A DNA stretch of 64,000 nucleotides. It comes from Candidatus Thorarchaeota archaeon. GTDB lineage: Archaea > Asgardarchaeota > Thorarchaeia > Thorarchaeales > Thorarchaeaceae. The DNA lies in contig JBHLRP010000002.1 of NCBI GenBank assembly GCA_048882485.1, positions 150,606 through 214,605 of the forward strand. Direction: 5' to 3'. Of this stretch, positions 1 through 64,000 are shown piece by piece. Positions within the stretch are counted from its first letter, which is position 1, and the number at the start of each line of letters is the position of its first letter. The notes beneath the pieces were generated by a model. It saw only the letters and a list, made by a program, of their open reading frames with translations, had not been told where the DNA came from and ran no database searches. The position numbers and the translations under genes are program-made.

Positions 1-506
1 CCCTCTACGTAGCCTGCTAGGTCCTCTACTGGGTGACCCAACTCAAGCAATGCATGCTTCAGGAAACCCCTTTGACCTTCAACAACCAGAAATGACTTCT
101 CATCAATTCGTTCTTCTAGATATTCCTCTAGTTTCGTCTGAGCGCCAAGCTCTTCCGCGAGGTCTTCTTCTTCGCATTCTAAGATGAGATCTGGACCCTC
201 CATGTACAATGTGATCTGACCATATCTGGACATGTACTCAATGATTTCGCGTTTGATGTTGTCAGGAATGGGATACTTGGCATATTTCTCCAAGGCATCA
301 ATAACTTCTCTAGAAGTCATGCCCATTGCAGCAGAATTCCAGAGACTCAAGGGAGTAACTCGGTACGTATGTACATATTCTGGACTCTTCACGAGCTCAG
401 CAAATCTAGCCAGCGAATCCCGGGCTTCTTCATACTTGGGATTGTCCACTTCAAGAAGGACTGACTTGTCTGACTGCACTATCAGCGGATTCATTGGATT
501 GGGCAT
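1..506 (-). CDS. xpb: DNA repair helicase XPB/Rad25, N-terminal part (runs off window start)
   Basis: Manual translation from ATG at 506: MPNPMNPLIVQSDKSVLLEVDNPKYEEARDSLARFAELVKSPEYVHTYRVTPLSLWNSAAMG..., the XPB N-terminal (Helicase_C_3) signature; GAGGA RBS upstream; not in the ORF track because it is truncated. Confidence 0.85.
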   Translation of the reverse strand, partial: MPNPMNPLIVQSDKSVLLEVDNPKYEEARDSLARFAELVKSPEYVHTYRVTPLSLWNSAAMGMTSREVIDALEKYAKYPIPDNIKREIIEYMSRYGQITLYMEGPDLILECEEEDLAEELGAQTKLEEYLEERIDEKSFLVVEGQRGFLKHALLELGHPVEDLAGYVE

Positions 507-995
507 TCGTATTCCTCATACTGGATTAAATGGGTTACATTCCTTAACCTGGAATCATGGATTCGTGATTTGGAAACCGGAGGACGGCGAGATGACTTTA
601 AGATAAATCCTTCCGTCTGGCATCAAAATAAGTTCGCGTCACGCTGACCACAAATCCTTTATAGCTAATCTGAAGGGCTGAATCTGCATGACTCGAAAGG
701 AGGTGCAGTTCCATATGATGGCTATAGCATTGGTTAATGCAGTGGACACTTGCACCCGCGATGAGGGTGTCACATAGAACGACATCCGCTGTTTCTCTGT
801 GCTAGCATTCATTTCACGCATCGTGTATGTACTGCTCATTGATGCGCATTGCGTGGGGCTGGCTGTCTGCTGATATTGGTTTGATGTGCTTAGAATGAAA
901 GATGCGTACCAGCTCAGTCAATGAGAGTGAAATCAGAAGTTGAAAAATAAAACGAAACAACGAATCCTGGGCTCAGATTGCAGTAGGTGTGAATC

Positions 996-1832
996 GTGAG
1001 CCGAGTCGAAAAGCATAATCCTCTGAAGAGTGGCGTAATCGCTCAGAAGCGTGCTGCACTGAAGGGAGAAACCTCTGGTAGGATGACAGAGATCAAAGAG
1101 CTGACCTTTGACACGGTTCGTGAAGATGCGATACAATTTGGTCTTGCGACTGATGTCATCTACCAGATCAACGCTGGAAAGGAAGCCTCAATCTTCCTTG
1201 CTCAATGGAGAGGACACCATATAATCCTGAAAGCCTACCGGCTATGGCAATCCTCTCACAAGATGTCAAAGAAGAAGGGATACATTGCTCAGGGCACAGG
1301 CAAGAGGACATACTTCATCCTTGGAATGATGGAGGATTTAGCTGTCATGGAGTACGACTACCTCATGAACTGCTTCAGAGCAGGGGTTCACGTTCCCACT
1401 CCCATTGGTCGAGTTGGAAACTACCTCACAATGAGATTCATCGGCGATGGGACTCAGCCTGCTCCCCAACTCAAAGACGTCCATCTTGAGAATCCTGAAA
1501 CCGTTCTTAATCAGATACTGGACGACTATCTCCTAATGTATAGTAAAGCCCACTATGTCCACGGAGACCTCAGCAAGTACAATATACTCTGGTGGCAAGA
1601 CCGCCCTTGGATTATCGATGTTCCGCAAGCGGTCATCGTCAACAAGTGGTCTGATATGCTGATGGTTGAGAAGTTGCTCATGAGGGATATCAAGAATGTT
1701 CTAAGTCATTTCGAGAGCTACGACATTCATCGAGATCCAGATCATATCCTCGAGGTCTTCCTATCGGAGTATGTTCCTGAGAATCTGAAGAACTACAGAG
1801 AACTCGAGTCTGAAGGTATTGAGTTGCTGTAG
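996..1832 (+). CDS. RIO-family atypical Ser/Thr kinase, paralog 1
   Basis: Motifs GKEASIF, HGDLSKYNIL, IIDVPQAV, RDIKNV. Confidence 0.9.
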   Translation: MSRVEKHNPLKSGVIAQKRAALKGETSGRMTEIKELTFDTVREDAIQFGLATDVIYQINAGKEASIFLAQWRGHHIILKAYRLWQSSHKMSKKKGYIAQGTGKRTYFILGMMEDLAVMEYDYLMNCFRAGVHVPTPIGRVGNYLTMRFIGDGTQPAPQLKDVHLENPETVLNQILDDYLLMYSKAHYVHGDLSKYNILWWQDRPWIIDVPQAVIVNKWSDMLMVEKLLMRDIKNVLSHFESYDIHRDPDHILEVFLSEYVPENLKNYRELESEGIELL

Positions 1833-1849
1833 AGAGAGGAGGTGGCTGC

Positions 1850-2662
1850 TTGAGTCCTGGAGTGGTTGAGAAGTTCAATCCCAAGAAAACCAGCGCACTG
1901 ACATCGCAGCGCAGCTTGGAGCGTGGTCATCGAAGAGGCAGGCATGTGCCTATTCATGAGATAACTCTAGAGGCGGTTCGAAAGAACGCCATCCAGTTTG
2001 GACTCGCCACTGATCTCCTCTACCAGGTCAGTGCAGGAAAGGAGGCTTCAATTTTCCTTGCCCTGTGGAACGGGCACCCCCTTATTTTGAAGGCCTACAG
2101 GTATTGGACGTCAGCTCAAGCGCGGAAGAAGAAGGGGTACTTTGCACCAACACAGATGGAGGCATTGGCTGCAAAAGAGTTCGACATTCTAAGCCTTTGC
2201 TATAAAGCAGGGGTTCATGTCCCAACACCAGTTGGCAGGGTTGGTAACTATGTCACGATGCGATTCATTGGAGATGGCATAGATACAGCCCCACAACTTC
2301 GTGATGCTACACTTGAAGACCCCGAAGAAGCATTGGACCAGATTCTCGATGACTACTTCTTGATGTATACAAAAGTGCATTATATTCATGGAGACCTCAG
2401 CAAATACAACATTCTTTGGTGGCAGGGACGAGCCTGGATTATTGATGTTCCTCAGGCATATCGTGTCGATGCTTGGGCTAATATGGAACAGGTAGAAACG
2501 CTGCTTTCGAGAGACATTCGCAACGTTCTATCGTATTTCAAGAGATACGGCATACGAAGAGATGCCGATTATATTGCGGAGCAATTCATCTCAGAGTACA
2601 CACCCCATAACCTACGGAATTTTCAAGAATCCGTCGGCACGCCTTTATGGCGTAGAAGGTGA
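1850..2662 (+). CDS. RIO-family atypical Ser/Thr kinase, paralog 2
   Basis: GKEASIF, HGDLSKYNIL, IIDVPQA; TTG start preceded by GGAGGTG RBS. Confidence 0.9.
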   Translation: MSPGVVEKFNPKKTSALTSQRSLERGHRRGRHVPIHEITLEAVRKNAIQFGLATDLLYQVSAGKEASIFLALWNGHPLILKAYRYWTSAQARKKKGYFAPTQMEALAAKEFDILSLCYKAGVHVPTPVGRVGNYVTMRFIGDGIDTAPQLRDATLEDPEEALDQILDDYFLMYTKVHYIHGDLSKYNILWWQGRAWIIDVPQAYRVDAWANMEQVETLLSRDIRNVLSYFKRYGIRRDADYIAEQFISEYTPHNLRNFQESVGTPLWRRR

Positions 2663-2765
2663 ACCATTCCAGGCAATGAAAGTACAAGTTCTATACTCTC
2701 AGACTGTGCCCTATTGTCATTGTTTCACATCCCAAGGTTATTAGGAAACACCAATACATTACGAT

Positions 2766-2990
2766 ATGACAGACAGTGCTGACAAGTGGGTGGTCGTCAA
2801 CGGACGAGTCTTCAGACTCGAGCGTGTTGTTGATGAGGTCAGCACCGCGCTCCTTCTTCAGAGGACTCTTTCCGTACAATGTGACGTCCATCTGAAGCGT
2901 ACCGATGATGGAAGGTGGGCTATTTATTGGAGATCCAAGAAGGATAGCATCGAGTGTACACCAAGAGTTATGGTAAGTCCTGTGGAATGA
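2766..2990 (+). CDS. small hypothetical protein (74 aa)
   Basis: ATG ORF fills the gap after the RIO pair; globular beta-rich composition. Confidence 0.55.
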   Translation: MTDSADKWVVVNGRVFRLERVVDEVSTALLLQRTLSVQCDVHLKRTDDGRWAIYWRSKKDSIECTPRVMVSPVE

Positions 2991-3096
2991 AAAACAAAAA
3001 GAAAGTATGTTCGGAGTGGAGTCCACTCCGCGTTCATTTGGGTAGATAGCTTCTCTCCGGTCCAATGAAAGAGGGAAACAAATCTGGCGATCCTTA

Positions 3097-3513
3097 CTAG
3101 TCTACCTTGCGCAGCACAACCCTAGATACACCAGGTATCTTCCTGAGGCTCTCCTCAAGCTCCTTCAGTGTAACGACGAGCTGATCCGGTACAAAGTAAC
3201 ACTCGTAGTAGCATTTTTCGCCCCTGAGACAAACGCCAGTCGTGAATATGATGTCACTAAGCTTGGCATCGTTGAAAGCGAAGTTCAGCTGCTTCAAGAA
3301 GTTCCTTGATAGATCACTGATTTCAATTCGAAGCAGGTAAATATCATCGCTAGAAACCGGAAAGATCTTCATAACCCTGTCCTTGTGATGCAACACAGTC
3401 AGAGCCGCTCGCTCCCCAATATCGGCGACAAAATCTTGAGGAAATTCTACGGGCTTCCCCTCAGTGAAGTGAAGTATGATTGCGCTTGTTGCTCCCTCAC
3501 GGTCTATAGTCAC
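3097..3513 (-). CDS. hypothetical protein with probable C-terminal ACT-like domain
   Basis: C-terminus LEESLRKIPGVSRV and a beta-alpha-beta pattern resemble ACT; Cys cluster GVCLRGEKCYYECY. Confidence 0.65.
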   Translation of the reverse strand: MTIDREGATSAIILHFTEGKPVEFPQDFVADIGERAALTVLHHKDRVMKIFPVSSDDIYLLRIEISDLSRNFLKQLNFAFNDAKLSDIIFTTGVCLRGEKCYYECYFVPDQLVVTLKELEESLRKIPGVSRVVLRKVD

Positions 3514-3703
3514 GGTCTTTTACACGTCCTTTCAGGGTGTAGTACTCGGTGACATGACGTTCTCTCTTTATTAAAGATTCTGTCGTAAATGCCCGCGAAT
3601 CAGGCCCGCTTTGTTTAGAGAAGTGATTGTCCATTTCGTCGAAAAATGGGACACAAATCTATAATTACAGGGGTGTTGAAGGCAAAATTGGAGTCTGCTT
3701 TCC

Positions 3704-4417
3704 GTGAATCCACGTTTATCTCAATTTCTAGGTATCATTTTTCTCGTCATATGTCTTGCAATGTCCTATATCGTATACCAATCTACCGTTCAGGTTGGTG
3801 GAGATTTGGAGACGCTTATTACGTCGGGCATTATCGCATGGGGAATCCTTGGTTTGCCTGAATTGGCAATCGGACTTTGGCTCATCGTAAAGGGAACTCG
3901 AGATGCACGTGTAGGTGACATCTCTGGGAAGATTATTCCTCTTATACAGAAAGAAGGTCGAATTGGTGTGGCTGAAGCTGCAAAAGCGCTAGATGTAGGC
4001 CCCGCAGATGTCGCGGATGCCGTAGAGAAGCTAGCACGTAGACGTCTACCTCTCGTCTATCTAGATAGAGGGAAGAATGAGATTGTCAGTCCGTCTGCAG
4101 TATCCCTCGAAGAGAGTCTACTGCACCTGTTGCATGCACAGAGGCGAATGACTTTCGACCAAATCTCGAACGTTGCAAATGCAACCGATGATCAAATTGT
4201 TGAAGCTCTTGAACAGCTATCCAGTAAGGGCAGATTTAGGGGCACTATCGATAAGAATTCTCGAGTGGTCTATACATCGGAAGCAGTTGAGCAGCTGCCT
4301 AAGGCTGTTACTGCATGTCCAAATTGCGGTGGGCGACTTCCCGCTCCTATACTTCCTGGAGAAGAGGAATACTGCCCATTCTGCGGACATTCCATTGTCA
4401 ACCGCTTGGAAACCTAA
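3704..4417 (+). CDS. membrane protein with tandem PCI/DDRGK-like winged helices and C-terminal zinc ribbon
   Basis: Two N-terminal hydrophobic helices; two wHTH-like repeats (GRIGVAEAAKAL, RRMTFDQISNV...KGRFRGTID); CPNCG...CPFCG. Confidence 0.75.
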   Translation: MNPRLSQFLGIIFLVICLAMSYIVYQSTVQVGGDLETLITSGIIAWGILGLPELAIGLWLIVKGTRDARVGDISGKIIPLIQKEGRIGVAEAAKALDVGPADVADAVEKLARRRLPLVYLDRGKNEIVSPSAVSLEESLLHLLHAQRRMTFDQISNVANATDDQIVEALEQLSSKGRFRGTIDKNSRVVYTSEAVEQLPKAVTACPNCGGRLPAPILPGEEEYCPFCGHSIVNRLET

Positions 4418-4427
4418 TGCCGTGGTC

Positions 4428-5558
4428 TTATCTGTCCATATATGTCTCCCAGATGTCTAGAATATCACCATCAGAGGTTGCATAAAACCTACTCGAGAGA
4501 TTTGCTGCAAGGCATGAGTGGTTCGGCAGGATACTCACACGGTCTCCAGGAACGAGGCCTTTCAATGGAGACCCCTTGGCTATCTTCACTTTCCCATGTT
4601 CTTGAGAGAGTCCTGTTATGTCAGTGTTTTCTGCAAAGTCCCCTTCATGGTAATCGGAAATGACTTTCCCAAATCCACAATTCGGGAAGAGGTGCGTAGG
4701 TCCGGGATCCAATGAGAGTGCTGTTGCACCTGCATCGAGAATGATACGGTTTGGATATGCGCTTATGACACTCGAAAGGACTGACAGTGCGCAGTCGTAG
4801 GGCTTGCAAACACCTAGTGCCACTTGTGTATAGTCGAAGAAGACATAGCTACCTGGACGAACTTCTGTTATACCCTTCTTGATGGAGTCAGTCAACATCA
4901 TGGTGGGAGTTGAGCCGATGCTGACAATCTTTGGTGTAAGTGCTTTACTCCTTTTTCTCAAATCTCTGGCGAACTTGAGCATGACATTCTGTTCTTCCTC
5001 AGCGATAGCTTTGATTTCATCAATCGACCTGGCATAATAGGAATGGCCGCTATGGGTGAGGATTCCAGCGAAGTTCAGTCCTCGCGCCTTGTGGATTTTC
5101 TCAGCAAGAGCTAGGGAGCCCTTCCTCGTGGGATCTACACCACTTCGATGATAGCTGCAATCCACTTTGAGAAGTACATCTAGATCCTCCTTGGCTTTCC
5201 TGAATCTCGTCCTTAGTTCTTTGAGTGCAGCAGGATGGTCGATAATCACCCTAAATTTGACCTTGATGGCAAGTTTAGCGACGGAATTCATCTTGTCGGG
5301 GGCAAGGGGAACTGCCAACGTTATGTCATCAAATCCATTCTCTGCAAAGAACATTGCTTCGCCCATTGTTGATACTGTGATGCCCGACGCTCCATAGTTC
5401 CTTTGAATCTCCGCAATCTCAACACATTTGTGTGTCTTGACATGCGGTCTCAGAGCTACTTGATGTTCGCGTGCCTTATTTGCCATATTCTTGATGTTTT
5501 GGACGAGTCTGTCATAGTCAACCAAGGTCGCAGGCGTTATCAGATCATCAACGCGCAT
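4428..5558 (-). CDS. D-threonine aldolase/D-serine dehydratase-like PLP enzyme (alanine racemase fold)
   Basis: TPATLVD, LRPHVKTHK (PLP Lys), HSGHSY, GSTPT, EVRPGSYVFFD, SQEHG, PNHSC; ATG 5558 preferred over 5585. Confidence 0.9.
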   Translation of the reverse strand: MRVDDLITPATLVDYDRLVQNIKNMANKAREHQVALRPHVKTHKCVEIAEIQRNYGASGITVSTMGEAMFFAENGFDDITLAVPLAPDKMNSVAKLAIKVKFRVIIDHPAALKELRTRFRKAKEDLDVLLKVDCSYHRSGVDPTRKGSLALAEKIHKARGLNFAGILTHSGHSYYARSIDEIKAIAEEEQNVMLKFARDLRKRSKALTPKIVSIGSTPTMMLTDSIKKGITEVRPGSYVFFDYTQVALGVCKPYDCALSVLSSVISAYPNRIILDAGATALSLDPGPTHLFPNCGFGKVISDYHEGDFAENTDITGLSQEHGKVKIAKGSPLKGLVPGDRVSILPNHSCLAANLSSRFYATSDGDILDIWETYMDR

Positions 5559-5605
5559 GTCTTTTCCGAAGCAAAGGACCCTCAAAACCGTTGCTGTGCT
5601 GTCCC

Positions 5606-7027
5606 CTAAGTTATGCCATGTTGGTCGCCGCGGATTCTTCTTCTCAAACCAAGCCTTGCCTCATCTACCTTTGAAGCAATGCGACTCTTCTTGGGCCAAT
5701 ACTCCTTGATCTCCTCATATCCTTGGACATCCCAATACAATGGACAAGCTCCCAAGCAATAATCGAAATGAATACAGACCTTGCAGCCCTCAGCCGCAAA
5801 GTCTTTGCTCCTCCAGAATCTAGAGGCTCGATTGTTCCACACTCTCTCAAAGGATTCTTCTAGGAGATTGCCAACGGGGTCGCTGAAGCTCGAGCAAGGA
5901 AGAAGCCCGCCCTCGGGATCAACGGACAGTAAGCCATCACATGCGGCACAACTCTTTGCGCCCAGGCCCAGCGCAATAGGATTGAAAATGCATACTGGTG
6001 TAGGAGCATACCATACGAATTGCACTCCCTTCTTGTTTGCTCTCTTCTTCACTCCCTTCACAATCTCGCCAATGTCTTCATACTTGACCTGCAACTCGTC
6101 TCTCAACTTCGCGGCAGTGCCAGTATAGATGACCATGTTCATGCTGAAATAACTCAGTTCCAATTCATCGGCGATGAAATTAACCAGTTCTTCAAGTTTG
6201 TCAACATTAGGTCGACAGATTGTTGTATTGCAGTGAGTATAGATGTTCGTTTCTTTGAGGTTCTTGATTCCTTGAACTGTTTGCTCAAAGGATCCAGGCG
6301 CGCCTGCAATTTGGTCATGCGTCTTTGCATCAGGACCCTCGATTGATACCTGGGCACTGTTTAAATCCGCCTGGACTAGTCGTTCAACGAATTCTGGGTT
6401 TGCACATCGTCGGCCATTCGTGATGAGATTAACACGGAGTCCCTTTTCTCGGGCATAAGCTATCAGCTCAAATATGTCCTCGCGTAGAGTTGGCTCACCT
6501 CCGGTGAAAGAAAGACTTGGAACGTGGGCCTTGTCAACAATGGTGTCAATAATTCGCTTCACTTCGTCTGTGGTCATCTCTTTGGTTTCTCGATGCGGGG
6601 AGAATGCATAGCAGAATTGACATTCATTGTTACATCGATAAGTTAGTGCTATCTCGCTTAATACAGGATATTTGATATCTCCTTCCCCAAAGGGCACAAT
6701 TCTGGCGGTCTTGTATGAGTAGATGTTCTGATTTCCCATTACCATGCTCCGTAGGTCATCAACAAAGGCGGCTAGATCATTGAGCACTTGTTGTTCATCA
6801 GCTTCAAAGTTATTCACAAAGTAGTCTCTAACCTCTTTTGCTGTTGCACCATCAAGCAGCTTACGTAACATTGCAGTCCCAGTTTCGTTGAGGTGCATGA
6901 CCTTGTTAGGACGCAATATCAAGAGGTTATCTTGTGGTCTTACGAAGAAGTAATCCTTGACCTCATGCATGAAATTGGCTATCCAGCTGAGCTCCTCCAA
7001 TGTGTAGTCATACTGTGGCTGATGCAT
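5606..7027 (-). CDS. PqqD/RRE-radical SAM-SPASM peptide maturase
   Basis: N-terminal RRE-like LNETG..ML..LLDG.T..EV...; CNNECQFC (CxxxCxxC); FTGGEP; SPASM CAAC...PC...CKVC...CLGACP. Confidence 0.92.
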   Translation of the reverse strand: MHQPQYDYTLEELSWIANFMHEVKDYFFVRPQDNLLILRPNKVMHLNETGTAMLRKLLDGATAKEVRDYFVNNFEADEQQVLNDLAAFVDDLRSMVMGNQNIYSYKTARIVPFGEGDIKYPVLSEIALTYRCNNECQFCYAFSPHRETKEMTTDEVKRIIDTIVDKAHVPSLSFTGGEPTLREDIFELIAYAREKGLRVNLITNGRRCANPEFVERLVQADLNSAQVSIEGPDAKTHDQIAGAPGSFEQTVQGIKNLKETNIYTHCNTTICRPNVDKLEELVNFIADELELSYFSMNMVIYTGTAAKLRDELQVKYEDIGEIVKGVKKRANKKGVQFVWYAPTPVCIFNPIALGLGAKSCAACDGLLSVDPEGGLLPCSSFSDPVGNLLEESFERVWNNRASRFWRSKDFAAEGCKVCIHFDYCLGACPLYWDVQGYEEIKEYWPKKSRIASKVDEARLGLRRRIRGDQHGIT

Positions 7028-7054
7028 CGTTCGTGAGGGCTTAGCTGGAGGTGT

Positions 7055-7089
7055 CTTAAGGATTCGCCTACAACCTGAAAGGCTTATCA
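7055..7089. promoter_or_regulatory. back-to-back archaeal BRE/TATA-like promoters between the rSAM gene and the 7137 gene
   Basis: Minus strand CGAATC-CTTAAG about 28 nt before ATG 7027; plus strand GAAAGG-CTTATCA at 7077-7089. Confidence 0.45.
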
Positions 7090-7136
7090 GCCTCCATATA
7101 CGAGTACAGGCAAGACACGATGAAGGAGTGTGTCAT

Positions 7137-7529
7137 ATGAGTTCCGAGATAAAATTGCCATATGGAACAATCAGCAAGAAGAAGCTGATTATGCATTTCA
7201 GCGCCTTTGATATCGATTTGCCAGTGATTGCTGCTGGAATCAGAGAGAGGATGGATGTTCTGCGAGAGCTTGAGGTTGCTTTCGCAGGATTTGGAACTGA
7301 GATACCAGCAGAGATGACTGAGCAGACACCAGCCACGGTAAAGGCATTCTTTGAGTATGTGGGAAAGGGGACCGACGCTGATGTCATCCTCAAGCGCGTG
7401 TACCATCTCGTTTGGGGCGGCATGATTATGGAGTTTCCAGATCTTGACGAATGGGCGGCAGCCAAGGCGGACCTATCGAATTTAACGATTGCACAAGCAG
7501 ATGTACTGCGTGCGCAGCGTGGTGAATAA
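7137..7529 (+). CDS. hypothetical protein (130 aa)
   Basis: ATG 7137 after GGAGTG RBS; no recognised motif. Confidence 0.75.
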   Translation: MSSEIKLPYGTISKKKLIMHFSAFDIDLPVIAAGIRERMDVLRELEVAFAGFGTEIPAEMTEQTPATVKAFFEYVGKGTDADVILKRVYHLVWGGMIMEFPDLDEWAAAKADLSNLTIAQADVLRAQRGE

Positions 7530-7612
7530 TGGAGAACCCTTTGTGATGTGTTTAGTTGGAATTTCTAGCCAAAATGAATTGAATATGGGGACCGCTTGGA
7601 GTTGTTAATCAA

Positions 7613-9772
7613 TTGAAGCGCAACTTAACCCTGATGTTTACAATGGGTTTCATCCTTCTAGTCTTTGCTCCTGTATCCGTCAGTGGGACGACAATTAGCC
7701 AAAGCCCTGTTATCAACCTCGATAGCGTTTTCGTGGATGCGGTAGTTCTACCAAATGGCCGAATAAACGTCACATATTGGATAACCATATCCGTAATTGA
7801 GAATTCCCTGGGCGGATTCGATTTAGCGGGGATTCAAGAAACCACAATCTATGATTCCGATCGCGCGTACGCTGAGGTGGACGGAAACCGCTACAATCTG
7901 GTCGTTGGACAGCTCTCAAATGGCTACGCTCTAGACTGGACTCCCAGGACTCAAGCTGGAGAAACAGTCACAGTAGTATTTGGGTATTTCAGTACAAACA
8001 GGGTTCTAGAGATGACAACTGGAACATTTACTCTTGAGGGCTCTGGTCTGCAAGTTACCGGTGATTTGGCTGTTTTCAACTGGGCTCCAGTACAGTGGAG
8101 TGTGCCTCTTGATTATGAGAATGTGAGAGTAATTTATCCTATTGAAATGCAGGCTTCATGGATTACCGGGGAAGGTGGAATCACCTCAGAGGGAGCAGAT
8201 TATGCGGGCTATGTTGTGGATAGCCGTCAGAGGCTTGAAGACAACTTTGGCAGCTTCTTTCCCTTCGATGAGGAGAACCTTCTTGCCTATCCCTCGTCGG
8301 CTTCCGCTGACCCTCGATACTTCAGCGTTAGTCTAGGACATTCTAATTTGGGCTCCTATGACCACTTCCGTGTATTTCATTATACCAATTGGAGCTTCTA
8401 TGCTCCGTATCTCGAACCGGGCGCCCTAGACTATAACACTCCGGAGAATTTCAATGCAGATGCGAACACGGAATTCTCAATTGGTGTGGATGTATTCAAT
8501 ATCGGAGACGCCCCACTCAACGATGTCACAGTAACACTCTCTGTGCCAGACAATCTCACTTTGACTTCTGGCCAGGTCTCTACTTATATTGGAACACTCG
8601 ATGGCGGAGAGAACTCTCATTTGACTTACCATTTCATCCCCGATAACTTGCCAGAGATTCTTCCCCTCACGTTTCAAATCTCATCATCCAGTCTTAATAC
8701 AAGTGACTGGGTAACATTTACAGTCAACATCTATGTGCGGGAAGTTATTCCTCCCTTGATACCTCCGAATCTCCTGATTTGGGGATCTGCTGGAATAGCG
8801 GCCATAGCTGTTGTTTCTTTTGGCTATCGTCGAATAATGGGTGGATATGGAGCAACATGGGAGGTTGATGAAACAACAAAGGTGTATCAGAGCCCGGAGA
8901 TTGCCATCCAGACTTTAGGCACACCAGGAACTGTTGCAGATCTTGATCCTGTTGAGAGCGCATTCTTTGTCAATACAAATCGCAAGAAACTGGTGTCAAT
9001 GATTCTCATGTCCTGTGTGAAAAAAGGTGCAGTAAGGGTGATTTCAACGGACCCCTTACGCCTATCAGATACGGGCCTGAGGTTCGAGGACCCTACTTAC
9101 TATGAACAGATGTTTGTCGCCTCTATTAGCAACAATGAGCTTGACCCCGACAGGATTGATGACATGCTGGAAGAACTAGCTGAGAAGGTGCAAGAGAAGT
9201 CTTGGGATGCGGACTTCGAGGCTACTAAGACCCATCATGAGGAGATGGTCGATGGGGCCTGGGAAGACCTGGAAAGTGATCCAACACTTGATGGGCGTGT
9301 TGATTACTATTTCAATCGGAGGTATCACGACACTTGGGCTTGGTATTGGTTCTACATGCATCCTCATCATAACCGAAGAATCAGCCAAGTGTTCACACCT
9401 CCAGGGGGGACAATCGCTCCTCCAAGGGTACCTGATTGGTTTGGTCAGATTGCTGAGGCTGCTGGCCATTCAATTGGCGAAGTTGGACGTGTGGTTGGAG
9501 ATGTAGCTTCAACCACGGGCCAAATCATGACGAATGTAACAAACACCATTGGAGATGTCCTTTCGGGAGTTGGTAACATCATCCGAGAACCGCTGAAACC
9601 TATCTTGGAGGAGACCAGTCGTTGCGTGTCTCATGATGCCTGCCACTCTGCATGCGTTTCGCACGATGCATGTCATAGTGCCTGTCACAGCGCATGCCAT
9701 AGTGCTTGTGTATGCCATAGCGCCTGTCATAGTGCATGCCACAGTGCATGTGTTTCTGGAGGATTTAGATAA
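7613..9772 (+). CDS. single-pass membrane protein (DUF2207-like/Ig-like ectodomain) with C-terminal Cys/His repeat tail; putative radical SAM substrate
   Basis: Signal peptide; beta-rich ectodomain with CARDB-like VFNIGDAPLNDV; TM LLIWGSAGIAAIAVVSFGY followed by RR; tail CVSHDACHSAC...CVSGGFR. Confidence 0.85.
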   Translation: MKRNLTLMFTMGFILLVFAPVSVSGTTISQSPVINLDSVFVDAVVLPNGRINVTYWITISVIENSLGGFDLAGIQETTIYDSDRAYAEVDGNRYNLVVGQLSNGYALDWTPRTQAGETVTVVFGYFSTNRVLEMTTGTFTLEGSGLQVTGDLAVFNWAPVQWSVPLDYENVRVIYPIEMQASWITGEGGITSEGADYAGYVVDSRQRLEDNFGSFFPFDEENLLAYPSSASADPRYFSVSLGHSNLGSYDHFRVFHYTNWSFYAPYLEPGALDYNTPENFNADANTEFSIGVDVFNIGDAPLNDVTVTLSVPDNLTLTSGQVSTYIGTLDGGENSHLTYHFIPDNLPEILPLTFQISSSSLNTSDWVTFTVNIYVREVIPPLIPPNLLIWGSAGIAAIAVVSFGYRRIMGGYGATWEVDETTKVYQSPEIAIQTLGTPGTVADLDPVESAFFVNTNRKKLVSMILMSCVKKGAVRVISTDPLRLSDTGLRFEDPTYYEQMFVASISNNELDPDRIDDMLEELAEKVQEKSWDADFEATKTHHEEMVDGAWEDLESDPTLDGRVDYYFNRRYHDTWAWYWFYMHPHHNRRISQVFTPPGGTIAPPRVPDWFGQIAEAAGHSIGEVGRVVGDVASTTGQIMTNVTNTIGDVLSGVGNIIREPLKPILEETSRCVSHDACHSACVSHDACHSACHSACHSACVCHSACHSACHSACVSGGFR
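9623..9769 (+). repeat. coding repeat: CHSA x7 and CVSHDA x2 (11 Cys, 9 His in 49 aa)
   Basis: Direct translation; all seven CHSA units use different codon combinations. Confidence 0.95.
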
Positions 9773-10539
9773 TGGGAGAAACCATCAAGACGATATTTCA
9801 TTTGAGCGATATCCACATTGGAGAACAAGGAGTGTCTTTAGGCGATTTCCGCGAAGTAATTGAGAGTATTGAGAAGCGTGCTCCGCATATGACCTCGCCT
9901 CTCATTCTTATCACGGGCGATCTTACAGGGGAGGGACTTAGAGAGGAGTATGAAGCATTCTCTAATGTTGTATCTGGCATAGAAACTCCTCTCATAATCG
10001 TGCCTGGAAACCATGACGAGCGCAATTACGGTGCTGCACACTTCGAGGAGATGTTTGGAGAGCGTTTTAAGACCTACGAGGACGAAGCTATTGCGTTGTA
10101 TGCAGCTGACAGTGCAGAACCAGACAATGATGCAGGGCATGTTGGTCGGACTAAGTATAATGAGATACATGACTTTCTCGGAGGGGCGAAAGAGAAGGTG
10201 CGCATATTCGCGTTACATCATCACCTGATACCGGTCCCAAACACTGGGAGGGAACACAATGTTGTGGAGGATTCTGGTGCTGTCTTGGGACTTTTGAATC
10301 GAACGCAATGCTCGTTGGTCCTAAATGGTCACCGTCATGTCCCTTGGATGTGGAATCTGAATGATATGATTATATACACGACAGGTACCCTGCTCTCCCG
10401 GCGTGTTCGTGGAGCTACGACTCAAGTCTATACGCTTATTGAGCTTACCAAGGCCGATGTGACATTTACCTTGGTTGAGAAGTCAGGTTCTGCGAGCCTA
10501 TTCTCTCGTGCCGAGCTTCGTCCTGCTGTCCTAGGCTAA
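9772..10539 (+). CDS. calcineurin-like metallophosphoesterase (CpdA/Icc-like)
   Basis: HLSDIH, TGDLT, PGNHD, HHH, GHRH; TAATG stop/start overlap with the upstream gene. Confidence 0.9.
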   Translation: MGETIKTIFHLSDIHIGEQGVSLGDFREVIESIEKRAPHMTSPLILITGDLTGEGLREEYEAFSNVVSGIETPLIIVPGNHDERNYGAAHFEEMFGERFKTYEDEAIALYAADSAEPDNDAGHVGRTKYNEIHDFLGGAKEKVRIFALHHHLIPVPNTGREHNVVEDSGAVLGLLNRTQCSLVLNGHRHVPWMWNLNDMIIYTTGTLLSRRVRGATTQVYTLIELTKADVTFTLVEKSGSASLFSRAELRPAVLG

Positions 10540-10548
10540 CCATAGCAA

Positions 10549-10908
10549 TCATTGGAAAATAAGGACTGCTCTCAATGAGGTGACATCTGATAGTGTGAGG
10601 AGAGATGACACTGTCCCTGTGACCACCACAATTGAATGCTCAGGCGGAATCCAGCCATCCCACGTAAAGACTAGGCCTTGAAGGCCTCCTGAAGGAGGAA
10701 TCACGATGAAGCTGTTTCCTAGCGCATAGATCAATTCTCCTTTCACTGTTACCACAGTGCCGTTTGATACATTTCCACCATTAATGTCCTCTATCGCTGT
10801 TGCACCAATCACGCCATCGTGCCACGCTATAACTATGATAGCTATGATGATAATTCCTAATATTAATCCAAAGACTTTTCCCTTCGAACCCTTCTTCTGC
10901 TTTGGCAT
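10549..10908 (-). CDS. membrane-anchored small OB-fold-like protein
   Basis: Basic N-terminus plus TM helix; GTVVTVKGE...IVVVTGTV pattern. Confidence 0.65.
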   Translation of the reverse strand: MPKQKKGSKGKVFGLILGIIIIAIIVIAWHDGVIGATAIEDINGGNVSNGTVVTVKGELIYALGNSFIVIPPSGGLQGLVFTWDGWIPPEHSIVVVTGTVSSLLTLSDVTSLRAVLIFQ

Positions 10909-11015
10909 GCTTCTACCCTCATCATCATCTGAACAACTCCTCTAAAAGATGTTCTCATGAACAGATGGTCTGGCGCACTCCGGTACATTCTATAGCCCGT
11001 TGCATTTGAGTTTCC

Positions 11016-12239
11016 TTGATTCTAATGGATGTTGGAAGAGAGTTCGTCCGGCTTTGTGGCGAGGTAGGAAATCTTTCAAAAAGCGTGACTGGTTTAAGCA
11101 TTGTTGATGCCTATTATGGACCGGATGAACTGGCACCAGACCGACAGGCAAAGGATCGCGAGCCAGAAATAATGATGCATGAGCTATCAGTTCTATCCGA
11201 CAATATCAAGGATGAGATTGAACAGCCGCTGCGCTCTAAGTATCTCACTACGGAAGTTCATTCGCTGCAATCTGTTGTCAGATGGATGGCAGGAGAGGAA
11301 ATGTCCTATGCTGACATTGTGGAGAATGTCTTTGGTATCAAACCAACTAGATTCTCTGAGAAAGAAGTAGAAAAAGCAATGAAGAATGTTGAGGCTGCAT
11401 TTTCAGACTGTCCTGGCAGTGATACGAGAGAGCGTGTGGAGCAATTCAAACTTGATGGTCAGGTGCAAGGAGTGGAGGCAAAGAACTACATCGAAGGAGA
11501 ATTGCAGCAGAGTGCAAAGGATGTAGGGATGCTATTCCAGAAAAAAGTCTACGCTAGCATGGATGCCACTGTGATTGACAATGGCATTGAGCATAAGGCG
11601 GTGACAGACAAGCCCTGGGGAGGTTACAATTATTACCAAGGTGACTACAAATCAAAAAACGAGTTCAATGTTGACCGTCCATTTAGTAAACACGGACTAG
11701 CTGCTGTAATCTATCACGAATATGAGCATCATGTTTCAAATCTTTGGAGAGAAAAGGCGTATCGCGAAAACGATTTGACAGACCTCTCCATTGTTCCCCT
11801 TACTGGAAGATGCGTGATCTCTGAGGGAACTGCTGATACTGCGATGGACTTCCTTGAAGTTGGCGAAGGAACTGATGCGCTAAGAATGCGAGCTTTAACG
11901 AACCTATCTCGGATGTGCAGCATGAACGCTGCACTAATGTTGAATCATAAGCGCGCATCTGATAATGAGGTTGTTGAATATCTGGTTGAACGGACATTCG
12001 GCAAGGAAGAGAGAATAAGACCCTCCCTTGAATTTTCTCGACCCAAGACCAATGAAGGGAAACCAAATCTTTGGGCTCCCTACATCTTCAATTATCTCAC
12101 AGGTAGAAAGGACTTTGTCTATCCAACATTTCTCAAAGCCAAGGAAACTGACAAGCTTCCAGACTTCTTCAGAACAGTCTACCTCAATCCCTATTCAGGT
12201 TCAAGCAGAACTTGGAACGAAGCCTTCGATTGGCTTTAG
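11016..12239 (+). CDS. HExxH zincin-like protein (DUF885-like)
   Basis: IYHEYEHH followed by ISEG (third-ligand Glu) and YIFNYLTG. Confidence 0.7.
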   Translation: MILMDVGREFVRLCGEVGNLSKSVTGLSIVDAYYGPDELAPDRQAKDREPEIMMHELSVLSDNIKDEIEQPLRSKYLTTEVHSLQSVVRWMAGEEMSYADIVENVFGIKPTRFSEKEVEKAMKNVEAAFSDCPGSDTRERVEQFKLDGQVQGVEAKNYIEGELQQSAKDVGMLFQKKVYASMDATVIDNGIEHKAVTDKPWGGYNYYQGDYKSKNEFNVDRPFSKHGLAAVIYHEYEHHVSNLWREKAYRENDLTDLSIVPLTGRCVISEGTADTAMDFLEVGEGTDALRMRALTNLSRMCSMNAALMLNHKRASDNEVVEYLVERTFGKEERIRPSLEFSRPKTNEGKPNLWAPYIFNYLTGRKDFVYPTFLKAKETDKLPDFFRTVYLNPYSGSSRTWNEAFDWL

Positions 12240-12247
12240 TCCGCATC

Positions 12248-12502
12248 ATGAGGCCCTGGGATTTGCGAAGCAAGAAGAAGAAGTCAAGCAATACTAGAAG
12301 CCGTTGGTATGCCAATCTCTTCTTTCTGGTAAATATCTCATTTCTGATTGCCCTTTGGCTTCTTACACAGTACTATCCGATTCTGCCGCAGGATATTCTT
12401 CTATCTTGGCTATCTGTCACAATTGTCATGATTGTGATTCTGTGGTTCGTTGACCGAAGGGCCGCGAAGATGGTTCTTGAAGATCTAAGCCGCAGTCCCT
12501 GA
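12248..12502 (+). CDS. small two-TM membrane protein
   Basis: Basic N-terminus, two hydrophobic helices; ATG 12248 avoids overlap with the previous gene. Confidence 0.6.
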   Translation: MRPWDLRSKKKKSSNTRSRWYANLFFLVNISFLIALWLLTQYYPILPQDILLSWLSVTIVMIVILWFVDRRAAKMVLEDLSRSP

Positions 12503-12573
12503 AATGAAAGCGTGGCGAGAAAAAGAATGAGAGGGTGATGATCGAAAGACCATCACACCATACTTGAGTTCCT

Positions 12574-13971
12574 CTATTCGTTAGTTTGAGCTCTTGAGTA
12601 TGCACCCTCAAGTTCTCTTTCCATAGCCGATGGAATAACAGTCTTGGTGAAGTCGCCATCTTTCTTTCTGATGAAGACGTAGAGCAACGTGACATATACA
12701 ATGTCAAACGTGCGCAATACTAGTGATACTGGAATTCCTGCTAGAACTGCAAAGACAACTCCTAGTACTATGGTTGCAATTAAGTCTCCAGCAAAGGCAA
12801 CCCAGCCTACGACTGCTCCTCCAAGGGCAAAACCAAGGAAGAATATGACAGCCAGAACACCAAAGCCCCATCTTACTGCGGTTTCTTTAATCATGACATC
12901 TACGAAGTTGTCCTTAACGAGACCTGCACTTCGCTTGATGCCGTCCCTCGCTCCAAGCTCTTCCGCCACCATCGCAGGGATTGTGAAGTAGTTTATCAGG
13001 AACCAAACATAGCTTATGATTCCACCTGCGACCCTGCCAACTGCTGCTCCTCCCACACCTCCGACTTCTCTGCCCAAACGCTCAAGAATCATCCTGATGA
13101 TAACGATTAGCACACTCAATAAGCTCAAGACAATGATGCCAGTTATGACACCAAGAGATGACCTGACGCCATCGCCGAGGTCAGGATCTCTGCCACGCAT
13201 ATAGAGGTAGACCATAGCAGATGATGTTCCATAAGCTAAATTGTAGAAGAATATTGTAGCAAAGAGATACAGGACAATCCCAATGCCCGCAACCCATCCA
13301 GTTTCAATGGTTAGGTCTTGAGCACCTGAGATTATCTGCATTGCATTTCCTCCAGACAAGACATCAATTGAATAGAATGCAATGCCTCCGAACATGACAG
13401 CTGAAATTAGGGTGAAGACCATTACCAGCGTTGGCGGAACGAATACACCCTTTTCATCTAGACATACCTGCCCAGTCAGTTTGATGATCTCACCTGCACG
13501 GCGGATTCTATCTCGAAACACCGTGAACAGTAGAAGTGTGAGGAACAGCGTAAAGAGACCTGGTATTAAGACTGGCCAAGCAAAGGGACCTCCAGTAACC
13601 AAAATCAGAATTGGAATGGCTAGTGTCATTAAGTTCATGAAGAACGCGCCAATGTAGATCAGTGTCCCTCCCAATCTCCTTGCGAGCCATGAGGCAGCAT
13701 ACGCCACAAAGAGACTCAGTAGGATGATCCCAAACACAATGGCTGCAATTGCTATCGCGGCATCAGTCGGTGATATCACTAGGCTCACGACTGAAAGGAT
13801 GTCGTTGATGGCATTCATCACCTGGGTTCCATAAGAAGCCCAGAGCCCCATCAATGAATAGATGCCTGCTGCGAAGAAAGCTCCAAGAACGATTACAACT
13901 CCAAGCACTGCTTTTCCGTGGCTTGGATAGTTTTGATTATCATGATATTCTATCACATCAGTACGTGCCAA
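12574..13971 (-). CDS. polytopic membrane protein, choline transporter-like (SLC44/Pns1)/DUF6159-like
   Basis: About 10 TM; RIRRAGEIIKLTGQV, LLSVLIVIIRMILE, NYFTIPAMVAEELGARDGIKRSAGLV. Confidence 0.7.
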   Translation of the reverse strand: MARTDVIEYHDNQNYPSHGKAVLGVVIVLGAFFAAGIYSLMGLWASYGTQVMNAINDILSVVSLVISPTDAAIAIAAIVFGIILLSLFVAYAASWLARRLGGTLIYIGAFFMNLMTLAIPILILVTGGPFAWPVLIPGLFTLFLTLLLFTVFRDRIRRAGEIIKLTGQVCLDEKGVFVPPTLVMVFTLISAVMFGGIAFYSIDVLSGGNAMQIISGAQDLTIETGWVAGIGIVLYLFATIFFYNLAYGTSSAMVYLYMRGRDPDLGDGVRSSLGVITGIIVLSLLSVLIVIIRMILERLGREVGGVGGAAVGRVAGGIISYVWFLINYFTIPAMVAEELGARDGIKRSAGLVKDNFVDVMIKETAVRWGFGVLAVIFFLGFALGGAVVGWVAFAGDLIATIVLGVVFAVLAGIPVSLVLRTFDIVYVTLLYVFIRKKDGDFTKTVIPSAMERELEGAYSRAQTNE

Positions 13972-14117
13972 CTAATCTCCTCCAATTAGTAGTAAACACT
14001 TGACTCAACTCCTCATCTGTTACAGTTAAATCTTAGCAACGATAGGCATAGAGGAGTATAGTGGGCTGTAAATCACCTATGCCAATATATTTCAGATGGA
14101 TAAAGGAACGTAATGCT

Positions 14118-14591
14118 ATGGAATCCATAACTTACTGCGAACCAGATCACATCTTCTGCAGGGCAAATAAAATCCTGTTTGCAGGTGATGGAAGTGAAAA
14201 TGCAGCCAAGGCAATGAAGGTGGCAATTGAGCTTGCAGAGCTGACAAATTCCAAGCTCTTCATTGTCCATGTTGTACCCACACCAACAGTCAAGCAGATG
14301 GCAGTGATGACTAGTATGAGTCAAGAGGAAGTCATGGAGAAGTATGTTAGGAATGGAGAGATTCTCTTGAAAGGCTACAAAGATTCGGCATTGGAATACA
14401 ATCTCAAAGTCGAAACAATTCTTGAGAGAAGCGCTCCTTCAGAAGGAGTACTTGCAGTAGCCAAGGCGAAAAAAGTGGACCTTATTGTGATTGGTTCAAG
14501 GGGCGCATCTGGCACAAGACGTGCTGGCATGGGCAGCAATACTGAACGAATCGTAATAAACTCAGAATGTCCGGTTTTGGTCGTGAAGTAG
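14118..14591 (+). CDS. universal stress protein (UspA family)
   Basis: KILFAGDGSENA, DLIVIGSRG, GSNTERIV, CPVLVVK. Confidence 0.92.
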   Translation: MESITYCEPDHIFCRANKILFAGDGSENAAKAMKVAIELAELTNSKLFIVHVVPTPTVKQMAVMTSMSQEEVMEKYVRNGEILLKGYKDSALEYNLKVETILERSAPSEGVLAVAKAKKVDLIVIGSRGASGTRRAGMGSNTERIVINSECPVLVVK

Positions 14592-14622
14592 TGCTCAAAA
14601 ATGATGTTGGACAGCAGCCGGA

Positions 14623-14898
14623 CTATTCCAGCTCCCTTATCTGCCCAATCATACTCACCATATTTCGAATGGAGAGAATATCCTGTCCTGCTGCTGCATA
14701 GGTGGCTGCAAGCTCCCTCGCATAATCTTCAGGAAGGCCGTGCTTGACTAGGCTCTTGTGAAACGCCTTCTTTGACCGCCTGACATTCCACCTAGCATTG
14801 ACATATGCACCTAACAATCCTGCTACAATCTTTACACTACCCGAGATTGCAGTCCAGACAATGGAGGCGACTTCTCTCGGAGACTCGTCATCACTCAA
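14623..14898 (-). CDS. hypothetical protein, paralog of the 14891-15256 protein
   Basis: Likely TTG start at 14898 overlapping the upstream stop (ATG 14910 is the alternative); FHKSLVKHGLPEDYARELA. Confidence 0.7.
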   Translation of the reverse strand: MSDDESPREVASIVWTAISGSVKIVAGLLGAYVNARWNVRRSKKAFHKSLVKHGLPEDYARELAATYAAAGQDILSIRNMVSMIGQIRELE

Positions 14899-15256
14899 GA
14901 TCCTCTTCATCCTCAAAGTCGTCTATTTCGATGGACTTGGTCCTTTTCTTTCCCTTTTCTTCCTCCATTGCGATATTCATTAGCTTTGTAATGTTGAACA
15001 TGTCAAGACCAGCGACATATTTCTTGGTCAATTCCATAGCCATCTCTTCTGGAATGCCTTGTTCTTTGAGTTTCGCATAGAAGCCACCTATGGCTGCAGC
15101 CATGTCCTCCGCTCTTTCAGCACTATAGACGCTGCCAATAAGTCCGCCAATTAGCTTTGGAATCGAGTCACTAAGAGCTCCGAATATCTCTTTGATCTCT
15201 TCAGCCTCACTTTGTCCTTTGTGTTTTCTGTCATCTCTTGATTCATCATCACTCAT
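14891..15256 (-). CDS. hypothetical protein (helical, acidic tail)
   Basis: GGTGA RBS; FYAKLKEQGIPEEMAMELT. Confidence 0.8.
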   Translation of the reverse strand: MSDDESRDDRKHKGQSEAEEIKEIFGALSDSIPKLIGGLIGSVYSAERAEDMAAAIGGFYAKLKEQGIPEEMAMELTKKYVAGLDMFNITKLMNIAMEEEKGKKRTKSIEIDDFEDEEDLE

Positions 15257-15285
15257 GATTATTTATCACCAAGATTGAATATGTC

Positions 15286-15348
15286 TGGTCACTCATCTTA
15301 AGAAAAGTGGAGACAAGTGACCACTTCCTATTCAAATTGCGGTCACTT
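15286..15348. promoter_or_regulatory. candidate operator: three GGTCACT boxes around a TATA-like element
   Basis: GGTCACT at 15287 and 15341, reverse copy AGTGACC at 15316 inside the near-palindrome AAGTG-ac-CACTT; CTTAAG lies between them. Confidence 0.5.
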
Positions 15349-15363
15349 CACGTCATAGTGATG

Positions 15364-15852
15364 TCATGTTAACGCGAAATATCGTGCGCGATCATCATCT
15401 TCATCATCAATGACTTTGAGAATACCCCGCTCAAGAAGGGACTGAATCCTTTCTCTTATTATGCGCCTAGAGGCTGTTCCACGTTCGGCTCTCACGGCAG
15501 CAGTAATTTGACTGATATTGAGAGGTCGAGATCCATCAAGGATTCTGATAATCTGCCAACTAATATTGTCCTTCCGAAGGTCACCATATCTAGATTCCAA
15601 GCGTTCCGCTCGAGTGAACTTGGACATTAGCTTGACCATTCCGTCATAGAACTCAAAGCCCTCACGTATGACCTTTGCAGACTCCCCGACTTCTTCAATA
15701 CCCGGTCCAAGTCGTTCAATGAGGGTCTCAACTCGAGCAAGTCTTGATGAGATTTCATCCAATCGGTCTTGAACCTCTTCAATAGTGAGCTGTGATGAGT
15801 CATCCGGACTTTTTTTGTCCTTTGTGTCTGATGGCTCCTTCTTCTTGCTCAA
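15364..15852 (-). CDS. winged-helix transcriptional regulator with N-terminal coiled coil
   Basis: IIRILDGSRPLNISQIT...ASRRIIRERIQSLLERGIL. Confidence 0.8.
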   Translation of the reverse strand: MSKKKEPSDTKDKKSPDDSSQLTIEEVQDRLDEISSRLARVETLIERLGPGIEEVGESAKVIREGFEFYDGMVKLMSKFTRAERLESRYGDLRKDNISWQIIRILDGSRPLNISQITAAVRAERGTASRRIIRERIQSLLERGILKVIDDEDDDRARYFALT

Positions 15853-15953
15853 GGTTCAGCCTCAGGCTTGCTCACATATTGCTTGAGATAAGTTTGATGG
15901 CAAGCGAAATCCGTTTAATAGCGATTGCTTCCCCATTCGTATTGTGACTAGAG

Positions 15954-17369
15954 ATGAATAAAGAGGAGAGGCAAGATTCTCACGTCAATGTGAAGCCGCT
16001 CCGCCAGCTCTTTCATTTCTCACATTTCTCGCACTTCTATAGGCTCTATGTTCCTGCATCTCTGCTGATTGGCATCGTCTGCGGGTTATTCATGGCAATC
16101 TTTCAGTATCTCATAGACTTGACAACTGGTGCATTTGTTGGTTTGCCTGTATTCCTCGTTCCTCTTCTTGGAGGCGGGTTCTCTGGCTTGATGATATACT
16201 TTGGCCGAAGAGAGATTGAGGGGAGCGGTATTTCAAAAGCTATTGAACTCACACATGATCCGCAGGAATTAATGCCCTCTACTGCTGTTACAAAGATGAT
16301 TGCTACATCGGTTTCGATTGGAACTGGGAACCCTGTTGGAAGGGAAGGTCCTGCGGTCCTTATTGGTGCTGCTCTAGGGAATTATATTGGCAGGCAATTT
16401 GGATATGACAATCCGGCTCATCTACGTGTCTTCATTATGATGGGCTCCGCAGCATGCACTGCTGGCATTTACAAAGCTCCACTTGGAGGTGCATTATTCG
16501 CCTCTGAAGCTCCTTACAAACGCGATGCGCGGTTGGGCTACTTTGTGCCTACAGTTCTGGCGGCAATAACATCCTTCATCATTTTTGCTGTAATCTATCG
16601 GATTGATCCGCTTCTCAGTCTACAGATTGATTTCACTCTCACACTCGAGGTCATCCCATTAGTCCTCCTCTTGGGTATCTTTGCTGGTGTTATTTCGCTA
16701 TTCTTCTCAGTCTTCTTAATGGCCACACGTAATTTCTTTTCCCTCAGACTACCTGACTGGGCTGACCCTGTGGCTGGCTCGTTTTGTGCATGTGTAATAT
16801 TGTTCCTTGTTGGTCTGTGGTTGGATCCACAATACACTGTTGCAGGACTCGGGTATGATGTTATTGAGCTGATTGCATCTCCTGCCTCCTCTCTTCCCAT
16901 CGCAGCCCTGCTTCTGTTGTTGATTGGCAAGCTCCTGGCATCATCCTTTGTAGTGGCTGGAAGGGTGTCAGGTGGAGTACTTGCATCATCGATTTTCGTT
17001 GGTGCAATGCTAGGTGCTATATTCGGTCACCTATTTGCTCCGCAGTATCTTACTGCCTTTGTCGTACTCGGCATGGGTGCAGTACTTGCAGCAACAACAA
17101 ATACACCAGTCGCCACCATAGTGTTGATTCTTGAGATTAGTCACTCGTTCGAACTCCTCATTCCTATAGCAATCTGCATCTGTGTATCTTATCTCCTAGC
17201 AGGTGGAACGTCCCTATATGAGGGGCAGAAGGTTACCAGGGATGATGAAGATCCTGGATATTATGCTAGTATCAATGTACAGCCAGATGAGATGGCTCTG
17301 GACCTCTTCCATGATGATGCAAATCCTGTAAATCATGAGCCCTCTCGCAATCCAGATGCTGATGACTAA
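15954..17369 (+). CDS. ClC chloride channel/H+ antiporter family protein
   Basis: GSGI, GREGP, AGIYKAPLGG, SGGVLASS, SLYEGQ. Confidence 0.92.
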   Translation: MNKEERQDSHVNVKPLRQLFHFSHFSHFYRLYVPASLLIGIVCGLFMAIFQYLIDLTTGAFVGLPVFLVPLLGGGFSGLMIYFGRREIEGSGISKAIELTHDPQELMPSTAVTKMIATSVSIGTGNPVGREGPAVLIGAALGNYIGRQFGYDNPAHLRVFIMMGSAACTAGIYKAPLGGALFASEAPYKRDARLGYFVPTVLAAITSFIIFAVIYRIDPLLSLQIDFTLTLEVIPLVLLLGIFAGVISLFFSVFLMATRNFFSLRLPDWADPVAGSFCACVILFLVGLWLDPQYTVAGLGYDVIELIASPASSLPIAALLLLLIGKLLASSFVVAGRVSGGVLASSIFVGAMLGAIFGHLFAPQYLTAFVVLGMGAVLAATTNTPVATIVLILEISHSFELLIPIAICICVSYLLAGGTSLYEGQKVTRDDEDPGYYASINVQPDEMALDLFHDDANPVNHEPSRNPDADD

Positions 17370-17474
17370 TTCACACCACTTGGATAAGTTAATAGGCGTA
17401 CACATCAAGAGAGCCTAGTTCACCCCCTTTTCTGGGGATTATTCGCTAGTATCGCGTCTCAGGAGGATTTCGAT

Positions 17475-20147
17475 ATGAGAAAAGGTCTGATTTGCACGCT
17501 GCTCCTCTTGCTGTTTCTGATTCCGCTTATCCCATCCATTCCCGCCTTTTTTGGTGCTGAGGATTCTAGCGCTCAACATAACCCACGAATCAAGCCCATT
17601 GATTTTCACGCTATGACTGAAACCTATGGTCCTGAGATTCCTTTGGTGGTCGAGTTTGCTCAACCATTGACAGAGATTCAGATTCTAAAACTTGAAGCGA
17701 ATAGCATTAGATTCACTTTCGACACTCCATCAATGAGTCAGGTTGGCAATTACTACCTAATCAGAGGTCCTCCTGATGGCTTAACAACAATGTATGAGTC
17801 AGGAGTCTTTGATAGTGTGTCCTTCCAGACTCCTATGAAGCACTTGCATGCGCCTAGAGACGTATCAATTCCTGAGATTGGTGCTGATGACATTTGGGCT
17901 ACACTAGATGACCTGAGTCAAAATGTTACTGGCAAGGGAATCCTTATAGCTGACTTGGATTCTGGAGTTGACTGGACTCATCCTGATCTATGGTTTGCTG
18001 ATGGTGGATCATACGACTGGCGAGAGGGTGTCCCTGATTCAATATTCACCAATGGAAGTGACGGAGTAGATCTCAACTTCGATCTAGCTCTACAACCAGA
18101 TGAAATCCTCTACGCCATTGATCTAGATCGAGATGGGATTTTTGATACCACTACTGAATGGATTTGGGCTGATAATGTCACGCAAGATGGCCAGATTCAG
18201 ATAGGAGAGCCATTCTTCGTTGTGAATGATACCAATGACAACGGGCAACTAGATCCTGGTGAGCAACTCGTTATGTTAAAAACACCAAAGACAATGTACA
18301 TCGTGGAGGGAGATGGTACACCTGCAAGCAATGAACATGTCTGGGTACGAGGAGTGAATTTCACAGCCAGTACACATGTAGACGATAATGGACACGGAAC
18401 GGCTGTATCAGGCATTCTCCTTGGTGGACAACTTGGATTTCGGAAATACATGGGCGTCGCACCTGATGCCGAATTAATGATGATAAAGGTCCTAAGCGAG
18501 AACTATACCAAGTATGACTGGCTCTATGTCGAGGATGGCCTAACCTATGCATATACTCATGGAGCAGATGTCATTCTCACAGAGATTGGCTCTTGGACGT
18601 ACGAATTCCTAGATGGAAGTTCAGCCGCTGCTACACTAATCGATACAATAGTTGCTGCTGGAATTCCAGTTATCTCTCCAAGCGGAAACCTTGGAGGTAG
18701 CAATAAACATGCACGCTTTTCTGCTATTTCAAACACACCATATTATGTCAATTTTGACTTACCTACAATCATTGAAATCTATGATGTCTATATCACAGTC
18801 CTGTCGATTAACAACACAGACTTTAGTTTATGCAATTTCAGTTTGATATTCAATCTCCAATCTTGGAGTGGTGGTTTGAATAATATCGTCTACCTACATC
18901 CCGGCTTAGGCTATCCAAGCAGGGTTGCTCAAAAAGTGATTACTATTACCACAAAAGACCTGTGGGTTGAATCTTTCATTGACATATCATCCCGCAGCAC
19001 GAAGATGCTGGGAATCCATATTTGGGCTGAAGACCTTACTTATCCGCCTACCTTCCGCATACCTCTTCCCATAATTACGGGTCCGCCTTTTGACCAGTTG
19101 AACATCACAGCACCCTCGGACACTACTTTCCATTCATACATTTCTGACTCTGCCACATCTTGGTCTGGTGGAGCTATCTGGATGACAGATGCAACTGATG
19201 ACTATCACATTACATGGCCTTCAACGGCTGACTCCGCCCTTAGTGTCGCAAGCTATCGTACTCGTGATCTCGTTTCTCCTGAGGTCATAGGTGACATAGC
19301 GAGCTTCTCATCGCGTGGCCCTAGGATTGATGAAACGGAGAAGCAGGGCATTGCAGCTCCTGGCGGATTTGACATTGTCACTGACTATACAAACGATTCT
19401 GCATGGGCTTCGTGGTATAATGATGGGGGAAGTCTTCCTTTTGATGAACGATTTGGGAGCTACCGTCTATTCAGTGGTACCAGCGCATCAGGTCCGCACG
19501 TTGCTGGTACAGCTGCTTTGATGCTTCAGGTCGACTCCTCTGTAGGAAGTATGGTCGCTGGTATAATCAAGGGTACAGCACGCATGGATGCATATACGGG
19601 TGCAGTTCATAATCCAATTTGGGGGTATGGAAAGCTCAATGCATCTGCAGCGGTTGAGTTCACATCTCAAGATATCGTAGGACCAGTCATAGGAGTGCCC
19701 GAGTATGAACCCCAGCAACCTACTGATGTAGATGATGTGAACGTTAGTGTAACTGTCACAGACTTGAGTGGAGTTGATTCAGTTATCCTCGCATACCACA
19801 ATGGAACTCATTGGAACAACGTGACTATGATATGGAATGGAACCCATTATGTCGCGAGTATCCCGGCTCTTTCGATGGGTACCACTGTAACATATCGAAT
19901 ATACTCGAATGACACAATAGACAACTGGTCTACTTCATCTGATTACCAGTACATAGTTGGATCATCAATCACAACCCCGACTACTACGACGACAGCCAGC
20001 ACGACAACAAGTGCGCCTACAACAACGCCGCCTCCAATTCCGGAGGTTCCCAATTACTTGAGAATAGCAATCATGCTTGGATTCATCCTATTACTGATTG
20101 TTTTCTCAATAGTACTTTCCAGAAGACGGACGCAACGGTTGGAATGA
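17475..20147 (+). CDS. membrane-anchored S8 subtilase (890 aa)
   Basis: Triad DLDSG / HGTAVSG / GTSASGPHVAG; signal peptide; Thr-rich linker; C-terminal TM plus RRR. Confidence 0.9.
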   Translation: MRKGLICTLLLLLFLIPLIPSIPAFFGAEDSSAQHNPRIKPIDFHAMTETYGPEIPLVVEFAQPLTEIQILKLEANSIRFTFDTPSMSQVGNYYLIRGPPDGLTTMYESGVFDSVSFQTPMKHLHAPRDVSIPEIGADDIWATLDDLSQNVTGKGILIADLDSGVDWTHPDLWFADGGSYDWREGVPDSIFTNGSDGVDLNFDLALQPDEILYAIDLDRDGIFDTTTEWIWADNVTQDGQIQIGEPFFVVNDTNDNGQLDPGEQLVMLKTPKTMYIVEGDGTPASNEHVWVRGVNFTASTHVDDNGHGTAVSGILLGGQLGFRKYMGVAPDAELMMIKVLSENYTKYDWLYVEDGLTYAYTHGADVILTEIGSWTYEFLDGSSAAATLIDTIVAAGIPVISPSGNLGGSNKHARFSAISNTPYYVNFDLPTIIEIYDVYITVLSINNTDFSLCNFSLIFNLQSWSGGLNNIVYLHPGLGYPSRVAQKVITITTKDLWVESFIDISSRSTKMLGIHIWAEDLTYPPTFRIPLPIITGPPFDQLNITAPSDTTFHSYISDSATSWSGGAIWMTDATDDYHITWPSTADSALSVASYRTRDLVSPEVIGDIASFSSRGPRIDETEKQGIAAPGGFDIVTDYTNDSAWASWYNDGGSLPFDERFGSYRLFSGTSASGPHVAGTAALMLQVDSSVGSMVAGIIKGTARMDAYTGAVHNPIWGYGKLNASAAVEFTSQDIVGPVIGVPEYEPQQPTDVDDVNVSVTVTDLSGVDSVILAYHNGTHWNNVTMIWNGTHYVASIPALSMGTTVTYRIYSNDTIDNWSTSSDYQYIVGSSITTPTTTTTASTTTSAPTTTPPPIPEVPNYLRIAIMLGFILLLIVFSIVLSRRRTQRLE

Positions 20148-20228
20148 CCGGTCCATGATACGTACTACATCGATGGAATGTGTTATATGACTAACATTCT
20201 TCGTGAGCCTGAATTCTAACATGAAGGG

Positions 20229-20594
20229 ATGAGATTCAGAATGAAGCGCCTCGGTGGATTCGACCTTCGATTGGAACGGTCATTGAGATCCTCTCGGAAA
20301 TCTATCCCAGTTGAGGTGCTAGTGGATACTGAGAATACAATCATTGTCTTGGACTGTAGTTGCTGTGAAGACCTGCTTGCAAGTCGGTTACCAGGAGGAG
20401 TGCTGATTCCGATTGCTTCAAGTCTCAAGTCATTCTTTGGCACTAGAAACATGCGCAACATTGACGTCCAAGTGAGTGGTTCTCTGATGAGACGGACCTA
20501 CAAGGGAATCTGTATGGAAGATGCAGTCCCAGAGATTAAGAGTGTTTTAGAAGGCGCAGTTTCCAAATACAATAAGAAGCGGAAGAAACGATGA
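20229..20594 (+). CDS. hypothetical protein with CSCC motif
   Basis: 121-aa ORF filling the gap; basic termini. Confidence 0.7.
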   Translation: MRFRMKRLGGFDLRLERSLRSSRKSIPVEVLVDTENTIIVLDCSCCEDLLASRLPGGVLIPIASSLKSFFGTRNMRNIDVQVSGSLMRRTYKGICMEDAVPEIKSVLEGAVSKYNKKRKKR

Positions 20595-20607
20595 ACCTGC
20601 AGAAATT

Positions 20608-20628
20608 AGGAGGGCTTCGAGCCCTTCT
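20608..20628. terminator. hairpin between convergent genes
   Basis: AGGAGGGCT-TCG-AGCCCTTCT stem-loop. Confidence 0.5.
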
Positions 20629-20638
20629 CTCTGCATAT

Positions 20639-21724
20639 CTACTCATGGTTTTCCTTGAACTCTACTAGAAAGTCTGCTAAAGCTTCAACACCTTCCTTCG
20701 GCATGGCATTGTAAATTGATGCTCTCATCCCGCCAACTGATCTATGGCCTTTGAGCCCAACAAGCCCTCTAGCGGTGCCTTCCTCTACGATTTTCTTTTC
20801 GAGCTCCTCGGAAGGCAATCTGAATGTTATATTCATGAGTGATCTTGAATCCTCTCTTGCATGGCCCTTATAGAAGCCCCCAGAAGAGTCGATTACATCA
20901 TACAGGATTTTAGCCTTTGTTCTATTCCTCTTCTCAATCTCCGATATACCGCCTTCACCCCTCCAATAATCAAGTGCAAGTTTGCACACGTATATCGCAA
21001 AGCACGGTGGGGTATGAAACAATGAGTTCTTCTCAACCTCAGTCTTCCACTTGAGTAGAGTAGGTGTATCTTCTGGCACTCTATCCACTAAGTCTTCTCT
21101 GACAATGACTAGTGTAACACCTGCAGGGCCTAGATTCTTTTGGGCACCTGCGAATATCACGCCAAAATCGTTCACCTTTATTTCTCTGGCCATTAGGTCT
21201 GATGAGAAATCGGAAACCAAGGGGATGTCATCCGGGACATCAGGCCATTCATGCCATTCTGTACCGTAGATTGTATTGTTACTTGCAATATGCCCATATG
21301 ATGCATTGTTACTGAAACTAACACCACGAGGAATATAGCTATACTTCTCATCCGCAGAAGACGCTATTACTTCAACATCTCCATAGATTTTTGCCTCTTT
21401 GATCGCCTTTGAAGTCCATGCTCCGGTGTCAACAAATTGGATTGGTTTTCCAGGAATATGCAGATTCACTGGAGCCATATAGAATTGAGTTGATGCTCCA
21501 CCTTGAAGCCAAAGAATCTTGTATTCTTCAGGGACTCTCATGAGGTCCCGAACCAAATCAGTTGCATCATTATGCACCTTATCATATTCCTTTGACCTAT
21601 GGGAAATCTCCAGGATCGACATTCCTGTTCCAGCGAAATCCAATAGCTCCTCCTGCGCCTTCTCCAATGCAGGTAGTGGGAGAGTTGCAGGTCCTGCATA
21701 GAAATTGTACACTCTTTTAACCAT
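20639..21724 (-). CDS. serC: phosphoserine aminotransferase
   Basis: NFYAGPATLP, SILEISHRS, QGGAS, GAQKNLGPAG, GLKGHRSVGGMRASIYNA. Confidence 0.95.
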   Translation of the reverse strand: MVKRVYNFYAGPATLPLPALEKAQEELLDFAGTGMSILEISHRSKEYDKVHNDATDLVRDLMRVPEEYKILWLQGGASTQFYMAPVNLHIPGKPIQFVDTGAWTSKAIKEAKIYGDVEVIASSADEKYSYIPRGVSFSNNASYGHIASNNTIYGTEWHEWPDVPDDIPLVSDFSSDLMAREIKVNDFGVIFAGAQKNLGPAGVTLVIVREDLVDRVPEDTPTLLKWKTEVEKNSLFHTPPCFAIYVCKLALDYWRGEGGISEIEKRNRTKAKILYDVIDSSGGFYKGHAREDSRSLMNITFRLPSEELEKKIVEEGTARGLVGLKGHRSVGGMRASIYNAMPKEGVEALADFLVEFKENHE

Positions 21725-21733
21725 TCAAATCAC

Positions 21734-23068
21734 CTATAGCAGCTTGTTTATTGTGAATCCTGTCCAAACTTTGGGATGGAAGAATGTGCTTTTCTGAGGC
21801 ATGACTTCAATGTTACGTGATACTGCTTCAACTTCTTCAATTCGAGTCGGATTCATGAAGAATACAGCTTGAGCTTCTCCTTTTACCGAATCAATTGCCT
21901 CATCCACAGCGTCTCCAATTCCTTTGACATAAACGACGGATCCTCCGCCTTTCATAGTTCCTTGGGCAAGTTTTTCCTTATCGATACCGAGCTTCATATC
22001 CAGAATCAGAGAGTGAAGTATTGCCACGTCCAGACTTCGATTTTCAGCGGACTTGTCAGGCAGAATCTCATCCATTACATTGGAATCCTTCAATGTCAGA
22101 GAATAGAATTTGTAATCATTCATGAACAGTCCGAAAGCATGTTCTCCACCGATGAACTTCCTGTTCATTAGAGAAAACATCTCATCCTTATTATCGAACT
22201 CTGCTATCTCGAAATGCTCACCTATCGAATCAAGGAGCTTCTCCTTGGAGAATTCTTCTAGATTCTGTACAATGCGATGGGTGGGAAGAACAACGAGTCC
22301 CGGATTCGAGATATTCACGAAAGTAAGCATCCTGTATTTTGCTGATTCCAGCTCTGGATTATCCTTTGAGAGCGCGAGTGCGGTCTTGTAGCGATGATGT
22401 CCGTCGGCAATAATCACATACTTGTCCTCCATATATTTCGTCACAAGACCGGTGTCTTCCGGGTCGTCGATAATCCAGAGCCTATGACGCACACCATTGC
22501 TATCTATTATGTCAATGGCAGGTTTCTCCTTCATGGCCTTCTCCAACACACCATCCACTTGGCCTTCATGATCCGGATAAATCACGAAGATTTGACCAAA
22601 CTGGGCCATACATGCTCTGCAAAGACTAAGTCTGTCTTGGATGTCCTTGGGAAGCGTTTCTTCATGCTGAAGTACTCCAGAGAATGCATCCTTGCTGGGA
22701 GCTTCAGTGGCGAATTCCTCAAGTCGGATAAGACCAATGAATCCGAATCTGAACAGCTCTTGATCATTCACTTTGAAATTCTGACCGTAAACATAGAACG
22801 ATTCTTTGTCATCTTGCTTCAGGACTCGGCTATCAATCCAATTCTCTAGAAGATCACGCGCTCTAGTATATTGATTGACTTGATCTGTATCGCCTTCTTC
22901 TGGTTTATTCTTAATAATCCAAGAAATATTATACTCTGAAAGAGCCTGAAGTTCATCCACTTTCTTTCCTTTGATTATGTCGTACGGAGGAGTAACTACC
23001 TTACTTATCTCACCTACTTTTGACTCATCATATCTATATGCCTTGAAGGGAATAACACGGACCAACAC
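21734..23068 (-). CDS. DUF1015 family protein (ParB/Srx-like motif)
   Basis: PFKAYRY, PPYDII, HEETL, IADGHHRY, LPTHR, MPQKSTFFHPK; GTG/TTG start after AGGAGGA. Confidence 0.9.
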   Translation of the reverse strand: MLVRVIPFKAYRYDESKVGEISKVVTPPYDIIKGKKVDELQALSEYNISWIIKNKPEEGDTDQVNQYTRARDLLENWIDSRVLKQDDKESFYVYGQNFKVNDQELFRFGFIGLIRLEEFATEAPSKDAFSGVLQHEETLPKDIQDRLSLCRACMAQFGQIFVIYPDHEGQVDGVLEKAMKEKPAIDIIDSNGVRHRLWIIDDPEDTGLVTKYMEDKYVIIADGHHRYKTALALSKDNPELESAKYRMLTFVNISNPGLVVLPTHRIVQNLEEFSKEKLLDSIGEHFEIAEFDNKDEMFSLMNRKFIGGEHAFGLFMNDYKFYSLTLKDSNVMDEILPDKSAENRSLDVAILHSLILDMKLGIDKEKLAQGTMKGGGSVVYVKGIGDAVDEAIDSVKGEAQAVFFMNPTRIEEVEAVSRNIEVMPQKSTFFHPKVWTGFTINKLL

Positions 23069-23251
23069 TATGCTCCTCCTTAGGAAGATGTCCACCGATG
23101 CGGATGAAACGCCCGCCGTGTCATCTTCGACATAAGTGTTTCTTTTCGCACCCAATCTGATGCAAAAAGGCGTAATTACGGGTCAACAGTCAAACTTAAA
23201 TGAATAGCATGAACGAGCACGAGAGCTATAACCACTAATGAGGAGAGAGCC

Positions 23252-23512
23252 GTGGAGTTCTGCGAGAAGTGCGGTGCATTAATGCTCCCTAAAAAGAAGG
23301 ATGGCAAGCCAATTCTGAAATGCAGGGAATGTGGGCATGAGAAATCAGTAAAGGCCCCTCCTCAGTACAAGGTCGAATATAGAATAAAGCATAGTCCCAG
23401 GGAGAAGATAGTTGTCGTAGAAGAGAGTGATTCACGTCGAGAAGAGATGTCTGAAGATGAAAAGAGGGAACGGCGAAAAGAAATCCTAGAGCATTTTGAG
23501 GCTGAGGATTGA
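23252..23512 (+). CDS. TFS/RpoM-like protein with only the N-terminal zinc ribbon
   Basis: FCEKCGALM...CRECG; no C-terminal ribbon and no ADE motif. Confidence 0.8.
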   Translation: MEFCEKCGALMLPKKKDGKPILKCRECGHEKSVKAPPQYKVEYRIKHSPREKIVVVEESDSRREEMSEDEKRERRKEILEHFEAED

Positions 23513-23645
23513 ATCATTCTAGATAATGCTTTAAGCTTGGACGACCATATTGTAACATCTAAGTAGAAGGGCTGTTGGACTATTGCTGGTTAATCTCGGA
23601 GGTGCTCTTCTCAGACTGGTCTTCTAATCTCCAGGAGGTATTTCA

Positions 23646-24527
23646 ATGAATGAACACAGGACTAACCATTTCTATGACTTAGAGAATTTTATCATTGAGC
23701 ATGGCAACATAGCAGACATCCTGCGACTCATTGCAGCAGGATACAAGATTGATGATGATATTGTGAATTCTGTACTGAACGAGGTTGAAGGTCTGTTAAA
23801 CAGAGATGGAGGAGTTCCGTTCGGTCTGGAAGAAGGCAATCCCAGCTCAGTGAAAGAAACCTCAGAGCTATTGCCGCTTCTTCTAAAATACAGGAAGACT
23901 CATGAGCCTCTCATTCAGAGGATGGCAGATTTCTTGGTGTCGCGTCAGAAGAATGATGGCGGCTTTGCGGAAACAATGAATCTTGATTATTTGATTGAAG
24001 ATCGATATGGCGCAAAGTGGGGAAGTGAATTCTATCCAGTGGGCAGAAGCGTCACATGGCTCACTGGAAAAGCCTTGGAAGCATTGTCATTAGCGAAGTA
24101 CAACGATGAGGTTCGCTTGCGACGAGCCCGCGATTTTCTGTTGAATTCGCAAAATGAGGATGGGAATTGGCCTGACTTCATAAACATGGGCCAATCCGAC
24201 CCTTTAGCTACGGGCAATATTCTAACAGGTCTAAGAGCTGCTGGAGTTGATTCTAAAGCTAAGGTCTACAGGGATGCTAGAGCCGCTCTATACCAACATC
24301 TCAAGGATGCGCTTGAGTCCAAGTCAACTGATGACATGATTGACTTGACAGCTGTGTGCCCTGCCGAAACAGACAAAGAACGGAATGTCATTGAAGGCGC
24401 TCTAGAACTCATTATCGAAACTCAGAAGAATGATGGCGGTTGGCAGCCTCTGGGTTCAAAGAAAAGTGATACTGAATTAAGCTCTATTCTCGGTTTCGTT
24501 CTAAAGGAATGCGAGAAGTACAAATAG
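23646..24527 (+). CDS. prenyltransferase/squalene cyclase repeat protein
   Basis: QW-like repeats LNRDGGV, QKNDGGF, QNEDGNW, QKNDGGW. Confidence 0.8.
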   Translation: MNEHRTNHFYDLENFIIEHGNIADILRLIAAGYKIDDDIVNSVLNEVEGLLNRDGGVPFGLEEGNPSSVKETSELLPLLLKYRKTHEPLIQRMADFLVSRQKNDGGFAETMNLDYLIEDRYGAKWGSEFYPVGRSVTWLTGKALEALSLAKYNDEVRLRRARDFLLNSQNEDGNWPDFINMGQSDPLATGNILTGLRAAGVDSKAKVYRDARAALYQHLKDALESKSTDDMIDLTAVCPAETDKERNVIEGALELIIETQKNDGGWQPLGSKKSDTELSSILGFVLKECEKYK

Positions 24528-24547
24528 CTTCATGTTAAGGTATAGCC

Positions 24548-25054
24548 ATGCAAGAGAAGAGAGTTGCAATTCTGCAAAGGGATGGGAACTGCATAGCTGG
24601 TGTCTTTACATCTTCAGGTCTTCTTGCCACGACAACACCTAGGAAGAGCTGCAAAGAAGCTGTACTAGCCGTTAATGGGGCTGACCTAACACGCAGCGAA
24701 TCGAAAGATGATTTGGCGATACTAAATGCGGTTTTTGATATTGCGGAAGGGATCGAAGTTCCTGAAGTTCACAAGATTAAGCTAGACCTATCTGAAATGA
24801 CAGAGAAGCAGCGTCAGGTAGTCAAGGCGACTCTTTCCATCCCTCGCGGAGAAACCGCTACATATGGAGATGTCGCTAGAAAAGCTGGACTCCCTGGAGC
24901 CGCACGTTTTGTCGGCAATGTTATGGCAAGCAACCGACTATATCCTCTAGTCCCATGTCACAGAGTCATTTCGTCTTCAGGTCTAGGTGGATATGGCCTG
25001 GGCATAAAAAAGAAGATAGAACTCCTAAGGCGCGAAGGGGCATTCGCGGATTAG
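24548..25054 (+). CDS. ogt: methylated-DNA--protein-cysteine methyltransferase
   Basis: IPRGETATYG, ARFVG, PCHRV, LGGY, LLRREG. Confidence 0.92.
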   Translation: MQEKRVAILQRDGNCIAGVFTSSGLLATTTPRKSCKEAVLAVNGADLTRSESKDDLAILNAVFDIAEGIEVPEVHKIKLDLSEMTEKQRQVVKATLSIPRGETATYGDVARKAGLPGAARFVGNVMASNRLYPLVPCHRVISSSGLGGYGLGIKKKIELLRREGAFAD

Positions 25055-25094
25055 TTTCTCATAACGTTTTAAATAGCTTCTAATAGTTCACAAT

Positions 25095-25598
25095 GTGGGA
25101 CCTATCTCTACGGAGTGTGTGTGGTTGAACCTAAAAGTACGCAGAGAAGATGAAACTGTAGAATTGCGCAAAGTTGAGCTTGAAGCTCTAAGTCCACCAC
25201 TTTTTCGAACATTCATTGGCTATAACTCCTTGAAGCGACTAGGATATTCTATATCTTTCATACGCCCAAAGAAGAGCTCCAGTGGCGATTTCGAGAGAAT
25301 CCGCTACAATTTCATGGAACGAGGCGTTATGACTCGTCAACTTGAGGATGAGCTAGAGCCAGATATGAAACGCGGGATCTTGAATCAACTCCCCCGTGGT
25401 AACTTCAGCATTGTATTGCTGCTCACTCAAGTGCCTCGTCGGGGTGTAAACATCAGGCTTGATAAGTTCATGTACAACTTCCTCGGATGCATTCTAATGC
25501 GCAACGATGAGGTGCTTGATGTCGTGATGAATACTACTCCTACAAGAGACATCCTAATGCCAATGTACGAGCAGCAGGTGGAATCGGTAGAAGCGTAG
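25095..25598 (+). CDS. hypothetical protein
   Basis: Long ORF filling the gap; start uncertain. Confidence 0.65.
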   Translation: MGPISTECVWLNLKVRREDETVELRKVELEALSPPLFRTFIGYNSLKRLGYSISFIRPKKSSSGDFERIRYNFMERGVMTRQLEDELEPDMKRGILNQLPRGNFSIVLLLTQVPRRGVNIRLDKFMYNFLGCILMRNDEVLDVVMNTTPTRDILMPMYEQQVESVEA

Positions 25599-25666
25599 CC
25601 AACAAAGTCTGCAATCAATCTTATCAGGCACCAGAACAAGCGTGTACACGCTGTGGTGTTCAATTT

Positions 25667-27361
25667 ATGTCACGAAGGGCCAGGGATGTGCCCAAAGAAA
25701 TAGCATCTTTTGGGCAGAAACAATTTCGAGAGACAGGTGCCTCTGCTGTCGAGGTTCTTCGTGTGAAAGCCTCAACAATGAGGAAGCATTTCTCAAAGCT
25801 GAAAGGGATTACATTCCTTGTTGCAGTCATCAGCAAGGATCGAGTGCGTGTCTACTTTTTCAATTCTGCTGGCATTATGCTCATCGGCGAGAATATTGAA
25901 GTCGAGAAATATGGAAAGGTCCGCAAGACTTCCAAGCTTGTGGCTAAGTTTGAAAAGCCAAGACCTCTCACTAAAGAGGAACTCAGAATAGAAGCCACAG
26001 AAGGACTTAGGCAGGATTTGTCTAGAACTCTGAAACGTGTCGTCAGATTCCTTGGTAGGAAAGAACCTGAATTCCCGGTGATTTTTGTTACAAGAGAAGT
26101 ATCCATCGGCACTAGTCAAGGATTTGGACTTCTAACAGAGGACGACGGCTCCATAATATTTGAGCAGGGTATACTTGAGTCGAAATGGCGTGATGGCCTT
26201 ATAACTCGTGCAAGTGTTCTTCAGCTTCTTGAAACGGACAAACGGAATTTGGATTTCAGCTCGACTATTGGTAATGCAATCGCCTTTGCTTCTCTAGATG
26301 GCCAGAAGAGAATTGATTGGCTGGACATTTGGAAAAAGAGAACCAAGGAAACCCCGTTCACGCCTATTATCAACCACTTATCCAAACATGCAGCCGCCTA
26401 TTCATGGGTTGGGTTTGCAAGGATTTTGGACCTAGTCGAAAGAGTTCCAGAACTGACAGATGACAAATGGATTCTAGCGTTGAATGAAATCCATGAATCT
26501 TTCGAAGTAACGCTCGGAACGGAGGAACAACTCTCGATTCAAGGTTTCTGCGAAAGCTTGTCAAAACCCCGGAAGCTAGCAACTAAACGCCATACTTTGG
26601 AATCAATCCATCTCGCGCCAAGAGCTTTGTGCGATCCCTCCTCGCTAGGCTTGACCTTGTCAGTTGGCGAGGAAAGATCGAAAGATGAGCCGTGGCTGCG
26701 GATAGAATATGCCGATGGAGCGCAAAAGAGGTGCCTTACAATCATCGAGGGAGAAGAGAACCCACTGTCACAAATTGTGTATACTCTGAATATGGAAGAC
26801 ATTTTTCCAAAAGCAGGAGGGGTGCTTGGCAAGGGCAAAGATGCTCTCGCCTGGATTCTAAGGACACTCGGTTTTGAAGAAGAGAGTACGCACACATTTC
26901 AAGCTACGATTGAATTCTCAAGAAAGCAAGTGTCCGCAGCTGAGAATGCAGTTCTTGAACGACTGGCAGGCGGAGGTCTAAAGGTTCTGTCGGATTCTCT
27001 TATTGGATCTCCGCAGAGAATGGATGGACTGGTGAAGAAGGGGGTTATTGCTCTTCTGCCTGATTTCAATCATGTCGGCTTTGGTCCAAATCTATTGCTT
27101 CAGGGAGAATATGACCAACTTCTTGACGCTGTTTCACCTAGCATTGAATCTACTATCTTTCGAGCCGCCACAGGCAGCTTTGCACTTGCTAGTGCTCCGT
27201 CATCATGGAGGCGTCTAGTAATCGCTAGTGCCTTTGAAAATGAGATCGCTGTCCAGCCAGTCATCCAGGCAAGGTCATCAAGAAGATTGATCCGGTCTGA
27301 GGACGCGTTTCCTAGGAGTTCTGAGATGCTATTTTGGAGTGAGGGGATGCCTAGGAAATAA
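25667..27361 (+). CDS. hypothetical protein (564 aa), possible degenerate Lrp-like wHTH near the C-terminus
   Basis: Long ORF; RMDGLVKKGVIALLPDFNHVG segment. Confidence 0.7.
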   Translation: MSRRARDVPKEIASFGQKQFRETGASAVEVLRVKASTMRKHFSKLKGITFLVAVISKDRVRVYFFNSAGIMLIGENIEVEKYGKVRKTSKLVAKFEKPRPLTKEELRIEATEGLRQDLSRTLKRVVRFLGRKEPEFPVIFVTREVSIGTSQGFGLLTEDDGSIIFEQGILESKWRDGLITRASVLQLLETDKRNLDFSSTIGNAIAFASLDGQKRIDWLDIWKKRTKETPFTPIINHLSKHAAAYSWVGFARILDLVERVPELTDDKWILALNEIHESFEVTLGTEEQLSIQGFCESLSKPRKLATKRHTLESIHLAPRALCDPSSLGLTLSVGEERSKDEPWLRIEYADGAQKRCLTIIEGEENPLSQIVYTLNMEDIFPKAGGVLGKGKDALAWILRTLGFEEESTHTFQATIEFSRKQVSAAENAVLERLAGGGLKVLSDSLIGSPQRMDGLVKKGVIALLPDFNHVGFGPNLLLQGEYDQLLDAVSPSIESTIFRAATGSFALASAPSSWRRLVIASAFENEIAVQPVIQARSSRRLIRSEDAFPRSSEMLFWSEGMPRK

Positions 27362-29015
27362 CCTCTACAACCGTTCCAATCGCTCTTGTGTTTGCTTCTC
27401 GCAGCACAATCTTGTCACCCAGCTCTATCGGTTCTGGGAATGACATGAATTCCAATCTCACTCGGGCGAAGTCACCCACACTAAGATACTCTGCATCATA
27501 GATACGTTTCAGAATAACAGTATGCTGAATCGTATGGCATTGAAGCACTGGTGAATACCCCACTGAGATTCTGGTTGGGTGTCTTGTGACAACAATGTTA
27601 GCCTCAAAGGTTCGGCAACTCTCAATGGTGTCATCAGGGTCAGCCACAACTTGACCTCTTCTCACGTCATGTTTGTCCACATCTTTGATATCAAATCCGA
27701 AAAGGTCTCCAGCACGGACAGAGCCAATTCTCTTCTTGAACATCTCAATACTGAATAGCCTTCCGTCCTGCATGTCCCCATTCTCATCTGGTCCTATAAT
27801 CACACTCTGTCCCTTCTTGAACACACCCGTCTTCACAGTGCCAGTAATCACGGCATTTGTGCCTCTAATTCCGCGATACACCTTGTCTACATATGCTCGA
27901 GCTGGTTTAGTCAGGTCTACAGTCTTTGAGTTTGAAGGCAACCTCCGTAATAGCTCTGTAAGAAGGGTGAGGGATTCTTCTTTCGTAGAAGCAATCTCAA
28001 TCATAGGTACAACAACCCTGTGCTCTATCTCGCTCACCAGGGTGTCTATCTCATCTTCATTCTTCAGACTGACAGGTATCTTGCCAATCTCTCTTAGAGT
28101 ATTTCGGACAACTTCATTGACGAGTGCCAAGTCTTTAGAATTCGTCTTATCCACTTTTGATAGGATGACGATGAATGGCGCTTCTTGATTTGACATCAAT
28201 ATAAGATGCTCTCGTGTGATATCATCTAGCCTCCTGAGACCAGTCTTTTTTTCTTCACTACGAATCAAATTAGCTTCTTCCGGGCCGGGAACCAGCACCA
28301 ATCCATACTGAGCATCTGCTCCTAGGATGCTCCTTATCATGGTCTTGCTATACTCCTGATGTCCAGGCGCATCAAAAAAAGTGAGAATTCTTGCTGATGC
28401 ATCCAGTACCCTAGCGGCCTCCTCCTTGTTTCTTGGATTATCCAGATGTATAGTCTTCCCATCACCAGTGAAACCCATAAATGCAAGATGAATGTCTGCG
28501 GTCTGCCCGCGCGTTATTTCCTGCGGATGAATAAGCAGAAATGAGCGTGATTTACCTGAGCCATTATCCGGAGCTCCAGTGACCAGAGAGCCAATGAGTG
28601 TCGATTTGCCCGAGTTCACTCGACCGGCCACATTGAAGGAGCAGGTTTCCTTCACTTCAAGCGCTGCTATTCTTTTGAGAAGATATTTGCCCACCAATCC
28701 TTGCTCTGTTTCAATTCTCTCTTCTTCGATTATCTCGACCTCGGCTTCCCTGCACAATTCAATGAGCACTGTTTCAGCGGTCCTAATTTTATCCTCAGAT
28801 AATCCGTATACCTCCCACGTCTTTCCAGCTAAGTCTTCAATACCAATGAGAAAGATGCCCTCAAAGGGGTTCTCACATGTCATGTATCTTATTCGAGTAA
28901 CCAGTTTCTGACGCCGGTCCGATTTGAGGTCTGCCTTCGTGAGACTCCGCTTGAATTCCATATTGCGGGCTTCTCCTTTGCGAAGTATCTCTGCGATTTC
29001 CTCAACCGATGTCAT
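27351..29015 (-). CDS. GTPBP1-like translational GTPase (AlbA/Schlafen-like N-domain, EF-Tu domains II/III)
   Basis: NMEFK...IGIED; G1 GRVNSGKST; HPQEITRGQT; DAPGH; SKVD; HPTRISVGYSPV. Confidence 0.88.
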   Translation of the reverse strand: MTSVEEIAEILRKGEARNMEFKRSLTKADLKSDRRQKLVTRIRYMTCENPFEGIFLIGIEDLAGKTWEVYGLSEDKIRTAETVLIELCREAEVEIIEEERIETEQGLVGKYLLKRIAALEVKETCSFNVAGRVNSGKSTLIGSLVTGAPDNGSGKSRSFLLIHPQEITRGQTADIHLAFMGFTGDGKTIHLDNPRNKEEAARVLDASARILTFFDAPGHQEYSKTMIRSILGADAQYGLVLVPGPEEANLIRSEEKKTGLRRLDDITREHLILMSNQEAPFIVILSKVDKTNSKDLALVNEVVRNTLREIGKIPVSLKNEDEIDTLVSEIEHRVVVPMIEIASTKEESLTLLTELLRRLPSNSKTVDLTKPARAYVDKVYRGIRGTNAVITGTVKTGVFKKGQSVIIGPDENGDMQDGRLFSIEMFKKRIGSVRAGDLFGFDIKDVDKHDVRRGQVVADPDDTIESCRTFEANIVVTRHPTRISVGYSPVLQCHTIQHTVILKRIYDAEYLSVGDFARVRLEFMSFPEPIELGDKIVLREANTRAIGTVVEVIS

Positions 29016-29231
29016 TTAGGATACATCCGAGTATCTGCTTTGTAACTGGATGCTGTTATAAGCGCTAGCACGAGGGTAGTCGTTGGACTCCGCCACGGCT
29101 CAGCACGCGGTCACATCCACCGGCGTTTCAGTCAACGTATTGGATCTTGGGACAAATCTATGGCTGATATCGTAAGCTTATTAGATAAATCAGATGTGGC
29201 TAGGAAAGGAAGTCTGCAGGGTTGGATTACA

Positions 29232-30620
29232 TTGTTTGACAAACTAGAGAGTGCAGTAGAACAGGGAATAGGCCTGGGAGCTAGCTATGTTGAACTCCGA
29301 GGCGAATCTGGATTCATAGAGTACATCCAGATGGACGATAGTCGGGTGAGTGCACTGACTCAACGGATCGAGCAGGGAGTTGCCATTAGAGTTCTTGCAG
29401 ACGGTGCCTGGGGCTTTGTTACCACTGGCGATTTGGATTCGTTGGATAAAGCAGTGAAGGATGCGTGTTCTATGGCAAAAGCTGCGGCTGTGACTCGGCG
29501 AGAACCAATTGAACTAGCGGAAACAAAATCATACAAGGATACGGTTGAACTCAAAGTAAAGCGTGATCCACGTCATGTACCTGTTGAAGAGAAAATCAAA
29601 TACATGCAGGATATGACAAATGCGATACTTGATTACGACACTAGAATGACTGCGGTGACTGTTTCGGTTCGAACAGCATCTGGAAAAAAGTATCTTCTAA
29701 CTTCCGATGGAACGAAGATTCAATCACCGACGATGTTAGTATGGACTTTACCTTGGGTCAGTGGGAAAGAAGGCACACGTTTGAGTGCGGCACGCAATGA
29801 GGTTGCTACCACGCATGAAGGATGGGAGTTCATGGATCGAGTGGCAACACCTGAAGACGTTGGTCTGGCAGCAGCAAAGAGGGTCAAACTCCAATTGGAA
29901 GGGAAACCATCGAAAGGTGGAAGCTTCCCGTGCGTTCTTGGTCCAAGTGTCATCGGTGTCTTAGCACATGAGGCTTTAGGGCATCTTGCTGAAGCTGACT
30001 TGACAGTGCATAGCTCTTTCAATGGAAAGCTTGGTGAGGTCGTAGCTGCAGAGAGTGTGAATATGACTGACAACGGAGCAGACCCATTGAATATTGGCAC
30101 AGCCAAGTATGATGATGAAGGTACTCCGACAAGTCGAGTGGAGATCATTAAGGATTCAGTCCTCACCGAGCTGATGACAAATAGAGAGTATGCAGCTAAG
30201 ACTGGTCTCCGGCCAACTGGAAACGCTAGGGCTGCAACGTACAGGCACGCTCCAATAATTAGAATGAGGAACACGTTCTTCGAAAAGGGCGATTATAGTC
30301 CTGATGAGATTTTCGAAGGTATCAAGTTTGGATACTACTGCATCGACTTCAGAGCTGGTCAGGCTGAAATGAACGCTAGTTTTCAGGTTGGAATACAGGA
30401 GGCTTATGAAATCGTGGATGGTGAGTTAGGCGATCCAGTCACTGATCTATCAATCTCTGGTATTGCCACCGAATCCCTATTCAAAATCGAAGGAGTTGCT
30501 AACGAAGATTTCACATTCAAGGCTGGTCGATGTGGCAAGGGACAAGAGGCCATAGCTTCGTCAGGTGGACCTAGGATACGATTCTCTAAAGGTGGCGTTA
30601 CATTCGGAGGTAAAAGCTAG
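29232..30620 (+). CDS. tldD: TldD metalloprotease subunit
   Basis: GVAIRV..GAWGF, HEALGH, DDEG, GNARA, RMRNT, CGKGQ; start uncertain (29160 or TTG 29232). Confidence 0.9.
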   Translation: MFDKLESAVEQGIGLGASYVELRGESGFIEYIQMDDSRVSALTQRIEQGVAIRVLADGAWGFVTTGDLDSLDKAVKDACSMAKAAAVTRREPIELAETKSYKDTVELKVKRDPRHVPVEEKIKYMQDMTNAILDYDTRMTAVTVSVRTASGKKYLLTSDGTKIQSPTMLVWTLPWVSGKEGTRLSAARNEVATTHEGWEFMDRVATPEDVGLAAAKRVKLQLEGKPSKGGSFPCVLGPSVIGVLAHEALGHLAEADLTVHSSFNGKLGEVVAAESVNMTDNGADPLNIGTAKYDDEGTPTSRVEIIKDSVLTELMTNREYAAKTGLRPTGNARAATYRHAPIIRMRNTFFEKGDYSPDEIFEGIKFGYYCIDFRAGQAEMNASFQVGIQEAYEIVDGELGDPVTDLSISGIATESLFKIEGVANEDFTFKAGRCGKGQEAIASSGGPRIRFSKGGVTFGGKS

Positions 30621-30629
30621 GAGGTGCTC

Positions 30630-31994
30630 ATGATGATAGAGGAGAAGACACTGCTTGATCTCTGCAGATTTGCTGTTGACACGGGGAAGAACAATGGCGC
30701 TGATGACATTGAGGTACAGGCGACAGCACAATCAGAAGTAGAATCCGATATTCGCATGGGTCAGGTTAGCCAGGTGAACAAGAACGACTTGACAGAAATT
30801 GCAATTAGGCTCTATATTGGGAAGAGAATGGGGTCAGCTTTCACCAATATGCCAACAAAGGAAGCTGTTGCAGAAGCAATCAACTTGGCTATTTCTGAGG
30901 CGAAGGCCACTACTCCTGACGATGATTGGTCTGGATTACCGAGTCCATCAGACGATTATCCGGCTATTGAAGGTGTGTGGCAGGATTCAGTCTTGAAATC
31001 GGAATCTGGAGAGATAGTTGAAATTGCAGGAAAGGCACTTGCCATGGCATCTGAGGCTGAGCCGGGAATGATGCTGGTTTTTGGTGGTTCAGGAGCTATT
31101 GCGTTTACTTCAGCCTATTCAAATAGTAACGATATCAATCATTCAGAAAGGGGCACGGCAGCTTACGTGGCTTTAGCTGGAGTTGCTCAGTCTGAATCAG
31201 GTATGACTCCAACGGTTTCTTCCGTTGACATACGTCGTAGCATGGATATAGATATAGACAGTCCTATCAATGATGTAGCCTCATTTATACGCCTTTGCAA
31301 GAATCTTGCAGAAGGGAAGTCTGGGAAGCATATTGTGATTTTCCATCCCAGCGCTTACGCACAGGTTATGCAATATACATTGATTCAGTCAGTTCGTGGT
31401 GACAATGTTGCGCGAGGCAAATCCAAAATTGGAAACAAGATTGGTGAGAAGATCGCATCCGAAAAGCTGACCATAATAGATGATGGTATTCATCCGCGAG
31501 GTCTTGCTAGTTCCTCAGCCGATGATGAGGGCGTGCCAAGACAAAAGACAAAGATTATCGAGAATGGTGTTCTGCGTTCATTCCTATGGGATACGTATTG
31601 GGCAAACAAGATGGGAGTGAAAAGCACAGGCAATGCCCGGCGAAACATGAGGCGAGGTCTTGTTGATATATCTCCAAGCAACTTGGTAGTTGAGCCAGGT
31701 ACACGTAATATTGAGGACATTATCAAGGAAATTGACTATGGCTACTACATCCGAGGAGTCCAAGGAGCACACAGCTCAAATCCAGAGTCCGGGGACTTCA
31801 GCATTGTCGGTAATCCTGCAATTCTTATTGAAAAAGGAGAGCTAATAGGTGCTGTAAATGGATTGATGGTGTCAGGCAACATCTTTGATATGCTGAACCA
31901 AGTGGCTGAAATTGCTAGAACTCCTCATTTCTTACAAAGCGTCATTGGGCCTGAAATTGCCTTCAAAGACGTTTCAATCATCACAAAGGAGTGA
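30630..31994 (+). CDS. pmbA: PmbA/TldE subunit
   Basis: DDEGVP, IIENGVL, STGNA, SGDFS; no HExxH; follows tldD. Confidence 0.88.
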   Translation: MMIEEKTLLDLCRFAVDTGKNNGADDIEVQATAQSEVESDIRMGQVSQVNKNDLTEIAIRLYIGKRMGSAFTNMPTKEAVAEAINLAISEAKATTPDDDWSGLPSPSDDYPAIEGVWQDSVLKSESGEIVEIAGKALAMASEAEPGMMLVFGGSGAIAFTSAYSNSNDINHSERGTAAYVALAGVAQSESGMTPTVSSVDIRRSMDIDIDSPINDVASFIRLCKNLAEGKSGKHIVIFHPSAYAQVMQYTLIQSVRGDNVARGKSKIGNKIGEKIASEKLTIIDDGIHPRGLASSSADDEGVPRQKTKIIENGVLRSFLWDTYWANKMGVKSTGNARRNMRRGLVDISPSNLVVEPGTRNIEDIIKEIDYGYYIRGVQGAHSSNPESGDFSIVGNPAILIEKGELIGAVNGLMVSGNIFDMLNQVAEIARTPHFLQSVIGPEIAFKDVSIITKE

Positions 31995-32103
31995 AGCCTA
32001 TCTGTAATTCAGATTATATCAGGTGGTATGAAGAGTTCATTAGGCAAAAGCATATCAGAAGCATTTTCTGAACGACAAAAGAGTCCAGCTAGAGGGTACA
32101 CAA

Positions 32104-35100
32104 ATGCTCAGACGCTATCTAATACTTGGATTGTTCATTATTACTCTAGTAGTCCCAGTGGCCGCCAGAGATGGAGCTGTTCCCAATTTCATGGTGGATT
32201 CAGCTGGCCCCTCTATTGGAACACAACTCAAGATGGAACTATCAGGAATCAATGCTGTCCAAGAAAGCCGACGCACGATTCTTCAATTCCAGCATCAATT
32301 GTCTAATCGAGAAATTGAGTTCGCTGAATCAATGGGAGTCGAGTTCGAAAGAAGAAGTGGCTCTATTGTTAATGTTGGGTTGGTTTACTCTGCACGAGCT
32401 AGCAGTATCGAGTCTCTTCAAACACTTGCTGAAATTGGGCTCGTTCGTGCCTCTTCTGGAGAGAAACAGTATGTTCCTTCTTTGATATCATCTGTTCCTG
32501 CCACAAAGGCACCTGATGTTTGGACTCATCTAAAGGAGAATGGTAATAGTATCAATGGGTCTGGCGTAACTGTTGCTGTAATTGATACTGGTGTCAATAT
32601 GAATCATCCCAGCTTCTGGCGACTTTCGGGAGGTCCCTATCAAGTCCTTGATGGAGGCGCCGAATATTTCGTTGACATAAATGGCAATGCAATTCCAGAT
32701 TCCAATGAAGGTCCAATCAGTCATATAGACCTCCAGAGTCCCTCCACCATAGAATGGGCGAATGAGTACATGTTTATTGATATTGATGGGAATAATGTCT
32801 TCGAGTACGATGAAGGTGACCGCTGGCTTGGTGGAATAGATGTCAATACCAACGGACGTATTGACTTACCATCCGAGGAGGTTGTCACATTTGGCGAGTC
32901 AAAAATCGTCCTTCTATATGACCAGGAAAATGGTCTTGTCTATGAAAGAGGCACCAATCTCACCACACTGGGCATTTTTGTGACTGACTCTAATGGGCAT
33001 GGAACACATGTGTCATCAACGATTGTTGGTGGCCAGCCTGGATATACGAGCTATGTTGGAGTGGCTCCAGGTGCAGACCTGATTGCAATTGAGAGTCCAC
33101 TGAAATCAAGTGACATACTAGATGCGATTCACTTCGCAGTGGAGAATGGTGCAGATATCATCAACATGTCCTTCTCAAGCTACCTTGGATTTCTAGATGG
33201 AACAGATATCGAGGACCTGGCAGTTACTGAGGCGTTCCTAAACTATGGTGTTGTAGGTACGACTGCAGCAGGAAACCTTGGAAACGCTGTGACATCTCCA
33301 AAGCATGCACACTTCACAGTTCCAGTTGGAGGCAATGCAAGTGCAGGTCTAACGGTTGGCACGCCTCCTGATGCCTCGTTTATCAGCTTCCTATGGAGAA
33401 GCACCGACCGAGATGAGCATGTCTTCCTGAAGACTCCAAGTGGTGCGACGATAGATACTGGTCAATTCTTGGAAATTGATGGGAGTTCCTCTGTGATTGA
33501 AGAACCAGAACTTTATGCATATGCGTTCGCAGAAACTAGTCTTCGTGGCATGCACAATCTTCTAATTCAAGTGTCTGAGGATGATCATAACTGGACCTCC
33601 GGATCATGGTCGGTTGGGCTTACAAATCCGACAGGAGATACGATTAATGTCGACGCCTATGCATGGGACAATATGTGGGTTGGATCGAATCTGCGATTCA
33701 CAACTCAAATCGAAAACACTAGAACAATCAGTTCCCCGGGTACCGCGGACCTCGCGGTAACTGTAGGTTGCTATGATGATGGAACGAGTGGATTATACTC
33801 GTCAACAAGCAGAGGTCCACGGATTGATGGGGCAAAAACAATCACTGTCGCAGGACCAGGAGCAAATATCTACGCCGCATCTGAATCTATTTCCAATCTC
33901 TGGACGACGCGGAGTGGCACAAGCATGGCAAGTCCTCATGTTGCTGGAGTTCTCGCACTAATTAGGCAGGCCTCTCCCGAACAAAGTGCTTGGTCTGACC
34001 TTACTGCTCTTACAGCCGGTGCAGGCGCCCAGGAATCCCACTACAATCCAGCAGATGATGCATGGGGATATGGAGCTGTGGACTCTGTTTGGTCCGTCAG
34101 ACATGTGCTCAGTTCGCCTATCACCTATGGTATGAGTGTTACAGAATGGACCGGCTATGAAGATATCCTGACCTCCAATACCGACCTCTCTCTTGGCGGA
34201 GACCTTGACATTCTGAGTATAAAGGCACATCAGAGTACTGACCGCTTGGTCATAGCGGCTACAATGAGATCTGCTGCTAACTTCAACGGTGACAATGTCC
34301 TAACCCTGCATTGGGATACAGATTCAGAGATTACTACGGGTCTCCAGGGCGCAGACATCCAAGTGAATCTAACAGGCGGAATTGCCACGGCATACGAATG
34401 GAATGGTTCTTCCTATTCACCTACAGCTCTTTCTGTAGACCGCTGGACTGACTCGCAGACGGCCTTCATCAACATCGAGAAAAGCAATGCTGATGTTCGT
34501 GGTCGAATCTTTGTTTCAACTAGCAATCTTACGATATCACCTGCGGATCAGACTGGTTTCGCAGTACTGACGAATCAATGGAGGCCATTGGTGTCATCCC
34601 TCGAAGTTGAATCGGCGGATGATATGTTCGATGTTGTAATCAAGATGTCAGATCGAGATGATCCGGCCCAGTCTTTCACAATCCAATGGAGCGTCTTGGA
34701 TGAGAACTATGCAGTTGTCAGCACGGATCTAGAAATTGGACAAGAGAATGCCACGGTTGAGGTCCAGGTGGATTTGCAGAGTTACGATCATCCATACTCC
34801 ATTTTCTTCAATGTGAGTGATTCGCATTATACAGCTAATCTGCCACCTGTAATTCTGGCTGCGGAGATTACCACTCTTCGAATCTCTAGTGCATCACTTG
34901 ACCAAGAGGAAGTCCATATTGGCCCATTTCTAATTGCCCGTATAACGGGGGAGATCGTTGTAGAAGGCTACATCCTAGCCGATAGAGTCTGGATAAGCTT
35001 CCAGCGCTATGGGAGTGTAGTTCTCAATTTCACATTGAATGGAGCGGGAGGAATTTATCCCATTGACATAGTGCCTTCATCATTTGCCGGAGGAGAATAC

Positions 35101-35277
35101 GATGTTTATGCTTCCGCTTCGAGTATCACAGGGCAATCAGTAGAGTTACATATCGGCACACTACTCATTATAGAAGACAATTCGATGATTGTTCTACTTG
35201 CCGGAGTAGCTATTGGAGTTATTGTCATTCTATACTACATCCCCCGGGCAATCTCTCGAAGAAGAGGTGATGCATGA
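32104..35277 (+). CDS. membrane-anchored S8 subtilase (1057 aa)
   Basis: VIDTG / HGTHVSS / GTSMASPHVAG; signal peptide; C-terminal TM plus RRR. Confidence 0.9.
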   Translation: MLRRYLILGLFIITLVVPVAARDGAVPNFMVDSAGPSIGTQLKMELSGINAVQESRRTILQFQHQLSNREIEFAESMGVEFERRSGSIVNVGLVYSARASSIESLQTLAEIGLVRASSGEKQYVPSLISSVPATKAPDVWTHLKENGNSINGSGVTVAVIDTGVNMNHPSFWRLSGGPYQVLDGGAEYFVDINGNAIPDSNEGPISHIDLQSPSTIEWANEYMFIDIDGNNVFEYDEGDRWLGGIDVNTNGRIDLPSEEVVTFGESKIVLLYDQENGLVYERGTNLTTLGIFVTDSNGHGTHVSSTIVGGQPGYTSYVGVAPGADLIAIESPLKSSDILDAIHFAVENGADIINMSFSSYLGFLDGTDIEDLAVTEAFLNYGVVGTTAAGNLGNAVTSPKHAHFTVPVGGNASAGLTVGTPPDASFISFLWRSTDRDEHVFLKTPSGATIDTGQFLEIDGSSSVIEEPELYAYAFAETSLRGMHNLLIQVSEDDHNWTSGSWSVGLTNPTGDTINVDAYAWDNMWVGSNLRFTTQIENTRTISSPGTADLAVTVGCYDDGTSGLYSSTSRGPRIDGAKTITVAGPGANIYAASESISNLWTTRSGTSMASPHVAGVLALIRQASPEQSAWSDLTALTAGAGAQESHYNPADDAWGYGAVDSVWSVRHVLSSPITYGMSVTEWTGYEDILTSNTDLSLGGDLDILSIKAHQSTDRLVIAATMRSAANFNGDNVLTLHWDTDSEITTGLQGADIQVNLTGGIATAYEWNGSSYSPTALSVDRWTDSQTAFINIEKSNADVRGRIFVSTSNLTISPADQTGFAVLTNQWRPLVSSLEVESADDMFDVVIKMSDRDDPAQSFTIQWSVLDENYAVVSTDLEIGQENATVEVQVDLQSYDHPYSIFFNVSDSHYTANLPPVILAAEITTLRISSASLDQEEVHIGPFLIARITGEIVVEGYILADRVWISFQRYGSVVLNFTLNGAGGIYPIDIVPSSFAGGEYDVYASASSITGQSVELHIGTLLIIEDNSMIVLLAGVAIGVIVILYYIPRAISRRRGDA

Positions 35278-36563
35278 AAATGAAAATCGCAATCATTGGA
35301 TATGGTCCTGGAGGTGTCGCGGCAGCTACAGCAGCCAAGACTTTTGATCCAAGTTCAGAGATTGTAATCATAACAGATGAAACACTTCCAGCTCATAGGA
35401 AACCCGGCGCCACGATGGCTCTTGAGCATCCTGAAACCCGTGAGCTTGAGATTCGTGATTGGTCCTATGATTCTCTCAAGAAGAGAGGGATTGAGGTCAA
35501 GACTGGCGTGAAGGTAGTCGGCGGTGACTTGGATGAGAGGAGCTTGGACCTCGTTTCAAGTGATGGGAAGTCCTCATCCATTCAATACGACCGCTTGATC
35601 ATCGCAACAGGCGGAGTTCCTTCTGTACCTGAGTTGCCTGGTAAAGATCTCCCGGGAGCCTACACAATCCAGTCGATGGCCGAAACATCCGTAATAGGCA
35701 AGGAGCTGAACAAAGCAGATACTGTCGCTATTGTAGGCGCTGGATTCAGTGGGCTTGAAACCGCAGAACGCCTTTACAAAATGGGAAAGGAAGTTCATCT
35801 CATTATCCGATCCCGACTAATGAGAAAGCAGTTGGAAGAGGAAATGAGTGAAGAGCTCTTGTCGCGTATTCCTCGTGGAATTAAACTACATCTTGGTTCC
35901 GCTCCTACATCAATTATTGGTACAGAGCGTGTAACTGGAATTGAAGTTGGTGGGAACACAATAGACACCAGCATTGTCCTATTCATGACTGGTGTTCGAC
36001 CGAATTCTTCCTTAGCGGAGAAGCTTGGTCTCAAGATTGGTGCACTAGGCGGTATTGCTATCAACAATCTAACTGAAACGAGCAAAGATGGAGTCTTCGC
36101 AGTTGGCGACTGTGTTGAGATGACTGATTCTCTGAGCGGCACTCCTCGACTAATGCCAATTGGTAGCACAGCTGCAAGGGCAGGAAGGCAAGCGGGTGTC
36201 GCAGCAGTGGGTAGAGACAAGGTATACAATGACACATCAATAATGCTTCAATATGATCGAATCTTCGACACCGATATTGTTTGTGTCGGTCATTCCACAA
36301 CCAGTGCAAAGGATGCAGGTCTTGAAACTGAAGTCCAGTATCTAGAGGACTCTAATGAAGCGATGAAGGTCGCATTGGTGACTAGCAAGGAAGGTCGCCT
36401 AATTGGCGGGCAGGTCCTCTCGGCAAGAATGGGCGCTCGAGTAGGTTATGAGATACTCAACCGAGTGGAAGCTGGCTCTACCCTTAGCGAACGACCGCTG
36501 CTTCAAGCCAGACATGACCAGATTCTATCTCTTTTGGAACGAACATTTGGACCTATGAAATAG
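35274..36563 (+). CDS. FAD-dependent pyridine nucleotide-disulfide oxidoreductase (NADH oxidase/CoADR-like)
   Basis: GYGPGG, LIIATG, GAGFSGLE, TGVRPN, FAVGDC; ATGA overlap with the subtilase gene. Confidence 0.88.
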   Translation: MKMKIAIIGYGPGGVAAATAAKTFDPSSEIVIITDETLPAHRKPGATMALEHPETRELEIRDWSYDSLKKRGIEVKTGVKVVGGDLDERSLDLVSSDGKSSSIQYDRLIIATGGVPSVPELPGKDLPGAYTIQSMAETSVIGKELNKADTVAIVGAGFSGLETAERLYKMGKEVHLIIRSRLMRKQLEEEMSEELLSRIPRGIKLHLGSAPTSIIGTERVTGIEVGGNTIDTSIVLFMTGVRPNSSLAEKLGLKIGALGGIAINNLTETSKDGVFAVGDCVEMTDSLSGTPRLMPIGSTAARAGRQAGVAAVGRDKVYNDTSIMLQYDRIFDTDIVCVGHSTTSAKDAGLETEVQYLEDSNEAMKVALVTSKEGRLIGGQVLSARMGARVGYEILNRVEAGSTLSERPLLQARHDQILSLLERTFGPMK

Positions 36564-39450
36564 AAGGCGGAGGAGTGTAATCATCCGGTTGCGGCTCTGG
36601 CTGAAACTCTATGATTCTCCGTCGTTTTGGTTTTCTTCGGATAATTGCAACATAGAGGAGTGACACGCCTACCACGCCTAGCAAGCTGAAAGTCACCACA
36701 TTGATGAACAAATCATCAGCTGGGTCAAGTGGAACAAGAAATAGCTTGTTGAAAGTCTTGACATTGTCTTCAGCATCAGTAGCAACTATGGTGACCTCAA
36801 AGAAACCGCCGCTTGAAAGGATGAAATCTGTCGAATACTTGTATCCCAATGACTCTGTTATACTGCCTGTAATATCTTCACCATTGGGACCAATGATAGT
36901 GATTGTGACATCCACTAGGTCGTCATCGAACACATACGTTGTTAAATTCGCGAGCTCTCCTATGCGATCAGTATCTAGGTCCACATCATAGATGCGTGGA
37001 GTCGCAGATTGAATGGCACCAGCTAGATTCCTGAGCAGGTTCAGGTTGTCTGCCTCTCCACGAATAGCATCATACAGGATATCATCATACAGAGTGGAGC
37101 CATCAGAGATTACAATCACTTTTCCTTCACCTGATTCGGCAACAGCTACAATGGCTTCTGTCTTGGCAGCATCCAGCCAGAAGAGTCCCCTGGCTCCCGC
37201 CACAGACGTATCGACTTTTAGAGTACTCCCCCATAGGACGTAAAGATTTGAAACCCCGTCCATTAGAGGATCTGCTTCTACCGCTCCTCCGAAATCCTCT
37301 CCATAGAAGGCACCCGTGAATGTGTTAGGACCTTCCCCAATACCTTCTCTTAGGCATTCGATTCCATATGGTTCTAGAATTCTATTATAGTCAGCAAACC
37401 CAAATGAGGCCTGTCCAGTGGTTTCGTTGTAGTATTCGGAGAGCACAATAAGTGTCCCGCCCTGTTCTACAAAATCATGCAAAGCCTGAATCTCACCTGA
37501 GCCATAGGCTGTTTCTGTGTCCATGATCATGAAGGCTTCAGTTGTTGCCAGATCACTGAGCATTATGCTTGGCTGGTTAAAGAACGACTCTCCACCGAAT
37601 TGGTCCAAGACTACTCCCCGCTCTCGAAGATAGTCCTGAAAGTATCTGTATGCCGATGGGTCATCAATGTCCTCATCGTGATGAGCCATGTCAACAAGAA
37701 GCCGACCGCCATACGTAGTGATTGAGAACTCGATTTCAAGACTCGTGTGGTTCAATCCGCCAGAGGCAAGTTTCAGCTCTCCCGAATAATATCCTATTGA
37801 GCTGAGGGGAAGATCGCTCTGTACGTCGAGTCCGATTGGAAAGTAGCTGTAGCCGGTCCCGACCTGAACCTGGCTCTGTCCAGTTCTCACAAACTGACTG
37901 GCATTTCCTTCAACAATTATGTCTACAGTTCCTAGGGAATGAGTTGAGATGATGGTAATATTCTGGTCTGGTCGGTCCTCTCCCACAATCTGGACGGATG
38001 ATGTACCGGGCAAAGTGGGATACCTGCGAGGCGTCATCATTGTGAGTTCGCCAGAACCTGCGGCTATTATCTCAGAAGAAAGCGTGACATTCGGCAATCC
38101 CCACCCCTGCTCCATTGAGTCTGCTCCAAGGTCTGTCGCTCCGGCCATCACCGCAATCTTGGCTTCAGTTGGAGTGAGACCGGGATGCTTCTGTATCAAC
38201 ATGGCGAGAAGTCCAGCAACTTCCGGTGCTGACGCTGAGGTTCCAGACCACTGTGTATATAGCTCCCCATATTCAGCCAGTTCATAGATTGGATACTCAA
38301 GCGGATCGGAGTCAATCCATCGGGCTGATACAACCGATGAACCGGGCGCTACAACATCTGGCTTTGCATGAAGACCTAGGGGATCATTAATATTCCTCTC
38401 AACTGGCCCCCTACTGCTAAATGCTACTATTCCTGCTGAACCAGCAGAGGCTCCCACCGTTATTGCTTCTTGGGTAATTCCCGGCGTGTTTATTGTGAAC
38501 GAGGCGGGGCCTGAATTACCTGCCGCCACAACAACAGAAACTCCAGCAACCACTGCCGCTTTGATAGCCAAGACAGACGGCTCAACAATGAATTGACTCT
38601 CAGTCCAGGGGCCACCTAGACTAAGGCTGATGACATCAACTCCTTGGTCAACTGCGAACTCAATACCTTCTGCAATGACAGAGTCCGCTCCCGAACCGTC
38701 ACTTTCCAGTACCTTGATTATTAAGAGATCGGCTCCTGGAGCGGTTCCAGTAAAATTGCCTCCACTCGCCGCACCTGAACCTGCAGCGTTCGAAGCGACC
38801 ACGGTCCCATGTCCGTTGTCATCATAAGCATCGATTCCATCGCTCGGATTCATATCAGTGCCGAGTCCAATGAAATCTCTGAAACCTATTAATTGTCCCT
38901 GAAGATCGGGATGGTCTCCTTGGGCGCCGCTATCAAGTACAGCTATCGTTGTTCCATTGCCGTAATAGCCCTCTGCCCACATCTTCCCAGTATCAAGGGT
39001 TTCAGTAAAATGTTCATAATCTAGGTCCTGACTTATTGTGTGGTACTCAATGGGCTCATCTATCAATACCTGTTTCGTTGCATCCAGACAGATGCCTTGG
39101 ACGGAATAGAGTCTAGAGAGAGCCTCAATCTCGATCGGAGATGCATAAAGTGACACAGCCGGAATTAGATGAAACACATGACGCACTTCAATGCCATTTA
39201 GACCTAGGCTGGCAATTGCCACACTAATACTGCCGGTGGTAGTTCCTTCAGGGAAATATACCACAATTGGCAGCCTCTCTCCGGTTGATGCGTGGTCTAT
39301 TGCCGCTGCAAGGAATGGATCAATGATTGGATTTGTTGAAGCCACCTTCTTTTTAGCATCCACTAGAATCAAAGATGTTGGCATCAACAACGTGAAGATC
39401 AAAAGAACTGCAAAGAGTTTTGCTTTGTAGCTGCGATGGTATCTGTCCAT
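36553..39450 (-). CDS. membrane-anchored S8 subtilase with Site-1 protease (MBTPS1)-like C-terminal domain
   Basis: VLDSG / HGTVVAS / GTSASAPEVAG; EQGWG; MDTETAY...LIVLSEYYN; C-terminal TM; ATG 39450 gives a signal peptide. Confidence 0.85.
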   Translation of the reverse strand: MDRYHRSYKAKLFAVLLIFTLLMPTSLILVDAKKKVASTNPIIDPFLAAAIDHASTGERLPIVVYFPEGTTTGSISVAIASLGLNGIEVRHVFHLIPAVSLYASPIEIEALSRLYSVQGICLDATKQVLIDEPIEYHTISQDLDYEHFTETLDTGKMWAEGYYGNGTTIAVLDSGAQGDHPDLQGQLIGFRDFIGLGTDMNPSDGIDAYDDNGHGTVVASNAAGSGAASGGNFTGTAPGADLLIIKVLESDGSGADSVIAEGIEFAVDQGVDVISLSLGGPWTESQFIVEPSVLAIKAAVVAGVSVVVAAGNSGPASFTINTPGITQEAITVGASAGSAGIVAFSSRGPVERNINDPLGLHAKPDVVAPGSSVVSARWIDSDPLEYPIYELAEYGELYTQWSGTSASAPEVAGLLAMLIQKHPGLTPTEAKIAVMAGATDLGADSMEQGWGLPNVTLSSEIIAAGSGELTMMTPRRYPTLPGTSSVQIVGEDRPDQNITIISTHSLGTVDIIVEGNASQFVRTGQSQVQVGTGYSYFPIGLDVQSDLPLSSIGYYSGELKLASGGLNHTSLEIEFSITTYGGRLLVDMAHHDEDIDDPSAYRYFQDYLRERGVVLDQFGGESFFNQPSIMLSDLATTEAFMIMDTETAYGSGEIQALHDFVEQGGTLIVLSEYYNETTGQASFGFADYNRILEPYGIECLREGIGEGPNTFTGAFYGEDFGGAVEADPLMDGVSNLYVLWGSTLKVDTSVAGARGLFWLDAAKTEAIVAVAESGEGKVIVISDGSTLYDDILYDAIRGEADNLNLLRNLAGAIQSATPRIYDVDLDTDRIGELANLTTYVFDDDLVDVTITIIGPNGEDITGSITESLGYKYSTDFILSSGGFFEVTIVATDAEDNVKTFNKLFLVPLDPADDLFINVVTFSLLGVVGVSLLYVAIIRRKPKRRRIIEFQPEPQPDDYTPPPSIS

Positions 39451-39626
39451 ATGTGTGTCCGTCCAAGCGGAACTTTTCCGGTATTCAGATAAGGCTTTTC
39501 TTGAGTGCCAGATGGTAGGAATGCTCCCAGCTCGGCTATGCCGAGAAATGAGAGTATAACCGTTTTTGCGTAATATTAGGTGAGGATGGGTCAGGAAGAC
39601 TTGTCCTGAAAGAGGTGCTGTGTAAG

Positions 39627-39917
39627 ATGAGTACAAAACCGCGGATATACGAACGCCGACTTCAAATCAAACATTTCTTTGACGATCGGGACACCGGTGC
39701 AAAGAGAAGGACTTGGCTTGAGGTTCAGCTTCAACCCCCGGAAAAGACCGAAGAGGGTTGGGTTAATGATGGGAAAATCCGCATTTCATTGGGTGAGGAT
39801 CGCGATGTTAAGGGAGCTTTTCTTCTGAATATAGATGAGGCCAGCAGGCTGTTCAAGACCCTTGAAACAATCGTTGAGGACCATGAAAGGATGAAGGGCG
39901 ATCTCTGGAAGCGCTAG
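39627..39917 (+). CDS. hypothetical protein (possible PC4/Whirly-like fold)
   Basis: GAGGTG RBS; beta-strands followed by a C-terminal helix. Confidence 0.7.
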   Translation: MSTKPRIYERRLQIKHFFDDRDTGAKRRTWLEVQLQPPEKTEEGWVNDGKIRISLGEDRDVKGAFLLNIDEASRLFKTLETIVEDHERMKGDLWKR

Positions 39918-39928
39918 ACGCTCGGACG

Positions 39929-39960
39929 GTTCTGTCCCTAGATATTCTGTGGGACAGAAC
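39929..39960. terminator. hairpin downstream of the 39627 gene
   Basis: Perfect 10-bp stem GTTCTGTCCC/GGGACAGAAC. Confidence 0.55.
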
Positions 39961-40016
39961 GCCATGATTTTCTATTTCTATCTAGATACCCAGAATATAC
40001 TTATTCAGCGATTTTC

Positions 40017-41108
40017 ATGATATTCTCCAGCGTAACAGGAGGATATGCAATGGCCAATCCTAACTTCATCGCCGGCTTTCGTGCAGCCATAGACATCACA
40101 TATCCAGAGGTGGATGTTCTAGCAGTGACACCCTATGTCTTGCCGCTTCTTTTCATTGGAGTTGTCATTCTACTGTATCAGCGGCATTTGCCTCAAGATA
40201 GCGGTAGACGAAACATGTTGGTAGCGGCTGGCGGTGGGAGTTTCATCGCAGGGATAATCATACTTCTCTATGCATCATTCGGCGGCACACCATGGGTTCC
40301 GGGCCAAGACTTTGGAACATATGAGGAGGTCATGGGTGTGATTCAGATCATGACAGACCTGATATATGGAGATATCTTCATTGGAGCCCTTTACATGATT
40401 GTCCTGACGGTTGTATTTGGTGCTATAGCAAGCAAAGTGATCTCTCCTCCTGATCCAGACTTCGTGGCACTCAGAGATGTTCTCAAAGAAGCCCAGGACA
40501 AGATGAAATCCATGAAGGACGCTGTTCAGAAATTGGAGGGGGAGAATAAGGAGCTGAATGAGTTTCTCTCAGAAAAGGAAAATTCACTAACCGCATTACA
40601 GGGGCAATTGGATGCTATTAGGGAGGAAGTCGCCGAGAGAGAAAAAGCGATGAAGGCAATGGAGGCAAGTCTAAGCTCTGCGGGAATGAGCCCCGACCAA
40701 GAACAGGAGCTTTTGCAGACTATTTCAGTGAAAGACCAGACTATCAGTAATCTTCAGGCTGAGATTGAGATGTTGAGGGAGTCGGGCGCTGTACCAGGTG
40801 CTGTCGACGCTGATAGCATGGCAAAGCTACAGGACTATATTCGCAGAGCAGAAACAGCCTCAGAAGTGTCTGACAGTGTCATTTCAGACCTTGCTGAATT
40901 AATCTCTCAGGTTGAGAGCAGTTCATTAGATGTGTCTGCTCAGATTGCTCTAACTAGTCTAATCAAGACAATGGGAAGGGCGATGGGTAGAGTGTCTGCA
41001 CCCCCCAGCGGACTAGTTAAGGCAGAGCCCAAGATTGAGCTTATCGGAGCAGTAATGATAGCACATGAGATAGTCGATGGAATAAAGAAGATCAGCCGAG
41101 GATCCTAA
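40017..41108 (+). CDS. membrane protein with long cytoplasmic coiled coil
   Basis: Three TM helices followed by a heptad-rich region (LKEAQDKMKSMKDAVQKLEGENKELNE...). Confidence 0.8.
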   Translation: MIFSSVTGGYAMANPNFIAGFRAAIDITYPEVDVLAVTPYVLPLLFIGVVILLYQRHLPQDSGRRNMLVAAGGGSFIAGIIILLYASFGGTPWVPGQDFGTYEEVMGVIQIMTDLIYGDIFIGALYMIVLTVVFGAIASKVISPPDPDFVALRDVLKEAQDKMKSMKDAVQKLEGENKELNEFLSEKENSLTALQGQLDAIREEVAEREKAMKAMEASLSSAGMSPDQEQELLQTISVKDQTISNLQAEIEMLRESGAVPGAVDADSMAKLQDYIRRAETASEVSDSVISDLAELISQVESSSLDVSAQIALTSLIKTMGRAMGRVSAPPSGLVKAEPKIELIGAVMIAHEIVDGIKKISRGS

Positions 41109-41375
41109 TCTCCTAGCCTTGCTGCTAATCAAAATAAAGTCCTTTGAAACAAATATGCGTTCACGCTATTCTACAAATATGTAGCAATCCTTAATAGGAC
41201 CCTATTATCTTGCGATGCCACTCACAGCACATAGAGAACGCAATTGAGGAGATGTGCTTGTCGTAGACTGGCAGGTGCTTGAGGTATTTTTTGCCATAGA
41301 TAGAGGAATTCGTGAAAGAACCTGAGTCTATTGGTGGCGTTTTCTATTGACTGAGAATTTGAGAGGAAATAAATT

Positions 41376-44300
41376 ATGAACAACCTGAGAAAAGCTACGG
41401 TTGTGCTGCTTATTGCTACGTTGACACTCAGTATGTACGTCGTACCGTTTGCAGTCCTACCTAATGCCAAACCGCAGGTTACAGCACCAGAGGCGAGCAC
41501 TCCTCAACAAGTACTCGAAAACTGGAACAGGTATATCGAAGATGCTCCTTACTCTGTTCTGGACTCGGTGCTAGCGTCCTATAAGGACACAGGTGAAATT
41601 CCATTAGATGTGGCCATCAATGGAGCTGGCCATATCGGCGCTATTATCACTGTGTCGAAGGATGCAGACCTGACTAGCTTAGGCAATTTGGTTGACATTA
41701 TTTGGAAGGTCGATTTCAAAGCCGCGTACATCATGAGCGGTTATATTGATAGTCCCAGTAAAGTTGCTGAGCTAGAAACATTTGATGGAATCGTCAATGT
41801 CTTTGCTGATCGACTATTCAGGGACCGTCTTACCCCAGATGCTGAAACGGCATATCGGTCGGGAGGTATGGTGACCTCGTACGAGAGTCCTCCGGACGAT
41901 CGGCTGGATATGTATAAGGTCAGAGAAATCATGGGGGTCGACGATGCATATACCACATATGGTTACGACGGCGATGGAGTCCGAGTCGGTGTGATTGACA
42001 CAGGAGTTGACTTCGCGCATCCTGATCTAAAGGATGCAGTTGACTTTGATTCTGATGGTCTATCTACCAGCTTTGACTTTGGTGGTCTACAGATGGCCTA
42101 CCCAATGTATAGAGCGAACGCAACAAACGTGAATGCTACAGAATGGCTGGAATACTCATCCTGGAATCTACTCAGCTATGTAAACCAGACTACAGGGAAA
42201 ACCTACATCATGCAGACTTACCCTGATGGCGATCCTAGAATGAGAAATGGAACTATCTGGGATCCCTATGTGATGAGTCCATATGGCTTCGTCCATATGC
42301 ACGACTACTTCTTTGACGGCTACCTTGATCTCTGGTACTCTGAGGATGAATATGGTGTATACTCATTCGGCGTGTCATCGCAGGAGAACCTGACAGACTT
42401 CTACTACAGTGTAATGACCCAAGATATTGAACTCCCAGACCCCGCCATGACACAAGCCAACAACCTGCACAACGTTGACACTGGAAATGACATGGGACCA
42501 TATTACTGTGTGGGATGGGTCATGCAGCACCACTGGAATCCCTATATGAAGGTCTTCGCGCCCATGACAGTCTTGAATGGCGATGAGGGAATGAAGATCT
42601 ATGTCGATTGGAATACAACCAGAGCCTTTACCGAGTTCTGGAATTGGGTGATTTTTGGTGAGATGTATGACTTCAATGACCCTGCATCAGGAGCCTACTT
42701 CGAGGCACTCGGTGACTGGAGCTTTGCAGATGATGCTGCAAAGGGTCTTTGGTACAACACCACTGGTGGACTCATCAGCAATGACCATGCAGTTCTAGCC
42801 TACGACTATGATGGTGACGGAGTGGATGACTTCGGTCTAGGAGTCCTTGGCCATGGAATGGAAACCTACTTTGGCTTTGGACAGATCGATGGCTACGAAC
42901 TTGGCGGCAGATTTGTTTCACTGGTCTACGATGATGGCATGCATGGTACTGCCACTGCTGGCCTCATCGCTGGTCGAGGTACCAGGGAGTATCCTGTGGG
43001 ATTCAATGGCACATATGAGAGACTCTATGGTGTCGCCAATCAGAGCAAGATCTCTGCTATGGCGTCTGTAGGCCTCGGAGGGTCCTTTATATCACATCTT
43101 TGGGTATCCGGATTCGATGACTTTGATTACGATGGTACCTACGTATTTAACCCTGATAGCGAACACAAGATGCATCTTTCGAGCAACTCTTGGGGTTGGG
43201 TCATGGACCAGTTTGGTGAGTACTGGGGACTGTATTCATTAGTCTACCAATCATTAACTACACCCGGGTTCTTTGGTCCGGATTATGAAGGAACTGTATT
43301 CCTGTTCTCTTCTGGTAACTCTGGACCTGGATACGCGACTTCCACACCACCGAGTGCGTCCAACATCATCCATGTTGGTGCTACAACAAGCTTCCACTAC
43401 TTCAAGGATGCATATGGACTAGACCAAGGCTACAATCAGATAGCGGAGTTCTCGTCAAGAGGGCCATTCTCAAGCGGTTACATCAAGCCTGATGTCGTCG
43501 CACCTGGAAGGGATGGTTGGGCTCTAGCGCCTGACTACGGTTACTTCATCTGGGGCTGGCTACTACCTTACATCCCATTCTTTGATGGAGAGTTGTGGGG
43601 TAATGGCGGCTACTGGCTCTTTGGCGGGACAAGCATGGCCTGTCCGCTTGTTGCTGGTGTCGCGGCACTGATGTACGAAGCAGACCCAAGCCTTGCGCCT
43701 GATATGGTGAAGGCCATCCTGCAGAATACTGCTGACGACCTTGGATATGGTCCTGAGACTCAGGGTCATGGGCTTGTCAATGCAATGGCTGCAGTCGAGT
43801 TTATTGACGGCTTGGGAGGCAATGTATTTTACACCTATGATTCCGCTGCCCACTACGCAGATGTCATGTATGATGCCTGGGAAGCTGAAATGCGGCCATA
43901 CACGAGGAACACCGAGTTTGACATGGCAATGCCTGTTGACTTCGCTGATGGAAACCTCTTCTTCGGTTGGGTCAATGAGGGCGATGAGGTCATTCTTGAT
44001 CTGAAAGGAATGGACTCTCTTGGAACAACACTCACGTACTCCGACTTTACGTGGACCGCCCAGCAATACGTAGTGGACACTATCTGGACTGACACTTGGA
44101 CAACATGGGTCTACAATGAGACCACCTCAACTGGCAGTGACAATCTCATTAGTGGCTACTTCGAGCTAGCTACCGAGATGGATCCCACTTCCTATGCGAA
44201 CTTCCTGGCTGCACCATTCGCCACGATCATGATTGGCGGAGATCAAGCAGACTTCGGTCTTGATGAGCTATGGGCATTCTTGTTTGACTGGAACGACAAC

Positions 44301-46379
44301 GACCCTGCAAACGGTATTCCTGACTACTACAACTGGTCCACCAATGCAGGGAAAGAGTTGACCAGAATCCAGGAAGCAGGTAGCTATCAAGAGGGACCAG
44401 TCCTGAAGATGGACGTCGCTTCACCGACAACCATCGGCGATCTGTTTCCAAACAACCCAATAGTCATGGTCCATGACGAATATGTGCATGCAAACTCATC
44501 TGACAGCAACACAATCGAAGTGACCATCATCACTTGGCAGCTTACGGATGATACCAACATAGCTATTGGTTCGAACCCACAGAACACCCAGATCCTCGTC
44601 GACCTCGTGGTCGGTGCGGGCACAGATCCTGGTATTCACACTGGATTCGTAATGGCTGATAGCCATAAGATTCCATACAGCTATCTTGTGAAGGCACCAC
44701 TTGGAGCGGCTAATGTCTCCACAGTTGTTGCTAGCGGCTATGGCGATGTACTCACACCATACGAACATGGAGCAAGCTACGTCGATTGGGATGACTACTA
44801 TGAAGACAGTTCGACTGACCATCAGACGTTTGTCGTCACCGTAGATGACCCAACAGCAAGTTACCTGGGTGCTCGACTTGACTGGGTTGATCCTGATGCG
44901 AACATGGAGTTCTACATCCTAGATACCATGGGCAATCCATTGGGCTATTCTGGAGACGCAGCCAAGGACATCAGTACAACTACGTCAGCTGGGAACTTAG
45001 TGCCACTACCTGCAGACCCGCGGGGTGACTATCTGATCTTCATTAGAACAGATTATGTTACCGCTGCTCAGATGCCGATGCAGTTTGATCTCAGCGTCTA
45101 CTGGTACAATGTGATACCACAGGAAGAGCTGACAATAACATGGCGCTCGAAGGACTATCCGACGCAGGCAGTGGTTGAGGATGAAGACACCCTAACAGGT
45201 GACCACATCATTCTCAATGCGACCTGGGGCGGAATCGGTCTGGCTGGCTTCCCCGAGTACGAGATAGCAGACATCCAGATGCAGGTGCTAGCTGGGCAGT
45301 TTCTCGAGTTCGAGGGTGAAATGATCGTCCCCGACGATGTAGGCGCCCCATGGACATCTGGGATGCAAGGAATCCTCGATCAGTTTGTCTGGCAGTATGT
45401 GGACGTGAACCAGGGAGAGAATGTCAGGATCTTCGCGACAGACGATCCACTCGGTGATATCGACCTGTTCATCTACTGGGCGGACACTGACAACTCAACG
45501 TGGGACTATGAAGGAAACACTGGATTTGCAGACAGCTTGCAGAATCCAGGCAGTCCTGAGCAGGGATCATGGGTGGCAGACCGAACTGGCACTCTAGCCA
45601 TAGGCATATGGAACTTTGAAGGCGTACCTTCCCACTACTACGTGTCTGTGGATACTCGAGCGGGGCTCGAACCAACGAGGGTCTCCGGAAAGACATTCGA
45701 GATAGATACCTACGACATGCTCCGGAATGCGGAGGTTGGCGTGATTGTCACAAGCAGGACAGGCATAAACGTGGTATTTAGAGAGGAGTACACCCTTCAG
45801 GTCAACAACTTCTATGCTCCTGAGGTTGAGGTTCTCACACCCAACGGTGCTGAGGACTGGAGTGATGGTACCTTCAACATCACCTGGACAGTTTCGGATG
45901 TCAACGAGTTTGACGAGCATTTCTTCCAGATACGGTTCTCTAAGGACAATGGAACGTATTGGCAGACTCTCGGTACAAACATCGGACACTACGATGCAGT
46001 CAATGGCTGGTGGTACTACGAATGGACCACAACTGCTCTGCTTGCCTCGGATCTAGCACTAGTTCAGGTCATTGCCTTTGATAACGACACCACTTATGCT
46101 GGGATGCCAAGTCCGTTGGAGGCTGGTGTAAACATACCCAATCCATGGCCGATCCTATCTGGGTCTGACGTGAGCGATGCCGTGTTTGAACTTGGGAGTG
46201 GTGAATTACCACCTCCGGTAACTACACCACCGACTACACCTCCGACGACCCCACCAACAACACCTCCGACGACTCCACCACCACCACCACCTATCGATCC
46301 ACTATGGCTTGGTGTAATTGCGGGTGTCGGTGTTGGAGTAGTAGTGGTGCTGATCCTATTCCTAGTGAAGAAGAGGTAA
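41376..46379 (+). CDS. large pyrolysin-like S8 subtilase (1667 aa), membrane anchored
   Basis: VIDTGVD / HGTATAG / GTSMACPLVAG; large insert between Asp and His; TTPP linker; TM plus KKR. Confidence 0.92.
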   Translation: MNNLRKATVVLLIATLTLSMYVVPFAVLPNAKPQVTAPEASTPQQVLENWNRYIEDAPYSVLDSVLASYKDTGEIPLDVAINGAGHIGAIITVSKDADLTSLGNLVDIIWKVDFKAAYIMSGYIDSPSKVAELETFDGIVNVFADRLFRDRLTPDAETAYRSGGMVTSYESPPDDRLDMYKVREIMGVDDAYTTYGYDGDGVRVGVIDTGVDFAHPDLKDAVDFDSDGLSTSFDFGGLQMAYPMYRANATNVNATEWLEYSSWNLLSYVNQTTGKTYIMQTYPDGDPRMRNGTIWDPYVMSPYGFVHMHDYFFDGYLDLWYSEDEYGVYSFGVSSQENLTDFYYSVMTQDIELPDPAMTQANNLHNVDTGNDMGPYYCVGWVMQHHWNPYMKVFAPMTVLNGDEGMKIYVDWNTTRAFTEFWNWVIFGEMYDFNDPASGAYFEALGDWSFADDAAKGLWYNTTGGLISNDHAVLAYDYDGDGVDDFGLGVLGHGMETYFGFGQIDGYELGGRFVSLVYDDGMHGTATAGLIAGRGTREYPVGFNGTYERLYGVANQSKISAMASVGLGGSFISHLWVSGFDDFDYDGTYVFNPDSEHKMHLSSNSWGWVMDQFGEYWGLYSLVYQSLTTPGFFGPDYEGTVFLFSSGNSGPGYATSTPPSASNIIHVGATTSFHYFKDAYGLDQGYNQIAEFSSRGPFSSGYIKPDVVAPGRDGWALAPDYGYFIWGWLLPYIPFFDGELWGNGGYWLFGGTSMACPLVAGVAALMYEADPSLAPDMVKAILQNTADDLGYGPETQGHGLVNAMAAVEFIDGLGGNVFYTYDSAAHYADVMYDAWEAEMRPYTRNTEFDMAMPVDFADGNLFFGWVNEGDEVILDLKGMDSLGTTLTYSDFTWTAQQYVVDTIWTDTWTTWVYNETTSTGSDNLISGYFELATEMDPTSYANFLAAPFATIMIGGDQADFGLDELWAFLFDWNDNDPANGIPDYYNWSTNAGKELTRIQEAGSYQEGPVLKMDVASPTTIGDLFPNNPIVMVHDEYVHANSSDSNTIEVTIITWQLTDDTNIAIGSNPQNTQILVDLVVGAGTDPGIHTGFVMADSHKIPYSYLVKAPLGAANVSTVVASGYGDVLTPYEHGASYVDWDDYYEDSSTDHQTFVVTVDDPTASYLGARLDWVDPDANMEFYILDTMGNPLGYSGDAAKDISTTTSAGNLVPLPADPRGDYLIFIRTDYVTAAQMPMQFDLSVYWYNVIPQEELTITWRSKDYPTQAVVEDEDTLTGDHIILNATWGGIGLAGFPEYEIADIQMQVLAGQFLEFEGEMIVPDDVGAPWTSGMQGILDQFVWQYVDVNQGENVRIFATDDPLGDIDLFIYWADTDNSTWDYEGNTGFADSLQNPGSPEQGSWVADRTGTLAIGIWNFEGVPSHYYVSVDTRAGLEPTRVSGKTFEIDTYDMLRNAEVGVIVTSRTGINVVFREEYTLQVNNFYAPEVEVLTPNGAEDWSDGTFNITWTVSDVNEFDEHFFQIRFSKDNGTYWQTLGTNIGHYDAVNGWWYYEWTTTALLASDLALVQVIAFDNDTTYAGMPSPLEAGVNIPNPWPILSGSDVSDAVFELGSGELPPPVTTPPTTPPTTPPTTPPTTPPPPPPIDPLWLGVIAGVGVGVVVVLILFLVKKR
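46221..46292 (+). repeat. (TTPP)x5 + PPPP linker repeat
   Basis: Direct translation before the C-terminal TM. Confidence 0.9.
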
Positions 46380-46404
46380 GCCAAAGCGTACGACTCAGCT
46401 TAAA

Positions 46405-46434
46405 GGGGGCTTATGCCCCCATCCCCCCTTTTTT
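46405..46434 (+). terminator. hairpin plus oligo-T terminator
   Basis: GGGGGC-TTAT-GCCCCC followed by CCCCCC-TTTTTT. Confidence 0.7.
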
Positions 46435-46538
46435 CAATCCACAACTCAGAGAATTCCATGTTCTAATAGATGTACAGCCATCAATGCGGTTTAGAATGCG
46501 CATTCCCCATGTCACAAAAGAACTCGGTTGACTGAGCT

Positions 46539-47069
46539 CTAGAACTTCTCAGAAACTACTACAACGTCCAACGGTTTACGAGGTCGCATCTCTGGGGCAG
46601 ATCCAGCAATGAGGCCGATTGGGATTATCGCGACTGGTCTCATATTATTAGGAACATTCACGGCCTTTGCGGTAAGAGCTTCATCAAATGCTCCAATCCA
46701 ACAGGCACCATAGCCCTTCATATGGGCAGCGAGAAGCAGGTTCTGTGTCAACGCAGCGGTATCCTGGAGAACATAAAGTGTCTTGCCTCTCTTTCCGTAT
46801 CTCTCAGCAGATTCCTCAGGGACCGCGCATACAACAAGAACGACAGGTGCTTGGACAATGAACTTTTGATTGAGTGCAGCCTTGACTAGAGCCGCCTTTG
46901 TGTTCTTGTTTCTAACAATCACAACACGCCATGGCTGCCTATTCCCAGCAGATGGAGCACTGAATCCAACCTCTAGTATATCACTCACATTCTCTTCGCT
47001 AATATCCGTACTTTCGAACTTTCTAATTGATTGTCTGCTCCTCACAGCATCTAAACAGCTCTCATTCAC
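46539..47069 (-). CDS. nitroreductase family protein
   Basis: RQSIRKF, APSAGNRQPW, GYGACWIGAF. Confidence 0.92.
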   Translation of the reverse strand: MNESCLDAVRSRQSIRKFESTDISEENVSDILEVGFSAPSAGNRQPWRVVIVRNKNTKAALVKAALNQKFIVQAPVVLVVCAVPEESAERYGKRGKTLYVLQDTAALTQNLLLAAHMKGYGACWIGAFDEALTAKAVNVPNNMRPVAIIPIGLIAGSAPEMRPRKPLDVVVVSEKF

Positions 47070-48045
47070 TCCATATCACCTCTGGGTTCACAATATTCGG
47101 GGGTTTTTCACCTTGTAGGGCAGCTATCAAATTTCTTGCACAAACATCTGCCATCTTTGCTCGTGTGTCGATACTCGCACTCCCAATATGCGGGAGCAAA
47201 ACCACATTATCAAGATTGAGTAATCCGCTATTCATCGGAATCGGTTCATCCCTGAACACATCAAGCCCCGCGCCTGCAATCAATCCTGTTTCCAGCGCTT
47301 GAGTCAAGGCGTCCTCATCAATCACCGGGCCCCTTGATGTATTCACTAGGACTGCAGACGGCTTCATCATCCGCAACTCGTCCATCCCTATCATACATTG
47401 GGTATCATCCGTTAAGGGAACATGAACAGTAACAATGTCTGACTCACGGAGAAGCGTTTCTAAATCTGTTCTTGAAGCTTTCAAGTCAGCTTCAATCTCT
47501 TCATTTCTGGACCTCGAATGATATAGTATCTTCATCGAGAAGCCTGCAGCCCGTCGGGCTACCGCACTGCCTATTCGACCTGTTCCTATGATTCCTAGTG
47601 TCGATCCGTAAATATCGCTTCCAAGAAGCATTGTAGGATGCCATGCAACTCGCCAGTTACCATTTCTTACGTATCGATCAGCTTCCGGAACCCTCCGGCA
47701 AGCAGCAAGAATCAAAGCCCATGTTAGGTCTGCAGTGGTTTCTGTGAGAATTTCTGGTGTGTTGGTGACAGCTATATTCCTTTCAGTTGCAGCTTGAACG
47801 TCAATGTTGTCGTAGCCCACGGCATATTGCGCAATAACTCTAAGGCTTGGCAGCGAGTCCATCAGCTCAGCGTCTATTGGGTCTGAGAGGAGTGTGAGAA
47901 GTCCTCTGCAGCCTTGAGCACCCTTGATGATCTCCTTCTTTGACGGTGGATCAACATCTGCCCAAACATTGGTGTTAAAATTCGCCCTTATTTGCTGTAG
48001 GCCCTTCTCCGGAATTCTTCTGGTTACAAACACACGGTCCTTCAT
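47062..48045 (-). CDS. gyaR: glyoxylate/hydroxypyruvate reductase (D-2-hydroxyacid dehydrogenase)
   Basis: YAVGYDNID, GTGRIG, NTSRGPVID, GLDVF, PHIGSA. Confidence 0.85.
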   Translation of the reverse strand: MKDRVFVTRRIPEKGLQQIRANFNTNVWADVDPPSKKEIIKGAQGCRGLLTLLSDPIDAELMDSLPSLRVIAQYAVGYDNIDVQAATERNIAVTNTPEILTETTADLTWALILAACRRVPEADRYVRNGNWRVAWHPTMLLGSDIYGSTLGIIGTGRIGSAVARRAAGFSMKILYHSRSRNEEIEADLKASRTDLETLLRESDIVTVHVPLTDDTQCMIGMDELRMMKPSAVLVNTSRGPVIDEDALTQALETGLIAGAGLDVFRDEPIPMNSGLLNLDNVVLLPHIGSASIDTRAKMADVCARNLIAALQGEKPPNIVNPEVIWSE

Positions 48046-48279
48046 TTGGGATTACTCACTTTCTTCTTACAGCAGATGTGCTTCTGTCACAACCATCCTC
48101 CACTTGAATGCTCCCCTACAGTGCACTTTCTCCTTCGTTATCTTGTTGGAGTCGAAGCAAATCAAAATAGAGTAACTACTCAATAATGGGGCCCTCTGCC
48201 TTGACCTATTGTCTTATATTGTACTCAGAGAACATTAGTCAAGGAAGGCTATAGCCCGAAGAAGGGCCGGTGGTGAATA

Positions 48280-48546
48280 ATGTCCTTAGAGCTACCAAGA
48301 AGTGCAATTATAGTCCTAGACAAACTAACGCATGATGGTCCTCTGACCCCGAAAGATATCTCCACTAGGGTCGATCTTGCCCCAAGAACAGTCTCATTTG
48401 CCCTACGCAAGTTGATGGGGCAGAAACTTTGCAGAAAAATTCCAAATCTTCAGGATATGAGGCAGCCTCTCTATCTGGCTGATGCGGAGAGAGCCAGGGA
48501 ACTCCGAATGAAGTTCGAGCATGTCTTCCGTCAGGTTCTCATGTAA
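48280..48546 (+). CDS. small winged-helix (MarR/ArsR-like) regulator
   Basis: GPLTPKDIS..VDLAPRTVSFALRKL...PNLQDMR. Confidence 0.85.
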   Translation: MSLELPRSAIIVLDKLTHDGPLTPKDISTRVDLAPRTVSFALRKLMGQKLCRKIPNLQDMRQPLYLADAERARELRMKFEHVFRQVLM

Positions 48547-48661
48547 GAGTATGACCATGCGTACTCCGTTCTCATGTTTCTGAGTTTGATATTCGTCTTC
48601 AACGAAACCAATCAAGTAGAGTTAATAGTGAGAATAGAATTTCCAGCCTGGATGGATTGAC

Positions 48662-48847
48662 ATGGCGCATGAAGGAATTGCTTCTCTGCTAATCATCTTG
48701 GGGATAATCCTCATTATATCCTACCAACTCGGCCCTAGCAAAGAAGTGCGCGAGATAAAGCGTCTCGAGGCGAAAGCAATGACTCTGCCATCTGCAATTC
48801 TGCTCTTTGTTCTTGCGGCCATCCTGTTCAGTGGCATTCTTGGTTAA
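48662..48847 (+). CDS. small two-TM membrane protein
   Basis: Two hydrophobic helices around a charged loop. Confidence 0.55.
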   Translation: MAHEGIASLLIILGIILIISYQLGPSKEVREIKRLEAKAMTLPSAILLFVLAAILFSGILG

Positions 48848-49836
48848 GTCCTTCCAAACTCTATTGCGACAAGTTTGCAGAAGATTGCTGCTGATACGAA
48901 ATCAGCTGTTGTTCCTGGATTAAGGAGATTGCCTTCTCTCCTCAGTTCATCATCCAGATGTGTCATCAAATCATCAGTATCTTTTCCATTCATGCCATTG
49001 TTGACGATTTTCTCGGCTAGAACTCGGACCTCCTCAGCACGTTTGATTCCTGCTTTCTTTAGGATTAGTCCATCATGGTGCCTCGATAGCTGCCAGATGA
49101 AAGTTCTTACAATGCCTTCTTCAAGGTCTTCCAGACTCTCTGCAACTTCATCTAGATACGGGAACACTTTCCCTAGGATATCTTGATAATATTCAGACCA
49201 CTCTCGCGAAATCGGGTCGACATCCGCAGACATCTTGAAGAGATCATGTAGAGTCATGTTATCTTCTCTAATGTTGTCAAACACCTTTGGATTTTCGATG
49301 TCAAATCTGTCATGAACATCAGTCCATGTGGCATCTGCCTTGTTCAGTTGGCCTCCAGGATGTATTAGATGGAATGCTCTGTAGAGATCTACCGTATCTT
49401 CAGATGATGTTGCATTTAATATCACCTTGATCCAACGACTCATACTGTCTGTCGTGAACATGTCTGATTCTGCGATATTCGCTCCCGCTGCTATGACAAG
49501 AGGCACATGGAGAAGAACTGTCCCGAAAATGGTATTCCTCTGATTCAAACCTGAGAAGACATCTCGCGAACACTCGTATATGATGCTTCCAATCTTAACA
49601 TCTTCAGGACCAATTCGCCCCTCAGCCAATTCCTGACCTTTCGACGCAGCTATATGCAAGCCTCTTGATGCAAGTGAAGCGCTAGCCAGAAAGTGCCTGT
49701 ATCCTGTGTCTGAGAATCTTCGGAGCCGGCTCACATTTCCGGGCTTTGGAGAACTGACCTCCAATAGAATGGATAACTGACCAAGGCTCGCCAGTTTCCA
49801 GGGTATGATCGCTTTCAAAGTGAGAAGTCTGGACAT
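48844..49836 (-). CDS. citG: triphosphoribosyl-dephospho-CoA synthase-like (archaeal CitG)
   Basis: LEVSSPKPGNV, NTIFG, NPGTTAD. Confidence 0.85.
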   Translation of the reverse strand: MSRLLTLKAIIPWKLASLGQLSILLEVSSPKPGNVSRLRRFSDTGYRHFLASASLASRGLHIAASKGQELAEGRIGPEDVKIGSIIYECSRDVFSGLNQRNTIFGTVLLHVPLVIAAGANIAESDMFTTDSMSRWIKVILNATSSEDTVDLYRAFHLIHPGGQLNKADATWTDVHDRFDIENPKVFDNIREDNMTLHDLFKMSADVDPISREWSEYYQDILGKVFPYLDEVAESLEDLEEGIVRTFIWQLSRHHDGLILKKAGIKRAEEVRVLAEKIVNNGMNGKDTDDLMTHLDDELRREGNLLNPGTTADFVSAAIFCKLVAIEFGRT

Positions 49837-49912
49837 TTACCCTCGTTTAAGGAATTCGCATGCGGGAGAAAAGGCTTTTTTGTCGTCAATTTTCTGAACA
49901 AACTGAATCACG

Positions 49913-50251
49913 ATGAATGCGCCTATTCTGTCCGCTCGCCTGACCTTCTCACAGATTGGTCTGTTTATAGCTATAATCATCTACCTTGCTGTCAGAGGTT
50001 TCTTTGTGATACTCAATATTGGAATTCTATGGACCACGGTGGGTGGTTTTCTTGCAATTGCAATCCCTCCACTCTCAACCATCGTGATGGGATTCACTGC
50101 TTGCGTTATTGCCTATGGATATTCGTACTTAGGTCTCTGGCTAATGGATAAGAACCAACATCTCCTAGGATTGATAACGATTTTCATGGGAGTGATATTT
50201 CTACCGGGTCTCCTTGGGGCTTACTCTTATCTTGCATTCCCACCAGTCTAG
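49913..50251 (+). CDS. small membrane protein
   Basis: Three to four hydrophobic helices. Confidence 0.65.
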   Translation: MNAPILSARLTFSQIGLFIAIIIYLAVRGFFVILNIGILWTTVGGFLAIAIPPLSTIVMGFTACVIAYGYSYLGLWLMDKNQHLLGLITIFMGVIFLPGLLGAYSYLAFPPV

Positions 50252-50994
50252 AAATTGGTGATTGCAGGTACAATATCGGATGCCCTGCCTCGAAGTACTA
50301 GGTCGGCCATGTGATCTTTATTCGTACCTGTCAGATTGATGATTATGATCTTTGCTCCTTCATTCTTAGCCAATTGTGGAAGAAACGCAACTGGGAAGAC
50401 TGTCAGGCTTGCACCGATGACTAGCATCAAGTCCGCAGAGCGGCACATTTCTATTGCCTCTTGCATTGGAGTTTCTGGAAGGGGCTCACCAAACAGGATT
50501 GCTTCAGACTTCAGGATTCCACCACATTGGTCGCATATTGGCGGAATCTCGCCTTCCGCCACACGTCGATGAATGTCTTCGCCAATGTATTGCATTGAAC
50601 AGTTCATGCAATACGCGCGTAGATAATTGCCATGTAGCTCTATGACTTTCTTGCTTCCTGCTGACTGATGTAAGTTGTCGATGTTCGATGTGATTATACC
50701 ACTAAGCTTGCCAGTTTCTTCTAGTTTTGCAAGTCCTTTGTGGGCGGCATTGGGCTCCGCCTTTAGAATTACCTCAGCAAGTTCTTGTCCCATCTGCCAG
50801 AATTTCTCAGGATTCCTTAGGAATGACTCATAGGTGGCATATTCGTGAGGGTCGTATCTTTCCCAGAGCCCACCCTCTGAGCGGAAATCTGGGATTCCTG
50901 AATCAACACTGATCCCCGCACCGGTAAGTGCAACAATGCGTTCTCCCTTTTTGATATAATCAATTGCTTGTCTGAGGTCTTCCTCGCTTGCCAT
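50248..50994 (-). CDS. cobB: NAD-dependent protein deacylase (sirtuin)
   Basis: GAGISVDSGIPDFR, NIDNLH, HG, CxxC...CxxC, GASL. Confidence 0.92.
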   Translation of the reverse strand: MASEEDLRQAIDYIKKGERIVALTGAGISVDSGIPDFRSEGGLWERYDPHEYATYESFLRNPEKFWQMGQELAEVILKAEPNAAHKGLAKLEETGKLSGIITSNIDNLHQSAGSKKVIELHGNYLRAYCMNCSMQYIGEDIHRRVAEGEIPPICDQCGGILKSEAILFGEPLPETPMQEAIEMCRSADLMLVIGASLTVFPVAFLPQLAKNEGAKIIIINLTGTNKDHMADLVLRGRASDIVPAITNF

Positions 50995-51167
50995 GTCAGT
51001 TTCTCCAATCTCTTACCTAAAAGGCGTTTTCGGTCAGTTCGAAAAGTTTTTCTTTGAAGATAGAAAGACCGCCGACAGCCGGGGTGAGGTGTAGACGATT
51101 CTATCTATTCCCTCAAGGTTTGAAACCCCACAGGCATCTGATTACGTCAAGGAGAAGCAATTGATAG

Positions 51168-51791
51168 GTGGAACTGCCAAGAATGCAGGACGAGCGTGAA
51201 GATGAGTCAATAGAGGTTGATATGACCACTGAAGACGAAAATGAGGACTTTGAGCTAATTCCTACGTCAGAGGCTGATGAGATTGAGCGAGCGAGTCTGA
51301 AATCGGAGGAGCTTCTAGACAAATTTCAGCGTTTGCAGGCTGAATTTGACAATTACCGCAAGCGGATGGAGAGCCGCTTTAGTGAGGCTGCGAAATTCGC
51401 TTCTGAAGGGATCCTACTAAAAGTTCTTGAGGTCTATGATAATCTTGAACGAGCGCTCGAAGTGGACTTCTCTAAGAATCCCAATGCCGCAAAGGAAGGT
51501 GTTAGCGCAATAGAGAAGCAAGTCAGGAACATACTGGAAAAGGAAGGTGTTAAGCCCAAAGAATCCATGGGAATGCCTTTTGATCCCTACTATCAACATG
51601 CTGTGGGGACTATGGACGACGCTGACAGGCCTGATGGCCTCGTTGTAGATGTATTCCAGAAAGGATACATGCTTAAGGAGAAAGTGCTGAGGCCCGCGCT
51701 AGTTGTTGTGAACCGGCATGAAATCCCTCTAGAATCTGAGGGTCAAGATAAAACGGATGATGAAGAATCAGAAGCTGAAGGTGATGAATGA
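51168..51791 (+). CDS. grpE: nucleotide exchange factor GrpE
   Basis: [31 protein letters not shown]; start 51168 or ATG 51183. Confidence 0.95.
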
Positions 51792-53653
51792 TGACAAAAG
51801 TTGTTGGAATTGATCTTGGAACGACAAACAGTGGCATTGCATATATGGAGGCAGGAAAGCCAACCATTATTCCAAATGCAGAGGGAGGTCGATTGACTCC
51901 TTCAGTTGTAGGGATTACCCCGAAAGGTGAGATTGTAGTAGGCGAGCTTGCAAAGCGCCAGTCTGTTTCTATGCCAGAACGTACAGTGCGATCCATCAAG
52001 CGTAAAATGGGACAAGACTACAAGGTCAAGATTGGCGACAAGGAGTATTCCCCTCAAGAAATCTCGGCCATGATTCTCACAAAGATGAAGAAGGATGCTG
52101 AAGCATTCCTTGGCGAGTCTATTCAGCGAGCTGTAATTACAGTCCCAGCCTATTTCAATGACAGTCAGAGACAAGCCACAAAGGACGCTGGTAGAATAGC
52201 AGGACTTGAGGTACTTCGTATTGTTAATGAACCAACAGCATCCGCGTTGGCTTATAATCTCGACAAAGGCGAAGAAATCAACGTTCTTGTATATGACTTG
52301 GGGGGCGGCACTTTTGATGTATCCATTCTTGACATCGGAGAGGATGTTTACAAGGTGCTTTCAACCAGCGGAAACACCCAACTTGGCGGTGACGACTGGG
52401 ACAAGCGCATAATTGATTGGGCCGTTGAAGACTTCAACAAGAAAACTGGTATGGATATTACAAAGGACCTCTCTGCAATGCAGAGAATAAGGGACGCAGC
52501 CGAACAAGCAAAGATTGAGCTGTCTACTGTCAAAAAGACAACGATTAACTTGCCCTATATCACAGCTGATCAGAGTGGCCCGAAGCATATTGACACAGAA
52601 ATAACTCGGTCGCAATTTGAGAAGATGACTGATGATTTAGTGCAGGCTACCATTGGTCCTATCCGTCAAGCCCTGTCAGATGCAAAGATGGAAGCTGAGC
52701 AAGTTAACAAGATTCTACTTGTTGGCGGCGCAACTCGAATGCCAATGATTCAGGAAGCCGTACGTGCAATTTTCGGGAAGGAAGGCGATAAGAGTATCAA
52801 TCCGGACGAGGTTGTCGCACTAGGGGCTGGAGCACAGGCTGGTGTCATTTCTGGTGAAACTGATATCCTCCTTCTTGATGTTACTCCACTTACGCTTAGC
52901 ATTGAAACTCTAGGAGGTGTGGCTACTCCTCTTATCGAAAGAAACACCACAATCCCCACAAGGAAGAGCAAGAAATTTACCACAGCTGCCCACAACCAGC
53001 CTGCCGTTGATATCCATGTTACACAAGGAGAGCGCCCTATGTCGAAAGACAACATGACGCTAGGTCGGTTTCAGCTTGTTGGCATTCCTCCTGCGCCACG
53101 CGGCATTCCTCAGATTGAAGTGACATTTGATATCAATGCTGATGGAATTGTACAAGTCACAGCAAAAGACTTGGCAACAGGTAACGAGCAGTCTATAGAG
53201 ATCACAGCGACAACCAACCTCTCTGAAGATGATGTGAGCCGCATGGTAAAAGAGGCTGAACAATACGCAGAAGAAGATGCCAAACGTAAGGCACAGGCAG
53301 ATACTCTGAATGCAGCTGACCAGATTATATGGCAAGGTGAGAAACTGGTTAGAGACCTCGGAGACAAAGTCCCTGAAGACTTAAAGAAGGAACTGGAGTC
53401 CAAATCAGAAGACCTCAGAAAAGCTATTGAATCTGAGGACTATGGCAAGATGAAGTCTGGTACCGAGGAAGTGCAACAGGTACTATACAAGATTTCAGAG
53501 AAGGTCTATGGACAACAGGGGCCCGGAGCAACGGGATTCGATCCGAGCCAGATGGGAGCGGCCTTCGGCCAGCAGCCAGCTGGTGAAACTACTGAAAAGA
53601 CTGAAGATGACGCAGAAGATGTCGTCGATGTAGACTTCGAGGATCTCGATTAA
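51788..53653 (+). CDS. dnaK: chaperone DnaK (Hsp70)
   Basis: [32 protein letters not shown]. Confidence 0.98.
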
Positions 53654-53674
53654 CATCAATAATGGTGGTACTAC

Positions 53675-54715
53675 TTGGCTTCAGATGACCTATATGAGCG
53701 TCTTGGTGTGAGCAGGAGTGCCACTCAGGATGAAATCAAGAAGGCATATCGTAGCCTCGCCAAGAAGTATCATCCTGATAGGAATCCTGGTAATGCCAAA
53801 GCAGAAGACATCTTGAAAGGCATAAACGAGGCGTATGAAGTCCTAAGCGATCCAGAGAAGAGAGCCAATTACGACAGATATGGCACTGCTGACTTTCAAG
53901 GCATCGACATGGGCGGCTTTGGTGATATCTTTGGTGACCTATTCAGAGGATTTGGCTTCGGCGACTTTGGCATGGGTAGACGAGGGCGTGCCGGCCCTCC
54001 TCCTGGTCAGACACTCAGACTCACAATCCCCCTCACTTTTGAAGAAGCTTTCTTTGGGGTTGAGAAAGAGATAGCATTCAACAGACAGATTCACTGTGAG
54101 ACCTGCGGAGGCAGTGGTGCCAATCCTGGTTCCTCACCTAGGACATGCTCTTCTTGTAGAGGACGAGGGCAGGTAATGCGTTCCATGGGTGGGTTCATGA
54201 CGGTTTCCCAGACTTGTCCCACATGCGGTGGCCAAGGTGAAGTGATAGACTCACCATGCTCTAGTTGTCGCGGTTCCGGGCTTCAAAAGGACAGGCGTGA
54301 GATCAAGATTCCTATTCCTCCCGGAGTAGAGGACGGGCAAGGTATTAGGATTCAGGGAGGAGGTAGTGCTGGACAAAGAGGCGGACCCCTTGGAGACCTC
54401 ATCCTAATGTTTACAGTTGAGCCTCATGAGATTTTTGTTAGGAGGGGTCTCCATGTCTACATGGAAACTGAGATTCCATTCTCGCTTGCTGTTATGGGTG
54501 GAGAAATGGATGTGCCGACCATGCGCGGTTTGAGCAAGATGAAGATACGCAAGGGAACAAGGGGCGGCACAGTCCTTAGGATGAAGGGCAAGGGTGTACA
54601 AACTGAGGAGGGTCGCCTAGGTGACCAACTGGTGAGGGTTTCGATAAAGATACCGAAGAAGCTCTCGAAAGAACAGAAAGAGTACCTGAAGAAGTTTGAT
54701 GACATCTTTGACTAG
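53675..54715 (+). CDS. dnaJ: chaperone DnaJ
   Basis: HPD J-domain, G/F region, four CxxCxGxG. Confidence 0.97.
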   Translation: MASDDLYERLGVSRSATQDEIKKAYRSLAKKYHPDRNPGNAKAEDILKGINEAYEVLSDPEKRANYDRYGTADFQGIDMGGFGDIFGDLFRGFGFGDFGMGRRGRAGPPPGQTLRLTIPLTFEEAFFGVEKEIAFNRQIHCETCGGSGANPGSSPRTCSSCRGRGQVMRSMGGFMTVSQTCPTCGGQGEVIDSPCSSCRGSGLQKDRREIKIPIPPGVEDGQGIRIQGGGSAGQRGGPLGDLILMFTVEPHEIFVRRGLHVYMETEIPFSLAVMGGEMDVPTMRGLSKMKIRKGTRGGTVLRMKGKGVQTEEGRLGDQLVRVSIKIPKKLSKEQKEYLKKFDDIFD

Positions 54716-55293
54716 AACTTCAACGGTTTGCATATGCATGCCTTCATCTTCAATTCTGGGAATCTATTTGTGTTTGCTGGAGTGACAAGCCACGCTGTAT
54801 CTGCGCCAAATCCAGTACCAGCAATGCAGACTACATCCTCATTAACTCTAACAAGGCCTGCATCAGCTGTCATCATTGCTATCTCTGCGCAGACCTTGGT
54901 GCCTTCGCAGAAAGTTCGATACGCGATAGCCATCATTTCGGTTGGTGTCCATGTTCCAACATCCTTTCTGATTCCTCTAGCAACTCCTGCGAACGCATGA
55001 GTCGTGGTGAGGAGTTTGGCTCCGCTTTTCTCAATAGACATTCTTTCGGATTCGTCAAGTTCGTTCTCATTAGGAGCTGAGAATCCGGTGTGATGAGATA
55101 CAACAATGACATCATGCTTGGAGAACCTTTTAGCTGCGGCCGCCCCAGTAGTGCCACTTGTTGTTGCCACAACTACTTTCCTGATTTCTTCGTGTTCGCT
55201 AAGGAATCCTTCAACAACTTCGAATACTGCATTTGTGTGTTCTGATGATGCCTCATCAAAGTACAATGTCTTGATAGTCATGTTCTGGTCCAT
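54712..55293 (-). CDS. pyruvate kinase alpha/beta domain protein (MTH1675-like)
   Basis: VVVATTSGTT, GTKVCAEIAMMTADAG, AGTGFGADTA. Confidence 0.85.
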   Translation of the reverse strand: MDQNMTIKTLYFDEASSEHTNAVFEVVEGFLSEHEEIRKVVVATTSGTTGAAAAKRFSKHDVIVVSHHTGFSAPNENELDESERMSIEKSGAKLLTTTHAFAGVARGIRKDVGTWTPTEMMAIAYRTFCEGTKVCAEIAMMTADAGLVRVNEDVVCIAGTGFGADTAWLVTPANTNRFPELKMKACICKPLKF

Positions 55294-55318
55294 GGCTTCA
55301 GAGACTCTTTAGGATTGC

Positions 55319-55789
55319 CTATTTCCTTTCAAGAAATCCAAACGGTGATGATTCTCCGGCTTGCCATGCTCTGACATACCATTCAGCGATTACAAAGACT
55401 AGGAGAACTGCCAATGTGAAACCAAAATCCATTTCTCCACCAGTGTAGAAGGCAACAAGTGCAGCCGCTATGATTACTACTATCACCGCAAAAACGAGCC
55501 TTCCAAGGACATACATGCCCTTCGATCGCTTTTCATCTAGTACCTCTTCCTTTGGTCCTGACTGCAGTTGCTCCTCAGCAATGTCCTCAGGTTCTCCCAA
55601 GTCCTCCAATATCTCTTTAACGAGCTCCATAGGGCTCTCCGATGGACGTGCGTCCATCTTGGAGGCAAATGACTGAAGGATGTGCTCTCTTAGATCTTCG
55701 ATAAGGTCCTCTGTTTCAAAGCCTGGAGGTAGCAATTGCTCAATCCTCTTCAGATACTCTTTGATAGCTTCCTCTGCTTCTTTGTTCAT
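55319..55789 (-). CDS. HAAS/DUF1700-like membrane protein (PadR partner)
   Basis: YLKRIE..LP...IEDLREHI...LGEPEDIA plus two TM. Confidence 0.8.
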   Translation of the reverse strand: MNKEAEEAIKEYLKRIEQLLPPGFETEDLIEDLREHILQSFASKMDARPSESPMELVKEILEDLGEPEDIAEEQLQSGPKEEVLDEKRSKGMYVLGRLVFAVIVVIIAAALVAFYTGGEMDFGFTLAVLLVFVIAEWYVRAWQAGESSPFGFLERK

Positions 55790-56145
55790 TTCAATTCCTC
55801 CAGTTTTTCAAAGATATCTCCCAGAATTGTGGACAGCCGCCTGTAGACTCTATCACCCTCACCAGTTAGGACATAGACCTTTCTTCTCGGGCCTGAATCT
55901 GATGGCTCAATTCTATCATTGAGTAGACGCTCTCGCTTAAGACGATGTAGAATTGGATAGAGGGTTCCCTCCTTCACTTCAAGAAGTCCATCGGTGCGCT
56001 CTTCTAGCTCACGCACAATTCCATATCCATGGATGCCTTCTTCATGGCGCTTGACGATGGCTAGGACTGCGTATTGGAGAAGACCTCTTCTGATCTCCAC
56101 CTTCCAAGTGTCCTCAAAGCTGAGATTTCTCTTCGACAAGCCCAA
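55786..56145 (-). CDS. PadR family transcriptional regulator
   Basis: HGYGI, EGTLYPILHRL, GPRRKVYVLTGEG. Confidence 0.92.
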   Translation of the reverse strand: MGLSKRNLSFEDTWKVEIRRGLLQYAVLAIVKRHEEGIHGYGIVRELEERTDGLLEVKEGTLYPILHRLKRERLLNDRIEPSDSGPRRKVYVLTGEGDRVYRRLSTILGDIFEKLEELK

Positions 56146-56200
56146 GCCTCACTGGCAGTGTCAAGCAAATTCTGTCCTCATGTCCTTAAGTATGTCTGTT

Positions 56201-57580
56201 TCAACCAAGGTCTCTATCAAATCTTCGACGAAGAATCCATGCCCTGATTTCCATCCTCATATTGGAGGAATACTCTCGGGGCTCACGCAAGAAGATGTAG
56301 AAAGACGACGAAAGGAGCCGTGCGACTCCACTTAATAGAAGCATGGTGAAGACAGCGAAATATCGGCTGGTTCCTATTGATATCCAATCACCCATAATCC
56401 CACTGAAAAGAGACCCACAGAAGTACACTATTCCGGACAGGGTGTTGAAAACTGCTAGATGTGAGCCTCTCTCTTCCTCAGGAGCGACGTCATATATGTA
56501 TGCAGTGATTGAGTTGAAGCTAGACGCTATTGAAAAGCCAGCTAATGCATTTGCAATATAGATAACATATACATTCGATGCAAATGCGTAGAGAATTGGC
56601 ACTAGGAAGAGCATAGTCCTCCCTATCAATATGAGAGGCTTCCTTCCAATTCTATCGCTCAGCTGACCCATTGGCATTGTGAATACAACTGTGGTGGCTG
56701 ACATGACCACAGAAGCTATTGCTATCTCCAGATTCGAATTGCCTAGCCATTCACGTTGTACAACCATGAAGTATGGCCAAGCAACAGACATTGAGAACGA
56801 GAATAAAATCGAGATTATCCAGAGTCTTCTGAAGTCCCCCGGCTGCGTAGCTATCTTCAGAAGATTCGGAAATCTAGCCTCTCCCTCTTTCTCACGTTTT
56901 CCTTCTTTAATCATGAGTGCGGCAATCGATGACAGAATGCCAACAATCGCAGTAAGATAGAATGGTAGGTAATACGCTTCTCTCCACGATTCAACAGCGG
57001 GGAATAGGATCAGGCTAAAATCTCCGAATGCCTCCCGGACAATTGAAATAAGAAAAGGAAACCCAGCGATAAATCCCGATAGAAGCGTAGCACACAAGGA
57101 GGCCACATTGACAACCACGCCCAGTCGACCTAGTTCGGTGCCTCGATTCTTCTCTTCCATAAGCCCTCCTAGAAGAGATTGCCAGGTGGGAATCTGCATG
57201 CTGAATAGAATTGATTGGATTCCATAGAGCGCAATCATCTCAATGGGTGATCTAGCCCAGAGAAACATTAGCACCATAATCATGCCTGTGAAGGTGCCAA
57301 ATGCTACAAACGCTTTTGCTCTATGAATTCTATCAGATAGAGCCCCCCAAGCAGGTTGAAGGGCGGTTGGAGCCGCATTTCCAATACTTCGGAAGAGTCC
57401 AAGCTGTCCCAGAGTTGCACCCATATCAATCATGTATACTTGTAGAAACGGCTGATACATTCCAACTGCAAACTGTGTTAATGCGCCAACAGTATAGACC
57501 TTTGGCGGAAGTTTCTTCTCAGGCAAGTGCGCTTCCACCACATCTTCCATTGCTTCACACCTTGGAGAGTCTGAAGCCAT
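56201..57580 (-). CDS. MFS transporter
   Basis: GALSDRI, GQLSDRIGRK; about 12 TM. Confidence 0.9.
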   Translation of the reverse strand: MASDSPRCEAMEDVVEAHLPEKKLPPKVYTVGALTQFAVGMYQPFLQVYMIDMGATLGQLGLFRSIGNAAPTALQPAWGALSDRIHRAKAFVAFGTFTGMIMVLMFLWARSPIEMIALYGIQSILFSMQIPTWQSLLGGLMEEKNRGTELGRLGVVVNVASLCATLLSGFIAGFPFLISIVREAFGDFSLILFPAVESWREAYYLPFYLTAIVGILSSIAALMIKEGKREKEGEARFPNLLKIATQPGDFRRLWIISILFSFSMSVAWPYFMVVQREWLGNSNLEIAIASVVMSATTVVFTMPMGQLSDRIGRKPLILIGRTMLFLVPILYAFASNVYVIYIANALAGFSIASSFNSITAYIYDVAPEEERGSHLAVFNTLSGIVYFCGSLFSGIMGDWISIGTSRYFAVFTMLLLSGVARLLSSSFYIFLREPREYSSNMRMEIRAWILRRRFDRDLG

Positions 57581-57672
57581 GTGCCTTACATTTAACTCTA
57601 ATTCTAATGACCAAGACCGTCATCGTTAATACCCCTCGTGGATGTTCACTTCTCAGTTGTGGGCGTCCAAAA

Positions 57673-58782
57673 ATGCTCGAGAGCAAAGCGTATATTGAAC
57701 GTATGAGGCGCGTCACGGGATTCCTTGAAGAACAAAATGTGGACTTCGGTATTGTAACCCCCTCTGCTGCTTTCCTTTATCTAACAGGGATTCATCGGGC
57801 GTTGTCTGAGCGGCTTATTGCACTTCTTCTGTTTCCTGATAGGAGCCCTCAAATTGTAGCTCCTGCCTTCGAGGTGTCCACCCTTGCTGAACACACATGG
57901 ATTAAGGACATTCATCCATGGGCTGAGGATGAAGACCCATACAGAGTTCTAGCAAATACGCTTGGTTCCATTGAGGGCGGCAAATCAATTGCTTTTGAAG
58001 AAACTCTGCCGCTTGGAATCTACTGGTCTTTGGAAACTGCTGTTGGGGGAATAAATGAACATGCTTCCCTGACCCCTCTAATTGATGAGATGCGGCTCTC
58101 TAAGACAGAAGAAGAGCTTGTGCTAATGAGAAAAGCTGGGAGGATCATCAAAGATGCGGTGTCAGAAGCGTTCGCAAAAGCAGAGTTGGGAATGACAGAA
58201 CTAGAAGTGCAGCAAATGGTGAGAGCTGAGATAACCAAGCTAGGAGCCGTTCCTACATTCTCTGCAATTCAGTTTGGTGAGAATAGTGCGTTGCCGCATG
58301 CATCAGCTGGAGCTCGCACACTCAAGAAAGGTGACATGGTTCTGATGGATTGTGGATGCATCGTGGAGGGTTATAACACTGATATGACTCGAGTTGGAGT
58401 TGTGGGAAATCCATCTGACGAGCAGGAACTAATACACTCCATTGTTCTGAAAGCCCAGCAGGAGACAATTGAGCGAATAAGTGAGGGATTGGCATGCGGC
58501 GCAGCCGACGGAATTGCCAGAAGAGTGATAGAAGAATCTGGCTACGGAGAATACTTCACTCATAGACTCGGACATGGCATTGGACTAGAAGTGCATGAGC
58601 CACCATACTTGGTGAGGGGAAACTCGGCCGAGCTCAAACCCGGAATGACCCACAGTGTTGAACCAGGTATCTATCTCGAGGGGAAATTCGGAGTGAGAAT
58701 CGAAGACTTAGTCTGTGTGACAGAAAAATACCCTGAGATTCTAACCTACATGCCTAGAGGCCTAGTAATTATTGATGGCTAG
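57673..58782 (+). CDS. Xaa-Pro aminopeptidase/prolidase (M24B)
   Basis: PHA, MDCG, YNTDMTR, HRLGHGIGLEVHEPP, EPGIY, GVRIED; real start ATG 57673. Confidence 0.92.
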   Translation: MLESKAYIERMRRVTGFLEEQNVDFGIVTPSAAFLYLTGIHRALSERLIALLLFPDRSPQIVAPAFEVSTLAEHTWIKDIHPWAEDEDPYRVLANTLGSIEGGKSIAFEETLPLGIYWSLETAVGGINEHASLTPLIDEMRLSKTEEELVLMRKAGRIIKDAVSEAFAKAELGMTELEVQQMVRAEITKLGAVPTFSAIQFGENSALPHASAGARTLKKGDMVLMDCGCIVEGYNTDMTRVGVVGNPSDEQELIHSIVLKAQQETIERISEGLACGAADGIARRVIEESGYGEYFTHRLGHGIGLEVHEPPYLVRGNSAELKPGMTHSVEPGIYLEGKFGVRIEDLVCVTEKYPEILTYMPRGLVIIDG

Positions 58783-59450
58783 TCCGAGTCTTTGTCGCTG
58801 TCAGGAGACACATCTCTAGTCCTCGAGAGGAGTTCTTCCATCTGCTTTCTGTCATCTTCAGACATTCTTTCCATGGCTTCAGCGGATTGTCTTATCATCG
58901 GCTCAATGACAAGCGAGTATGCAGCGGGTAGGGTCGTTATTGTTTCAACCCTTTCTTTATAGTCCTGTTCTGCGAGCTCCTTGGCGTCTTTGAGCCCATC
59001 CTTTGTTACCTCACCTTGACCTACTCCGGGGCAGTCCTTGCTGCTGAGGTAGTACTTGGTTCCATTGTACTCAAGAGGAAATGTCCTGCATGAAATGGGG
59101 CGTGCGTATCTAATGATGCAGCCATTTGCATCTTCGTCAAAGAAGATGCATGCGCTTCCTTCTGACTCGACCTTCAATGGTTTTCTCTTGGTTTCTATTG
59201 TCATCGAATCAGTTTCTTTCTCTGGAGGGATTATCTCTAGTCCGCCAATAATATTGGCAATATAGCCCTGGACAGTCCACCTACTAAGGTCTCCAAATGT
59301 CACGTTAACGTGAGGTCGGATGTGGCAATCACGTGTTGTGCATTTCTGCTCCAAGCATTTGAAACGGTACTTGGGGACGGTTTTATCCTCTGCTTTTTCC
59401 TTGGTTTCTTCCTCTGCCTTCTCCTCAGCCGGCTCCTTCTCATCAGACAC
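58779..59450 (-). CDS. YkgJ-family cysteine cluster protein
   Basis: FKC...C...C, CIFFD....CIIRYARPISCRTFP, CPG. Confidence 0.8.
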   Translation of the reverse strand: MSDEKEPAEEKAEEETKEKAEDKTVPKYRFKCLEQKCTTRDCHIRPHVNVTFGDLSRWTVQGYIANIIGGLEIIPPEKETDSMTIETKRKPLKVESEGSACIFFDEDANGCIIRYARPISCRTFPLEYNGTKYYLSSKDCPGVGQGEVTKDGLKDAKELAEQDYKERVETITTLPAAYSLVIEPMIRQSAEAMERMSEDDRKQMEELLSRTRDVSPDSDKDSD

Positions 59451-59625
59451 AGCTTTTCACCTTTCAGTCTGAACGGCTGCTGCTGGAATCGTCAATCTCT
59501 TAATGTTTTCGAATAAGACTACAGATAGTTTTGTGACATGCCGAAAGGTATTTTTCCCTACATGGAGGGCGCTAGTCAGCCACGAGGGAGTATGCTAACT
59601 CGGAAGGTGCAGTGGAGTCCACAAA

Positions 59626-62418
59626 ATGGTTGAAGGTCAATGGTACAATAACGACCTCGAGCACATAGTGAAAGCACTCGAAACGACAACAGACGGGCTG
59701 ACCGAGGAAGAAGCTATTCAGCGCATCGAGAAATACGGGTATAATGAGCTCATTGAAACTGGTACTGTAAGTCCCATAGTCATGTTCCTACGGCAGTTCA
59801 CCGATCCTATGGTATTGATACTCCTCGTCGCTATTGCGATTTCTGTCATAACTGGTTTATTCTCTCAGGAAGGTGAATCTGGCTTTATCGATGCGATTGT
59901 GATAGGAGCTATTGTGCTCTTCAATGCTGTGTTTGGCTTCGTACAAGAATATAGATCAGAAAAAGCGCTAGACGCCCTCAAGGAAATGGCTGCACCTCGG
60001 GCAAGGGTAAAACGCGATGGACTTTGGAAGGAGATTGACTCACGATATGTTGTTCCAGGTGATATGCTCGGATTTGAGACTGGAGACAAGGTTGCCACTG
60101 ATGCTAGAGTTTCCTATGCAGTAGGTCTCTCCGCAGATGAAGCTGTCCTCACGGGTGAGTCGTTGGCTGTGAGGAAAGTGACTGATCCTCTAAATTTGGT
60201 CTCGCCAGCTGTTGGTGACTTGAAGAACATGGTCTTTCAAGGCACAACAATTGTATCCGGCAAGGGTCAGGCAATTGCTACTGCTACAGGGATGCAAACA
60301 AGATTCGGCAAAATCGCAGAGATGGTTCAAGAGAGTGAGAAGGATATGACCCCACTCCAGCAAGACTTGGCGGACCTTGGCAAGAAACTGGGGCTGCTGG
60401 TCATTGCACTCTGCATCATTGTCTTCGCTGCCGAGGTGTTTGCAAGTGTAGCCTCGAATCCAATCGAGGCATTGTTGGCGGCAATTGCACTTGCAGTATC
60501 TGCTATCCCGGAGGGACTTCCTGCAGTGGTGACCATCACTCTAGCAATTGGCGTACAAATGATGGTTGACCGTAATGCGATAGTCAGACGACTGCCATCA
60601 GTCGAAACCCTAGGATCAACAACTATCATAGCTTCCGACAAGACTGGCACAATTACAAAGAATGAGATGACTGTTCAGGCACTCTTCACGAATGGCATGA
60701 CAATCAACGTGACCGGTGTCGGCTACAATCGTGATGGCGGTTTTTACAGAGCTAGTACTGACTTCGATGTAAAGGCAGATCCACATACAGCCCGACTTCT
60801 TGAGATTGGTCAGTTGTGTACGAACTCCCTGTTGCAACCTGATCCAACAAGTTCAGCTGATTGGTCCATTGTTGGCGACCCGACTGAAGGGGCTCTACTC
60901 GTCGTTGCTGAAAAAGCAGGAATATCCTACGAAGAAACTCGCTCAAAGTATGAAGAGATTTCGGAAATATCATTCGACTCTTCACGCAAACGAATGACCA
61001 CTATTTGCAGAGACCAAGATGGGGCTCTCTGGGCGTTTTCGAAAGGTGCACCAGAGGTTCTAGTCCCACTCTGTGATAAGGGATATGAGCATGATGCTTT
61101 TTGTGACTTAACTGAGAAAAACCGTGAGAACATCCTTGCCATCAACGCAGGATTTGCAGCTAATGCTCTCAGGGTCCTTGCATTCGCATATCGTCGCTTG
61201 GATGAAGAACTCGAAGAATGGGAACCAGAGGAGGTTGAACGAAATCTGATTTTCGTTGGTCTTGTGGGGATGATAGACCCTGCGAGAGACGAGGTCCATG
61301 AGGCAATTAGGACCTGTCTGCATGCGGGAATACGACCAATCATGATTACTGGCGACCATGAGCTGACCGCTAGAGCAATAGCCGTCGAAGTCGGCCTAAT
61401 CGATAGAGATGCCGATGTAGTTACAGGTGCAATGATAGAGCAGATGTCTGATGAAGACCTCAGCAATGCAGTTCGTCATGTAGATGTCTATGCCAGAGTT
61501 TCCCCCGACCATAAACTCAAGATTGTGAACGCGCTTAAGTTTCATAATGAAGTCGTCGCGATGACAGGTGATGGTGTGAACGACGCCCCCGCTGTTAAGA
61601 CAGCAGACGTAGGCGTATCTATGGGCGTGCGCGGTGCTGATGTCACAAAGGAGGCATCTGATGTCATCCTCACAGATGACAACTTTGCGACCATTGTGAC
61701 AGCTGTTGAGAAAGGGCGAGAGATATACTCCAATATCCGTAAATTTGTGCGATTCCTCTTGGCGGCGAACTTTGACGAGATATTCCTCATATTCACCATC
61801 GTGCTGATTGGACTGCCTCTGCCAATTACGCCTATTCAGATACTGTGGCTCAATCTCGCCACTGATGGTTTCCCAGCCCTAGCTCTAGGTGTTGACCCTC
61901 CTGAGGAGGGCGTAATGGACCGCCCACCGCGAAAGCCCGGAAAGAAAATGATGGATCGGGGTATGGTCATGTTTGTGGTCATTGCAGGCTTTGTTGCTTT
62001 CCTAGCCGCAGCATTTGTCTTTCTTCTGGCTCTAACGATCAATGGTGGGTGGATTCCTGGCATAACAGGCCCCCTTGTCGACTGGGCCATCGCACCTTGG
62101 AACGATATTCTGAAGCATGCTCGTACGACAGTTTTTGCGAGTGTGGTCACCTTTGAGCTTCTCTTCGTCTGGAACTGTAGGGATGAGTATAGACCAGTTT
62201 GGAAGACTCATGTTACGGGCTCGAAAGCACTCATGGGTGCAGTAGCATTGTCCGTCCTTCTCACCCTAGCAACCATTTATGTTCCATTCATGCAACCATT
62301 GTTTGAAACCATGCCGCTCAATCTCGTTGACTGGGGAATCATTCTATTGACTTGTCTCCCAGCTTTGTTGATACCGCCCCATATTATCTTCGGACATAGG
62401 AGAGAGAATGCGAACTAG
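59626..62418 (+). CDS. P-type IIA (Ca2+-type) cation-transporting ATPase
   Basis: TGES, IPEGLP, DKTGT, KGAPE, TGD, GDGVND, QILWLNLATDG. Confidence 0.95.
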   Translation: MVEGQWYNNDLEHIVKALETTTDGLTEEEAIQRIEKYGYNELIETGTVSPIVMFLRQFTDPMVLILLVAIAISVITGLFSQEGESGFIDAIVIGAIVLFNAVFGFVQEYRSEKALDALKEMAAPRARVKRDGLWKEIDSRYVVPGDMLGFETGDKVATDARVSYAVGLSADEAVLTGESLAVRKVTDPLNLVSPAVGDLKNMVFQGTTIVSGKGQAIATATGMQTRFGKIAEMVQESEKDMTPLQQDLADLGKKLGLLVIALCIIVFAAEVFASVASNPIEALLAAIALAVSAIPEGLPAVVTITLAIGVQMMVDRNAIVRRLPSVETLGSTTIIASDKTGTITKNEMTVQALFTNGMTINVTGVGYNRDGGFYRASTDFDVKADPHTARLLEIGQLCTNSLLQPDPTSSADWSIVGDPTEGALLVVAEKAGISYEETRSKYEEISEISFDSSRKRMTTICRDQDGALWAFSKGAPEVLVPLCDKGYEHDAFCDLTEKNRENILAINAGFAANALRVLAFAYRRLDEELEEWEPEEVERNLIFVGLVGMIDPARDEVHEAIRTCLHAGIRPIMITGDHELTARAIAVEVGLIDRDADVVTGAMIEQMSDEDLSNAVRHVDVYARVSPDHKLKIVNALKFHNEVVAMTGDGVNDAPAVKTADVGVSMGVRGADVTKEASDVILTDDNFATIVTAVEKGREIYSNIRKFVRFLLAANFDEIFLIFTIVLIGLPLPITPIQILWLNLATDGFPALALGVDPPEEGVMDRPPRKPGKKMMDRGMVMFVVIAGFVAFLAAAFVFLLALTINGGWIPGITGPLVDWAIAPWNDILKHARTTVFASVVTFELLFVWNCRDEYRPVWKTHVTGSKALMGAVALSVLLTLATIYVPFMQPLFETMPLNLVDWGIILLTCLPALLIPPHIIFGHRRENAN

Positions 62419-63257
62419 GAAGGTAGGCGCTTTTGAAGCCATCCATACATTTCAGCTAGGACCATATCCTTCTCAGGTTCCTCATGTAGCTCATGATAAA
62501 GTCCTTCGTACATACGAAACGTCTTATCCTTGGATGCAATTGATTCAAAGAACTCCTTGCTTCTATCGGGGGAGATTAGCTTGTCATCCCCTGCCTGTTG
62601 ATAGAAGACAGGTAAAGTAATTCTCTCCCCCTCCTTGAAGGTCTCTTCAGACGCTTTCAACGCTTCTATCCCGAACCTTGGCGTGACGCCATGGAATCGA
62701 AGAGGGTCTGTTTCATGCCTCATAATGACTTCAGGGCTGCGCGATCCATCGGCCAAATCGACATCGCCCTCGTAATACCTTTTCACATTCAGGAGGGAGA
62801 GGATCCTTGCGAAGAATCTCCTCACCGGGCCAATTTCCAGAGTCTGTGCCACTGCTGGACACTGCAGTAGAATCCCATCAACAGTCCTAGGATATGCCAT
62901 GATATATCGCAGGACCATGAGGCCTCCAAGCGAGGCTCCAAACAGAAAGGTGATCTTATTCAGAAACCTGTCTTTGACCTGCATCACAAGATTCTGTATA
63001 TCCTCTATGTATTCACTGAAGCGCATCACATGCCCTTTTTGCCCTTCGAAATGGCCGAAGCCTCTCATGTCAGGAGCAAAGACCGCGATCCCTTTCTCAG
63101 CCATGAACTCACCAATTGTACCTAAATCCAGTCCATGGCTACCCAATCCATGTATCGCTATAATCAATGCACGAGGCTTTTCGTTGTCAGGAATCCAGGA
63201 TGCCATAAACATCCGTGTGCCATCAAAACCAACATACTTGGTTTCCTTGAACTTCAT
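62415..63257 (-). CDS. alpha/beta hydrolase (lysophospholipase/monoacylglycerol lipase-like)
   Basis: HGLG, DMRGFG, GASLGG, DKL, YHELH. Confidence 0.9.
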   Translation of the reverse strand: MKFKETKYVGFDGTRMFMASWIPDNEKPRALIIAIHGLGSHGLDLGTIGEFMAEKGIAVFAPDMRGFGHFEGQKGHVMRFSEYIEDIQNLVMQVKDRFLNKITFLFGASLGGLMVLRYIMAYPRTVDGILLQCPAVAQTLEIGPVRRFFARILSLLNVKRYYEGDVDLADGSRSPEVIMRHETDPLRFHGVTPRFGIEALKASEETFKEGERITLPVFYQQAGDDKLISPDRSKEFFESIASKDKTFRMYEGLYHELHEEPEKDMVLAEMYGWLQKRLPS

Positions 63258-63353
63258 AGAGAGTCACTATGAATGACAAAGTCTTGGCACTATTAATGTT
63301 GCCTCGAAAATGGAGGCAGGAGTGACCTACGCAAGATCACTCCGATATGAGGA

Positions 63354-64000
63354 TTAGAACCTGTTAGGAACCGGCTTATCGCCAGAGTAGTCATAGAAGC
63401 CCATGCCAGATTTCCTACCCAGCCACCCTGCACGAACCATCTTTCGCAGAAGTGCTGGTGCTCTGTACTTGCTGTCTTTGAACTCGTCCACAAAGTAGTC
63501 AGATATGTAGAGCATCGTGTCAAGCCCAACAAAATCAGCAAGAGTCAGTGGTCCCATCGGCCAGTTCAGCCCAAGATGAATGGCTTTATCCATGTCCTCA
63601 ACAGTTGCAATGCCCTCTTGGATTGCAAATACTGCCTCATTCAGAGCTGGCACTAGCAGGCGATTCACAGCAAATCCTGGTGCTTCATTAACCAGGACGG
63701 TTTCCTTTCCAATCCTAGCAGAAACCTCCTCAATCACCTTCACAGTAGAATCGTCTGTAGCCTGGCCCTTAATGATCTCTACCAGCCGCATGACAGGAAC
63801 CGGGTTAAAGAAATGCATACCTATGAATAGATTCGGCCGCTCAGTGACAGCAGCCATTTGGGTAATGCTGATACTAGAAGTGTTGGACGCCAAGATCGCA
63901 TGCTTTGGAGCGGCCTCGTCAATTTCCTTCCATGTATCAAGTTTGAGCTTTACAATTTCAGGAATTGCCTCGATAACTAGATCCGCATCTTTGACAGCGT
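63354..64000 (-). CDS. hbd: 3-hydroxyacyl-CoA dehydrogenase (runs off window end)
   Basis: Frame extends upstream as ADLVIEAIPE...ILASNTSS; GMHFFNP, PGFAVNR, PMGPL, GRKSG. Confidence 0.9.
   Translation of the reverse strand, partial: AVKDADLVIEAIPEIVKLKLDTWKEIDEAAPKHAILASNTSSISITQMAAVTERPNLFIGMHFFNPVPVMRLVEIIKGQATDDSTVKVIEEVSARIGKETVLVNEAPGFAVNRLLVPALNEAVFAIQEGIATVEDMDKAIHLGLNWPMGPLTLADFVGLDTMLYISDYFVDEFKDSKYRAPALLRKMVRAGWLGRKSGMGFYDYSGDKPVPNRF

Follow-up and report, generated by a model that had tools for sequence, protein, structure and literature searches.

In this study, we show that an RRE-radical SAM-SPASM enzyme and a single-pass membrane protein with a Cys-rich tail form a conserved pair that occurs in Asgard archaea as well as in many phyla of bacteria, and that the pair is not Asgard-specific. 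Because it recurs over this range, it probably marks an undescribed modification on a whole membrane protein. At the locus studied here, within a 64,000-nucleotide stretch of Thorarchaeota DNA (the window), the 473-aa enzyme is encoded at 5606-7027 (-) and belongs to a clade whose members occur next to Cys-tail membrane proteins, and the 719-aa membrane protein, of predicted topology, is encoded at 7613-9772 (+). On balance, we favour a reading in which a RiPP-type maturase docks close to the membrane and introduces cross-links into the tail in situ, probably through Cys thioethers, the chemistry being inferred. The initial annotation, made from sequence alone, had likewise proposed that the radical SAM enzyme modifies a tail fused to the membrane protein; genomics and modelling support this, with the reaction itself an inference. 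Its framing as a system of an Asgard-like archaeon held in part, as the host was correct but the system is widespread in bacteria.

In GTDB, 119 of 120 matches to the (CHxA)n-CVS motif lie at the end of an ORF, the system being present at no fewer than 119 loci; 110 of these are shown homologs and nine are cut by a tile edge. The enzyme is present in the same 8-kb tile for 103 of the 120 matches, and in all five tested loci without a nearby enzyme, it is encoded elsewhere in the genome. Gene-to-gene coupling of the two is usual in bacteria, and a cultured carrier exists in Desulfobulbus alkaliphilus. Among 400 Asgard genomes, 114 contain both genes, 7 only the membrane protein, 23 only the enzyme and 256 neither, although this count ignores kinship and the genomes are not independent. 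In one genome (77% complete) the tail is intact but no enzyme was found, and in one Asgard family the enzyme is present in 19 of 19 and the membrane protein was found, unlinked, in 8 of 19; four enzyme-only genomes of this family, searched for the tail pattern, yielded none. It should be noted that a strict tail-motif regular expression overlooked 3 of 12 Asgard proteins. The co-occurrence of both gene families, suggested by the initial annotation as a test, thus turned out favourably, with homologs co-occurring and adjoining across many phyla. Its mention of bacterial membrane proteins ending in CACAC..GGGR near radical SAM/SPASM genes also held, since such proteins exist and are homologous. 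They form a sister subfamily with a His-free (CA)n-GGGR tail and its own enzyme clade, the enzyme being found in 104 of 120 loci, and in 35 of 36 where flanks are ample. The enzyme tree follows tail type, with the CAC enzymes (42 rows) on a single branch with a support of 99, and active-site position 379 is Ser or Ala in the CHxA clade versus Gln in the CAC clade. This match represents one deep split, and therefore counts as a single event.

The enzyme is a radical SAM protein of the SPASM subfamily with a fused RRE, as shown by Pfam scores (PqqD, PF05402, 40.8 bits, cut-off 23.4; Radical_SAM, 101 bits; SPASM, 27.6 bits, cut-off 21.5), invariant cysteines and the fold of its N-terminal domain in an AF2 model (pLDDT 93.8). 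The PqqD/RRE-like domain and CxxxCxxC motif first described for this gene thereby held, and the full SPASM domain held partly: seven cysteines are invariant and the usual last Cys is missing, with Glu439 near that position in 75 of 83 relatives. The RRE (residues ~25-96; 6740-6955, (-)) is modelled as three strands followed by three helices, with R30, D33, P40 and N47 near-invariant; in two bacterial enzymes it falls below the Pfam cut-off or gives no score. C132, C136 and C139 of the CxxxCxxC motif (6611-6634, (-)), followed by Tyr140, are invariant in 83 of 83 relatives, as is each of C346, C360, C378, C415, C418, C424 and C428 in the SPASM domain (5744-5992, (-)), whose assignment as cluster ligands is inferred. 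The closest solved structures are SkfB, SuiB and PqqE. With SkfB the enzyme shares the Tyr after CxxxCxxC, a Thr before GGE and Gln-x-Ser; the residue after the auxiliary Cys is Gln in SkfB and the CAC-clade enzymes, and Ser in this enzyme. Group-1 sactisynthases, which have a six-residue profile, could be compared by landmarks only, without the published scoring matrix. A CteB/PapB-type ranthisynthase was rejected, as two unambiguous landmarks are occupied by Tyr140 and Ser379-Ser380 and not by Phe112 and His363-Gln364, the catalytic-proximity residues of CteB (PMC10288494). MftC was rejected as well (118.3 bits, cut-off 265), with no mft genes among recurring neighbours.

Could this instead be a cofactor enzyme? 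In that case, an AhbC/AhbD/NirJ/PqqE-like protein would act on heme or PQQ with its neighbourhood being incidental, or the CxxxCH repeats would bind heme c. In support, the top NCBIfam matches are AhbD (155.7 bits) and NirJ2, and CHSA-CH reads as CxxxCH. However, no family cut-off is reached among the 25 best-scoring NCBIfam models: the AhbC/AhbD/NirJ models give 155.7, 104.8, 146.8 and 116 bits against equivalog cut-offs of 500-650, and PqqE gives 125.6 bits, scores far under the cut-offs (500, 500, and 381 for PqqE). Furthermore, an RRE is present, adjacency extends across many phyla, no heme, PQQ or qhp genes occur among recurring neighbour families, the tail is predicted to be cytoplasmic, and sister tails lack His. 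A grouping with AhbC/D or PqqE, named at the outset as a possible refutation, is not seen, the tree placing the enzyme with other tail-associated enzymes. We consider this alternative very unlikely and largely refuted.

The membrane protein is predicted to consist of a signal, an ectodomain with a CARDB-like Ig domain, a membrane helix and a cytoplasmic part. Its hydrophobic stretches (residues ~5-23 and ~383-405, the second followed by RR) bear out, as a prediction, the initially described order of signal, ectodomain, one TM and RR. Hydropathy of the predicted helix (residues ~387-405; 8771-8827, (+)) is 1.68, versus 2.2-3.0 in most homologs, where basic residues usually follow. A folded, DUF2207_C/TIGR04222-like cytoplasmic domain (residues ~444-556; 8942-9280, (+)) matches GOLPH3 weakly in structure (Z 5.6, rmsd 4.1 Å, 113 aligned), and a variable linker of ~80-210 aa separates it from the tail. 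The protein matches no named family and has no Pfam match to DUF2207 (PF09972/PF20990); PF20990 matches 2 of 26 homologs at E 0.0067, PF09972 is recorded on 4 of 89 homologs, and the ectodomain profile matches a DUF2207 protein at E 3.4e-6. It is thus only a distant DUF2207 relative, below family cut-offs, and its original label 'receptor-like' is unproven. DUF2207 and TIGR04222 proteins, its Atlas feature and shape neighbours, have the same order of ectodomain, membrane helix, cytoplasmic domain and low-complexity tail, but in one DUF2207 example the tail is of the Gly/Ser type with no Cys, and the W/YxxP-x-I-x-V strand is absent, unlike in the 719-aa protein.

This strand, just after the membrane helix, is the likely docking site for the RRE, as predicted by modelling and without binding data. 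The candidate recognition sequence, Y425-x-x-P428-x-I-x-I (8885-8917, (+)), would be an internal leader, with the family form [W/Y]xxP-x-I-x-V: Pro428 is conserved in 197 of 197 homologs (100/100 and 97/97), and an aromatic at 425 in 99 of 100 and 96 of 97. W/YxxP is an experimentally tested RRE motif (lasso, StsA; PMC12710340). Without secondary structure in the model of the membrane protein alone, the motif in the complex model occupies the RRE β3/α3 cleft and pairs with strand 3, contacting RRE residues 44-50 and 80-91, and the long helix of the folded cytoplasmic domain touches the enzyme surface. The complex scores an ipSAE of 0.78, with the best control at 0.00 (the mark is passed by 58 of 80 solved pairs and 2 of 110 mismatched pairs); runs have at least 92% of contacts in common, with a partner pLDDT of at least 77. 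We must however take into account that the model was built without the tail, and that its score may reflect likeness to solved RRE-YxxP complexes. The initial proposal to model the RRE with the last ~120 aa calls for correction, the predicted site being residues 422-435.

The putative core is the 49-aa tail (9623-9772, (+)) of CHxA repeats ending in CVSGGFR. Its sequence was confirmed exactly as first reported, residues 671-719 containing 11 Cys and 9 His, with one Cys elsewhere in the protein. In 114 tails the C-H-x-A unit has a variable x (HSA 755, HDA 91, HNA 18, HGA 13), and the Ala and terminal residues are near-invariant. Because Ser codons are a mixture of TCN and AGY, and because protein identity among 14 Thorarchaeota tail rows (13 genomes) is 97.8% with only 44% of codons identical at identical residues, the repeat is maintained at the protein level. 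One alternative is a true RiPP, in which a giant membrane-anchored leader carries a modified tail that is cut by a housekeeping protease, the free peptide being the product. The leader motif comes first and the core last, as in RiPP precursors, tails vary little in length (7-9 units in 112 of 114), and the linker is variable. Against this, no recurring protease or transporter family was found among 240 loci with flanks of limited extent (a housekeeping protease not being excluded), no conserved immunity gene in the cassettes and no conserved cleavage site ahead of the tail. A separate CHxA precursor was found neither at the 110 GTDB loci that could be assessed nor by six-frame translation of the 3.96-Mb genome (90.5% complete), in agreement with the original failure to find a short precursor ORF near the enzyme gene. 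Ectodomain and cytoplasmic domain are, moreover, each conserved in their own right, and we regard a giant leader as unlikely.

Equally unlikely in our view is that docking and substrate are the same but the Cys stay free, the product being triceptide-like, with a His(C2)-Ala(Cβ) cyclophane per H-x-A unit, or carrying some other change without thioethers, for example epimerisation. HaaB links His1-C2 to Ala3-Cβ on an Ω1-X2-X3 pattern (PMC11499958), which the H-x-A of these tails fits. However, the sister clade, almost alike in its active-site landmarks, serves (CA)n tails that contain no His, some tails are hybrids of the two repeat types (P0030, P0061), Cys and Ala are the only residues common to both tail types, and triceptide-synthase families are absent from the enzyme's best 25 NCBIfam matches.

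The enzyme and membrane-protein genes, initially called divergent, do lie on opposite strands, but they are not directly head to head, as a conserved 130-aa ORF (7137-7529, (+)) that had been missed intervenes. Its product, of no known family, has no Pfam match, only a weak NCBIfam match and an Atlas top match of 0.85 that is a lead only; the gene belongs to the cassette and immediately precedes that of the membrane protein in Thorarchaeota and at seven bacterial loci. The metallophosphoesterase gene (9772-10539, (+); PF00149, 57 bits), coupled translationally to the membrane-protein gene through TAATG, is present at 19 of 30 relatives' loci and, in the GTDB set, at archaeal loci only. It is a neighbour conserved in Thorarchaeota only and is probably not a core part, which amends the 5606-10539 span first assigned to the system. 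Other recurring cassette genes comprise families C, D, E and Z, a Cys-less radical SAM paralog and a methyltransferase. Any of these could be the true substrate or partner under a less likely but possible alternative, in which docking is the same and the tail stays unmodified as a module that carries metal, Fe-S or sulfur, for instance as a ligand of an open auxiliary cluster site; the membrane protein would then tether or regulate the enzyme, whose substrate would lie elsewhere. Eleven Cys and nine His in 49 aa, and CxC arrays, suit metal binding; the dense tail, the sister CxC arrays and the SPASM domain without its last Cys speak for this possibility. Conversely, an RRE with W/YxxP is a hallmark of substrate engagement (PMC12710340), the near-invariant Ala and terminal residues go beyond the needs of a metal sponge, and accessory genes vary by lineage with enzyme and tail protein constant, families C and D not being found in one genome (G000).

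In the favoured cross-linking reading, enzyme and membrane protein act as a conserved pair, as the genomics indicate, and everything after the membrane helix is predicted to be cytoplasmic. The RRE β3/α3 cleft would grip the juxtamembrane strand, with the long helix of the folded domain resting on the enzyme, and the variable linker would let the CHxA repeat reach the active site. There, a 5'-deoxyadenosyl radical would abstract hydrogen and Cys sulfurs would be cross-linked as thioethers (n x -2 Da), S-Cα linkages like those of SkfB-like sactisynthases being the most probable. The modified tail may then stay attached as a rigid His-displaying or metal-binding module, replacing the Gly-rich tail of DUF2207 relatives. 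What speaks against this is the absence of chemistry or expression evidence, and that arrays of Cys/His and CxC are typical of metal sites. A bolder reading, which could as readily prove wrong as right, is that, in a system widespread in archaea and bacteria, an internal juxtamembrane YxxP motif recruits the enzyme, which then cross-links the cytoplasmic tail of a single-pass membrane protein at several points while the protein stays whole. The product, in this reading, would be a protein-borne module of a new kind, for metal binding or signalling, with CHxA and CA tails as its two natural chemistries. If true, RiPP logic would extend to membrane proteins in which the RRE motif is internal and a folded domain separates it from a distal core, and a class of apparently orphan RRE-SPASM enzymes would be accounted for, whose substrates precursor-mining tools would miss because they seek short ORFs. 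The breadth of the system adds to this, and it gives a point of entry for studying what the DUF2207-like fold does.

How does the pair compare with known systems? Of the features of sacti/ranthipeptides, an RRE motif upstream of a Cys-rich core is present (as predicted), a free precursor and a cluster protease or transporter were not found, and the defining Cys thioethers are inferred. SkfB is the closest solved structure (E 9.5e-39; Foldseek rank 1), and StsA, of the StsB/StsC system (PMC10288494, PMC12710340), combines a WxxP RRE motif with a Cys2/Cys4/Cys6 core, like the sister tails. However, these sactisynthases act on short free precursors, unlike the presumed substrate here, and the enzyme scores only 110.7 bits against the StsB model (cut-off 625). 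SkfB has a twitch domain and not a two-cluster SPASM domain. CXXX-repeat targets (TIGR04117; PF27846, tSAM_targ_Cxxx_rpt) have the same i,i+4 Cys repeat: precomputed records place PF27846 on several homologs, weakly in one search, and TIGR04117, a 98-position peptide model, matches two homolog tails (E ~6e-4, 19.7-19.8 bits, cut-off 50). Neither matches the tail of the 719-aa protein, and TIGR04115, which we take to be the cognate enzyme model of TIGR04117, is absent from the enzyme's best 25 NCBIfam matches. With the His-triceptide synthases HaaB/HtkB (PMC11499958), the substrate H-x-A motif is in common; their precursors are short, and no family-level similarity was found. Modification of whole proteins by radical SAM/SPASM enzymes has precedent in QhpC and CrpA (PMC13692751), in the literature found on thioethers soluble substrates with N-terminal leaders. 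QhpD, of quinohemoprotein amine dehydrogenase, is likewise an RRE-dependent radical SAM/SPASM enzyme that forms thioethers within a lasting protein (summarised in PMC13692751). QhpC, however, is a small subunit whose leader is N-terminal and whose links join Cys to Asp/Glu, whereas the acceptors available in the present tail are mostly His, Ser and Ala, and the recurring neighbours include no qhp genes. Identity with the Crp system was rejected, as TIGR04463 is absent from the enzyme's best 25 NCBIfam matches and the substrate layout differs. Still, CrpC of Methanococcus voltae (TIGR04463; PMC13692751) is also an archaeal RRE-radical SAM-SPASM enzyme, its SPASM domain has seven Cys, and it lies beside a large protein that bears its Cys repeats at the C-terminus, CrpA, on which it has been shown to install thioethers. 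CrpA measures 29 kDa, and its leader is N-terminal and its repeats 17 residues long (17 or 34 residues across Crp systems), whereas the putative 719-aa substrate spans the membrane once and carries its motif internally, with a folded domain separating this motif from a core of four-residue CHxA repeats.

The enzyme gene (5606-7027, minus strand) encodes a 473-aa protein in which PqqD, Radical_SAM and SPASM domains each score above their Pfam cut-offs, while the membrane protein (7613-9772, plus strand, 719 aa) carries Cys-His-x-Ala (CHxA) repeats at its C-terminus and ends in CVSGGFR. Named Thorarchaeota proteins are the nearest homologs. Eleven of the 12 Cys of the membrane protein fall within its last 49 residues, in the CHxA repeats. 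By hydropathy, residues 5-23 form a signal-like stretch and the only membrane helix lies near 383-405, with RR after it; in most homologs this helix is stronger and basic residues follow. The topology is a prediction. The body of the protein is a distant relative of DUF2207/TIGR04222, below all cut-offs. Across 14 tail rows (13 relatives), residues are 97.8% identical, but only 44% of codons are in common, and therefore the repeat is under selection as protein. On this codon diversity, a DNA slippage repeat was also rejected as the origin of the tail.

It is very unlikely that the tail serves as the core of a released RiPP. No free CHxA peptide was found in the six frames of the window's genome, and no protease or transporter family recurs in the cassettes. 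An internal start at Met639, yielding an 81-aa free precursor, was dismissed as improbable: such a product would be without the conserved motif, and outside Thorarchaeota this region shows no conservation. The initial annotation did overlook a 130-aa ORF (7137-7529) that separates the two genes. Most Thorarchaeota and seven bacterial loci have it directly 5' of the gene for the membrane protein, and it is thus part of some cassettes; an Atlas search yielded no family for its product.

Several other neighbors deserve mention. A metallophosphoesterase gene is coupled to the cassette only in Thorarchaeota and, being confined to archaeal loci, was ruled out as a core component. A multi-pass membrane protein (12574-13971, minus strand; DUF6159, with weak choline-transporter-like similarity) also stays near the cassette in Thorarchaeota. 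Directly downstream of the enzyme gene, on the same strand, lies a PLP enzyme of the DSD1/alanine-racemase fold (4428-5585, minus strand), which is absent from the recurring bacterial neighbor families. Further away are a membrane protein with two winged-helix domains (PCI/DDRGK-like, below cut-off) and a C-terminal zinc ribbon (3704-4417, plus strand), and tandem RIO1-family kinase paralogs (996-1832 and 1850-2662, plus strand; PF01163, 124 and 122 bits).

A GTDB search for only the tail, written as a DNA pattern and making no use of the rest of the protein, returned at least 120 loci. Among the 120 analyzed, L163 is a chance match within an unrelated frame; in the remaining 119 the motif terminates an ORF, and in 110 of them a homologous cytoplasmic domain lies upstream, the other nine tiles beginning too near to the tail to show it. 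The same enzyme clade is found within the 8-kb tile in 103 loci (102 over the script threshold, plus a truncated match in L085), and in bacterial loci the enzyme is almost always the gene next to the tail protein. Of the 16 loci without enzyme in the tile, four are of the Thorarchaeota type, where it would fall upstream, beyond the tile; five others were checked, and all five genomes encode the enzyme elsewhere. Carriers include Chloroflexota, Spirochaetota, Myxococcota, Planctomycetota, Omnitrophota, Bacillota, Acidobacteriota, Thermodesulfobacteriota and WOR-3, among others; one carrier, Desulfobulbus alkaliphilus DSM 24258, is in culture. A profile search of 400 Asgard genomes found the protein in 121 and the enzyme in 137; by our own count, 114 have both, seven only the protein, 23 only the enzyme and 256 neither. 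It should be noted that kin are not independent and that many of these genomes are incomplete. Within the window's own family, a hand count places both genes at most 10 kb apart on one contig in 46 of the 53 genomes with both. Enzyme and tail protein thus form a conserved pair. None of 23 pattern matches on viral contigs proved homologous, as judged from the motif-bearing frames. No RNA record is listed for the window's locus, which has no bearing on whether it is expressed.

Individual loci depart from this arrangement in various ways. At the end of a bacterial cassette there is usually either family C, a membrane protein, or family D, a coiled-coil protein, and neither was found in the window's genome; no Pfam family above cut-off matches the bacterial partner genes C, D and F. 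In L069 and L106, family C directly follows the tail-protein gene without an enzyme between them, the enzyme being elsewhere in both genomes. In L149 and L179, family D matches very long ORFs (~800-1000 codons) that overlap the end of the tail protein and the enzyme region, representing either a fusion or an alternative frame. Decay or assembly error could account for two further cases: in genome G023 (L325, G023:C14) both genes are interrupted, and in G198 (L327, G198:C572) the tail gene and the intact enzyme gene are separated by another copy of the latter that contains a stop.

When the cytoplasmic domain was used as a profile, with the tail left out, it matched 595 clusters at 50% identity. 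Among new matches with a recognizable end, 49 carry a (CA)n-GGGR-type tail and five a CHxA tail; 68 are fragments or frameshifted, and two have a Gly-rich end of uncertain status. This sister subfamily, CAC, bears out the statement in the initial annotation that CACAC..GGGR proteins occur beside rSAM/SPASM genes. Scanning metagenomes for the (CA)n tail produced 120 loci, 104 of them with the enzyme, which is present in 35 of 36 loci with long flanks. CAC cassettes have an additional small Zn-ribbon membrane gene upstream (the 3704-4417 protein of the window resembles it loosely, with no homology implied); a Cys-less rSAM paralog or a methyltransferase is frequently present as well. In L215, L247, L267, L206, L234 and L300, the gene after the rSAM encodes a further rSAM/SPASM paralog that has 0-2 Cys and lacks CxxxCxxC, probably an inactive partner; L264 and L287 hold the membrane-protein gene in two tandem copies within one cassette. 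The two tail types are bridged by the hybrid tails of P0030 and P0061, Promethearchaeota homologs whose tail combines CHSN with (CA)n and which carry an insert resembling a zinc finger. They have neither signal nor membrane helix (for P0030 by hydropathy), and could be a soluble version of the substrate. In L108, CHSA repeats are joined to a DUF2207-like Gly-rich end. The enzyme tree splits by tail type (CAC branch of 42 rows, support 99), which amounts to one deep split and shows nothing beyond that; the tree was built with FastTree only, with long-branch outgroups, and no direction of transfer is claimed.

How, then, might the enzyme recognize its partner? Pro428, one of two invariant columns in the cytoplasmic domain, sits just after the membrane helix, not before the tail, within the motif [W/Y]-x-x-P-x-[I/L]-x-[V/I]. 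It is retained in 100/100 CHxA and 97/97 CAC homologs, and the aromatic at 425 in 99/100 and 96/97. Experiments on lasso peptides and StsA support W/YxxP as a sequence that RREs recognize, bound as a strand that follows β3 within the α3/β3 cleft (PMC12710340). In the lone AF2 model the motif segment has no secondary structure, and 444-556 is folded with high confidence. Modeling the whole enzyme with residues 408-562, thus excluding the tail itself, gave an ipSAE of 0.78 versus 0.00 for the best control; the pass mark is met by 58 of 80 solved pairs and two of 110 mismatched pairs; runs have at least 92% of contacts in common, and partner pLDDT is at least 77. The best-defined contacts, of 427-433 with RRE 45-53 and 84-91 and with linker 107-111, follow the canonical mode, and in a second patch helix 517-539 contacts the surface of the enzyme at residues 331-357 and 423. 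Since solved RRE-YxxP complexes exist, this pass may reflect likeness to them. Docking at the juxtamembrane site is a prediction by model, which says nothing of affinity. The one DUF2207 protein examined lacks the W/YxxP strand, and its Gly tail is Cys-free. The linker between the domain's conserved Trp and the first CHxAC spans 82-212 residues (median 108), a length that we infer would bring the active site within reach of the tail. A fold search with the cytoplasmic domain gave GOLPH3 (Z 5.6, rmsd 4.1 A, 113 aligned) and Vps74 (4.7), below the trusted level, and a GOLPH3/Vps74 fold was set aside as too weak to trust.

That the enzyme makes a cofactor is all but excluded. It scores far below the NCBIfam cut-offs of AhbD, AhbC, NirJ, PqqE, MftC and StsB, and below cut-off in each other family among its 25 best matches, and so belongs to none of them; its nearest solved relatives are the peptide maturases SkfB, SuiB, PqqE, CteB and TigE. 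SPASM Cys 346, 360, 378, 415, 418, 424 and 428 are invariant. The usual last Cys is absent, and we infer a non-Cys or open site at one auxiliary cluster; Glu439 is retained in 75/83 relatives. Under a catalytic-proximity scheme (PMC10288494), the landmarks are as in SkfB (Tyr after CxxxCxxC, Thr before GGE, Gln-x-Ser), without the His-Gln pair of CteB; at position 379, the CHxA clade carries Ser/Ala and the CAC clade Gln. These features lean towards sactisynthase-like chemistry, without amounting to a test of it. His-Ala cyclophanes, or other non-thioether chemistry, would suit the HaaB motif (PMC11499958) in that H-x-A has a variable x; however, the sister tails lack His, and we hold this to be very unlikely.

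On balance we lean, without great confidence, towards a reading in which the RRE would dock at the membrane on the intact membrane protein, after which the enzyme would cross-link the tail of that same protein as thioethers; topology and docking are predicted here, reaction and function inferred. Against it stand the absence of biochemistry, the relative G004 (77% complete), which has an intact tail and in which the enzyme was not found, one Asgard family where the enzyme is universal and the partner was found in only 8/19, unlinked, and the weak RRE scores of some bacterial enzymes. An unmodified tail that binds a metal or cluster, with the enzyme acting elsewhere, is an alternative, which we regard as unlikely.

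No description of the system was found in the literature searched, which leaves out most subscription journals. The observed pair of enzyme and tail protein is real, and rSAM/SPASM modification of whole proteins is already known from QhpD/QhpC and from CrpC/CrpA of a methanogen (PMC13692751). The proposed docking and cross-linking would work alike, without membership in either system being shown. Nor is membership shown for the sacti/ranthipeptide classes, from which this system differs in having no free precursor, protease or exporter, or for the CXXX-repeat families, for which it scores below cut-off. What would be new, with the role of the motif predicted and the modification inferred, is that the substrate is a membrane protein whose recognition motif is internal and is separated from the core by a folded domain.

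Follow-up and report, generated by a model that had tools for sequence, protein, structure and literature searches.

Thioether formation by radical SAM (rSAM) enzymes has hitherto been studied almost solely on short secreted peptides, and a large archaeal protein was first demonstrated as a substrate in September 2026. A hallmark of the sacti- and ranthipeptide systems is an rSAM enzyme with a C-x3-C-x2-C motif, a full SPASM domain and an RRE, acting on a short leader-core precursor. In PapA/PapB (freyrasin) and SCIFF/CteB, iterated Cys-x3-Asp or Cys-x3 motifs of short secreted peptides are crosslinked by RRE-rSAM-SPASM enzymes. Tandem Cys-x-x-x repeats are the predicted rSAM targets in the CXXX-repeat system (TIGR04117 target, TIGR04115 maturase, PF27846), for which we know of no experiment on either the target or the maturase family. 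Moreover, CrpC (RRE-rSAM-SPASM) puts ranthionine links on the 28.8-kDa CrpA of Methanococcus voltae (PMC13692751, 2026), and the rSAM-SPASM enzyme StsB of Streptomyces sparsogenes links the C-x-C-x-C core of StsA to Gly (PMC10288494). Finally, in the membrane proteins of TIGR04222 and DUF2207 the Cys-bearing C-terminal tails, which are of low complexity (Gly/Ser/Cys), are suspected substrates of a RiPP-type enzyme (PMC12452194).

We report that a window of 64,000 nucleotides from a Thorarchaeota genome (the whole stretch of DNA that was analysed) encodes a membrane protein, P0001, with a Cys/His-rich C-terminal tail, beside a gene for a PqqD(RRE)-radical SAM-SPASM enzyme. Our data suggest that the tail is probably a substrate of this enzyme, most likely for Cys thioether crosslinks. 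Searching the literature for these motifs yielded nothing but primers and unrelated passages, and no description of the system was found in print; the nearest published cases are CrpA/CrpC (2026), StsA/StsB and Haft's CXXX-repeat targets.

As in CrpA/CrpC, an RRE-rSAM-SPASM gene adjoins that of a large protein with repeated Cys motifs in its C-terminal part; the product remains a protein, as we propose here, and the CrpA thioethers lie within motifs of 4-5 residues (PMC13692751). CrpA is, however, Cys-rich with ten 17-residue repeats and is described without membrane segments, whereas the candidate substrate here is a 52-residue tail on a 719-residue membrane protein, a difference that also holds for the short leader-core precursors of sacti- and ranthipeptides and for PapA and SCIFF. 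The StsA core resembles the (Cys-Ala)n...GGGR tails of sister proteins in the family described below, but StsA is a short peptide with a leader, and the RRE of that system is a protein of its own (PMC10288494). The target model of the CXXX-repeat system covers a protein ≈98 residues long and not membrane-protein tails. TIGR04117 had no match in the tail (own genome searched at E ≤ 10); a distant bacterial relative, P0024, has a precomputed PF27846 match and a weak TIGR04117 match (18.7 bits, cut-off 50). Tails of TIGR04222 and DUF2207 proteins are predicted to be periplasmic and are linked to MNIO enzymes, in contrast to the predicted cytoplasmic tail and the rSAM enzyme here (PMC12452194), and neither model matched P0001 or ten distant relatives at E ≤ 0.01. 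The scores of the window enzyme against curated maturase models were 68.2 bits for TIGR04463, to which CrpC belongs (cut-off 525), 110.7 for StsB (cut-off 625), 28.3 for TIGR04115 (cut-off 350) and 85.9 for PapB (cut-off 340). Since its scores are far short of the cut-offs of all curated maturase families, the type of reaction cannot be read from homology.

The tail gene and its neighbours

The tail gene (7613..9772, + strand) encodes 719 residues, and its TTG start aligns with an ATG in the orthologs. The protein matched neither a Pfam nor an NCBIfam family. A Kyte-Doolittle scan identified an N-terminal hydrophobic signal/anchor segment (residues 3-29; 7619..7699, + strand) and a single transmembrane helix (residues 382-405; 8756..8827, + strand). 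The helix is followed by Y-R-R and, according to the positive-inside rule, residues 406-719 including the tail are therefore predicted to be cytoplasmic. This part contains an alpha/beta (winged-helix-like) domain (residues ≈444-539; 8942..9229, + strand; AlphaFold2 pLDDT 80-93), which is the most widely conserved part in the family and where profile matches of distant relatives begin. AlphaFold2 prediction of residues 410-719 (18-row alignment) gave no usable model of the tail (pLDDT ≈30), and VIA-align against 48,161 PDB chains returned generic coiled-coil matches only (Z ≈5). An in-frame TAG is present in G048, and PylS was not found in that genome (93% complete).

The tail comprises residues 668-719 (9614..9769, + strand), and the same peptide is present in approximately 30 species. 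It reads T-S-R, two copies of C-V-S-H-D-A-C-H-S-A, two of C-H-S-A, C-V, three of C-H-S-A and C-V-S-G-G-F-R, with the first Cys codon at 9623, the last Arg codon ending at 9769 and the stop codon at 9770-9772. It thus holds seven C-H-S-A and two C-V-S-H-D-A units of the CXXX type; the latter two contain C-V-S-H-D, a Cys-x3-Asp motif of the kind crosslinked in the PapA/PapB and SCIFF/CteB group. There are 11 Cys and 9 His within 49 residues (22% Cys), while the other 670 residues have one Cys only, C468, and the whole protein has 1.7% Cys. As stated in the initial annotation, all nine His lie in H-x-A-C (two H-D-A-C and seven H-S-A-C). No second tail of the Cys/His type was found in a search of the genome itself. 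With this composition, the tail might instead be an unmodified module that binds Zn, Cu, Ni or Fe-S, either resembling a metallothionein or forming a multi-metal finger, with the rSAM enzyme acting elsewhere or merely co-regulated. The Cys are spaced mostly as C-x3-C, with one C-V-C; Cys-x3-Cys with His is a classic metal-ligand pattern, and the predicted cytoplasmic, reducing location also suits this explanation.

The gene for the rSAM enzyme, the proposed maturase (5606..7027, - strand), is divergent from the tail gene. The enzyme scores above the cut-offs for PF05402 (PqqD/RRE, 40.8 bits), PF04055 (101 bits) and PF13186 (27.6 bits), and the alignment shows C-x3-C-x2-C (C132, C136 and C139) together with seven conserved cysteines in the SPASM domain. 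Judging from its sequence, it has the parts required of an RRE-dependent peptide maturase, i.e. a PqqD domain, C-x3-C-x2-C and a full seven-Cys SPASM domain. Between the two genes lies p133 (7137..7529, + strand), a conserved 130-residue protein without Cys that is always found at this position in Thorarchaeia (70-84% identity in 13 loci). Its AlphaFold2 model (pLDDT 74) had no fold match in the PDB at E ≤ 0.001 (Foldseek), and every one of its Atlas features was below 0.9. The ATG of a calcineurin-like metallophosphoesterase gene (9772..10539, + strand) overlaps the stop codon of the tail gene (TAATG); this gene is present in most orthologous loci and absent from two (L010 and L034). A PLP enzyme gene (Ala_racemase_N and D-Ser-dehydratase-like; 4428..5585, - strand) usually adjoins the rSAM gene. 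No small Cys-rich precursor ORF and no other candidate substrate was found near the locus. The sequencing runs listed with this DNA are sediment, soil and mangrove metagenomes, with no RNA run among them.

Purifying selection on the tail

The initial annotation regarded the tail as an old motif kept by selection at the protein level and not by DNA slippage, and this is strongly supported. The twelve-base strings of the seven Cys-His-Ser-Ala units were read exactly as given there; all seven differ, and Ser is encoded by both TCN and AGY codons (TCT in the first unit, AGT or AGC in the remaining ones). Tandem Repeats Finder detected a weak periodicity in the tail DNA (period 12 with 64% matches; period 42, two copies, with 85%), approximately what the fixed Cys, His, Ser and Ala codons alone would give, and recent slippage is therefore unsupported.

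Among 28 orthologs, the tails represent 27 distinct DNA sequences but only 6 peptide variants, each with a single substitution. Pairs of tails differ by a median of 30 of the 52 codons synonymously and 0 non-synonymously (maximum 2), every position uses 2-6 synonymous codons, and at the same aligned sites Ser is TCN in some orthologs and AGY in others. Synonymous sites are thus saturated while the amino acids are essentially unchanged, and the tail is neither missing nor random in the orthologs. For comparison, the 23 codons directly upstream have a median pairwise dN of 0.29, and across genera the proteins bearing the near-unchanged tail are otherwise 55-96% identical. The tail is under residue-by-residue purifying selection, with a conservation comparable to that of the most constrained proteins known, which implies an exact structural or chemical role. 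An overlapping nucleotide-level element and the antisense ORFs at 9509-9742 and 9600-9749 were rejected as causes of the invariance because the third codon positions of the + frame vary freely. That all residues are invariant, Ser, Ala and Val among them, would also suit a precisely folded metal site or cluster; metallothioneins are, on the other hand, small and evolutionarily variable, unlike the tail.

Linkage between tail and radical SAM genes within and beyond Thorarchaeia

The tail protein is present in 63 and the rSAM enzyme in 64 of the 87 Thorarchaeia genomes, with an identical genus pattern; for the high-quality genomes the number is 20 of 24 for each. Both genes are missing from G009, G011, G014 and G015 (each listed with at least 91% completeness), and wherever contigs permit the two genes are adjacent and divergent. 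An apparent tail without rSAM in G059 was rejected since the locus is cut by a scaffold gap of Ns. In G008 (95% complete) the rSAM is truncated after residue 241, so that its SPASM half is missing; the membrane helix of the tail protein is lost as well, yet the tail is still perfect. Either both genes have recently decayed together or the tail can persist without the enzyme, and the intact tail is a point in favour of the metal-binding module. The two genes show strict linkage and joint presence and absence.

By a profile search the tail protein was assigned to a large family without annotation, of which 849 representatives were recovered. Members occur in Asgard archaea, Aigarchaeota, Anaerolineae and other anaerobes; the cultured strains Bellilinea caldifistulae, Leptolinea sp. 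HRD-7 and Anaerolinea thermophila carry the (Cys-Ala)n form. Three types of tail are present, namely (Cys-Ala)n ending in AGGGR, Cys-His-(Ser/Asp)-Ala and a CxC variant, plus one hybrid, and the family-wide end motif is a small residue, Gly-Gly, any residue and then R, H or G. It had been suggested that the terminal GG-x-R serves in recognition or cleavage; because it is the true C-terminus, cleavage is implausible while recognition is plausible. The distant Cys-His tails have 2 to 10 repeats, as expected of iterated modification sites.

An rSAM-SPASM gene adjoins all distant members whose context was read (L032, L042, L043-45, L046, L127 and L128), and in 71 of 80 bacterial (Cys-Ala)n loci it is located ≈100-150 bp downstream; some of the remaining 9 (L054, L117 and L126) are contigs of <4 kb. 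The same pairing is thus found in distant phyla. The window enzyme shares 43-45% identity with rSAMs adjoining bacterial Cys-His tails, but the identity is only 30% with the Asgard rSAM that neighbours a (Cys-Ala)n tail and 28% with the next rSAM encoded by the genome of the window. In the rSAM tree all tail-linked enzymes form one clade (99/98), within which those of Cys-His tails (100/99) and those of CxC tails (83/90) branch separately, irrespective of taxonomy. The rSAM phylogeny consequently tracks tail type and not taxonomy.

For the unmodified metal-binding module, a dedicated RRE-rSAM-SPASM gene that is adjacent in nearly all loci across phyla and co-diversifies with tail type is left unexplained, as is the lack of another candidate substrate, and His is missing from the far commoner (Cys-Ala)n tails. 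The metallothionein-like option of the initial annotation may hold but does not account for the dedicated enzyme, and we regard this explanation as unlikely, bearing in mind that metal roles are suspected by the authors even for the modified CrpA (PMC13692751).

The initial annotation also considered His-x-Ala three-residue cyclophanes, i.e. that the rSAM makes His-centred carbon-carbon crosslinks, as in triceptides, instead of sulfur-carbon bonds. SPASM enzymes do include cyclophane formers (triceptide/3-CyFE enzymes), each tail His lies within H-x-A, and in the distant Cys-His tails His directly follows Cys in 183 of 194 units, with Ala third after Cys in 176. The same rSAM clade, however, serves (Cys-Ala)n and CxC tails without His or any other aromatic residue, so that the chemistry they have in common must involve Cys, Ala or Gly; only Cys occurs in all tail types, and no cyclophane-maturase family is among the 25 best NCBIfam matches of the enzyme. 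Cyclophane formation is therefore disfavoured, and we consider it very improbable.

Proposed modification of the tail in place

The strict linkage, co-occurrence and co-diversification with an RRE-rSAM-SPASM enzyme favour the remaining option of the initial annotation, thioether formation by the rSAM. In this proposal the tail forms the cytoplasmic C-terminus of a receptor-like membrane protein with a single pass and would be a substrate in cis. The enzyme would bind the protein through its PqqD-like domain and proceed down the repeat, with one site in every Cys-His-(Ser/Asp)-Ala or Cys-Val-Ser-His-Asp unit. The likeliest chemistry would be an intramolecular thioether (sactionine or ranthionine) that joins the sulfur of each Cys to a carbon atom in a nearby residue. 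This would give a rigid, ladder-like, His-lined end piece kept on the full-length protein, with no release of a peptide. A predicted complex of the enzyme with the last 120 residues scored 0.00, a value obtained without controls that speaks neither for nor against binding.

A different Cys-directed reaction (formylglycine formation, known from SPASM enzymes of the anSME type, insertion of sulfur, or assembly of a cluster on a tail scaffold) might yield a protein-borne cofactor and not crosslinks. SPASM chemistries are varied, the enzyme matches no curated family, and the extreme invariance recalls cofactor-forming peptides such as PqqA or MftA. Nothing specific favours such a reaction, however, and since the closest characterised Cys-repeat substrates all yield thioethers, it appears distinctly unlikely.

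The role of a thioether-modified tail can only be guessed: it might handle metals or take part in redox reactions, or it might signal to the coupled phosphoesterase. In a more speculative and rather unlikely extension, an rSAM-stapled, His-lined metal- or redox-active centre on the full-length receptor-like protein would be a cytoplasmic sensing or output element; if true, this would represent a new class of protein-borne, RiPP-style cofactor, which, together with its (Cys-Ala)n variants, would be common to anaerobes as distant as Asgard archaea and Chloroflexota.

The tail is most likely modified in place, by a chemistry so far undescribed. The logic known from peptides would here apply to a receptor-like membrane protein and its tail, within a family of hundreds that has no Pfam or NCBIfam name. 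Solving the chemistry of the tail would establish a new kind of post-translational modification for membrane proteins, and a function for a widespread orphan gene pair.

Sequence and conservation of the tail

The repeat at 9623-9769 (+) forms the 3' end of a 719-codon open reading frame (7613-9772) and, read directly, contains seven twelve-base Cys-His-Ser-Ala units, with the strings listed in the initial annotation and no two of them alike. Ser in these units is drawn from both codon families (TCT once, AGY elsewhere), all nine His of the tail (last 52 residues, 9614-9769) are placed in H-x-A-C, two Cys-x3-Asp units are present, and there are 11 Cys compared to one in the other 670 residues. 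Tandem Repeats Finder detected only a weak periodicity in the DNA (period 12, 64% matches; two 42-base copies, 85%), roughly at the level expected from fixed Cys, His, Ser and Ala codons alone.

The protein starts with an N-terminal hydrophobic signal (residues 3-29), followed by an outer part of ~350 residues having a sub-threshold CARDB-like stretch (Pfam comparison) and a single membrane helix (residues 382-405) with Y-R-R directly after it. The part following the helix, which is predicted to be cytoplasmic, comprises an alpha/beta, winged-helix-like domain (residues ~444-539; confident structure model), an aromatic patch, a Gly/Val/Thr-rich stretch and then the tail. Neither Pfam nor NCBIfam assigned a family to this protein, and among database entries its nearest relatives are MAG proteins named as Thorarchaeota or Promethearchaeota.

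Genome searches identified the tail protein in 63 of 87 genomes of the class Thorarchaeia, with nearly all matches extending to residue 719. A comparison of the 52 tail codons from 28 loci gave 27 distinct DNAs but essentially one peptide; the only variants are H-A-A-C (two loci), T for S (two loci) and a penultimate F changed to V, Y or G. Each tail codon position uses two to six synonymous codons, both TCN and AGY are seen at the Ser sites across species, and a typical pair of tails differs synonymously at 30 of 52 codons and non-synonymously at none; for the 23 codons preceding the tail the median dN is 0.29, and orthologs are 55-96% identical outside the tail. The most divergent ortholog (locus L033, genome G013) is shorter by exactly one C-V-S-H-D-A-C-H-S-A unit (ten residues); no other change in repeat number was seen in the class. 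Since synonymous change is high, non-synonymous change is close to zero and the upstream codons are variable, the sequences indicate that the tail is an old element constrained residue by residue. The ortholog codons thus support the initial annotation in its core interpretation, an old motif selected at the protein level, and its description of the repeat was confirmed as a whole.

In genome G048 (locus L030), and in the identical DNA of an NCBI contig (L001:4371-4373), a Ser codon situated 17 codons ahead of the tail is replaced by an in-frame TAG, and the 52 tail codons 3' of it still give the perfect peptide. A search of G048 (93% complete) for PylS found none; read-through, an error in sequencing or a nonsense mutation of recent origin might explain the TAG.

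Gene neighborhood and co-occurrence

Upstream of the tail gene, and divergent from it, is a gene (5606-7027, -) for a radical SAM (rSAM) protein of 473 residues that combines a PqqD (RRE) domain with a C-x3-C-x2-C radical SAM core and a SPASM domain bearing seven Cys. In all class loci read the two are separated by the gene for p133 (7137-7529, +), a Cys-free protein of 130 residues that is 70-84% identical across the class, modeled as alpha/beta (pLDDT 74) and without match in PDB, Pfam or NCBIfam; by analogy with the suggestion for CrpB it might be a partner or chaperone. Downstream, a metallophosphoesterase gene (9772-10539, +) overlaps the tail-gene stop (TAATG, 9770-9774; ATGA in L001) and is translationally coupled to the tail gene. 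Its best NCBIfam resemblances, all far below cut-off, are cyclic-nucleotide phosphodiesterases and an anti-phage phosphoesterase, and it is absent from some orthologous loci (L010, L034). A PLP enzyme gene (4428-5585, -; alanine racemase N-terminal fold and D-serine-dehydratase-like domain) lies next to the rSAM gene in most Thorarchaeia loci, and the recurring order, in those read with enough flank, is PLP enzyme, rSAM, p133, tail protein and often the phosphoesterase. Within 3 kb, no small ORF rich in Cys was present as a candidate for another substrate. In genome G003 a ~5.5 kb insertion (L036:3770-9348) separates rSAM from p133 in an otherwise conserved cassette.

Across the 87 genomes the rSAM gene was found in 64, its distribution over genera matching that of the tail protein; each of the two occurs in 20 of 24 high-quality genomes, and G009, G011, G014 and G015 (listed completeness ≥91%) have neither. 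G059 was rejected as a lone exception, there being a scaffold gap at the locus. In G008 the rSAM ORF (L038:2968-3693, -) stops after residue 241, with the SPASM half missing, and the tail protein (L038:5160-7142, +) has lost ~residues 372-440 in frame and with them the membrane helix; despite this its tail is perfect. Recent decay of both genes together or faulty assembly could account for this, or it may hint that the tail can persist without the enzyme.

Tail types in the wider family

Searching 1.84 billion proteins with an 18-sequence profile (E ≤0.001) gave 849 representatives. Among the best 148 of these, 48 end in (Cys-Ala)n...AGGGR, 23 have a C-V/A-C variant ending in SGGAG or similar, 27 carry 2-10 Cys-His-(Ser/Asp)-Ala units and mostly end in V-S-G-G-x-x, one is a hybrid of both tail kinds, and the remainder are truncated or tailless. 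Candidatus Ozemobacteraceae, Promethearchaeota and Aigarchaeota are among the named sources. Ten representatives checked gave no Pfam or NCBIfam family and a single signal, a match of 18.7 bits between one tail and TIGR04117 ('Cys-Xaa-Xaa-Xaa repeat radical SAM target protein'); the protein bearing that tail also has a precomputed hit to PF27846, a newer Pfam family.

The (Cys-Ala)n form occurs at no fewer than 349 loci in the genome collection. The best 80 are mostly from Anaerolineae (e.g. Bellilinea caldifistulae GOMI-1, Leptolinea sp. HRD-7 and Anaerolinea thermophila); their tails are also invariant, at protein identities to the query of 34-53% in the best aligned segment, and 71 of the 80 have an rSAM homolog beginning ~100-150 bp downstream. 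An rSAM-SPASM gene adjoins the tail gene in all other distant contexts read (L032, L042, L043-45, L046, L127 and L128).

In two (Cys-Ala)n loci (L032:2838-3218, -; L041:3852-4253, +) a gene for a small two-TM zinc-ribbon protein lies directly upstream of, and overlaps, the tail-protein gene, and L032 has two paralogous RRE-rSAM-SPASM genes. The Cys-His-tail loci of Candidatus Ozemobacteraceae (L043, L044 and L045) have a gene for a Peptidase_M50B membrane metalloprotease (L043:7253-7996, +) immediately before the tail-protein gene and, after the rSAM gene, an unannotated one encoding 290 residues.

Proposed modification of the tail

Compared with the rSAMs next to bacterial Cys-His tails, the window rSAM is 43-45% identical over the full length; the value is 35% for the rSAM next to the hybrid tail, 30% for an Asgard rSAM whose neighbor has a (Cys-Ala)n tail, and 28% for the next-best rSAM from the genome of the window itself. 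In a maximum-likelihood tree with own-genome rSAMs as outgroups, all tail-linked rSAMs fall in one clade (99/98); within it the rSAMs of Cys-His tails plus the hybrid define one branch (100/99) and those of CxC tails another (83/90), whatever the organism. The tree follows tail type, as predicted for an enzyme-substrate pair.

We consider it fairly probable that the tail is the in-cis substrate of the adjoining RRE-rSAM-SPASM enzyme. Each repeat unit would be one modification site, with Cys thioether formation as the most likely chemistry, because no residue other than Cys is shared by all tail types, because the tail has two Cys-x3-Asp units, and because the characterized enzymes for Cys-repeat substrates, PapB (on Cys-x3-Asp), CrpC (on CrpA; PMC13692751) and StsB (on a C-x-C-x-C core; PMC10288494), all make S-C links. 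An unmodified metal-binding tail, as also put forward initially, fits the Cys/His chemistry and the invariance but would leave a dedicated, co-diversifying enzyme unexplained, and the commoner sister tails have no His; we regard it as unlikely. The missing His also disfavors the His-x-Ala cyclophanes of the initial annotation, making His-centered chemistry very improbable. Other Cys-directed rSAM chemistry is kept as a rival, at a low probability, because the window rSAM is below the cut-off of every curated family. The terminal G-G-x-R is the end motif across the family and the true C-terminus; a role in recognition or as a spacer is more plausible for it than cleavage.

Literature searches found no published description of these tails. 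We infer that the enzyme acts on the tail and that the tail is cytoplasmic, and likewise the kind of bond and the role of the product. With the chemistry as proposed, the system would represent an rSAM-targeted Cys repeat of a known kind, here situated on a membrane protein's own tail.
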